IMG/VR virus record: IMGVR_UViG_2663763232_000007 | Span: 1 to 11,509 of that record | Direction: 5' to 3' (one strand) | DNA length: 11,509 bases | Source of the DNA: a virus | Lineage: Duplodnaviria; Heunggongvirae; Uroviricota; Caudoviricetes | Shown: one piece after another, positions 1 through 11,509 of the stretch | Position numbering within the stretch: position 1 is the stretch's first letter | How the letters are laid out: each line of letters starts with the position of its first letter | Notes under the pieces: generated by a model | Seen by the model: the letters and a program-made list of their open reading frames with translations, nothing else | Told to the model about the DNA's origin: nothing | The model's database searches: none | Program-made: the position numbers and the translations under genes

Positions 1-46
1 AACAATTTGAAAACAAGAACCTCGCTTAGGCCTGTGTCCATATTAC

Positions 47-556
47 GTGGGTAGGATCACTGATCCTACATTGCGAAGTCAGTTTTTTCAGGAATTAATG
101 AATGGTCTACGCGGTTATGAGACTGATGACGTAACAAAAGTCGAATTAAATCGCAGTACTGATGCTAGTGAGGATGAAGACAAGGAAGAAACTATTGATA
201 CCGGATTTGTTAAGAAAGCCGTCCTTAATGGTGAAGGGGTAAATAGTTCAGCTATATTTTCTCAACTACATGAGAAAGGTTATTATATCGGGCGTATTGC
301 ATGGTCTTCAAAGCCGACAAGTGGAATTGGAGACAGAATCAACGTCGAAGCATTTTTCAAAGACTCAGAAAAATGCTGTGACTTTGCCTATCAAATTAAA
401 GGTATAAACAATCAAAAAGAAGACGGTTTCAATGTAACCATTCGCGCGGCAACGGCACAAGAGAAAAAACATATTAGTGAATTAATTGAGTCCGCCGCTG
501 AAAATGCCTATAATATAATAATAGGATCAGAGGTGAACGAAGATGAAAAAGGTTAA
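47..556 (+). CDS. Hypothetical protein, acidic (169 aa from GTG at 47; 152 aa if the ATG at 98 is used); accessory cargo of unknown function
   Basis: Long ORF in AT-rich DNA. GTG at 47 has no obvious SD but overlaps a TAG at 52..54 that closes an upstream open frame; ATG at 98 is preceded by AGGA. No motif I recognise. Confidence 0.5.
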   Translation: MGRITDPTLRSQFFQELMNGLRGYETDDVTKVELNRSTDASEDEDKEETIDTGFVKKAVLNGEGVNSSAIFSQLHEKGYYIGRIAWSSKPTSGIGDRINVEAFFKDSEKCCDFAYQIKGINNQKEDGFNVTIRAATAQEKKHISELIESAAENAYNIIIGSEVNEDEKG

Positions 557-1226
557 ATGGCTTAAGTTAAACATACGGCTTGAGTTTGAAACAGCCGTTA
601 GACGTCTTTCTCTTGATTCTTTTACAGAGGATAAAGGGAAAGGGTTCATTTTTGATAAAATACGCCATGATTTTGCAAATGGTCGCTTTGTCGAGCGTAT
701 TGTTTATCATGATAAAATATTAAGCTTTGACGGAAGCGAAACTACCGTTGAAAGAATCGAATATCGCACCACAAATTTTAGCGTGGCTTTAGACTCTCTT
801 CCTGTAATGCAGATTACCAACCCACCCAGAACTTTAAAGCCTTTTTCGCAGGCTTTGGTAAAAAATCTTGGCTTAGGTGTTAGTTTGGAAGAAATTGACA
901 TAAACCCTATAGACTGGCTTAATGAAATATCTTCAAGTGTAAATATCAATTTAACACAACTTGATATTTCAAGGGTTAGAGTTTCTGATTACGCCACAGC
1001 TAAAATGCAAATAATTGGCAGCAATGATCTTAGGAAGTATTATAAAGAAGAATTAGAGGGTAAAAAAATAAGAATTGACAGGCTTGTTTGCTCTGTTAAT
1101 TCATTAGAATATTCCGGTAAGCTCAAGATCACCAATAGCGGCCTTGCTTATATTGATGTTAGAAATGAGAATGAGTTTACGAAAATCGTTTTTGATACGT
1201 TAAAAAAAGTCACCCTTCAATCATAG
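543..1226 (+). CDS. Hypothetical protein, 227 aa; accessory cargo of unknown function
   Basis: ATG at 543 preceded by GAGGTGA; overlaps the upstream ORF by 14 nt, suggesting translational coupling. AT-rich; no motif I recognise. Confidence 0.6.
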   Translation: MKKVKWLKLNIRLEFETAVRRLSLDSFTEDKGKGFIFDKIRHDFANGRFVERIVYHDKILSFDGSETTVERIEYRTTNFSVALDSLPVMQITNPPRTLKPFSQALVKNLGLGVSLEEIDINPIDWLNEISSSVNINLTQLDISRVRVSDYATAKMQIIGSNDLRKYYKEELEGKKIRIDRLVCSVNSLEYSGKLKITNSGLAYIDVRNENEFTKIVFDTLKKVTLQS

Positions 1227-1282
1227 ATGGCTTATAAGGAGTTACTTCACCTAACGCCTCGCCTTACTCGTTGTTCAACCTC

Positions 1283-1313
1283 GTAGGCGTCAGAATCAAG
1301 TTCTGACGCCTAC
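1283..1313. terminator. Perfect 13-bp stem / 5-nt loop hairpin between convergent transcription units; candidate bidirectional terminator
   Basis: gtaggcgtcagaa-tcaag-ttctgacgcctac read directly; lies between the + strand cargo operon (stop 1226) and the - strand DinI-like gene (stop 1322). Followed on + strand by aatgtttcttaat, only a weak T tract. Confidence 0.45.
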
Positions 1314-1321
1314 AATGTTTC

Positions 1322-1555
1322 TTAATGCAGCCAGCTATCGTCCTCCCACACCTTCTGCATAATTTTCATCACTTGTTTTCTTTCTTCGTCCAGTTGCAGT
1401 CCGGTCAGTTCCACACCGTTAGAGCTACCTTTGCGGATACGAATTACCGTTTTGGGATACAGGGGGCGCAGATTGCGGTAAAGCTCGGATTCAAGGGCGT
1501 CCAGGGTAGACTGGCTAATTTTCTGCTCTTTATCGATCATTATTTCAATGCGCAT
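1322..1555 (-). CDS. DinI-like protein (77 aa), equivalent to the DinI-like part of a 186 Tum-type SOS antirepressor module
   Basis: Translation from the internal ATG reads MRIEIMIDKEQ...VWEDDSWLH, matching the length and the MRIE start of E. coli DinI as I recall it. GAGGTG SD 8 nt upstream. The track ORF 1322..1627 extends upstream in a frame overlapping the preceding gene. Confidence 0.7.
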   Translation of the reverse strand: MRIEIMIDKEQKISQSTLDALESELYRNLRPLYPKTVIRIRKGSSNGVELTGLQLDEERKQVMKIMQKVWEDDSWLH

Positions 1556-1565
1556 AAAAGTCACC

Positions 1566-1754
1566 TCAGCTGATGACATCCATTGAGCGGTTGTATTCGT
1601 GGCTTCTGATTTTTGCCATGAGTTCATCAGTCAATTCAGAAACCCACTGCAGAGCCAGCCCCTTCTCTTCATCACTACACTCACTAGCCGCTACAAGCTT
1701 AAGAAAAAAATCAATGCGCTGGAGCTTCAAAGACTCCAAAAAATAGTCCTGCAT
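1566..1754 (-). CDS. Small protein (62 aa), first gene of the LexA-controlled module; possibly the N-terminal partner of a split Tum-like antirepressor
   Basis: ATG start (MQDYFLESLK...) preceded by AGGAGG at 5 nt; stop lies 10 nt upstream of the DinI-like ATG. The track ORF 1566..1856 extends upstream across the promoter region. Confidence 0.5.
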   Translation of the reverse strand: MQDYFLESLKLQRIDFFLKLVAASECSDEEKGLALQWVSELTDELMAKIRSHEYNRSMDVIS

Positions 1755-1795
1755 TTTTCCTCCTATGACACCACAAGCAATACTGTACACATAAC

Positions 1796-1815
1796 CACTG
1801 TTTATATTTACAGTA
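1796..1815 (-). promoter_or_regulatory. LexA operator (SOS box) overlapping a candidate -10 of the promoter for the 1754..1322 module
   Basis: cactgtttatatttacagta = CTGT-N8-ACAG with an AT-rich spacer, close to the consensus taCTGTatatatatACAGta; about 45 nt upstream of the ATG at 1754. On the - strand, TTTACA and TATACT flank it as possible -35/-10. Confidence 0.6.
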
Positions 1816-1907
1816 TATAATAATCTTACTGATGTAAAACGTTTTTTTACGTTCATCAGCCTGATATGCCTGGTATTATTAAGAGCACGAATTGTTAACC
1901 CGCGTAA

Positions 1908-4322
1908 TTAATACAGATCCCGCCACTTATCATCTTCCTGCAAACGCTGGTTCCGATAGAAGATACGCAGGCCTGCTCCTGACGGAATACTGCCGCCGCG
2001 AAGGAGTAAATCGACCTCTTTCTCGCTGCCATCAAATCCTCTGGACTTCAGTTCATAGACGAGCTGCTGTCGTTGATGGTCTGTAATTCGCTGTTTGTAG
2101 TCTCTACGCCGTTTCGGTTTCACCAGGCGTAACCTTGCAGCCAGTTCCCGGCGTTCTTTTTTGTTCATACTGTGCAGGTAATCGTGCAACTCCTTGTCAT
2201 CCATACGGGTGATATCCGTTCTGGTATCCCCATCAGCTGATTTGTCTTTCCCTTGTTGGTACAAATTTTCAGCAAGGGGACAGTTATTGCCACGAGTCCA
2301 AGGGGCGCAAGCGCCCTGGTCGGCTGCCGCCTCCTGAACGTCAACGGCTTTACGAACCATTTTCCACTTCACTGCATGAGTGCAGATCTTGCCCTCTGCA
2401 ATGGGTGACCAGATGCCATAAATACGAATGCCGTGATCGCCATAGGCGGTCGGCTCTTCGTTGATTTCATAAGCGGTTCTGATGAGGTGATATTTACGGG
2501 GAACCAGTACGCCGCCCTGCTTCATGATGTAGGTGGCAAAACAACCAGCATCAGCAGCAGCCAGGATGGCATCAAGGCGCGGGTTATCCAGTACCGGCGC
2601 ACCTGCTTTTTTGTCCCCCTGTTGCCTTGCCGCCTGACCAGCCAGCAATCGCAGTTCACGGTAAGCCTGACGCCCCGGAATGCCAAAGAAGCGGAATTGC
2701 TGAACACGATGCAAAGACGCCCAGGCATTCACGTATTCAGCGTTATCACGCAGAGATTTACCCGTTTCCTTGCTGATCTCGCCAGCCAGACCACGCCCGT
2801 CAATGTTCTTACTGATGTATTTCGCTATGTAGCTTGTCGGCGTTCCTTTGCGCGGGTTAATCAGCTCAGACTTAAAGCGCGGCCCCGTGTTATTGCCCAG
2901 CTCCTCGCGGTCTTCACGGATAGCAAACTTACGCAACAATGCAGTAATGGCTCGGCGGTCTTTTTTGCGCATGAAACACAACAGGTGCCAGTGAACTGTG
3001 CCGTCGTGATGCGGCTCAGCCACCCGCACGCCATACCAGCGCAACCCGGCTTTGTGCATCGCCTTACGAAATGCAGCAAACATACCGACCAGATAATCGC
3101 TGCTTTGTCTTACCGTCGCATTTGTCCAGGTCGGGTTGGGCCTGCCGTTATTTAGCGTGGAATGGAAACGTGACGGACAGGTGATGGTGTAGAAAACGGC
3201 GCAGTCACCGCGCATTTCCGCGATAAGCTCCAGACCTTTAACACAGGCCATCATCTCATTGCGGCGATGCGCAGGGTTGCTGCTGCTGGCGTTTACCACA
3301 TCCTCCATGTCCAGCGTGTCGCCGTCTTCGTTCACCAGTTCATGAGAACGGAAAAACTCCAGCGACTTACGGCGCTGCTCACGTTTATGCAACACGGCTT
3401 CATAGCTGACATAGGGAGATGCTTTTTTGCTGACAAGGCAGACAGCACGCAACTGCTCTTCCCGCCATTCGCAACGCATCTTCCATAATTTCCGATACCA
3501 CCAGTCGGCGCACAACATACGCGCCAGCGAACCCGGAATGAGTTCATAGGGCACGGGTTTACGGCGGTTCCTTTTCCGACGGAGTTGCTCAAACGCAGGC
3601 GGGATGACATCCAGACGCAGGGTTTCTGCTGCCACCTTTTCCCATGTCTTGCGGATTTCTTCTGGCTTAACGTCATCGGTGGCATACAAATCGCCACAAG
3701 CTGCATCAAGGCACATGCTCATATGCGCAGCAACAAGGGTGGACAGGCGTTTCACCTGATCCTGACTCATTTCAGGCAGAATCAGCAGGCCGTCCAGCCC
3801 TTCATGGCTTGCCATAAAGCGAAAAGAAGTGGATAGCTGACTGTCGCGTACATGCTCCAGCCGTTCCAGACATGGCTTAATCGTCTCACGCAAATAGCGG
3901 GAATAAGCCTTTGGCCTGCCAAGGCTGCTGAAGTATTCAATACGTTGCATCAGCGGCTTGCTGATATGGGAGGGCTGGGCGCTGACGTCTGCCAGAATGA
4001 CCATGTCCGGGTTAAAACGCTGCTGCTCATGCGCCAACTTTGCCCGGCTAATGAGCTTATCCTGCTCCATTTCGCGCTGGACAGGATCACGGGATTCATT
4101 AAAGAAATAACGCTCCCAAACCTGATCACTCAGTGCCTCGCGGCGCAGTTGTTCCTGCTCGTTATCGGCAGCGTACAGAGTGATCAGGTTTGAAAGCGCA
4201 GAAACCGGCGCAACTTCCGCCGGGTCCAGATAAGGGTTAATGGCCTTTTTCGGGCTGTTCCATGAGAACGATGCGGCAGCTTCGTTAAAGCCGCAGCAGT
4301 TGTTCATATCGGCATGACTCAT
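1908..4322 (-). CDS. A: Rolling-circle replication initiation endonuclease, P2 gpA / 186 A family (804 aa)
   Basis: Contains VHWHLL (HUH-type metal-binding motif) and YIAKYISK (paired catalytic tyrosines three residues apart), as in P2 gpA-family initiators. ATG start overlaps the dam stop as ATGA. Confidence 0.9.
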
Positions 4323-5176
4323 GCACGTACTCCGTACACGGCAGAACTATCCACGCCACGCGAATAATCAAATCCCACCCAGCAGCGCGGCCCAGAAACA
4401 GCAATGATTTCTGTTGCTGATTTACCCTCGCCAGCTGCCACACCGATGCTGCGTTTTGCCTTGATGTAGTGGTGAGTAAAATTGCGATACAGCGAACGGA
4501 TCAGGGATGTGTCACTGTTAGAAACAATGACCGGATGTCCTTCTGATGACCGATGTTCAAGAACAGATGCCAGGTGATACTGGTCATCTTCAGTGAAGCC
4601 GTCAGTGTGATAGCCGGAAAACGTACCGTCATACGGCGGATCGCAATACACCACATCCCCCGCCTTCAACATCGCCAGCGTTTCATCAAAGCTGGCGCAG
4701 ATAAACGTTGCTCGCTGGGCCTTTTCTGCAAATGCGCGAATTTCTTTTTCAGGGAAATACGGATTTTTATAATTACCGTAGGGAATGTTGAAATGCCCGC
4801 TCTTGTTATAGCGACATAAACCACGGTAACCGTGACGATTGAGATACAGGAAATATACCGCTTTCATGAAATCAGTAATTTCAGTTGAGTAATTAAACTC
4901 CTGCCTTATGTTGTAATAAGCCACCTCCCTGTTTGCGATCTCAAATAAAACTCTGGCGCGAGATATAAACGATTCACAATCAGCGGCAACCTTTTTATAG
5001 AGGTTGATTAAATCAGGATTAATATCCGCAACCAGATAGCTGGGATAATCCGTCTCCATCATCACAGCACAGGAACCCGCGAAAGGTTCAACCAGTCGCG
5101 GGCCAGCAGGAAGATGTTTTTTCAGTTCGGACATTATGGCAGTTTTATTTCCCGCCCATTTCAGGATGGTGCTCAT
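4319..5176 (-). CDS. dam: DNA adenine methyltransferase, Dam/D12 class (N6-adenine)
   Basis: From the internal ATG the protein reads [11 protein letters not shown]..., with [10 protein letters not shown] (SAM-binding motif I-like) and VVYCDPPY (motif IV DPPY). The ATG overlaps the upstream stop as ATGA. The track ORF starts 20 codons earlier at a non-ATG codon. Confidence 0.85.
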
Positions 5177-5400
5177 ACAGCACCTCCGTTGTAATGTTTG
5201 CCTTTCAGCTCTGCGATTTCCTGACAGGTAATGCAAAGCTGCACACCCGGAATGGCACGGCGGCGTGCTGGCGGAATTGGCGCTTCACACTCAATGCAAA
5301 GTACGCGTGACACGCCCGGTGATTTGGCACGGGCTGCACGGATATGGCGCTGGCGTTCTTCTTCAACGCGCTGCTGTACGAGATCCATTGCATCAGCCAT
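5173..5400 (-). CDS. TraR/DksA-family C4 zinc-finger protein (75 aa)
   Basis: CIEC-(17 aa)-CITC spacing typical of the DksA/TraR zinc finger; AGGAG SD 8 nt before the ATG; start overlaps the upstream stop (TAATG). Confidence 0.75.
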   Translation of the reverse strand: MADAMDLVQQRVEEERQRHIRAARAKSPGVSRVLCIECEAPIPPARRRAIPGVQLCITCQEIAELKGKHYNGGAV

Positions 5401-5633
5401 TAGTGGATCTCCTGCGCTTCGTTCTGGATTGCTTCAGCAGTCACGCGCAGCAGTTCTGCCGCTTCCACGTGGTTTAGCTGGCGGGATGAGATATGACACG
5501 CCAGGCTATCAAGGCGAGCAGCCATTGCTTCAGCCCTTGCCCGGCGTTCTTCCAGACGAGCCTCTGTCAGTAAAATATTAAGCCCTGCGTCATCCGGTCC
5601 GGTTTTAGTCGTGAGGGTTTCAATATTACGCAT
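5400..5633 (-). CDS. Hypothetical early-operon protein (77 aa from the ATG; track ORF begins 2 codons earlier at TTG)
   Basis: ATG preceded by AGGAGA at 8 nt; sits in the early operon between the cII-side small ORFs and the zinc-finger gene; Arg/Ala/Glu-rich. No motif recognised. Confidence 0.5.
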   Translation of the reverse strand: MRNIETLTTKTGPDDAGLNILLTEARLEERRARAEAMAARLDSLACHISSRQLNHVEAAELLRVTAEAIQNEAQEIH

Positions 5634-5700
5634 AATCAATTCTCCTGAATTTAGATAAAGGGATGCCCGGCGGGTTTACGCCATTAATTTCATTAGTTGG

Positions 5701-6042
5701 TTAATTCGGCATGGTTAGCCGTCTGGGAAATAAGCTCACCACTGCACGAAAATGATTCATTGCTTTAATCAGCTCCCGCTTTTCGTCAGTGGTCAGCTCA
5801 TTAATGCTGATGCTATGACGTTCAGCTGGAATTTTTGCCATAAAGAATATGGCAGCCAGTGCCCGTTTATTTTGTTCATTATTGATATCCCGTGGATCAC
5901 GCATATCTTTAATAAACCGCTCAAGCTCTGACTCAATATTCAAACCAAAAACTTTCGCCCTTAACTCCGCAATATGATTAAGTCCATTCAGGCGTTCACC
6001 GGGTCTTAATGGAACAGTCGCCGCAGCGCCTTCAATAGCCAT
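5701..6042 (-). CDS. Hypothetical early-operon protein (113 aa)
   Basis: ATG preceded by GGGGGAA; position corresponds to the fil/dhr region of the 186 early operon, but I cannot match the sequence to either. Confidence 0.55.
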   Translation of the reverse strand: MAIEGAAATVPLRPGERLNGLNHIAELRAKVFGLNIESELERFIKDMRDPRDINNEQNKRALAAIFFMAKIPAERHSISINELTTDEKRELIKAMNHFRAVVSLFPRRLTMPN

Positions 6043-6206
6043 TTGTTCCCCCGTTTTTTCGTAGATAGTTCTGCCAGCAATTCATCTTGTGAACGGCACG
6101 GATGCCAGCGTTTACCATCCTCACCCATGATCCAGCCGTGACCGTAGTGCATTGCCGGACTTTGTTTTACCAGCAGCGATGCAAATGATGGTTCTTTCGT
6201 CAGCAT
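6006..6206 (-). CDS. Hypothetical small protein (66 aa from the ATG), immediately downstream of cII
   Basis: ATG preceded by GAGGTG that overlaps the cII stop; its 3' end overlaps the next ORF by 37 nt in another frame, so one of the two starts may be wrong. Confidence 0.4.
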   Translation of the reverse strand: MLTKEPSFASLLVKQSPAMHYGHGWIMGEDGKRWHPCRSQDELLAELSTKKRGNKWLLKALRRLFH

Positions 6207-6213
6207 AAGCACC

Positions 6214-6723
6214 TCACAGCAAACCGAATGAAGCACCGAGGCCAGTTACAGTATCAACTGCACTTGCCATCACAGGATTAACCTGTAAACGGGCCTGCAA
6301 TGAAACAGCAGCTAACGCCATCAGTCGTGTAACAGAGTTAATGCTGCTGATAGCATCACGACGACCTGCACTGGTTTTTACATCGCCAGATACCGCACCT
6401 GCAGCAACACGCCCGATCTCTGCGGTTGCACTCATGACGTAATGTGGCAGTTTCTCTTTTGCCACCTCATTAATCGGTACACATGGCAGGCAGTGAATCT
6501 GTGCCAGAAAACCGTCTACCAGCGTTGAATCTTCCGTCAGATCGGTAAGTAGCCAGATATCTGGCGCATTGAGCTGATGCGGTTGATCTGGGTTGAGTTT
6601 GTTTCGCAGAGTCTGGACATTCATTCCTGCACGTTCTGCCAGCTTCGCCATATTGTGGCGTAGTGCAAAAGCTCTACAGGCTTCATCAAAATGCGGATGT
6701 TTGGAAATCTTGTAATCAAACAT
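6214..6723 (-). CDS. cII: CII-type transcriptional activator of lysogeny (186 CII family, 169 aa)
   Basis: Same length as 186 CII as I recall it, same position after apl, and an N-terminal HTH-like segment ([19 protein letters not shown]). ATG preceded by AAGGGGG. Confidence 0.8.
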
Positions 6724-6755
6724 GCTGCCCCCTTAGAAAGTTCTCATAATTGAAC

Positions 6756-7004
6756 TTAGCCACCAACGATGACATTAAAATTGAAATTGGATTGGCCCAT
6801 GTTTTTCCTGACTTGTTCCTTTTTGTACTCAAGGTAACGTATACATACTCTGTCTTTCGGTTTTTCCTTTTTTTCCAAGAATTTAGCGAGCTTACCATTA
6901 TGAATCATTTGATATACCGAACCGCGAGAGCGGCCTTCCCATTCCGCGAACTCTGCAGGTGTCGCCATCACTTTTGGTACACGAATTGAAATGTCGTTGC
7001 TCAT
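6756..7004 (-). CDS. apl: Apl/Cox-family excisionase and lytic-promoter repressor (82 aa)
   Basis: First gene of the - strand early operon, divergent from cI; small basic protein with an HTH-like segment (ATPAEFAEWEGRSRGSVYQMIHNGKL); ATG start. Confidence 0.7.
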   Translation of the reverse strand: MSNDISIRVPKVMATPAEFAEWEGRSRGSVYQMIHNGKLAKFLEKKEKPKDRVCIRYLEYKKEQVRKNMGQSNFNFNVIVGG

Positions 7005-7123
7005 AGTGCAGTATCTCTCGATTAAGGTTTTGTTTATGTCGTTTTATCTTGTTTTATTAGATTCAATATTTGATACATCGAGATACTACGATCCAATATT
7101 TGATACGTCAATAGGATTAAGAA
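7005..7123. promoter_or_regulatory. Lysis/lysogeny switch region between apl and cI, carrying the early lytic and repressor promoters and operator repeats
   Basis: 119-bp AT-rich spacer between divergent apl and cI. Candidate lytic promoter on the - strand: -35 TTGACG (complement of 7106..7111), 17-nt spacer, -10 TAGTAT (complement of 7083..7088). I could not pin the + strand repressor promoter. Confidence 0.5.
7064..7107. repeat. Two direct copies of CAATATTTGATAC spaced 30 bp apart; candidate Apl or CI operator sites
   Basis: Copies at 7064..7076 and 7094..7106 read directly; the 30-bp spacing is about three helical turns; the second copy abuts the candidate -35. Confidence 0.45.
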
Positions 7124-7756
7124 ATGATACAGGTAAAAGCTGGCGAGAATACAGGGGGAAGAGAGGCTATCCATAGACTAATGGCAGCCTATGATTTCAA
7201 GTCCAGACAGCAACTTTGCGATCACTTAGGCGCATCAAAAAGCACTATGGCAAACAGATACTTAAGAGATAGCTTTCCCGCAGAGTGGGTGATTCAGTGC
7301 GCCTTGGAAACAGGAGTTTCTTTACTGTGGCTAACCACCGGACAAGGCGAGCCAGGTTCAAAAATTGACCCTAAAAAAAATATCAATTCTGTGAACTCCA
7401 GCAGGGTTAAACCTCTTTCTGAGCTTGTATCTCCTGAAATTGACAAGGCAACTCTCAACGGTGGTTTATTGGTCGATGCTGGAAAAGCAATCATTGATAG
7501 CAGCATACTCCCCTCAGACTCAAGCAACCTGCTGCTGGTGAGTACTTCTGGTGATTCTTATTTAATAGATCGCAACCAAACACCACCAGTAAATGGTACG
7601 TGGTTAGTGGACATCGACGGGATAAAAAGCATTGTAAAATTGACACGACTCCCGGGAAACAGATTAGTAGTGCATCAGGATGATTCATCGTTTGAGTGCG
7701 AACTGGATGACATTGAGGTAATAGGTCGCGCACTGAAAATTATTAAGAGCCTTTGA
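7124..7756 (+). CDS. cI: CI-type immunity repressor (210 aa from ATG 7124; 191 aa if the ATG at 7181 is used)
   Basis: N-terminal HTH ending in LLWLTTGQGEP, plus a C-terminal domain; divergent from apl; stop is 1 nt before the int ATG (TGAtATG). AGGA lies 7 nt before ATG 7124. 186 CI is about 192 aa by my recollection, so the start is uncertain. Confidence 0.75.
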   Translation: MIQVKAGENTGGREAIHRLMAAYDFKSRQQLCDHLGASKSTMANRYLRDSFPAEWVIQCALETGVSLLWLTTGQGEPGSKIDPKKNINSVNSSRVKPLSELVSPEIDKATLNGGLLVDAGKAIIDSSILPSDSSNLLLVSTSGDSYLIDRNQTPPVNGTWLVDIDGIKSIVKLTRLPGNRLVVHQDDSSFECELDDIEVIGRALKIIKSL

Positions 7757-7757
7757 T

Positions 7758-8783
7758 ATGACCATCAGAAAACAGCCGAACGGAAAGTGGTTATGTGAAT
7801 GCTACCCAAACGGAAGAGATGGCAAACGCGTACGCAAACAATTTGCGACGAAAGGCGAAGCCATTGCGTTTGAGAATTTCACCATGGATGAGGTAAACAA
7901 GAAACCTTGGCTGGGAGAAAAGGAAGATCGGCGACAACTGTCAGAAGTGATTGAGCAATGGTATTCCCTGTACGGTCAGACACTCGCTGACCCTAAGCGA
8001 TTAATGGCTAAGTTAAAAATCATTTGTAATGGACTTGGCGATCCCATCGCTTCTGAATTGACAGCAGGTGATTTCACAAAGTACCGGGAAGCCAGATTAA
8101 AAGGTGAGGTCAAAAACGAAGATGGCGTGCTCATGTCACCGGTTAAGCCCAGAACGGTGAACCTTGAACAGCGTAACCTATCCTCAGTTTTTGGCACACT
8201 GAAAAAGCTGGGGCATTGGTCTGCACCCAACCCCCTCGCCGGTCTGCCAACTTTCAAAATTGCAGAAGGTGAACTGGCGTTCCTTGCTGCTGATGAAATC
8301 AAACGCCTGCTTGACGCATGTGCTGAATCTCAAAGTCCCAGTCTGCTAATGATTGCCAAGATTTGCCTGGCTACCGGGGCAAGATGGAGCGAAGCCGAAA
8401 ACCTGCAAGGTAACCAGATATCAAAGTATCGAATTACCTATACCAAAACAAAAGGAAAGAAAAACCGAACTGTTCCTATTTCTCAGGAACTGTATGAAGA
8501 ATTACCCAAAAACAGAGGAAAGTTATTCACACCATGCCGAAAGGCTTTTGAGCGTGCGGTAAAACGAGCTGGAATTGAACTACCTGAAGGTCAATGTACC
8601 CACGTTCTGCGCCACACTTTCGCCAGTCACTTTATGATGAACGGCGGAAACATTTTGGTATTGAGGGATATTTTAGGACACGCTGATATTAAAATGACCA
8701 TGATTTATGCCCATTTTGCACCGGATCATCTGGAAGATGCCGTTACCAAAAATCCACTTCATAACCTCAACTGGCATCGCTAA
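7758..8783 (+). CDS. int: Tyrosine integrase, P2/186 family (341 aa)
   Basis: C-terminal catalytic region HVLRHTFASHF...LGHADIKMTMIYAHF (H-x-x-R and catalytic Tyr); size and position after cI match P2/186 Int; reads into the att site. Confidence 0.9.
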   Translation: MTIRKQPNGKWLCECYPNGRDGKRVRKQFATKGEAIAFENFTMDEVNKKPWLGEKEDRRQLSEVIEQWYSLYGQTLADPKRLMAKLKIICNGLGDPIASELTAGDFTKYREARLKGEVKNEDGVLMSPVKPRTVNLEQRNLSSVFGTLKKLGHWSAPNPLAGLPTFKIAEGELAFLAADEIKRLLDACAESQSPSLLMIAKICLATGARWSEAENLQGNQISKYRITYTKTKGKKNRTVPISQELYEELPKNRGKLFTPCRKAFERAVKRAGIELPEGQCTHVLRHTFASHFMMNGGNILVLRDILGHADIKMTMIYAHFAPDHLEDAVTKNPLHNLNWHR

Positions 8784-8788
8784 TAAAT

Positions 8789-8836
8789 GGCGGCACTTTG
8801 GCGGCAGAGCACTAAAAACAAGTAAAACAAGCAAAC
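8789..8836. repeat. Short direct repeats in the att arm (GGCGGCA x2; AAAACAAG x2), possible Int arm-type or host-factor sites
   Basis: GGCGGCA at 8789..8795 and 8800..8806; AAAACAAG at 8815..8822 and 8824..8831; AT-rich context between the int stop and the att core. Confidence 0.3.
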
Positions 8837-8900
8837 ACAGATTAACACTAACATCATGATTTAAAATGAAAAAATATGATTTCGTTAGTGTAAAAATGGT

Positions 8901-8944
8901 ATGTAGGAATTTCGGACGCGGGTTCAACTCCCGCCAGCCCACCA
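8901..8944 (+). ncRNA. ssrA: 3' terminal 44 nt of ssrA (tmRNA), T-arm and acceptor 3' strand ending in CCA; att core shared by the prophage and the downstream island. Not a complete tmRNA gene
   Basis: atgtaggaatttcggacgcgggttcaactcccgccagcccacca matches the 3' end of E. coli ssrA as I recall it (one position differs). Upstream sequence is the int 3' end and AT-rich arm, not the tmRNA body. Confidence 0.8.
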
Positions 8945-8991
8945 AAATTCTCCATCGGTGATTACCAGAGTCATCCGATGAAGTCCTAAGA

Positions 8992-9023
8992 GCCCGCACG
9001 GCGCAAGCCCTGCGGGCTTTTTT
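8992..9023 (+). terminator. Rho-independent terminator (ssrA terminator)
   Basis: gcccgca-cggcgcaagccc-tgcgggc followed by TTTTTT, 48 nt after the CCA end. Confidence 0.7.
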
Positions 9024-9078
9024 GTGCCCTCACTTTGTCCCGCGAAGTCCGAAGAGAACTAATTAAATCCGAACCTTT

Positions 9079-9128
9079 TAGGCCCATTGATAGGCCCAAC
9101 GAAAAGCTCTATTGTTTTCGTTGGGCCT
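9079..9128 (+). promoter_or_regulatory. Direct repeat TAGGCCCA x2 overlapping a perfect 14-bp stem / 9-nt loop hairpin in the intA upstream region
   Basis: TAGGCCCA at 9079..9086 and 9091..9098; stem aggcccaacgaaaa (9092..9105) pairs with ttttcgttgggcct (9115..9128); ends 20 nt before the intA ATG; no T tract follows. Confidence 0.35.
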
Positions 9129-9147
9129 AAACGCATGGAGACTCCCC

Positions 9148-10389
9148 ATGGCAAGAAAAACCAAGCCGTTAACCGATACGGAAATCAAAGCCGCCAAACC
9201 TAAAGATGCCGATTACCAGCTATATGATGGTGACGGGCTTACTCTGTTAATCAAGTCCAGTGGTAGTAAGCTCTGGCAATTCCGTTACTATCGACCTCTG
9301 ACAAAACAGCGAACCAAGCAAAGCTTCGGAGCCTACCCTGCTGTCTCCCTTTCTGATGCGCGTAAACTCAGAGCTGAATCTCGAGTTTTATTGGCGAAAG
9401 ACATTGATCCTCAGGAACATCAGAAAGAGCAGGTTAGAAATTCTCAAGAGGCTAAAACCAACACTTTCCTGTTAGTTGCCGAGCGTTGGTGGAATGTGAA
9501 GAAAGCCAGCGTAACAGAGGACTATGCCGATGATATCTGGCGCTCGCTTGAGAGAGATGTTTTCCCAGCAATCGGTGATATCAGTGTCACCGAGATTAAG
9601 GCTCATACTCTGGTTAAAGCAGTGCAGCCGGTTCAGGCCAGAGGTGCATTAGAGACTGTTCGCCGCCTTTGTCAGCGTATTAACGAAGTCATGATTTATG
9701 CTCAGAACACAGGCCTAATTGATGCTGTTCCCAGCGTTAACATCGGGAAAGCATTCGAGAAACCGCAGAAGAAAAACATGCCTAGTATCCGCCCGGATCA
9801 ACTTCCACAATTAATGCAGACTATGCGCACGGCAAGTATCAGCCTGTCCACACGATGCCTGTTCATGTGGCAACTTCTAACCATCACCCGCCCTGCCGAA
9901 GCTGCTGAGGCTCGATGGGATGAGATCGATTTCAATGCTAGCGAATGGAAAATTCCTGCAGCTCGAATGAAGATGAACCGGGACCATACGGTTCCACTAT
10001 CTGATGGGGCTCTTGCTATTCTGGAAATGATGAAGCCTCTCAGTGGTGGCCGAGAATTTATCTTTCCTAGCCGTATCAAGCCCAACCAACCAATGAATAG
10101 CCAAACAGTGAATGCAGCACTCAAGCGTGCTGGCTTAGGAGGTGTACTTGTTTCACACGGCTTGCGTTCTATCGCCAGTACGGCACTCAATGAGGAAGGA
10201 TTTCCACCTGATGTCATTGAAGCAGCGCTTGCTCATGTAGACAAAAATGAGGTGCGTCGCGCTTATAACCGCAGTGATTATCTTGAGCAACGTCGTCCGA
10301 TGATGCAATGGTGGGCTGATTTTGTAAAAGCAGCAGATAGCGGCAGTATCGTTAATAGTGGGGTTAGGGGAATACGGCTTGTGGGATGA
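9148..10389 (+). CDS. intA: Tyrosine integrase of the CP4-57 (IntA/SlpA, ssrA-targeting) type, 413 aa
   Basis: From ATG 9148 (GGAGA SD) the protein begins MARKTKPLTDTEIKAAKPKDADYQLYDGDGLTLLIK, matching CP4-57 IntA as I recall it; C-terminal HGLRS...RRAYNRSDY catalytic region. The track ORF starts 12 codons earlier at TTG. Confidence 0.85.
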   Translation: MARKTKPLTDTEIKAAKPKDADYQLYDGDGLTLLIKSSGSKLWQFRYYRPLTKQRTKQSFGAYPAVSLSDARKLRAESRVLLAKDIDPQEHQKEQVRNSQEAKTNTFLLVAERWWNVKKASVTEDYADDIWRSLERDVFPAIGDISVTEIKAHTLVKAVQPVQARGALETVRRLCQRINEVMIYAQNTGLIDAVPSVNIGKAFEKPQKKNMPSIRPDQLPQLMQTMRTASISLSTRCLFMWQLLTITRPAEAAEARWDEIDFNASEWKIPAARMKMNRDHTVPLSDGALAILEMMKPLSGGREFIFPSRIKPNQPMNSQTVNAALKRAGLGGVLVSHGLRSIASTALNEEGFPPDVIEAALAHVDKNEVRRAYNRSDYLEQRRPMMQWWADFVKAADSGSIVNSGVRGIRLVG

Positions 10390-10447
10390 ATCCTTTATCA
10401 GCACCCATAATGGGTGCTGATAATTCAACTATTAATAATACGGGCTT

Positions 10448-11326
10448 TTATCCTGTGACTTTCTTTTTTCTAGCAACTGTATTATCTAAAGCCAATTTGA
10501 TACTTTCAATATTTCTTGACCAGTTTTTAATAATGGTATCTTCCAAAGCATCTTGGCTCATTGTTGCGATACGATATTTTTTACTTTCATTATTAATGTC
10601 AAAATTTGACTCTTTAATAAAGTCCCACAAAGGATCAATGAGAGCATTTACCGCAGCTGCTTTACTTTTCCACCCACCTTCAGGAACAGATTCATTGATC
10701 AAATAAACAAGTTTATCTTGAATTACTCGATATACTTCCGCTTTACTGCTCCCACCTTGTTTTCCGGCTTTAGCTCTAACATGGGATAATTTTTTTTGAG
10801 CACATACAGAAACATGAAACCATGACATACCAATACATCTATCAAATAATTCAGAAGATTTAATGAATGCTTTAATAGCAACACACTCATTCTCTGACAT
10901 AACTGATTTTCCCCATTGATAAGACATCGAGGCAAAAAATAGATGTGATTTAAACACATCATTAATTAAAAAAGGATCCTGAATAAGATGAGAAAATGTT
11001 CCCCTGAAAATACGTGACTTTAACTCTTTCCAGCATTCCTGAACTGGATCATATAATTCAGCATATTCCTCTATTAATTGACCCACTCTGTCACCAGTAC
11101 AATATTTATACTCTTCATGAGATGGAGCACTATACAAAACCACACGTGTTCCTACCTTATCAGAATTCCAGAACTGATCTCGCATTTCGCTTAGTTCCTT
11201 CAGTATCGCAGGATAACTTTCGCTGAGCATATCAATGTATATGTCCCAATCACATTCGACCATCTGCCCAGAAAGACAAACCGATTTTTGACTAATTTCT
11301 TCGCAAAACTCAATCGCTGTCAACAT
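10448..11326 (-). CDS. Hypothetical protein (292 aa from the ATG), AT-rich orphan cargo gene next to intA
   Basis: Long ORF in roughly one-third G+C DNA, convergent with intA; ATG at 11326 (track ORF begins 6 codons earlier at TTG). No motif I recognise. Confidence 0.55.
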   Translation of the reverse strand: MLTAIEFCEEISQKSVCLSGQMVECDWDIYIDMLSESYPAILKELSEMRDQFWNSDKVGTRVVLYSAPSHEEYKYCTGDRVGQLIEEYAELYDPVQECWKELKSRIFRGTFSHLIQDPFLINDVFKSHLFFASMSYQWGKSVMSENECVAIKAFIKSSELFDRCIGMSWFHVSVCAQKKLSHVRAKAGKQGGSSKAEVYRVIQDKLVYLINESVPEGGWKSKAAAVNALIDPLWDFIKESNFDINNESKKYRIATMSQDALEDTIIKNWSRNIESIKLALDNTVARKKKVTG

Positions 11327-11509
11327 AAAAACACCAAATATCAATTAGTTAAGTGTTGTAAAAAATGTATTTTTGGTACGCGGATTTTTTGCATTAATGC
11401 TTGCCGCTAATCTTTCTACAACCAAAATGAACTAACGAGAGGCAATCAAGTGATCTTGACCCTCCATCTCCGAACAGCTTTTGTATCTTAAGTTAACGAT
11501 GTCCGCTGC

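Follow-up and report, generated by a model that had tools for sequence, protein, structure and literature searches.

An IS3-interrupted copy of the three-gene defence system Rst_3HP in a P2/186-like prophage and its likeness to GAPS4

Described systems closest to the locus

In P2-like prophages the segment between gpA and gpQ, the slot in which P2 carries old and tin, is a hotspot of defence genes (Rousset et al. 2022, PMC9122126). From this hotspot comes a three-gene system without predicted domains that protects against phage P1, which was the only one of the eight phages tested for which protection was reported (Rousset et al. 2022, PMC9122126). It is listed in Table S2A of that study as pFR109, "hp + hp + hp", with E. 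coli E1114 as the source, and pFR109 has no entry in the authors' HHpred table. In DefenseFinder the system is named Rst_3HP and noted as mostly prophage-borne, and in PADLOC its proteins are named Hp1, Hp2 and Hp3; we write 3HP for the system and hp1, hp2 and hp3 for the genes. A 2024 survey still listed Rst_3HP as unclassifiable.

Two further groups of described proteins are relevant to the comparison. GAPS4 consists of two genes, or of their fusion, that are sufficient for defence, and GAPS4a carries the motif HGxD...SxK (Mahata et al., bioRxiv). Its proteins assemble as a 2:2 complex, with GAPS4b as the ring and GAPS4a bound to a helical domain of GAPS4b; DNA breaks are sensed, host and phage DNA are both degraded, the infection is aborted, and the system carries a cost of autoimmunity (Mahata et al., bioRxiv 10.1101/2023.03.28.534373, 10.1101/2025.09.07.674715). 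RdgC forms ring dimers that encircle DNA, with the DNA in a basic pore, and inhibits RecA functions; the same fold gives the unequal heterodimer Iml3-Chl4, and RexA, also of the RdgC fold, biases the lambda switch. Neither of the two GAPS4 papers of Mahata et al. mentions 3HP or RdgC, and in our literature search we found no paper joining RdgC with 3HP or GAPS4, or 3HP with GAPS4. The link between 3HP and GAPS4 is so far implicit only, in Pfam and UniRef labels.

The locus and its interruption by IS3

The window analysed here is a stretch of 11,509 nucleotides (positions 1 to 11,509 of IMG/VR record IMGVR_UViG_2663763232_000007), which carries the prophage backbone genes DinI, gpA, Dam, CII, CI and Int. 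At its left end lie two open reading frames on the plus strand, ORF1 at 47..556 (169 aa, GTG start) and ORF2 at 543..1226 (227 aa), which share 14 nt, and the sequence GAGGTGA at 529..535 on the same strand reads as a Shine-Dalgarno site for ORF2, 7 nt before its ATG at 543. The first-pass annotation of this DNA had described both the overlap and the ribosome-binding site, and we find them as it described them. It had also called the block AT-rich, which is the case (36.3% G+C over 60-1226), but its figure of two-thirds G+C for gene A was overstated, the value being 53.3%. Additionally, the convergent arrangement that it saw between the block and the A/tum side is present, with a DinI-like gene (1322..1555), a 62-aa gene and gpA (1908..4322) all running on the minus strand towards the block. 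The DinI-like, tum-type gene is the first conserved backbone gene beside the slot (Pfam DinI, E = 1.2e-22), and the identical gene in the intact locus of E. coli 08-00022 (L001) is RefSeq-annotated. Between ORF2 and this gene, a terminator scan and RNA folding locate a G+C-rich hairpin with a 14-bp stem at 1283..1313 (-23.8 kcal/mol, z = -6.3, reached by 0 of 200 shuffles), which from its sequence is likely a two-way transcription terminator. The hairpin lies inside the fragment cloned in pFR109, whose reverse primer corresponds, on the opposite strand, to window positions 1314-1333. A search for a tRNA attachment site gave none, and the prophage instead abuts ssrA.

Upon comparison with the published system, we observe that ORF2 is 100% identical to pFR109 protein 3 over all 227 residues, and that residues 4-169 of ORF1 are identical to residues 194-359 of pFR109 protein 2. 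PADLOC, which had been proposed as a check on the locus, matched the known system, identifying ORF2 as a full Hp3 (PDLC03006, E = 2e-157, profile positions 1-227 of 227) and ORF1 as a fragment of Hp2 (E = 1.5e-114, profile positions 194-359 of 359 only), and PHROGs gave the same truncation for ORF1. The earlier statement that neither protein has a recognisable motif holds for Pfam and NCBIfam, in which both gave sub-threshold noise only, but not for these defence-specific and phage libraries, which identify both proteins. Furthermore, window positions 59-1320 align with the intact locus L001 with zero mismatches, and the WP accessions of the intact RefSeq locus recur in the P2 hotspot table of Rousset et al. 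(PMC9122126). On the strength of these sequence matches, the block that had been put forward as an undescribed system is a catalogued and experimentally validated one, already known and present in both DefenseFinder and PADLOC, and this copy of it is disrupted.

The placement of the block as variable antiviral cargo, acquired horizontally and occupying the equivalent of the old/tin slot, was by comparison well judged. The intact operon is flanked by the portal gene Q, together with a small divergent gene, on one side and by the DinI-like gene on the other, which is the hotspot as Rousset et al. define it, and the locus is present in just 18 of 5,426 complete E. coli genomes. A comparison of the slot among related prophages, which had also been suggested, reveals different contents, with a TIR gene in one prophage of near-identical backbone (L019) and no annotated gene in another (L020), so the block is cargo and not core. 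The right edge of this variable cargo falls at 1247..1251, where related prophages with different cargo begin to match the window.

The left end of the window belongs to a different element. Positions 1..59 on the plus strand, which hold the last transposase codons and a terminal inverted repeat ending in ...GGATCA at 59, are the right end of IS3, as identified by identity to annotated IS3 copies; window 1-62 is 100% identical to copies annotated as IS3 transposase in 3,584 of the 5,426 complete E. coli genomes, in which IS3 has a median of 3 and a maximum of 15 copies per genome. No more than these 59 bp of the element fall within the window, and its left junction lies outside. Frame 3 from the left edge reads QFENKNLA*, with its stop at 27-29, and represents the C-terminal end of the transposase of IS3, whose reading direction is that of the truncated hp2 and hp3. 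The suggestion that the operon has more sequence upstream is right; the open frame at the edge on which it had been based is that of the transposase. A copy in one of the E. coli genomes (L004) is consistent with these limits: its transposase CDS stops at the position that corresponds to window 29, and the element, which there splits lpfA, ends 1-2 bases past window 59.

Alignment with intact loci places the junction between IS3 and hp2 at window 59/60, directly after ...GGATCA. The 5' end of ORF1 at 47..58 on the plus strand is an artefact, as the terminal repeat of IS3 supplies its GTG and the two codons that follow, no Shine-Dalgarno sequence precedes it, and the match to hp2 begins only at codon 195 of 359, so that ORF1 as annotated is not a gene. 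What remains is a 3' fragment of hp2 at 59..556 on the plus strand (codons ~195-359 of 359, from alignment to L001 and from PADLOC Hp2), followed by hp3 at 543..1226 on the plus strand, which is intact and encodes the third Rst_3HP component. In place of a coupled two-gene operon, the prophage backbone is thus adjoined by the end of a three-gene operon that IS3 interrupts, 1.46 genes in all, made up of the C-terminal 46% of hp2 and the whole of hp3. Rst_3HP comprises a full-length Hp2 with Hp1 adjacent to it; the window encodes only residues 194-359 of the 359 of Hp2, and hp1 is absent from it. According to the layout of the AlphaFold model, the fragment is without the helical domain at the N-terminus (GAPS4b_N) and, of the RdgC-like fold, without the first half.

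At best, hp1 and the 5' half of hp2 lie beyond IS3, outside the window. The IS3::hp2 junction was not found in the 5,426 complete E. coli genomes, in IMG/VR or in JGI metagenomes, and the sequence to the left of the window is therefore not recoverable; the contig end itself may just be the IS3 repeat. A match in H40 that appeared to link IS3 with a related prophage was a coincidence, the H40 copy of IS3 sitting past the integrase. Overall, we consider it highly probable that window 59-1226 is the 3' portion of Rst_3HP, carried as P2/186-like cargo between gpA/DinI and cos/gpQ, with IS3 inserted in hp2 at approximately codon 195; the identity with Rst_3HP and the disruption by IS3, taken by themselves, are near-certain.

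The intact operon, its candidate mechanism and the copy in this strain

The intact operon encodes proteins of 333, 359 and 227 aa and occurs both in genomes of E. coli and in P2-like phages of Klebsiella. PADLOC on the intact locus identifies Hp1 (E = 1.1e-239) and Hp2 (E = 2.7e-248), with hp1 directly upstream of hp2. To examine the linkage of the three genes, we collected 81 loci, among which 76 had enough downstream sequence to be tested, and hp1, hp2 and hp3 were contiguous and in that order in 76 of these 76, across many phyla. Among the linked loci hp3 lies mostly outside prophages, and the relatives of Hp3 amount to 703 clusters of standalone proteins of ~225 aa.

Upon examining the individual proteins, we find that Hp1 appears to be related to the nuclease component of GAPS4. 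The precomputed family PF26115 (PDDEXK_GAPS4) is assigned to 120 of 120 homologues among the matches listed (185 found), one UniRef name among the homologues states PDDEXK_GAPS4 explicitly, and a Pfam scan with a model set lacking PF26115 and PF26110 gave no match for Hp1. In all of 82 sequences compared, the most distant at 37% identity, H47, P48, D50, D69, L70 and K71 do not vary, and the resulting motif HPxD...DLK reads as a PD-(D/E)xK site that coincides in position with the Asp essential to GAPS4a. The GAPS4 proteins were compared through the NCBIfam GapS4a and GapS4b models. With the former, 9 of 21 members of the Hp1 family match (best E = 1.2e-10), E. coli Hp1 itself not matching at E <= 1; with the latter (NF047934), Hp2 matches over residues 14-314 (E = 2e-5), its score being 23.5 bits where the curated cutoff is 300, and just 2 of 37 Hp2 homologues give any match. 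Hp2 additionally carries PF26110 (GAPS4b_N), as a weak match.

The AlphaFold model of Hp2 has a helical N-terminal domain (residues ~10-68) followed by an RdgC-like body, and the break at codon ~195 falls in the linker between its two structural halves. Hp3 is basic (pI 9.0), and in their predicted structures Hp2 and Hp3 both present themselves as RdgC-fold proteins, at 9-10% identity in the structural alignment. No match to the RdgC family was obtained for the Hp proteins in Pfam or NCBIfam scans, nor any match at E <= 10 in PDB sequence searches with Hp1 and Hp3 as queries. A paralogy of Hp2 and Hp3 at the sequence level was considered and rejected, the hhalign probability being 0.3%. The two ends of the operon differ markedly in conservation, with 69 positions at least 90% conserved in Hp1 and only 2 in Hp3, for which the median identity is 18%.

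The mechanism that we propose for intact 3HP combines these observations with what is described for GAPS4. Hp1 would be, from its motif and family, a PD-(D/E)xK DNase of the GAPS4a type. Hp2 is modelled as a distant GapS4b homologue, in which an N-terminal helical domain would dock Hp1 and would be followed by an RdgC-like, DNA-encircling fold, and Hp3, a second basic and fast-evolving protein with the predicted RdgC fold, probably serves to complete the DNA-binding ring or to regulate it. On the model of GAPS4, the complex may sense broken or linear DNA during infection and respond with non-selective DNA degradation, whereby the infection would be aborted. We give roughly even chances to the general form of this proposal, in which DNA damage or DNA ends, perceived by a two-protein sensor of the RdgC type, would set off a GAPS4-like nuclease in 3HP.

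Insertions have disrupted the operon in other strains as well. One locus (L016) holds two IS1 copies within hp1, each with a target duplication; another (L013) has an IS5-family element in place of hp1 and the first ~77 codons of hp2; and in a third (L014) hp1 and hp2 are split by two indels, which may be sequencing error. The repeated IS knockouts hint at a fitness cost of the operon, as reported for GAPS4. A more specific version of the proposal, which is tentative and to which we give somewhat under even chances, is that 3HP is a three-component offshoot of GAPS4 in which Hp2, docking Hp1, and the small Hp3, unrelated to it in sequence, would form an RdgC-fold ring resembling the unequal pair Iml3-Chl4. 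The whole would keep watch for DNA breaks or DNA ends at a cost to the host, and this cost would explain the repeated knockouts by IS elements (IS3 in the window, IS1 and IS5-family in other strains).

The trigger could also be of another kind, in that Hp3 or Hp2 recognises a phage protein or an intermediate of replication or recombination, P1 circularisation for example, and then licenses Hp1. The narrowness of the reported protection, against P1 only among eight phages and thus narrower than that of GAPS4, is in favour of this possibility, as is the very fast evolution of Hp3 set against that of Hp1. Fast evolution is common in components that contact phage factors; a weakly constrained scaffold could evolve fast too, however, and a sensor of the state of DNA is favoured by the homologies, of Hp1 with GapS4a and of Hp2 with GapS4b, as well as by the DNA-ring fold predicted for Hp2 and Hp3. 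We judge a phage-specific trigger to be possible but unlikely.

With regard to the copy in the window, we consider it most likely to be inactive, the loss of function being deduced from the split gene, and the protection against P1 seen with the intact pFR109 clone is expected to be lost. Hp3, as a basic and putatively DNA-binding protein of the predicted RdgC fold, could nevertheless act alone as a remnant, expressed by read-through from IS3 or from an internal promoter, and modulate RecA/SOS or prophage induction beside DinI/tum without the nuclease. The gene is intact and has a strong ribosome-binding site, its neighbour is DinI-like, and the effects of RdgC on RecA and of RexA on the lambda switch would offer models for such a role. 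A promoter scan also returned a promoter-like site, TTGAGT-17-TATAAT, at 486-514 upstream of hp3; however, the scan counted 6 such sites where shuffled sequence gives 5.0 +/- 2.1, and because they are not enriched we claim no internal promoter for hp3. Furthermore, the occurrence of hp3 with hp1 and hp2 in every testable locus, mostly outside prophages, speaks for a role of Hp3 solely as part of the three-protein system, and we regard a function of Hp3 by itself as improbable.

Also conceivable is that 3HP is still functional in this strain, either because the IS3 junction is an artefact of assembly or because both halves of hp2 are expressed and complement each other. The window ends in a repeat, of the kind at which short-read assemblies often break or mis-join, the break coincides with the linker between the halves of the Hp2 model, and read-through transcription from the codirectional IS3 transposase can be imagined. 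Against this, the junction is base-perfect at the exact terminus of IS3, as is typical when an element has truly transposed and untypical of a chimeric join, and the independent IS1 and IS5-family knockouts in other strains make disruption by an IS plausible. Additionally, the GTG at 47 has no Shine-Dalgarno sequence, and we know of no precedent for split RdgC-fold proteins. We find a functional system in this strain very improbable. Lastly, an intact and undescribed two-gene defence or lysogenic-conversion operon starting from the GTG at 47, for which the overlapping frames, the good ribosome-binding site of ORF2 and the missing Pfam and NCBIfam matches could speak, is hardly tenable, since the start of its first frame is IS3 terminal repeat and the frame covers no more than the C-terminal 46% of the 359 aa of Hp2, and since the system is published, validated and in both PADLOC and DefenseFinder.

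Comparison with known systems

The immediate consequence of reading the locus as an IS3-disrupted Rst_3HP is that a false lead is removed, the apparent undescribed system being a catalogued and validated one that IS3 has broken, and a clone of the two ORFs being a truncated fragment of it. The wider value is modest and consists in a candidate mechanism for a validated system that reviews list without recognisable domains; this mechanistic proposal is the sole part of some wider value. Our analysis shows strict linkage of the three genes across many phyla, and the IS knockouts hint at a cost of the kind known from GAPS4.

Relative to the Rst_3HP of pFR109, the window copy lies in the same gpA-gpQ slot of a P2-like prophage, is followed by the same hairpin and the same DinI neighbour, and reaches the end of the cloned fragment at window 1333. 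It differs in that its hp2 is interrupted by IS3 at codon ~195, whereas the validated clone is intact, and in that what remains does not adjoin hp1 and the 5' half of hp2.

Relative to GAPS4, the likeness lies in the Pfam family PDDEXK_GAPS4, to which the listed homologues of Hp1 are assigned, in an apparent PD-(D/E)xK site near the N-terminus of Hp1 that takes the place of the Asp essential to GAPS4a, and in Hp2, which carries GAPS4b_N and aligns over nearly its full length with NCBIfam GapS4b; the Hp2 model, with its helical domain and predicted ring-type fold, appears to agree with the published description of GAPS4b. The differences are that 3HP has three genes and not two, Hp3 being without a described GAPS4 counterpart; that Hp1 has HPxD...DLK where GAPS4a has HGxD...SxK; that the Hp2 score is far under the NCBIfam cutoff; and that the reported range of 3HP, P1 only, is narrower than that of GAPS4. 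Judged by its motif, its number of genes and the NCBIfam thresholds, 3HP is best described as a sister clade of GAPS4 and not as a member proper.

Relative to RdgC of E. coli (PDB 2OWL), the resemblance of Hp2 and Hp3 comes with a sequence identity of 9-10% only and with no RdgC family match in Pfam scans, and RdgC is a housekeeping homodimer that modulates RecA and is not found in a nuclease operon. A ring of Hp2 and Hp3 around DNA is suggested by their predicted fold and by the ring of GAPS4b. Finally, RexA of lambda, which acts in RexAB exclusion, has as its partner the membrane protein RexB and not a nuclease, and its structural similarity to Hp3 is far weaker than that of RdgC.

Linkage, conservation and carriers of the 3HP operon

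We found that the gene order hp1-hp2-hp3 is kept, with the three genes contiguous, in 76 of the 76 testable loci among comparison loci L021-L100 and L006, as in L006 at 5001-7761. These loci range over Proteobacteria, Cyanobacteria, Verrucomicrobia, Clostridia, Caldiserica and others, many of them do not lie within prophages, and the V. fluvialis copy is adjoined by a serine recombinase. When positions conserved at 90% or more were counted, we observed a steep fall from Hp1 (69 positions) to Hp2 (22) and Hp3 (2).

A second allele of the entire operon, with 86% DNA identity, occupies the same cargo slot in five complete E. coli genomes (H61-H65; for example NZ_OZ547176, 1479564-1482433), and a 96% identical copy is found in Klebsiella phages of the ST437-OXA245phi4.1 group. 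Two complete 3HP loci (H51 and H52; NZ_CP148585 and NZ_CP148400) are on 55-kb records classed as plasmids, and in comparison locus L017 (2673-3599) a ParA-type gene stands beside the cargo slot; together, these observations are consistent with 3HP being carried as cargo on P2-like phage-plasmids.

The ssrA insertion site and the adjoining island

The prophage integrase gene (7758-8783) is directly followed by a 3' fragment of ssrA, the tmRNA gene (8700-8944; Rfam RF00023, 34.7 bits, which is under the gathering score), and this arrangement in the sequence places the insertion point of the 186-like prophage at the 3' end of ssrA. A scan of the window with ARAGORN detected neither a tRNA nor a tmRNA. 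Beyond the fragment, 9112-10389 encodes another integrase, which is of the intA/P4 type and has an Arm-DNA-binding domain, and next after it comes an AT-rich ORF of 298 aa (10448-11344, minus strand; 33-36% G+C), for which Pfam, PADLOC and NCBIfam all gave no match. The segment 9112-11344 matches, at 100% identity, the ssrA-intA island that many E. coli genomes carry and in which the ORF is labelled hypothetical; in L020, a related genome whose prophage slot has no annotated gene, a NACHT-domain gene is located farther along this island.

Minor features of the window

The Apl/Cox position, flanked by CII and CI, is occupied by an 82-aa ORF (6756-7004, minus strand) without a Pfam match and with no more than a weak PADLOC match, to mad1 (E = 0.0015), which probably reflects generic helix-turn-helix similarity. 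The hp2 remnant contains a promoter-like site, TTGAGT-17-TATAAT (486-514; 10/12 matches), shortly before the start of hp3; since such sites are not commoner in the window than in shuffled sequence, it provides no evidence for an internal promoter.

Repeated disruption of 3HP in E. coli

Disrupted 3HP operons were observed at three E. coli loci. In L016 (CP024275, 2380-4935) hp1 holds two IS1 copies, each with a target duplication; in L013 (LT883142, 4118-6014) an IS5-family element has taken the place of hp1 together with the initial ~77 codons of hp2; and in L014 (3934-6014) two indels, which may be sequencing errors, split both hp1 and hp2. These are independent events in different strains and, together with the IS3 insertion in the window, they suggest that 3HP is costly to carry, similar to the cost reported for the two-gene defence system GAPS4.

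Follow-up and report, generated by a model that had tools for sequence, protein, structure and literature searches.

Prophage induction by a LexA-controlled antirepressor has been described for phage 186, whose Tum protein acts by stoichiometric sequestration of the CI repressor (PMC7708051). The 186 record annotates Tum with the function 'inhibits CI DNA binding', and Shearwin 1998, in the form in which it is cited in PMC3121763, is given as the source for Tum binding CI and keeping it off its operators without cleaving it. The 146-aa protein unites two modules in one polypeptide, an antirepressor part followed by a DinI-like part, and it is expressed from the promoter p95, located after gene A with a LexA box over its -10. 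According to the 186 record, an internal GTG additionally gives rise to the DinI-like part (Tum residues 71-146) as a product of its own, which carries the annotation 'truncated Tum - modulates SOS induction'.

An arrangement in which the two modules are separate genes was noted by 2011, when Lemire 2011 described the tum genes of Fels-2 and PSP3 as split by a stop codon (PMC3121763). The relevant passage of that paper credits Bunny et al. 2002 together with information communicated personally by G. E. Christie, and it assigns the antirepressor activity of PSP3 to the upstream gene alone, a second-hand statement that goes back to personal communication. The PSP3 record names this upstream gene tumA, described as 'similar to 5' end 186 tum; UV induction of prophage', whereas the downstream gene is named tumB and described as 'similar to dinI and 3' end of 186 tum'. 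Other LexA-controlled small antirepressors are encoded by the dinI-gfoA/gftA operons of Gifsy-1/2/3 and, as AntC, by N15 (PMC3121763). In the Gifsy prophages, non-polar deletions of dinI leave induction unaffected, and antirepressors are documented to act across prophages in the case of Gifsy and Fels-1 (PMC3121763).

More recently, the Phollow paper gave the name tum to locus tag ECHS_RS04495 of DuoHS, a P2-like prophage of E. coli HS, and a knockout of this gene was reported in 2025 (PMC12055606). The locus tag itself is annotated as a 62-aa 'hypothetical protein'. After mitomycin C, neither the delta-tum strain nor a lexA(Ind-) G85D strain showed lysis, virions or viral foci (Extended Data Fig. 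1, PMC12055606).

Here, we examine a locus in an 11,509-nt stretch of viral DNA (IMG/VR record IMGVR_UViG_2663763232_000007; henceforth termed the window) that is very probably the SOS induction operon, tumA-tumB, of a Fels-2-type, 186-like P2-family prophage. A sequence-only reading of the same DNA had treated the two-gene arrangement as though it were new, whereas the split tum is already known, is very common, and has been both described and experimentally examined (PMC3121763, PMC12055606).

Layout and control of the operon

The genomic context is the 186-type switch of a P2-family prophage, with CI, an Apl/Cox-like protein, CII, Dam methylase and gpA all encoded in the window (Table 1). 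Within this context the operon is placed directly downstream of gpA, i.e., 3' of gene A, and under a LexA box; the proposal that the module occupies the position of 186 tum thus agrees with what we find.

Table 1. Features of the tumA-tumB operon and of the surrounding switch region (positions in the window).
Feature	Position	Strand	Remarks
-35-like hexamer TTTACA of the candidate SOS promoter (186 p95 equivalent)	1833..1838	-	5/6 positions as in TTGACA; 17 nt 5' of the LexA box
Alternative -10 candidate TATACT	1812-1817	-	
LexA (SOS) box TACTGTAAATATAAACAGTG	1796..1815	-	overlaps the -10 region
-10 candidate TACTGT	1810-1815	-	first hexamer of the LexA box; position of the annotated -10 in 186 p95
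Shine-Dalgarno AGGAGG of tumA	1759..1764	-	read from the sequence
tumA, putative 62-aa antirepressor	1566..1754	-	ATG at 1754, stop TGA 1568-1566
Shine-Dalgarno GAGGTG of tumB	1562..1567	-	overlaps the tumA TGA (1566-1568); 6 nt before the ATG at 1555
Weak hairpin	1560-1577		encloses the tumB Shine-Dalgarno
tumB, 77-aa DinI-family protein	1322..1555	-	Pfam PF06183
14-bp G+C-rich hairpin	1283..1313	.	between tumB and the convergent cargo genes; terminator scan
gpA, 804-aa replication endonuclease	1908-4322	-	SOS operon directly downstream
CII	6214-6723		
cI, 186-type immunity repressor	7124..7756	+	presumed TumA target; from the ORF list
Integrase	7758-8783		

The LexA box, TACTGTAAATATAAACAGTG, departs from the consensus TACTGTATATATATACAGTA at three positions (17 of 20 agree) and has perfect CTGT and ACAG arms, which places it among the enterobacterial SOS boxes, that is, CTGT-N8-ACAG palindromes close to the consensus. 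No match of this kind appeared in 200 dinucleotide shuffles, and the site is unique within the window. The box is real, a chance origin being unlikely. The near-consensus operator over a candidate -10, upstream of a 62-aa ORF, that the sequence-only reading had reported is confirmed at the stated coordinates. Such a box over a promoter directly 5' of the gene is the configuration of the 186 Tum-type antirepressors.

The promoter itself was assigned by analogy with the annotated p95 of 186. Its -10 is a poor match to TATAAT, and an automatic sigma-70 promoter scan of positions 1150-2000 returned no promoter at its stricter thresholds. Compared at the sequence level, the -35-like hexamer and the LexA box reproduce the annotated p95/LexA architecture of 186. 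Each of the 14 loci examined has a LexA box 5' of its tumA homolog, with 1-4 mismatches and ending 15-41 nt before the start codon. A TT[TC]ACA hexamer is located 17-19 nt 5' of the box in nine of these loci, among them 186, where it is annotated as the -35 of p95. The set comprises the window, 186, Fels-2, PSP3, DuoHS, ENT90, YenM324, ESSI-2 and six loci of distant homologs from metagenomes or genomes, with protein identities to the window TumA down to about 35%. The DNA flanking the LexA boxes is divergent and not alignable across the 14 loci.

Between the LexA box and tumA lies a leader of 41 nt with AGGAGG at its end. For tumA, 62 aa is the right length because the conserved Met1 of the family alignment sits at the ATG at 1754. 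A longer ORF of 96 aa starting from the ATG at 1856 was rejected, as it would overlap both the promoter and the LexA box and would begin upstream of this conserved methionine. The stop codon of tumA and the start codon of tumB are separated by exactly 10 nt (1565..1556), and the two proteins add up to 139 aa (62 + 77). That a complete DinI-like ORF with its own GAGGTG Shine-Dalgarno sequence follows the 62-aa ORF at this distance had already been proposed, and coordinates and family assignment bear it out. The overlap of the tumB Shine-Dalgarno sequence with the tumA stop codon, together with the weak hairpin around it, is compatible with translational coupling of the two genes.

Homology to Fels-2 and DuoHS stops at the tumB stop codon. 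The G+C-rich hairpin that follows is likely a bidirectional terminator that closes the operon, in the position of t95a in 186. The cargo 3' of tumB differs from phage to phage: the window carries a convergent defence cassette, DuoHS a same-strand hypothetical gene, and Fels-2 again different genes, while the downstream orf97 of 186 is absent from the window.

TumA and TumB compared with the two parts of 186 Tum

TumB is readily recognized as a member of the DinI family. It matches the full Pfam DinI profile PF06183 (positions 1-63 of 63; E 6.6e-23) with 81.3 bits against a gathering cut-off of 24.2 bits, and it also matches PDB 1GHH (E 2.7e-6). TumB is identical to Fels-2 STM2726.1 (100%) and shares 78% identity with PSP3 TumB and 29% with E. 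coli DinI. Against the NCBIfam equivalog model for host DinI, NF007893, it reaches only 42.7 bits, below the cut-off of 111. These scores identify TumB as a phage paralog within the DinI family, not as host DinI. TumB further aligns to residues 71-145 of 186 Tum with 41% identity (E 3e-24), in line with the DinI kinship of the C-terminal part of Tum that the sequence-only reading had pointed out. By family membership, TumB would probably act on RecA filaments.

For TumA, the relationship to Tum is visible by profile methods only. BLASTP gave no alignment between the 62-aa protein and 186 Tum, and Pfam and NCBIfam returned no family model and nothing meaningful for TumA; taken alone, the blank BLASTP result would have suggested that the 62-aa ORF is unrelated to Tum. 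This impression was overturned when a TumA family profile built from 25 diverse members was compared with 186 Tum by hhalign, which matched residues 3-44 with a probability of 95.7% (E 8.7e-9). In an independent PHROG search, 186 Tum matched phrog_698, the family of TumA, over residues 7-44 (E 2.4e-5). Both proteins share a core in which a hydrophobic helix leads into a turn that holds a conserved Cys, followed by the motif C-x6-[IL]-A-[LI]-x-[LW]-[IV]-[AS]-[ED]-[IL], the last recognized by eye. The family profile, the PHROG match and the shared core thus mark TumA as remotely homologous to the N-terminal half of 186 Tum, the antirepressor part. The alignment to 186 Tum that had been suggested as a check is favorable for both window proteins, directly for TumB and through profiles for TumA.

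The AlphaFold2 model of TumA is a two-helix hairpin (helices 2-23 and 28-61; mean pLDDT 88.5) with the conserved Cys26 in the turn. Foldseek searches with this model returned generic helical hairpins only, every one with E >= 1, and a sequence search of the PDB with the TumA profile gave no match.

Separate tumA and tumB genes among phages and E. coli genomes

The closest counterpart of the window operon is that of DuoHS. Both proteins are identical (TumA 100%; TumB as the DinI-like ECHS_RS04500), as are the promoter, the LexA box and the tumA-tumB junction, and the operon occupies the same position after gpA. Fels-2 of Salmonella LT2 (STM2728 and STM2726.1) shares an identical LexA box and junction and a TumA that is 96.8% identical. 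In PSP3, the same two-cistron layout is found under a LexA box after gene A, with a tumA-tumB gap of 3 nt; PSP3 TumA falls into another subfamily, phrog_1993, to which the window TumA family is linked weakly (E 0.002 to 0.003; hhalign E 0.0028, probability 11%). The more distant operons of the Gifsy prophages and N15 AntC resemble the window in combining, under LexA repression, a small antirepressor with a DinI homologue and in leaving the repressor uncleaved; they differ in that dinI comes first, that antirepressors and repressors are unrelated to those of the window, and that the phages are lambdoid.

Searches of complete E. coli genomes revealed the 539-bp module in 1,125 of 5,426 genomes, mostly at 95-99% identity and always annotated as 'DinI-like family protein' next to 'hypothetical protein'. 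This prevalence bears on the idea that a 186-type tum was broken by a frameshift or nonsense mutation and that the two ORFs are pseudogene fragments. The combined length of 139 aa, close to the 146 aa of 186 Tum, and the same order of parts would fit such a decay. However, the junction has a proper Shine-Dalgarno sequence and ATG, the arrangement is the same base for base in Fels-2 and DuoHS and recurs throughout the genomes above, TumA belongs to a family of 53-73-aa proteins that extends across Enterobacterales, and the 62-aa gene is functional in DuoHS (PMC12055606). We give this explanation practically no credence. The sequence-only reading had listed a frameshifted tum beside a natural split antirepressor and an antirepressor accompanied by a DinI paralog; the first is rejected, as the two-cistron form is conserved and prevalent with its own Shine-Dalgarno sequence and ATG and stand-alone tumA genes exist, and the other two agree with the data.

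Three architectures can be distinguished. The fused form is found in 186 and its close relatives, and separate tumA and tumB cistrons occur in the window, Fels-2, DuoHS, PSP3, L008 and L009. In a further eight loci (L004, L006, L007, L010, L011, ENT90, YenM324 and ESSI-2), tumA is followed directly by the convergent ogr/portal genes, with no dinI gene. Among 67 cluster representatives retrieved with TumA as query, mostly 50-100 aa long, none resembles a fusion to a DinI domain; longer matches were few, and those inspected were upstream extensions or spurious. Because tumA occurs without a dinI partner in eight loci, the antirepressor module is taken to be self-sufficient. On this view the DinI-like module is an accessory that phages can do without, and 186, with its fused protein, is the exception.

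Experimental evidence comes from the DuoHS deletion. Primers NHR24 (reverse complement GTGGTGTCATAGGAGGAAAGATGTGA) and NHR28 (ATAGGAGGAAAGATGTGAGGTGACTTTTATGCGCATTG) join the ATG to the TGA of the tum ORF (PMC12055606), i.e., the deletion is in-frame, and it keeps GGTGACTTTTATGCGCATTG, the start of the DinI-like gene, together with its Shine-Dalgarno sequence. Since induction was lost with the DinI-like gene intact, TumA is required in DuoHS and TumB alone is insufficient. The failure of the lexA(Ind-) strain to induce likewise indicates that LexA cleavage is required; what this result shows is dependence on LexA cleavage, not direct binding of LexA to the box. From the identity of the DuoHS protein, we infer that TumA is the antirepressor required for SOS induction of the window prophage.

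The same deletion leaves room for TumA and TumB to associate into a 186-Tum-like protein in which both subunits are needed for induction, as it proves only that TumB alone does not suffice. Both parts form one polypeptide in 186, and the 10-nt gap with the tumB Shine-Dalgarno sequence over the tumA stop codon suggests coupled, equimolar synthesis. Against a two-subunit antirepressor stand the eight tumA-only loci, all of which have a LexA box and lack a dinI gene 3' of tumA, the passage in PMC3121763 that credits PSP3 antirepressor activity to the upstream gene alone, the separate production of the DinI-like part by 186, and the Gifsy dinI deletions without effect on induction (PMC3121763). 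We regard joint action of this kind as very unlikely; TumB is best viewed as an accessory whose presence does not suffice for induction and is not, in general, needed for it.

For the tumA-tumB operon as an SOS induction module, we propose the following course of events. In the lysogen, host LexA would occupy the box over the -10 region and keep the operon off. Upon DNA damage, activated RecA would promote self-cleavage of LexA and thereby allow transcription of tumA-tumB. TumA, a predicted helical hairpin, would then bind the prophage CI stoichiometrically, so that CI would be released uncleaved from the lytic promoter and lytic growth would follow, while the accessory TumB may tune the SOS signal through RecA filaments.

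Pairing of TumA with divergent CI repressors

A further question is which CI is bound by TumA. The window CI is 44% identical to that of DuoHS and 58% identical to that of Fels-2, and identities range from 30 to 58% across 186, Fels-2 and DuoHS. Phages with a TumA 97-98% identical to that of the window encode CI proteins that are only 40-58% identical to the window CI, i.e., TumA identity is decoupled from overall CI identity.

This decoupling raises the possibility of an orphan module: recombination would have joined a Fels-2/DuoHS-type operon to a heterologous immunity region whose CI is not inactivated by TumA. As a consequence, the prophage would not be inducible, or the only targets of TumA would be co-resident P2-like prophages, reached in trans. 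In favor of a mismatch, the TumA that is 100% identical in DuoHS is paired there with a CI of 44% identity (34% in the C-terminal domain), and cross-talk of the kind documented for Gifsy and Fels-1 (PMC3121763) provides a precedent for action in trans. Yet near-identical TumA proteins are found with many CI variants among phages whose genomes were deposited as complete and viable, which argues that TumA works on all of those CIs, and a conserved RD-FPA[ED]W[VI]IQC-LETG stretch in these repressors could provide a shared docking surface. The operon itself, with its two ORFs and its LexA box, is moreover intact. A mismatched operon is therefore improbable in our view, and TumA would bind the CI of this prophage, probably via the conserved N-terminal domain.

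Conservation within CI is uneven. In phages with TumA at least 84% identical to that of the window, identity to the window CI is 62-100% in the N-terminal domain and 34-82% in the C-terminal domain. The corresponding values are 56-59% and 26-35% for the ESSI phages (TumA 41-49% identical), and 40-42% and 33-37% for PSP3 and 186, which have no BLAST-detectable TumA similarity. The RD-FPA[ED]W[VI]IQC-LETG stretch is near invariant in the group with TumA identities of at least 84% and differs in 186. This pattern is compatible with docking of TumA on the DNA-binding N-terminal domain of CI, and it could equally reflect shared ancestry. That TumA is a broad-specificity antirepressor docking on this stretch, rather than on the divergent C-terminal oligomerisation domain, is a tentative reading that we consider possible but doubtful.

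As a discovery, the operon matters little; what it offers is of use for annotation and for the question of which CI proteins TumA recognizes. In RefSeq, roughly one in five complete E. coli genomes carries the 62-aa antirepressor as a 'hypothetical protein'; some TumA homologs bear the erroneous name 'levan regulatory protein', the label of the fused 186 Tum mentions DinI alone, and the PHROG families that hold TumA proteins, phrog_698 included, are marked 'unknown function'. Together, tumA and its LexA box offer a simple predictor of the SOS-inducibility of a P2-like prophage. If TumA does recognize the N-terminal stretch of many CI variants, this would pin down the CI domain recognized by Tum-type antirepressors, which we did not find documented in the literature consulted, and heteroimmune relatives that share a cell with a Fels-2-type prophage would be cross-induced when that prophage undergoes SOS induction.

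Stand-alone tumA genes and their annotation

The published phage genomes of ENT90, YenM324 and ESSI-2 each carry a LexA-boxed tumA-type open reading frame (ORF) alone after the replication gene gpA. This ORF lacks annotation in YenM324 and ESSI-2, and the annotated start of the ENT90 ORF overlaps the LexA box. The YenM324 protein shares 44% identity with the N-terminus of 186 Tum and has the conserved Trp of the TumA family; judged by its sequence, it is a bridge between the 186-type and Fels-2-type subfamilies.

For tumA, gene callers often report a 96-aa product starting at ATG 1856 (window 1566-1856, minus strand; likewise protein entries P0001 and P0004, among others), a call that spans the -35 element and the LexA box. 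Some records label TumA as a 'levan regulatory (domain) protein', and for 1,125 E. coli genomes RefSeq gives it as a 'hypothetical protein'. In PHROG, the families concerned (698, 1993, 8554 and 37919) are each listed as 'unknown function'.

The tumA-tumB junction and the region downstream

At the junction of the antirepressor gene tumA and the DinI-family gene tumB, a small hairpin, GTCATCAGCTGAGGTGAC (window 1560-1577, minus strand), covers both the stop codon of tumA and the Shine-Dalgarno sequence of tumB. It is kept in Fels-2 and in DuoHS, the E. coli HS prophage, and may serve to link the translation of tumB to termination on tumA.

Homology among related prophages ends exactly at the tumB stop codon (window 1283-1322; equivalent positions in loci L002, L013, L008 and L009), and the cargo beyond it differs phage by phage. 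Fels-2 and HS have a hypothetical gene on the same strand, L008 a cassette of genes with GAPS4 Pfam domains, L009 a DUF6575 gene, and 186 has orf97. The region downstream of tumB is a variable cargo hotspot.

In the window itself, a defence-type cargo cassette occupies positions 1-1226 on the plus strand, convergent to tumB. Its two ORFs (see table) are 99-100% identical to genes of L008, where their counterparts adjoin genes matching the Pfam families GAPS4b_N (weakly) and PDDEXK_GAPS4. Since the Hp2 ORF comprises the C-terminal part only and the window begins with an IS3 end, the Hp2 gene is broken by IS3, and the system is probably dead in this prophage.

Features at the two ends of the window
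Feature	Position	Strand	Remarks
IS3 element end	1-58		element present 12,665 times across E. coli genomes
Hp2 partial ORF	47-556	+	covers only residues 194-359 of PADLOC Hp2 (PDLC03005), its C-terminal 166 aa
Hp3 ORF, 227 aa	543-1226	+	PADLOC Hp3 (PDLC03006) match, E 2e-157
Second integrase gene, P4/intA-type, 425 aa	9112-10389	+	directly after prophage integrase
ORF, 298 aa	10448-11344	-	no PADLOC match

At the opposite end, window 8784-11509 may hold a second integrative element, lying in tandem with the prophage at one site. No tRNA gene was found within the window.

Pairing of TumA with the CI repressor

When the window's immunity repressor gene cI (7124-7756) and its tumA were compared with loci L013-L024, the TumA proteins proved 97-100% identical, yet the partner CI proteins are only 40-58% identical overall. 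Within this group, the C-terminal domain of CI is far less conserved than the N-terminal domain. This pattern points to either a broad-specificity antirepressor, which would be aimed at the CI N-terminal domain, or mismatched TumA-CI pairs.

Follow-up and report, generated by a model that had tools for sequence, protein, structure and literature searches.

The window, that is, the whole 11,509-nt stretch of viral DNA that was analysed, contains the early (replication) operon of a Fels-2/RE-2010-type (186/Fels-2-type) P2-like prophage. This operon is already annotated in related phages and includes apl, cII, fil, a DUF5347 gene, a DUF2732 gene, a gene for a TraR-like zinc finger, dam and A. No tRNA was found at the prophage end within the window. 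On the minus strand the four distal genes follow in the order DUF2732 (5639..5400), zinc finger (5400..5173), dam (5176..4319) and A (4322..1908). Our analysis concerns these four genes and two elements located within A:

5400..5639, minus strand: DUF2732 gene, 79 aa, homologue of P2 Orf80 / 186 CP80 (PF10809, E 3.6e-29; phrog_128)
5173..5400, minus strand: TraR/DksA-type C4 zinc-finger protein, 75 aa, orthologue of P2 Orf82 and 186 CP81 (PF01258, phrog_54)
4319..5176, minus strand: predicted orphan D12-class N6-adenine DNA methyltransferase (Dam), 285 aa (PF02086, E. coli Dam structures)
1908..4322, minus strand: gene A, rolling-circle replication initiator, 804 aa (PF05840, E 2.7e-127)
4205..4223, minus strand: hairpin CCGGCG-N7-CGCCGG followed by TTTCTGCGCTTTC, at +100..+118 of A, about the position of the 186 terminator tM1
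2280..2317, minus strand: probable origin (nick region) inside A, identified by aligning it locally with the nick regions annotated for the P2 and 186 origins (…GGCAATAACTGT)

The original prediction presented the association of dam and the zinc finger with A as noteworthy, but it is a standard and widely annotated module. The nucleotide sequence of the segment is 95-97% identical to RE-2010, Cartapus and many Klebsiella phages, where it is annotated alike, and about a quarter of the complete E. coli genomes (1245 of 5426) contain the arrangement. The closest reference phages, Salmonella phage RE-2010 (Felsduovirus, gp08-gp11) and Escherichia phage Cartapus (gp40-gp43), share 95% nucleotide identity with it over about 5.1 kb; their four genes (for a DUF2732 protein, a DksA-like zinc finger, a DNA adenine methylase and gpA) are arranged alike and overlap by the same 1, 4 and 4 nt. 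Within the segment there are point differences only; beyond it, both the adjoining immunity region and the cargo that follows A are different. The arrangement as first stated therefore adds nothing new, and its value lies in its context. Besides the gene identities and overlaps, what we observe directly is the conservation of the layout and an association between dam and GATC content.

Products of the distal early genes

The zinc-finger protein matches PF01258 (E 3e-11, 43.5 bits, cut-off 24.9), phrog_54 'DksA-like zinc-finger protein' (E 1.6e-30) and the structures of YbiI (7e-11) and TraR (2e-9), which confirms its proposed assignment to the TraR/DksA family. It is 68% identical to 186 CP81, 46% to P2 Orf82 and 39% to TraR, and in an alignment with these three proteins C35, C38, C56 and C59 are invariant. 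D3, D6, PIPxARR and KHY are also conserved. The four-Cys finger, the N-terminal D3/D6 acidic tip, PIPxARR, KHY and a length of about 73-75 aa are shared with F-plasmid TraR / lambda Orf73; apart from the 39% identity, TraR differs at A8 of the DxxDxA tip, which is V in the phage protein. P2 Orf82 likewise lacks A8. It was shown by experiment to bind E. coli RNA polymerase, to regulate rrn and amino-acid promoters and to complement a dksA-null strain, and with the same kind of DxxDxA deviation it still binds RNA polymerase with lower activity, the authors attributing the weaker activity to the A8 deviation (PMC9239242). The suggestion that the finger may act on host RNA polymerase is thus well supported by the experiments on its P2 orthologue, and by analogy the protein encoded here may bind RNA polymerase too.

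The dam product matches PF02086 over the full length of the profile (positions 1-253 of 253; E 1e-76, 258.5 bits, cut-off 22) and the E. coli Dam structures (E 2e-73), being 47.5% identical to E. coli Dam, so its identity as a Dam methylase is well founded. Homology and the annotated relatives place its start at ATG 5176, while the extension proposed by the ORF lister goes to TTG 5236. The catalytic motif IV, DPPY, is present at residues 179-182 and the ADIN aspartate (equivalent to D54) is kept. In the AdoMet-binding motif I, FAGSC (F32-A-G34-S-C36) stands in place of FxGxG, so that F and the first G are retained and the last G is replaced by C. Seven residues of EcoDam are known to read the GATC site: K9, Y119, N120, L122, R124, P134 and Y138 (PMC4417163). 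Six of them (K9, Y119, L122, R124, P134, Y138) are identical in the phage enzyme and the seventh, N120, is replaced by R. These residues suggest that the enzyme is specific for the adenine of GATC, with indirect support from the lack of GATC depletion in dam-carrying P2-like genomes (see below). The N120 to R replacement and the FAGSC motif count against this picture, as does the fact that prophages also encode alpha-class adenine methylases without sequence specificity (PMC5778455).

E. coli Dam (2G1P, 4GOL), T4 Dam, P1 Dmt and the phage enzyme described here all belong to the D12 alpha-class fold family. Like the latter, the T4 and P1 enzymes are orphan phage enzymes without a partner nuclease. 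In addition to the N120 and motif I replacements, the phage Dam differs from EcoDam by a C-terminal tail of 20 residues, and this tail encodes the ribosome-binding site of A. Literature searches turned up no study that characterises this P2-like Dam directly. A type II restriction-modification system including dam was considered and rejected: no cognate restriction endonuclease gene is located beside dam, its neighbours being the TraR-like finger gene and A, and the best PADLOC model for the protein is 'orphan methyltransferase'.

The A product was correctly predicted to be a rolling-circle initiator, as follows from its PF05840 match. Aligned with the A proteins of P2 and 186, it shows no change in the HUH-type blocks EPHHDGT.HWH and YIAKYISKN, and the start of the gene is identical to that annotated in RE-2010 and Cartapus. 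The hairpin near its beginning resembles phage 186 in position, since in 186 a hairpin or terminator is located some 100 nt from the start of A (tM1, annotated at +86..+113). It is kept in nearly all relatives, a different hairpin sequence being found instead in three loci (L036, L037, L041). Its folding energy is no better than that of shuffled sequences (z = -0.41), the U-tract is missing in many relatives and a consensus terminator scan made no call, which makes its assignment as a tM1-like terminator uncertain.

Overlapping junctions and translation of dam with A

All three overlaps proposed to join the zinc finger, dam and A were found at the expected positions. The DUF2732/zinc-finger junction is TAATG (minus strand, 5402..5398), in which the DUF2732 stop codon TAA (5402..5400) shares 1 nt with the ATG of the zinc-finger gene. 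The dam ATG overlaps the zinc-finger TGA in ATGA at 5176..5173, and the A ATG overlaps the dam TGA in ATGA at 4322..4319. Each of the three start codons has its own Shine-Dalgarno sequence located in the preceding gene: AGGAG (5413..5409) for the zinc finger, GGAGG (5187..5183) for dam and GGAG (4333..4330, within dam) for A. In phage operons genes most often meet in overlaps of 1 or 4 nt, so the pattern by itself is unremarkable.

Conservation of the junctions was assessed across 80 viral loci. The 1-nt overlap between DUF2732 and the zinc finger is kept in 75 of 75 related loci, and P2 and 186 have the same DUF2732 gene with the same overlap. ATGA between the zinc finger and dam is present in 51 of 65 loci, most of the others having an extra gene inserted between the two. 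The overlap seen here between dam and A is retained in 65 of 78 relatives, where the gene preceding A, whichever it is, overlaps its start codon; in the remaining 13 of 78 A starts without any overlap. The early lytic operon of phage 186 (CP80-CP81-CP82-CP83-CP84-A) shows the same kind of 4-nt overlap chain ending in A, and, according to the 186 GenBank record, A appears to be translated only when translation of orf84 runs to its end.

By analogy with 186, co-translation of dam with A, as originally proposed, is plausible, and A translation may depend on translation of dam. A separate Shine-Dalgarno sequence precedes each gene, so the coupling might not be strictly required. The overlaps could instead reflect genome compaction only, with dam, the zinc finger and A translated independently and dam a dispensable passenger whose presence leaves A expression unaffected. 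The good Shine-Dalgarno sequence in front of every gene fits such independence; moreover, in relatives that lack a cargo gene A begins 19-25 nt past the zinc-finger stop codon with its own GGAG, and the 186 genes located between the zinc finger and A are annotated as 'not essential'. However, the 186 record ties A translation to translation through the end of orf84 and annotates a terminator near the beginning of A. In addition, those 65 of 78 loci retain an overlap of 4 or 1 nt with A whatever gene lies upstream, and the first 10-20 codons of A vary together with the upstream cassette. We therefore consider compaction alone rather unlikely as an explanation of this layout.

Exchangeable slot in front of A and GATC content

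Comparison of the relatives reveals a cargo position, given over to DNA-modification enzymes, between the zinc finger and A. It can contain Dam, a C5 methylase, a DpdA-like transglycosylase (phrog_887), PAPS-reductase-like proteins, an exonuclease, or nothing. In 186 it is occupied by an exonuclease, a DUF5405 protein and a PAPS-reductase-like protein in place of Dam. In P2 (orf80-orf81-orf82-orf83-A) the zinc-finger orthologue Orf82 has the same position just before A in the operon, dam is absent and Orf83 (DUF5405) occupies the slot, overlapping A by 11 nt. The interval is thus an exchangeable slot, an observation added by the present analysis.

The original prediction called for counting GATC sites, and the count proved informative, as dam-carrying P2-like phages are not depleted in GATC while dam-less ones are strongly depleted. 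In whole genomes the observed/expected ratio is 0.87 in RE-2010, 1.14 in Kp4861-1 and 1.24 in Kp4860-2, all of which carry dam. In the dam-less genomes it is about 0.19-0.20 for P2, 0.12 for 186 (just 14 GATC sites in the genome), 0.21 for PSP3, 0.38 for Kp4884-2 and 0.54 for P88. Dam-less phages such as P2 and 186 have thus purged GATC five- to eight-fold, while the P2-like phages with dam have a normal GATC content. Among 73 species-level prophage loci the median ratio is 1.02 with dam (n=29) vs 0.645 without it (n=44; p = 5e-6, with phylogeny only crudely corrected). P2-type viral contigs, retrieved by a scan with P2 A, were left out of these statistics because only 97-100% identical copies were returned. 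Of the 16 palindromic 4-mers, GATC shows by far the strongest difference between dam-carrying and dam-less loci, and the difference persists after collapsing the loci to A-protein clusters (p = 0.003, itself a crude phylogeny correction). Dam carriage therefore tracks GATC content, which goes beyond the existing annotation. Selection against GATC and incomplete methylation of phage DNA have both been described before (Deschavanne & Radman 1991; McClelland 1984; both cited in PMC5014478), and we found no report of a dam/GATC dichotomy in P2-like phages in the literature.

Close relatives behave differently: among IMG/VR loci with A at least 78% identical, those without dam next to A have 3.2 GATC per kb vs 3.5 in those with dam, i.e., there is no difference, and the association emerges only between more distant lineages. 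Part of it could be due to common ancestry, or to a dam gene elsewhere in unsampled parts of the dam-less genomes. No alternative methylase was seen in the slot of the dam-less loci that are not GATC-depleted: in one of them (L181) dam is interrupted by an IS element, and in others the finger gene is located directly before A. The window itself has 39 GATC sites (observed/expected 0.75) and no GATC enrichment, its lone 3-site cluster, inside A, matching chance.

Taken with the junctions, these data raise the possibility that the slot is a translationally linked, exchangeable DNA-modification site of P2-like phages and that dam in this position frees its lineage from the strong anti-GATC selection seen in P2, 186 and PSP3. 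We consider this wider proposal about as likely as not. If it is true, Peduoviridae constitute a natural experiment with two alternative solutions, purging GATC or bringing a methylase, and temperate phages with rolling-circle replication would pay a heavy price for unmethylated GATC in Dam+ hosts. The contrast between dam-carrying and dam-less phages provides cheap, testable evolutionary evidence for Dam acting on phage GATC sites, and P2 or 186 compared with RE-2010 or Fels-2 makes a tractable system for finding out what selects against GATC in enterobacterial phages.

Possible roles of the phage Dam

The explanation that we favour, and consider likely as a whole, is the following. The segment would be the middle part of a CI-repressed early lytic operon that is transcribed from pR on induction or infection, with its four distal genes (DUF2732, zinc finger, dam and A) translated as a linked train. 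The zinc finger may bind host RNA polymerase at its secondary channel and reprogramme initiation, as was shown for its P2 orthologue. The orphan, presumably GATC-specific N6-adenine methylase would be produced in step with A, so that the GATC sites of the rolling-circle progeny could be methylated faster than by the limited host Dam. Such methylation would lift a penalty, the nature of which we infer, on unmethylated GATC in Dam+/MutH+ enterobacteria, and would also serve against GATC-reading nucleases. With the penalty lifted, the lineage could keep a normal GATC density, the solution of P2 and 186 being to purge GATC instead. As for the proposal that the phage Dam protects progeny DNA, the dam/GATC pattern supports the view that Dam works on the GATC sites of the phage and relieves it of a liability, but the pattern does not distinguish between restriction, MutH and other GATC-sensing processes.

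A different selective agent is invoked if Dam serves mainly for anti-restriction during host switching, with full GATC methylation of the virion DNA allowing it to survive MboI/DpnII-type or other GATC-sensitive systems, and not for protection from MutH. Such a role overlaps with the favoured explanation, the selective agent being the sole difference between them. A C5-cytosine methylase, DpdA-like transglycosylases (phrog_887) and PAPS-reductase-domain proteins in the slot of the relatives are what would be expected of a cargo site for modifying phage DNA. The hosts seen (E. coli, Salmonella, Klebsiella), however, have their own Dam. A type II system that cleaves GATC cannot be combined with a Dam+ genome unless it is methyl-insensitive, which makes the restriction threat within the native host range uncertain. 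The deep GATC purging in dam-less P2 and 186 also points to a pervasive pressure within Dam+ hosts. Although reviews place phage Dam homologues among passive anti-restriction strategies (PMC12707154; bioRxiv 10.1101/2020.06.22.160242), we find it doubtful that this is the main role here.

The original prediction also allowed Dam to time replication and packaging. A regulatory role could consist in methylation-controlled packaging, for which phage P1 provides a precedent as Dam methylation is required at its pac (PMC12707154), in methylation-sensitive promoters or in control of ori firing. One GATC (7093..7090) is indeed located in the spacer of the pR-like promoter, directly upstream of the -10 hexamer and within an operator-like direct repeat. 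However, there is no GATC in the ori-like sequence 2317..2280, the nearest sites being at 2385 and 2435. GATC sites are evenly spread in RE-2010, where six GATC triplets within 120 bp were found vs about seven expected by chance (an estimate), so their clustering is no more than chance. Moreover, P2-like phages package from cos and not from pac (cos is annotated in P2, 186 and PSP3), and P2, 186 and PSP3 run the same life cycle with no dam and almost no GATC. Timing of replication and packaging by Dam is thus unsupported, and a regulatory role of any of these kinds appears improbable.

Least probable of all, in our view to the point of being hardly credible, is that dam is a lysogenic-conversion gene altering the methylome or gene expression of the host from the prophage state. 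In Salmonella host Dam affects the expression of prophage and virulence genes (PMC7380047), and Dam over-expression has strong cellular effects, triggering of retron-Sen2 among them (bioRxiv 10.1101/2020.06.22.160242). But GATC is already methylated by the host, other prophage methylases are silent in lysogens (PMC5778455), and dam lies inside a repressed early lytic operon. A promoter search ahead of dam on its strand revealed no sigma-70-like site, in keeping with lytic-only expression. Dam is probably made only on induction, alongside A, and this timing is relevant to Dam-sensing defences such as retron-Sen2.

Organisation of the right arm and of the finger, dam and A genes

ORF listing and Pfam/PHROG scans identify the window as the right arm of a P2/186-like prophage (Peduoviridae). 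As in phage 186, an early lytic operon faces the lysogenic operon.

Genes of the right arm
7758..8783, plus strand, int
7124..7756, plus strand, cI
7004..6756, minus strand, apl/cox-like
6723..6214, minus strand, cII
6236..6006, minus strand, fil
6042..5701, minus strand, DUF5347
5639..5400, minus strand, DUF2732
5400..5173, minus strand, TraR/DksA zinc finger
5176..4319, minus strand, D12-class Dam
4322..1908, minus strand, A (replication initiator)
1856..1322, minus strand, small ORF, then DinI/Tum-like gene

The original prediction that the zinc finger gene, dam and A are joined by overlapping stop and start codons is confirmed by the sequence (TAATG at 5402..5398, ATGA at 5176..5173 and 4322..4319), and the Shine-Dalgarno sequences AGGAG (5413..5409), GGAGG (5187..5183) and GGAG (4333..4330) lie within the upstream genes. 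Homology and annotated relatives place the dam start at ATG 5176 rather than at TTG 5236 of the mechanical ORF list. A megablast search with a 5.2-kb query matched 72 phage records (55 of them across the full query length); among them, at 95-97% identity, are Salmonella phage RE-2010, Escherichia phage Cartapus and many phages of Klebsiella. In both RE-2010 and Cartapus the annotation shows these four genes, with overlaps of again 1, 4 and 4 nt. A 1.45-kb core is present in 1245 of 5426 complete E. coli genomes, where RefSeq labels its products 'DNA adenine methylase', 'DUF2732', 'TraR/DksA family transcriptional regulator' and 'replication endonuclease'. This is a known and very common module.

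The gene identities proposed originally are largely right, and the functional reading attached to them is reasonable. Besides PF01258, the zinc finger has matches to the YbiI and TraR structures. It is 68% identical to 186 CP81, 46% to P2 Orf82 and 39% to F TraR (the TraR sequence used is supported by the PDB alignment at residues 25-71). The alignment shows no change at D3, D6, the four cysteines or the PIPxARR and KHY blocks, while A8 of DxxDxA is replaced by V. P2 Orf82 complements a dksA-null strain, binds E. coli RNA polymerase and regulates initiation, its lower activity being ascribed to the missing A8 (Gopalkrishnan et al., 2022, PMC9239242). The suggested action of the finger on host RNA polymerase is therefore well grounded by orthology.

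Dam covers the whole PF02086 profile (E 1e-76) and also hits structures of E. coli Dam (E 2e-73), with 47.5% identity to EcoDam over 257 aligned residues. GATC is read in EcoDam by R124, Y119, L122/P134, N120 and K9/Y138 (PMC4417163). DPPY and the equivalents of K9, Y119, L122, R124, P134 and Y138 are kept; N120 is replaced by R and motif I reads FAGSC. Among PADLOC models 'orphan methyltransferase' fits best, and no nuclease gene lies next to dam. GATC specificity can thus be strongly inferred for this enzyme, although prophages do include non-specific alpha-class adenine methylases. A role in lysogenic conversion is unlikely, since no promoter-like site was found upstream of dam on its strand. 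As over-produced Dam is a known trigger of retron-Sen2, carrying dam could be harmful to the phage in some hosts.

GATC content and the presence of dam

The GATC count proposed in the original prediction revealed no enrichment in the window (39 sites, observed/expected 0.75), and the ori-like sequence at 2317..2280 contains no GATC. The idea that Dam serves regulation or packaging finds little support, as there is no ori or cos-type clustering of GATC and P2-like phages are cos phages. Whole genomes, in turn, differ sharply.

GATC sites in whole phage genomes (number; observed/expected)
RE-2010, dam present: 116; 0.87
Kp4861-1, dam present: 165; 1.14
Kp4860-2, dam present: 167; 1.24
P2, no dam: 25; 0.19
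186, no dam: 14; 0.12
PSP3, no dam: 25; 0.21
Kp4884-2, no dam: 52; 0.38
P88, no dam: 75; 0.54
Vibrio 919TP, no dam: 95; 0.75

We also compared 73 prophage loci of different Enterobacterales species over A and 10 kb of late genes, grouping them by whether a Dam homologue precedes A; these are partial loci, and dam may lie elsewhere in the genome. Median observed/expected GATC was 1.02 with Dam before A (n = 29) and 0.645 without (n = 44; Mann-Whitney p = 4.7e-6), many of the latter falling at 0.1-0.5. Among the 16 palindromic tetranucleotides only GATC differs to such an extent. The difference holds after collapsing to A-protein clusters at 75% identity, a crude correction for kinship (15 versus 13 clusters, medians 1.14 and 0.65, p = 0.003). 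In loci L168-L247 (A plus 10 kb downstream), TCGA is lower in dam carriers (median observed/expected 0.62 versus 0.86, p = 1e-4) and GGCC slightly higher (0.95 versus 0.83, p = 0.008), possibly a lineage or composition effect.

No GATC depletion was seen in the window's close relatives without dam. One of these, L181, has the gene freshly disrupted by an IS element, in keeping with recent loss. IS3-like ORFs (8534..9956 of L181) lie directly upstream of the truncated dam remnant.

The contrast fits the classical picture for enterobacteriophages, in which GATC is counter-selected through Dam/MutH and fast-replicating phage DNA is under-methylated (McClelland, 1984; Deschavanne and Radman, 1991, as cited in PMC5014478). 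Our literature search found no published account of the dichotomy in P2-like phages. Together with the modification slot described below, it is a modest new comparative observation of a known principle.

An exchangeable slot in front of A

The interval between the finger and A differs among relatives.

Content of the slot (L-numbers denote relatives' loci)
Dam alone: as in the window
DUF3850/ASCH and Dam: DUF3850/ASCH in L005 and 11 others
Dam and PAPS-reductase-domain protein (186 CP84-like): PAPS reductase in L031, L034, L067, L070, L076, L080
Dam and DpdA-like 'queuine tRNA-ribosyltransferase' (phrog_887, E 1e-92 to 1e-96): DpdA-like protein in L036-L041, L045, L075, L083
Dam and C5-cytosine methylase (PF00145): C5 methylase in L063
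RNase_T-type exonuclease and Dam: exonuclease in L044
IS1-like ORFs between finger and dam: L052, 2245..2971
Nothing: some relatives

Given these varied occupants and the first 10-20 codons of A, which change with the cassette, the slot behaves as exchangeable cargo space in which DNA-modification enzymes are enriched, most of its genes being of the DNA-modification or DNA-processing kind. Insertion sequences have entered it too, in L052 and L181.

In the best-supported reading, induction would lead to transcription of the operon from pR, the TraR-like protein would reprogram host RNA polymerase, and Dam, produced in step with A, would methylate GATC on rolling-circle progeny, removing a liability that dam-less relatives avoid by purging GATC. 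The liability may be MutH/mismatch repair, GATC-reading restriction or something else. The DNA-modification cargo of the slot favours a general anti-nuclease role. That the hosts are Dam+ and that purging in P2 and 186 goes so deep favours an intracellular pressure.

Coupling of A to the gene before it has a precedent in 186, which has the same train of overlaps (CP80, CP81, CP82, CP83, CP84, A). According to its GenBank record, 'translation to end of orf84 appears necessary for translation of A protein'; the record also places tM1, the 'expected terminator for lytic transcripts in absence of translation of A gene', 86-113 nt into A. We surveyed 80 loci from IMG/VR in which A is 78-99% identical. 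DUF2732 and the finger overlap by 1 nt in 75/75 loci, and finger and dam by ATGA in 51/65. The start of A is overlapped by the preceding gene, whichever it is, in 65 of 78 loci (ATGA 37, GTGA 20, TTGA 1, TAATG 7); the exceptions mostly have the finger directly before A, with a 19-25-nt spacer. By precedent and architecture, translational coupling of dam and A is plausible.

A hairpin, CCGGCG-N7-CGCCGG followed by TTTCTGCGCTTTC, is located at +100..+118 of A (window 4223..4205, minus strand), close to the position of tM1 in 186. It is kept in nearly all relatives, as are its four synonymous third-position G's, and unrelated sequence replacing it in three loci is still hairpin-forming. Its folding energy is no better than that of shuffles (z = -0.41), and the U-tract is not conserved, so any tM1-like role is tentative.

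Switch region, probable SOS control and flanking genes

The pR/pL switch region contains a direct repeat, GTATCAAATATTG(G/A)ATC, at 7106..7090 and 7076..7060 (minus strand), 30 bp apart, whose copies are probably operator sites. The sole GATC of the region (7093..7090) falls within the first copy, in the promoter spacer immediately 5' of the predicted -10 TAGTAT.

At 1798..1813, in front of the small ORF and DinI/Tum-like gene, lies a perfect LexA-box-like palindrome, CTGTTTATATTTACAG, of which chance would give 0.08 copies. As the SOS-controlled p95-tum of 186 has the same arrangement, the prophage is probably SOS-inducible via an antirepressor.

Beyond these genes and A, on the opposite strand, two overlapping ORFs (47..556 and 543..1226, plus strand) occupy the old/tin position of P2. 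The match of the first to PADLOC Hp2 (E 1.5e-114) is confined to the C-terminal 166 of 359 positions, which means that this gene is cut by the window start; the second matches Hp3 at full length (E 2e-157). They belong to PHROGs 6531 and 5850 (no assigned function), have no Pfam match and are likely a candidate anti-phage cargo cassette.

A tRNA search of the whole window found no gene, which argues that the attachment site here does not consist of a complete tRNA. A 298-aa ORF at 10448..11344 (minus strand) has no PADLOC match. Just beyond int lies a second, P4-type integrase-like ORF (425 aa, 9112..10389, plus strand), which suggests tandem integrated elements.

Follow-up and report, generated by a model that had tools for sequence, protein, structure and literature searches.

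The window (the whole 11,509-nucleotide stretch of viral DNA analysed here, IMGVR_UViG_2663763232_000007) contains a divergent pair of genes, encoding a CI-type repressor and an Apl/Cox-like protein, on the two sides of a short intergenic region. The genes and attachment features around this region are located as follows.

1908-4322, - strand: P2 A-type replication gene
4319-5236, - strand: methylase gene (Dam-like, prophage-encoded)
6214-6723, - strand: cII-like gene
6756-7004, - strand: apl/cox-like gene, 82 aa, first in the lytic operon
7124-7756, + strand: cI repressor gene, 210 aa, of the 186 CI family
7758-8783, + strand: int, downstream of cI
8788-8795 and 8799-8806: Int arm-type repeats TGGCGGCA, downstream of int
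about 8905-8944: 3' end of ssrA (att core), beyond the Int arm-type repeats
about 8992-9024: ssrA terminator hairpin
9112-10389: P4/CP4-57-type integrase gene, beyond the ssrA terminator hairpin

The CI protein consists of the Pfam domains Phage_CI_repr and Phage_CI_C, and Phage_CP76 and integrase domains were also matched in the window. Among solved structures, 186 CI (2FJR) was the best relative of the window CI (E = 2e-25). The apl product aligned with 186 Apl over its full length at 29% identity (E = 3e-10), and its PHROG matches were 'excisionase' and 'Cox-like excisionase and repressor'. With cI divergent from the apl/cox-like gene, cII beyond apl and int beyond cI, the gene arrangement is that of a 186-type switch. 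The first-pass annotation had claimed such a switch, and the claim is borne out by all four genes and by the two CI domains. The window harbours the lysis/lysogeny switch of a prophage of the 186 family (SopEPhi/SEN8-like) that is integrated at ssrA.

The integration site reported for SopEPhi and Fels-2 is ssrA as well (PMC3448106). The partial tmRNA represented by the ssrA end was not called by ARAGORN or Rfam, and the Rfam and tRNA scans of the window were empty. As a P4/CP4-57-type integrase gene is present beyond the ssrA end, two mobile elements are therefore arranged in tandem at ssrA. The phages closest to the switch were Klebsiella prophages (96.6% identity). The closest sequenced phages belong to the SopEPhi/Fels-2/SEN8 group (Salmonella P2-like, Felsduovirus), with 80-83% nucleotide identity over the switch, a range obtained for SEN8, MLG42 and SopEPhi. 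This group has in common with the window the integration at ssrA and a CI N-terminal domain that is 97-100% identical. Switch-related sequence is not confined to a few hosts: among complete E. coli genomes 173 of 5,426 contained it, and it was found in Klebsiella, Salmonella, Citrobacter, Enterobacter and Yersinia as well. One of the E. coli relatives (L004, p13P477T-2, 1922-2549) is a circular 37-kb plasmid record resembling an episomal or excised copy of the prophage, and its cI, int and fil are annotated as frameshifted.

Promoters were mapped by mirroring the annotated coordinates of the 186 record onto the window. In that record cI starts at 3012 and apl at 3142. The pR elements are placed at 3027-3032 (-35) and 3050-3055 (-10), and those of pL at 3132-3137 (-10) and, within apl, at 3155-3160 (-35). 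The annotated binding sites comprise three for CI within 3012-3068 and seven for Apl within 3057-3124. The corresponding promoter candidates of the window, together with the two repeated units found beside one of them, are listed below.

7111..7106 (-35, TTGACG), 17 nt, 7088..7083 (-10, TAGTAT), - strand: lytic promoter candidate (pR equivalent), from the consensus scan
6986-6991 (TTGAAA), 17 nt, 7009-7014 (CAGTAT), + strand: lysogenic promoter candidate (pL equivalent), placed by the 186 offsets
7060-7079: unit O1, GATTCAATATTTGATACATC, with core TCAAtatTTGA at 7063-7073, proposed CI operator
7090-7109: unit O2, GATCCAATATTTGATACGTC, with core CCAAtatTTGA at 7093-7103, proposed CI operator

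The pR candidate would start at about 7076 and transcribe apl-cII-...-A. A lytic promoter with these elements, pointing toward apl, had been proposed earlier and is credible: several immunity groups have the same -35 without exception and either TAGTAT or TAATAT as the -10, and relative to the cI start its -35 is at most 2 bp away from the position of 186 pR.

The 11.5-kb window contains two exact copies of the 13-mer CAATATTTGATAC, at 7064-7076 and 7094-7106, and no others. Of the 20 positions of units O1 and O2, 18 are identical, and the two units start 30 bp apart. The sequence reported to occur twice, 30 bp apart, is thus indeed present. When the window was shuffled with dinucleotides preserved, 5 of 200 shuffles had some exact direct repeat at least 13 nt long within 100 bp, and the exact repeat by itself is therefore only moderately unusual. 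The reality of the repeats as a feature rests on conservation, which is the stronger evidence. For this purpose 90 loci with the same CI type were compared, amounting to 38 distinct intergenic sequences. The positions of O1 and O2 were constant in all 90 loci, free of indels, also in the SopEPhi/Fels-2/SEN8 group. The identity between the two units ranged from 10 to 19 of 20 positions over this set, and exact 13-mer identity was confined to a subset of relatives, the window included; in SopEPhi, unlike the window, O1 has drifted to 12/20 identity with O2. Among the 38 distinct sequences, the O1 arms TCAA (7063-7066) and TTGA (7070-7073) were almost invariant, and the variable parts of O1 were two inner positions beside the centre and the TAC tail. 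Within the 11-bp core of O2, the central base 7098 alone varied. At any one position of the TCAA/TTGA arms, no more than 1 of the 38 sequences differed. Hence, the conserved element is the 11-bp dyad [T/C]CAA-N3-TTGA and not the 13-mer itself. The pattern TCAANNNTTGA was observed three times in the window against 0.36 expected, and all matches to at least 7 of its 8 positions within 6000-8900 fell inside 7063-7695. The O1 core would cover about +4 to +14 of the predicted pR transcript, and O2 is situated in the pR spacer with its right end overlapping or abutting the -35.

A further copy of the dyad was found inside cI.

7358-7368: third dyad copy, TCAAAAATTGA, in cI codons 79-82 (linker), proposed distal operator, FL-like

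It is separated from O1 by 295 bp and from O2 by 265 bp. Its CAAnnnTTGA pattern was kept in 26 of 28 distinct relatives. The residues encoded there vary among the 28 (S/P/T/A, N/K/I, I/V and D/E/K), and codon 79 always has A at its third position, a four-fold degenerate site. The cI-internal dyad is retained at the DNA level despite this protein variation, and by analogy it may parallel FL of 186, a CI site within cI about 300 bp from pR (PMC3675496).

Several other candidates were considered. The dyad-like matches at 7487-7497 and 7685-7695 in cI are probably due to chance; synonymous changes in relatives break both. A 13-mer in apl (6907-6920, 12/14 match to part of O1) is conserved coding sequence and was treated as chance. 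A possible third unit at pR, TGATAC at 7125-7130 in cI codons 1-3, is 24 bp from the O2 copy and matches at 10 of 17 positions. The ribosome-binding site and the opening codons of cI constrain this stretch, which may be either a degenerate third operator or a chance match.

Repeats of this kind could also arise in a region that no dedicated protein binds, O2 being a constrained spacer and -35 flank of pR, and O1 a local duplication or a product of gene conversion. The overlap of O2 with promoter elements, which confounds its conservation, the restriction of exact 13-mer identity to a subset of relatives and the rate at which shuffling yields a close 13-nt repeat would all suit such an origin. 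Promoter spacers, however, are not normally constrained in sequence, yet O2 varies at its dyad centre only, and the O1 arms are nearly invariant despite the location of O1 downstream of the pR start. Furthermore, the third copy in cI is maintained against amino-acid change, and unrelated CI classes possess their own repeated units at the same positions. We consider this explanation unlikely.

Judged by position and covariation, the CI immunity repressor is the most likely ligand of O1 and O2, which would be its operators over pR. Their placement on pR is the layout of a repressor occluding a lytic promoter. The strong central CI operator of 186, ATCTCCCAATTGAGAGAT, is found where O2 is located, within the pR spacer, and a class-specific unit is present there in every CI group. 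The 11-bp dyad core suits a helix-turn-helix dimer; the half-sites are just 7 bp apart from centre to centre, which is short for a typical dimer of this type. In all 15 relatives compared, the operator sequence tracked CI and not Apl. The E. coli plasmid relative L004 encodes an Apl that is 99% identical and a CI N-terminal domain that is 73% identical, and 25 of 50 O1-O2 positions are in common with the window. In a Raoultella relative (L091), the Apl is 68% and the CI domain 99% identical, and 49 of 50 positions are in common. Specificity could not be deduced from the recognition helix of CI: groups A (the present phage, SEN8 and SopEPhi), B and C (Fels-2-like phages and Kp4865-2) all have the predicted helix SKSTMANRYLRD, yet O2 of groups B and C differs from that of group A. 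Likewise, the classes within group F have the same recognition helix and different units. A literature search returned no operator mapping, binding, footprint or transcript data for this phage group.

The wider CI family was compared by using 47 loci, one per species. Several CI classes outside the 186 branch carry two to three class-specific units at the same positions with a spacing of 29-30 bp. In Brenneria populi (L109, 2414-2483), GCTTTTGGAATC is present in three perfect copies at -72, -42 and -14 from the cI ATG, and a fourth copy of this 12-mer with one mismatch is located at +275 within cI (2761-2772). In Rahnella inusitata (L108, 2416-2489), three copies of TCACnnnnTGAAATC are found at -76, -46 and -17. 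The unit of the Hafnia class (L104), TTCAC-N5-GTGA, is of the same sequence type as the experimentally defined CI sites FL, FR and pB of 186, and the 186-like class has class-specific palindromes in the pR spacer. Class-specific repeated units around the -35 and -10 of an early lytic promoter resemble immunity operators. As a family-wide operator descriptor, TTCA-N5-TGAA was rejected. Its 7/8 matches have a background of about 0.2 per 190 bp, and they are therefore meaningful only at consistent positions.

An operator phasing of about 30 bp appears general outside the 186 branch. In the 186 model, a 14-mer CI wheel is wrapped by DNA with a two-turn operator phasing (PMC3675496). Because the strong units described here are 29-30 bp apart as against the two-turn (about 21 bp) phasing of that model, non-186 CI repressors may assemble on DNA with a geometry or stoichiometry different from that of the 186 wheel, a proposal that we put forward tentatively and with some doubt. 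The branches in question are the SopEPhi/SEN8-like group and at least two other classes, with two or three strong units and a distal copy in cI; these repressors nonetheless possess the CI C-terminal oligomerisation domain.

Candidate sites for Apl were found next to the 30-bp repeats and again in the att arm.

7032-7037 (GTTTAT), 7041-7047 (GTTTTAT) and 7051-7057 (GTTTTAT), phased out to 7058, + strand: proposed Apl operators
8821..8813 (TTGTTTTTA), 8830..8822 (TTGTTTTAC) and 8839..8831 (TGTGTTTGC), - strand: att-arm array, proposed Apl excision sites

The starts of the GTTT(T)AT array at 7032-7058 are 9 and 10 bp apart, between pL and pR, and this is the sole cluster of three matches to the motif in the window. 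The att-arm array has a 9-bp phasing and is placed between the Int arm-type sites and the ssrA-derived core. The count of GTTTTAY motifs alone is just modestly above chance. Same-strand pairs spaced by 9-11 bp occur in the switch and the att arm only. There are three of them where 0.21 would be expected, a count attained in 2 of 1000 shuffles. The switch array is retained in relatives, including those of other immunity groups, and the att-arm arrangement is conserved in SEN8 and in locus L097. The order of Int arm sites, Apl-type sites and core is also the annotated order of 186 attP. In 186, Apl operators are 6-bp direct repeats with a spacing of 10-11 bp, of which at least three adjacent copies are required; they are situated between pR and pL, and the same motif is found again at attP (PMC7498355). 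The GTTT(T)AT array with its att-arm copy would fit this description, and Apl most likely binds these two arrays. The 13-mer repeats do not fit it, being two units of 13-20 nt placed 30 bp apart, and no copy of the 13-mer was found in the att arm with up to 3 mismatches allowed.

The first-pass annotation had read the 30-bp-spaced direct repeats themselves as Apl (Cox-type) sites between the promoters, on the ground that they are direct rather than inverted. O1 is in fact inside the stretch that maps to the Apl footprint of 186 (186 3057-3124, about 7012-7079 here). Apl reportedly spreads from specific sites into adjoining DNA (PMC7498355), and it may well cover O1 secondarily. O2, in the pR spacer and -35, is however outside the 186 Apl zone, and the long units at 30 bp are at odds with at least three 6-bp operators at 10-11 bp. 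Their absence from the att arm and the better Apl-type array adjoining them also count against Apl, as do a phage with a 99% identical Apl that lacks the repeats and phages with 68-74% identical Apl that keep them. The argument from direct repeats fails because P2-type C repressors also use direct-repeat operators. With dyad cores, no att-arm copy and a sequence that follows the CI type, Apl binding at the 30-bp repeats is decidedly improbable. The idea of Apl on direct repeats in this region probably holds for the adjacent GTTT(T)AT array and not for the 30-bp repeats, and assigning the latter to Apl would have directed footprinting to the wrong protein.

In P2, P2 Hy dis and WPhi, the operators of the C repressors are formed by a pair of direct repeats on the two sides of early promoter (Pe) elements (PMC1904268, PMC1904263). 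The window resembles them in having two direct-repeat units that flank early lytic promoter elements, convergent promoters, and an immunity-specific sequence and spacing (PMC1904268, PMC1904263). Unlike the 99-aa P2 C, the window repressor has 210 aa and two domains and is unrelated to it in sequence (PMC3448106), and the window units contain an internal dyad. As a 210-aa CI of the 186 family, it falls outside the P2 C family, whose repressors have about 99 aa.

The orientation of the two promoters, convergent or divergent, had been left open earlier. The pL candidate has its -35 within apl codons 5-6, its -10 begins 4 nt past the apl ATG, and its start is predicted at about 7021. The annotated 186 pL (TTGCGA/CATGAT) has identical offsets from the apl ATG and likewise a spacer of 17 nt. 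The pL candidate is a weak consensus match (-10 3/6), as expected for pL. Both the pL and the pR candidates are kept in position across all CI groups sampled. With a pL equivalent at the exact 186 offsets and a conserved pR position, the geometry is therefore convergent as far as the sequence indicates, with predicted starts about 55 bp apart. The promoters would face each other with the lysogenic -35 inside apl, which is the 186-type arrangement. The divergent option did not hold up. The consensus scan lists a + strand site (TTGATA 7100-7105, 17 nt, AATGAT 7123-7128; 9/12 matches) that could act as a back-to-back, lambda-PRM-like promoter of cI. Its start, however, would be about 11 nt inside the cI frame, and the next in-frame Met (codon 20) would cost the first helix of the DNA-binding domain. 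The scan found 2 sites as against 2.0 expected in shuffled sequence, and the pL equivalent with exact 186 geometry is conserved in all groups. A divergent cI promoter is very improbable.

It should also be mentioned that the 8-mer AGTATCTC occurs at 7010-7017 and 7080-7087, inverted and 62 bp apart, and comprises the -10 and the next bases of both promoters. It is probably without a separate function because it is not conserved in groups B and C.

Host nucleoid proteins such as IHF, whose consensus is WATCAANNNNTTR, are scarcely credible ligands of the two units: the - strand TATCAAATATTGA is one mismatch from this consensus and near-consensus in both copies, and IHF acts at 186 attP according to the annotation of the 186 record, but in relatives the bases matched to WAT (the TAC tail of O1) are variable (GAACA, GGACA, GAACT), two IHF sites 30 bp apart would overlap sterically, and the 186 switch has no annotated IHF site.

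With O1 and O2 read as CI operators, the switch of the window is similar to that of 186 in many respects. The gene order (int-cI / apl-cII-...-A) and the CI and Apl/Cox-like families are the same, and the intergenic lengths are close (119 bp in the window vs 129 bp in 186). pL is found at identical offsets from the apl ATG, and pR at no more than 2 bp difference relative to the cI start. Both switches have a repressor-type element in the pR spacer, and the FL-like dyad inside cI may be a further point of resemblance. Both have an array of short repeats, phased at about 10 bp, in the interval that separates the promoters and a second one in the int-proximal att arm beside two Int arm-type sites. 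CII half-sites and pE (a candidate in the window) are found at the cII start. The differences are mainly in sequence and spacing. The operator is [T/C]CAAnnnTTGA in the window vs ATCTCnCAATTGnGAGAT and ATTCAC-N5-GTGAAT in 186, and the window has two clear, near-identical units 30 bp apart, whereas 186 has three sites at pR with a spacing of two helical turns (PMC3675496). The motif of the Apl-type sites is GTTTTAY with three clear copies in the window, in contrast to TTGCCA-like with seven in 186. Moreover, the start sites are about 55 bp apart in the window as predicted here vs 62 in 186, CI has a longer linker (210 aa vs 192 aa), and the attachment site is ssrA instead of a tRNA-Ile gene.

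Overall, we consider it probable that O1 and O2 serve as CI operators and that the switch works like that of 186, with Apl acting on the adjacent array. In such a mechanism, CI oligomers bound to O1 and O2 would block RNA polymerase at pR and keep the apl-cII-replication genes silent. Repression of pR would also relieve the transcriptional interference on the weak convergent pL, as in 186, and pL would then transcribe cI-int and sustain both in lysogeny. Looping may bring the cI-internal dyad, at a distance of about 270-295 bp, to this CI oligomer as well, like FL of 186. Apl made from pR would bind its array, bend the DNA and repress pL (and pR, by spreading), and at the att arm it would direct excision, so that the switch regulator and the excisionase would be one protein. 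CII would activate pE, for which a candidate module is present.

6697-6703 (ATGTTTG) and 6717-6723 (CAAACAT, overlapping the cII start), with -10 CATAAT at 6745-6750: pE-like module with CII half-sites

The 186 CII half-sites ATGTTTG...CAAACAT are conserved in the window at 6697-6723. No convincing FR-type copy of the O1/O2 dyad was found. At the position of FR, which in 186 is located at the apl/cII junction, there is a different dyad, AGTTC-N8-GAACT (6739-6756), that is conserved across immunity groups A-D with variable neighbouring bases. It is not attributable to CI as an FR site; it likely contains the -10 of pE and is common to all immunity groups. A CI site at pB was considered as well. 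In SEN8 (L135, 2470-2500; homologous in L136-L140), the promoter of the late activator (ogr/B homologue) has a perfect palindrome, TCAATATTGA, over the -35, where 186 has a CI site at pB. Its half-sites are one base closer than those of O1 and O2. The palindrome is non-discriminating, being equally present in Fels-2 and in a group C phage, and was rejected as evidence for a CI site.

The window carries a newly analysed relative of the well-known 186 switch with otherwise expected features. The 30-bp operator spacing is the single unusual point and may reflect a different CI-DNA architecture; if true, this phasing is a natural comparison for the 186 CI wheel model. The prophage type is common, and its relatives include the toxin-converting SopEPhi. 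Coordinates are offered here for candidate CI operators, candidate Apl operators and both promoters.

A Dam site was also noted at the lytic promoter. GATC is located at 7090-7093, at the -10-proximal end of the pR spacer, and GATC is present at the pR spacer in every non-186 CI group examined (GATCCA, GATCAC, GATCGC) and absent from the 186-like group. A Dam-like methylase is encoded by the prophage, and pR, or the binding of the repressor, could conceivably be under methylation-sensitive control.

What the first reader, a model, noticed from the sequence alone, without database searches (positions are those of the whole stretch)
8784..9150. Two integrases of different families flank one ssrA 3' fragment: tandem islands at ssrA
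A P2-type int reads into a 44-nt ssrA 3' end (the att core), which is followed by its terminator and then an IntA-type integrase on the same strand. Only the 3' end of ssrA is present here, so the intact tmRNA gene must lie beyond the far end of the prophage. The core would then be attR of the 186-like prophage and attL of the CP4-57-like island together. Shared att sites raise the question of whether the two elements excise independently or together, and which integrase recognises which junction.
Basis: partly seen in the sequence, partly recalled or inferred. Interest (0 to 1): 0.55.

Follow-up and report, generated by a model that had tools for sequence, protein, structure and literature searches.

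The report
Prophage and island sharing one tmRNA-gene stub
A Fels-2/186-like prophage has inserted into the E. coli tmRNA gene just upstream of a resident CP4-57-like island, an ordinary and well-documented tandem arrangement, but the leftover gene stub between them carries the one-base deletion (ΔT357) known to inactivate tmRNA.

Summary
Window 7758-8783 encodes a Fels-2/SopEΦ-type (P2-family) integrase. Positions 8901-8944 are the last 45 nt of E. coli ssrA minus one base. Positions 8945-9147 are 100% identical to the ssrA trailer, terminator and intA leader of E. coli B379. Positions 9148-10389 encode IntA, 97% identical to K-12 CP4-57 IntA.

The tandem-island interpretation is supported. 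In E. coli APEC-O117H42, which has the identical phage integrase, the intact ssrA lies 31 kb away at the ogr end of the prophage. The K-12 island carries its own short distal repeat (psaA). Tandem arrays at ssrA are already catalogued (Islander; Williams 2003). Each element has its own arm-site candidates, so independent excision is expected. Only the phage's excisionase is visible in the window.

CP4-57 excision leaves this same allele in K-12, and it abolishes trans-translation. All free-phage attP copies examined keep the T. Strains NCTC9088 and TUM1887 look like a without-phage/with-phage pair. Together these place the deletion on the host side and the phage crossover 5' of it. Prophage loss should therefore inactivate tmRNA; this step is inferred, not shown.

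Verdict: real, a new member of a known kind, of modest interest.

The parts
6756..7004 (-). Apl/Cox-like excisionase and repressor of the 186-like prophage (its directionality factor)
   Evidence: PHROG phrog_6912 'excisionase' E 8e-33 and phrog_575 'Cox-like excisionase and repressor' E 3e-24. It is divergent from cI, as in 186-type phages.
7124..7756 (+). 186-type CI repressor, first gene of the cI-int operon
   Evidence: Pfam Phage_CI_repr plus Phage_CI_C. Annotated 'phage repressor protein CI' at the same position in related prophages.
7758..8783 (+). Tyrosine integrase of the Fels-2/SopEΦ subgroup of P2-family phages, reading toward the att core
   Evidence: Pfam Int_N plus Phage_integrase. 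95.9% identical to Yersinia phage MLG42 Int and 93.5% to Cartapus Int. 100% identical to the integrase of the APEC-O117H42 and 23CRST047 prophages. Catalytic motifs ARWSE, LRHTF, GHADI and MIYAH are intact.
8784..8900 (+). P arm of the phage attR. It holds two TGGCGGCA direct repeats (8788-8795 and 8799-8806), candidate arm-type Int binding sites.
   Evidence: Repeats found. The same motif pair follows int or the moron in Cartapus, TUM1887 and SopEΦ. It also lies in the P' arm beside the intact ssrA in two lysogens. Binding is inferred, not tested.
8901..8946 (+). att core of the phage (46 bp here, 47 bp in free-phage attP). Positions 8901-8944 are the displaced ssrA 3' end, lacking T357 between 8938 and 8939.
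   Evidence: Alignments; attP sequences; exact coordinates.
8927..8945 (+). Segment shared with the distal repeat (psaA) of K-12 CP4-57: the core region used by IntA, that is, attL of the island
   Evidence: K-12 attL reads ACTCCCGCCAGCTCCACCAA and attR reads ACTCC-GCCAGC-CCACCAA. The CP4-57 feature is annotated as starting inside the ssrA 3' end.
8947..9023 (+). ssrA precursor trailer (hairpin about 8953-8980) and intrinsic terminator (stem 8988-9021, T-run 9018-9023). Here it would end the cI-int transcript.
   Evidence: Fold at -50.9 kcal/mol, z -4.8. Terminator scan and inverted repeat I2. 100% identical to B379. The weak Rfam IsrM hit covers only this hairpin.
9079..9129 (+). Three TAGGCCCA motifs (two direct, one inverted) overlapping the promoter-like site 9087-9115 before intA. 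Candidate IntA arm or operator sites of the island's P' arm.
   Evidence: 3 matches, and 0 of 200 shuffles reach 3. 15-nt perfect inverted repeat I1. Promoter-like site. In the TUM1887/NCTC9088 intA lineage all three read TAGGCACC, so they co-vary.
9148..10389 (+). IntA, the P4-type integrase of a CP4-57-like island
   Evidence: Pfam Arm-DNA-bind_3, Phage_int_M and Phage_integrase. 400/413 identical to K-12 IntA. Annotated intA in B379.
10448..11344 (-). First cargo gene of the island (hypothetical; sits at the position of yfjH)
   Evidence: phrog_19089 E 1e-169, residues 7-298. 99.9% DNA identity to the gene after intA in B379. Only 69% DNA identity to the K-12 yfjH region.
11451..11509 (+). 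End of an IS3-family insertion sequence that interrupts the island where alpA should begin
   Evidence: 100% matches at 138 places in 77 E. coli genomes, annotated as IS3 family transposase. Homology to B379 stops at 11450, one base before the B379 alpA start.

Best explanation
This is the junction of a tandem array at the tmRNA gene. A Fels-2/SopEΦ-like (186-type regulation, P2-family) temperate phage recombined its 47-bp attP core with the 3' end of ssrA in an E. coli that already carried a CP4-57-like island directly after ssrA.

Integration leaves the working gene at the far (ogr) end of the prophage, completed by the phage-borne 3' end and the phage's own terminator. The host-side 3' end is pushed to the int end. 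There it sits as a 44-nt stub, still attached to the old ssrA trailer, terminator and intA.

The stub is therefore attR of the phage (P arm 8784-8900 plus core). It is also attL of the island (core 8927-8945 plus P' arm up to intA). The cores overlap but the arms do not. Each element should therefore be cut out only by its own integrase, and a composite excision is not expected. The phage's helper is the Apl/Cox-like protein at 6756-7004. The island would need AlpA, which is not visible because an IS3-family end sits where alpA should start.

The stub carries ΔT357, which removes the G·U pair needed for alanine charging of tmRNA. The deletion lies on the host-derived side of the phage crossover. 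Prophage excision would therefore rebuild ssrA with ΔT357, switching off trans-translation and shifting ribosome rescue to ArfA. The same outcome has been shown experimentally for CP4-57 excision in K-12.

Shown here: the sequence anatomy, the homologies and the comparative layouts. Inferred: the order of events, the arm-site function, the crossover position and the consequence of excision.
For: Anatomy and homology.

Intact ssrA at the far end of the same prophage type: APEC-O117H42 and TUM1887. Both have ...CAGCTCCACCAAA followed by a phage terminator and TGGCGGCA/TGGCGACA motifs.

Phage attP equals the window's left arm plus core: Cartapus and SopEΦ. Every free-phage or prophage-record core in the phage collection matches 46/47, meaning it keeps the T.

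Island att: K-12 CP4-57 feature boundaries and psaA.

ΔT on the host side: NCTC9088 has a single 362-nt ssrA with ΔT followed by intA::IS3. TUM1887 has the identical ΔT-spacer-intA::IS3 sequence, but with a Fels-2-like prophage and a 363-nt ssrA upstream. The two states can be linked by phage integration or excision only if the crossover is 5' of T357.

The identical integrase sits next to a stub with T or ΔT, and with either the intA flank or the ypjA flank.

Literature: CP4-57 excision deletes T357, and ΔU357 tmRNA is inactive and synthetically lethal with ΔarfA (PMC10107115 sections 1 and 2.1, Table 1; PMC3105296 discussion). Tandem arrays, each member with its own fragment and integrase, are a standard category, and ssrA is the most enriched target (PMC4383910).
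Against: The far end of the prophage and the far end of the island are outside the window, so the intact ssrA and the distal repeats are known only by analogy. No complete E. coli genome in the collection has this exact combination; the best junction match is 97.6% and carries the T.

The crossover point of this integrase has not been mapped. My placement rests on one natural strain pair and on the absence of ΔT in known attP sites. NCTC9088 is one assembly, and a one-base indel could be an error there or in the window.

How a ΔT core came to sit next to the intA-side flank is not explained. IntA recombination with a crossover 5' of T357, as the K-12 data imply, should always place the island's own T there.

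The IS at 11451 may mean the island can no longer excise at all.
Confidence: 0.85

Rival explanations
1. The missing T is a sequencing or assembly error. On this view the stub is an ordinary perfect 45-nt copy, as in APEC-O117H42, and prophage excision would be harmless to ssrA.
For: It is a single-base indel. The closest full-length junction in the collection (APEC-O117H42) has the T. Only 36 of 5426 complete genomes show the ΔT form in a full T-arm context.
Against: The same deletion at the same position occurs in independent assemblies. In E. coli these are TUM1887, 23CRST047 and 23CRST049, NCTC9088 and SK0832. It also occurs in species representatives of other genera such as Enterobacter, Citrobacter, Leclercia and Providencia. 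It is the experimentally documented K-12 psaA/post-excision allele. The rest of 8901-11450 differs from B379 at only 2 of about 2550 positions.
Confidence: 0.08
2. The ΔT was brought by the phage's own attP, with the crossover 3' of T357. Integration and excision would then never touch T357 of the working gene, and the stub's defect would have no consequence.
For: Everything left of the crossover in attR is phage-derived. The crossover point is unmapped. The window, 23CRST047 and 23CRST049 share a 100% identical left arm and all have ΔT.
Against: None of the distinct attP or prophage-end cores in the phage collection carries ΔT; all match 46/47 (sequences). Lysogens with the identical integrase and left arm (LS4, O177:H21, APEC-O117H42) have the T. 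ΔT exists on the host side without any phage (K-12 psaA, NCTC9088, SK0832). The NCTC9088/TUM1887 pair cannot be interconverted with a crossover 3' of T357.
Confidence: 0.1
3. The order of events was the reverse. The phage was resident first and the IntA island later integrated into the displaced stub (a secondary attB) rather than into the working ssrA.
For: The stub contains the whole IntA core region (8927-8945). Phage lysogens without an island and with a ΔT stub next to ypjA exist (23CRST047). They would be the required intermediate.
Against: K-12 experiments imply an IntA crossover 5' of T357 (PMC10107115). With that crossover, an incoming island would install its own T in attL, not ΔT. 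The spacer and island left end are 99.9% identical to strains where the island sits directly after the intact ssrA. That is the common state: 691 genomes cover at least 80% of the core-plus-trailer query. The junction sequence alone cannot fully exclude this order.
Confidence: 0.12
4. The two elements behave as one composite mobile unit that excises and transfers together, using the outermost att sites.
For: They are adjacent, co-oriented and share a core. P4-type elements are satellites of P2-type helpers (established knowledge). Physical linkage could therefore favour co-mobilisation.
Against: The outer junctions lack the matching arms. The intact-ssrA junction carries the phage P' arm with TGGCGRCA motifs and no TAGGCCCA motif within the 95 nt read. 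The island's distal repeat in K-12 is a roughly 19-nt imperfect copy with no phage P arm. Related genomes carry the phage alone or the island alone.
Confidence: 0.03

Closest known systems
Fels-2 and SopEΦ prophages integrated in ssrA of Salmonella enterica (Peduoviridae, Felsduovirus)
   Same: The integrase subgroup is the same; the SopEΦ record's Int is annotated as similar to 186 Int. The 47-bp core ATGTAGG...CCACCAAA is the same, as is the TGGCGGCA motif pair in the P arm. The order cI-int-att is that of the 186-type relative Cartapus. LT2 also has a P4-integrase element (Stm27X) listed at ssrA together with Fels-2 (PMC10107115 Table 1, citing Williams 2003).
   Different: The host is E. 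coli. The displaced stub carries ΔT357, whereas the Fels-2, SopEΦ and SpaX remnants are listed with the T intact (PMC10107115 Table 1). There is no moron between int and att here, unlike SopEΦ (orfY), Cartapus (RES protein) and TUM1887 (dCTP deaminase).
Cryptic prophage CP4-57 of E. coli K-12 (IntA/AlpA, integrated at ssrA)
   Same: IntA is 97% identical. The ssrA trailer, terminator and intA leader are the same, and so is the core region. The ΔT357 allele is identical to K-12 psaA and to the post-excision ssrA (PMC10107115).
   Different: Here ΔT sits on the attL (intA) side rather than at the distal attR. attL adjoins a stub, not the working gene, so island excision would not affect tmRNA. 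The first cargo gene is only 69% identical in DNA to the K-12 yfjH region. An IS3-family end sits where alpA should start.
Prophage-excision switches of tmRNA (CP4-57 in K-12, CP4So in Shewanella oneidensis, the P2-family phage of S. putrefaciens)
   Same: The displaced fragment lacks the U of the acceptor-stem G·U pair, so excision is expected to yield inactive tmRNA (PMC10107115 Table 1; PMC5148205; PMC8682789). The S. putrefaciens case also involves a P2-type integrase.
   Different: No excision data exist for this element. The ΔT stub here is the middle fragment of a tandem array in E. coli and is followed by a second integrase.
Tandem island arrays at tRNA and tmRNA genes (Islander/TIGER catalogue)
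   Same: Each array member has its own tyrosine integrase and its own tDNA fragment in the orientation of the gene. ssrA is the most enriched target, and 125 tandems were listed in 2014 (PMC4383910).
   Different: Nothing in kind. This is one more instance, with integrases of two subfamilies.

Membership tests
Tandem array of integrative elements at a tDNA (Islander definition) | A displaced 3' fragment of the target gene marks the end of the element | tested here: met
   8901-8944 matches 44 of the 45 last nt of ssrA.
Tandem array of integrative elements at a tDNA (Islander definition) | Each member has its own tyrosine integrase gene | tested here: met
   7758-8783 and 9148-10389 both have the Pfam Phage_integrase domain with different N-terminal domains.
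Tandem array of integrative elements at a tDNA (Islander definition) | An intact target gene, in the same orientation, at the other end of the first element | not testable with these tools
   It lies outside the window; no tmRNA gene is found in 1-8900. The feature is met in analogous genomes: APEC-O117H42 with the identical integrase and TUM1887.
Tandem array of integrative elements at a tDNA (Islander definition) | A second fragment at the distal end of the second element | not testable with these tools
   The window ends 2.4 kb into the island. K-12 CP4-57 has such a fragment, psaA.
Fels-2/SopEΦ-type P2-family prophage | Integrase of that subgroup | tested here: met
   93.5-95.9% amino-acid identity to Cartapus and MLG42 Int, against about 37-41% to other P2-family integrases such as P22H1 and R18C.
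Fels-2/SopEΦ-type P2-family prophage | attP-type left arm and 47-bp ssrA core directly downstream of int | tested here: met
   46 of 47 core positions are present. The left arm aligns with Cartapus, SopEΦ, RE2010, SEN8 and Fels-2.
Fels-2/SopEΦ-type P2-family prophage | 186-type early region (CI, Apl/Cox, CII, replication protein A) | tested here: met
   Pfam and PHROG hits. 94.5% DNA identity over 7.5 kb to Klebsiella P2-like prophages and 97% to E. coli prophages.
CP4-57-like (P4-type integrase) island | IntA-type integrase immediately after the ssrA trailer and terminator | tested here: met
   97% identity to K-12 IntA. The spacer is identical to B379.
CP4-57-like (P4-type integrase) island | AlpA excisionase/activator near intA | tested here: inconclusive
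   Homology to B379 stops one base before its alpA start, and an IS3-family end follows to the end of the window.
Prophage-excision tmRNA switch | The displaced fragment lacks T357 (the G·U pair of the acceptor stem) | tested here: met
   CAGC-CCACCA at 8935-8944 against CAGCTCCACCA in the gene. It is the same allele as listed in PMC10107115 Table 1.
Prophage-excision tmRNA switch | The crossover lies 5' of T357, so that excision transfers the defect into ssrA | tested here: inconclusive
   Supported indirectly: all known attP copies keep the T, and the NCTC9088/TUM1887 pair fits. It has not been mapped.
Prophage-excision tmRNA switch | The element actually excises | not testable with these tools
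   int and the excisionase are intact in sequence. No experimental or read data are available.

The most novel reading that the evidence does not exclude
In this strain the only functional 3' end of the tmRNA gene may be phage DNA. On this reading the host-side 3' end is the dead ΔT357 allele, and the prophage either repaired a tmRNA-null host when it integrated or now holds tmRNA function hostage. Its loss would flip the cell to ArfA-dependent ribosome rescue. Comparative data hint that ΔT357 is a circulating host-side allele. It appears as the sole ssrA in natural isolates, and it is handed between att junctions at this locus by successive integrations and excisions of unrelated elements.
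Probability: 0.5. Interest if true: 0.45.

Novelty: new member of a known kind. Interest (0 to 1): 0.3.

Why it matters
ssrA is the busiest integration site in enterobacteria. Tandem arrays there show how unrelated elements share one short target.

The practical point here is the dead stub. If the phage leaves, the cell is predicted to lose trans-translation, which changes proteome, motility and stress tolerance in K-12. That would stabilise the lysogen and make prophage excision a physiological switch.

It is also a warning for annotation. Some complete E. coli genomes carry ΔT357 in their only annotated ssrA.

Tried and rejected
1. Rfam IsrM hit at 8967-9023 (31 bits against 376 gathering). 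It covers only the ssrA terminator hairpin, with 274 model positions skipped, so it is not IsrM. The mir-2235 hit at 4112-4199 is chance (E 0.09).

2. I looked for the source genome among 5426 complete E. coli genomes. None has this exact junction. The best is APEC-O117H42 at 97.6%, with the T.

3. The idea that IntA recombination alone could move ΔT next to the intA flank. I worked through integration, excision and tandem scenarios with a crossover 5' of T357. All of them restore the T at attL, so the origin of the ΔT-plus-intA-flank junction stays unexplained. A de novo deletion in a non-selected stub, or T357 lying within the overlap region, remain possible.

4. I tried to read Williams 2003 (PMC142792), Wang 2009 (PMC2754048) and Pelludat 2003 (PMC181011). 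None is held. Their content is cited only through PMC10107115, PMC3105296 and PMC4383910, or marked as my own knowledge.

5. ORFs inside the finding (8673-8999 on the minus strand, 8707-8859 on the plus strand). They overlap int, the att arm, the core and the terminator, and were treated as spurious without a homology search.

6. The metagenome scan was not used, because the E. coli and species-representative collections gave enough.
Full report
**What is in the sequence**

The window holds no complete tRNA or tmRNA gene (ARAGORN). Rfam finds only a sub-threshold tmRNA match at 8875-8944 (25.5 bits against a gathering score of 47, E 3.7e-07).

Alignment with the intact ssrA-intA region of E. 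coli B379 shows that homology begins exactly at 8901 and runs through the CCA end at 8944. This stretch has 44 nt where the gene has 45. The T of CAGCTCCACCA is absent between 8938 and 8939.

From 8945 to the IntA start codon the window is identical to B379. The whole of 8901-11450 is 99.92% identical. The trailer folds into a hairpin followed by a strong terminator at about 8988-9023 (fold z -4.8).

Upstream, ORF 7758-8783 carries Pfam Int_N plus Phage_integrase. Downstream, ORF 9148-10389 carries Arm-DNA-bind_3, Phage_int_M and Phage_integrase. My first try at 9150 was out of frame; the ATG is at 9148-9150.

**What the two elements are**

The left element is a 186-type, P2-family prophage. 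It has a CI repressor, a CII (CP76) protein, an Apl/Cox-like excisionase, a DksA-like protein, Dam, replication protein A and a DinI-like protein.

Its DNA is 94.5% identical over 7.5 kb to Klebsiella P2-like prophage records. It also matches Cartapus, RE2010, SEN8 and MLG42. The integrase is 93.5-95.9% identical to those of Cartapus (Peduoviridae, Elveevirus) and MLG42, and about 37-41% identical to other P2-family integrases. It is 100% identical to the integrase in the prophages of E. coli APEC-O117H42 and 23CRST047, and its catalytic motifs are intact.

The right element begins with IntA, which is 400/413 identical to IntA of K-12 CP4-57. A hypothetical gene follows, shared with B379.

**Is the stub an att site of both elements?**

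For the phage:
- Free-phage attP in Cartapus reads ...GTAAAAATGGT-ATGTAGGAATTTCGGACGCGGGTTCAACTCCCGCCAGCTCCACCAAA-TAAATCAAGG....
- The SopEΦ record ends exactly with the same 47 bp.
- The window has this left arm and core (8901-8946).
- In APEC-O117H42 the layout is smpB, ssrA (363 nt), about 31 kb of prophage running from ogr through tail, head and rep genes to cI-int, then the stub, then an IntA-type integrase.
- At the intact ssrA the core is followed by the phage right arm with its own terminator. TUM1887 shows the same.

It cannot be checked inside the window.

For the island:
- K-12 annotation starts CP4-57 inside the ssrA 3' end and ends it at the 14-nt pseudogene psaA.
- The two ends read ACTCCCGCCAGCTCCACCAA at attL and ACTCC-GCCAGC-CCACCAA at attR.
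- The corresponding window segment is 8927-8945.

**Who cuts what**

Two TGGCGGCA repeats lie directly after the int stop codon (8788-8795 and 8799-8806). The same motif pair is found in the P arm of Cartapus, TUM1887 and SopEΦ. It also occurs in the P' arm beside the intact ssrA.

Three TAGGCCCA motifs lie at 9079, 9091 and, inverted, 9122-9129; 0 of 200 shuffles reach three. They overlap the only promoter-like site before intA. In the divergent intA lineage of TUM1887 and NCTC9088 all three read TAGGCACC.

I take these as candidate arm-type sites for the two integrases. This is an inference from the λ/P2/P4 model of arm-binding tyrosine integrases, which is established knowledge. Binding was not tested.

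The outer junctions do not carry the partner arms. The phage has its own directionality factor, the Apl/Cox-like protein at 6756-7004. The island would use AlpA, which is not visible in the window. Independent excision is therefore expected and composite excision is not. Consistent with this, genomes exist with the phage alone (23CRST047, LS4, O177:H21) and with the island alone (B379, K-12).

**The missed detail: ΔT357**

The missing base is T357 of ssrA. CP4-57 excision in K-12 produces exactly this deletion. It removes the acceptor-stem G·U pair. ΔU357 tmRNA gives no tagging and is synthetically lethal with ΔarfA, and ArfA takes over ribosome rescue (PMC10107115 sections 1 and 2.1, Table 1; also PMC3105296 and PMC8682789).

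Where did the window's ΔT come from? Four lines of evidence bear on this:
- All phage-collection cores match 46 of 47 positions, so they keep the T.
- Lysogens with the identical integrase and an identical left arm have either T (LS4, O177:H21, APEC-O117H42) or ΔT (23CRST047/049). The right flank can be either the ypjA side or the intA side.
- ΔT occurs on the host side without this phage. It is in K-12 psaA. It is the sole 362-nt ssrA in NCTC9088, which is followed by intA::IS3, and in SK0832.
- TUM1887 has the same ΔT-spacer-intA::IS3 sequence as NCTC9088, but with a defective Fels-2-like prophage and a 363-nt ssrA upstream.

The NCTC9088 and TUM1887 states can be linked by phage integration or excision only if the phage crossover is 5' of T357. 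I therefore infer that excision of the window's prophage would rebuild ssrA as ΔT357. My confidence in this step is moderate, about 0.6. It rests on one strain pair and on negative evidence from the attP sites.

**How common is it?**

All 5426 complete E. coli genomes have the core. About 280 extra copies exist (5709 places). Of the genomes, 691 have the core followed by the intA-type trailer.

Only 2 cover at least 80% of a query spanning int, stub and intA. Others have related phages with a moron between int and att next to intA.

A query that can only seed on the ΔT form finds 36 genomes. Most are unannotated stubs, and four lie in the annotated ssrA.

Among species representatives, ΔT stubs with a full T-arm occur in 11 genomes. 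One is Enterobacter sp. kpr-6, which has the same architecture: a Fels-2-type Int at 94% identity, a ΔT stub, and IntA at 90% identity. In Citrobacter and Providencia the stub directly precedes IntA homologues.

**Comparison with the known**

Tandem arrays in which each member has its own integrase and fragment are a standard category. ssrA is the most enriched target (PMC4383910). P2-type (Fels-2, SopEΦ, SpaX) and P4-type (CP4-57, Stm27X, Stit11X) elements at ssrA, and their remnants with or without the T, are tabulated in PMC10107115, citing Williams 2003, Pelludat 2003 and Liu 2019.

The case in the window is a further instance. Its particular features are an E. coli host, a P2-type prophage whose stub is ΔT357, and a stub that is the middle fragment of an array.

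**What remains unexplained**

I cannot explain how ΔT came to lie next to the intA-side flank. With an IntA crossover 5' of T357, island integration should always restore the T. A deletion arising in a non-selected stub would do it. So would T357 lying within the overlap region, which would leave heteroduplex products. I could not discriminate between these.

**Verdict**

The kind is already known, and the ΔT357 stub adds a testable physiological consequence. Interest is 0.3.

Noticed in passing
window 11451-11509: The last 59 nt are the end of an IS3-family insertion sequence. It matches at 100% in 138 places across 77 E. coli genomes. Homology to the B379 island stops one base before that strain's alpA start. 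The island's excision activator may therefore be displaced or disrupted, which could lock the island in place.
   Followed up: partly
window 9079-9129: Three TAGGCCCA motifs (two direct, one inverted, within a perfect 15-nt inverted repeat) overlap the promoter-like site before intA. In the divergent intA lineage of TUM1887 and NCTC9088 all three are TAGGCACC. This co-variation suggests binding sites for IntA or a regulator.
   Followed up: partly
window 8788-8806: Two TGGCGGCA repeats 11 bp apart lie directly after the int stop codon. They are conserved in Cartapus, SopEΦ and TUM1887, and again in the opposite arm next to the intact ssrA. They are candidate arm-type sites of the phage integrase.
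   Followed up: partly
L008 (NCTC9088) 3679-4040; L025 (SK0832) 3171-3532; L015 (ECDA1023) about 5530-5891 in the core-forward orientation used: Some natural E. coli isolates carry ΔT357 in what appears to be their only ssrA, annotated as a normal 362-nt tmRNA gene. If real, these strains lack trans-translation and rely on ArfA. In total 36 of 5426 complete genomes have a ΔT357 copy in a full T-arm context.
   Followed up: partly
L007 (TUM1887) 18068-19801; L004 (Cartapus) 8581-9786; L006 (LR-25) 5016-5999: Related Fels-2-like phages carry different cargo genes between int and attP: an anti-phage dCTP deaminase in TUM1887, a RES-domain protein in Cartapus and a hypothetical protein in LR-25. 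The window's phage has none there.
   Followed up: no
window 47-1226: Two ORFs of unknown function (phrog_6531 and phrog_5850, no Pfam hit) lie upstream of the DinI-like gene, in the region where related prophages carry variable cargo. They are probably morons.
   Followed up: no
L021 (Enterobacter sp. kpr-6), 4859-8000 in the core-forward orientation used: The same three-part architecture occurs in another genus: a Fels-2-type integrase (94% aa identity), a ΔT357 stub, and an IntA-type integrase (90% aa identity). The combination therefore recurs beyond E. coli.
   Followed up: partly
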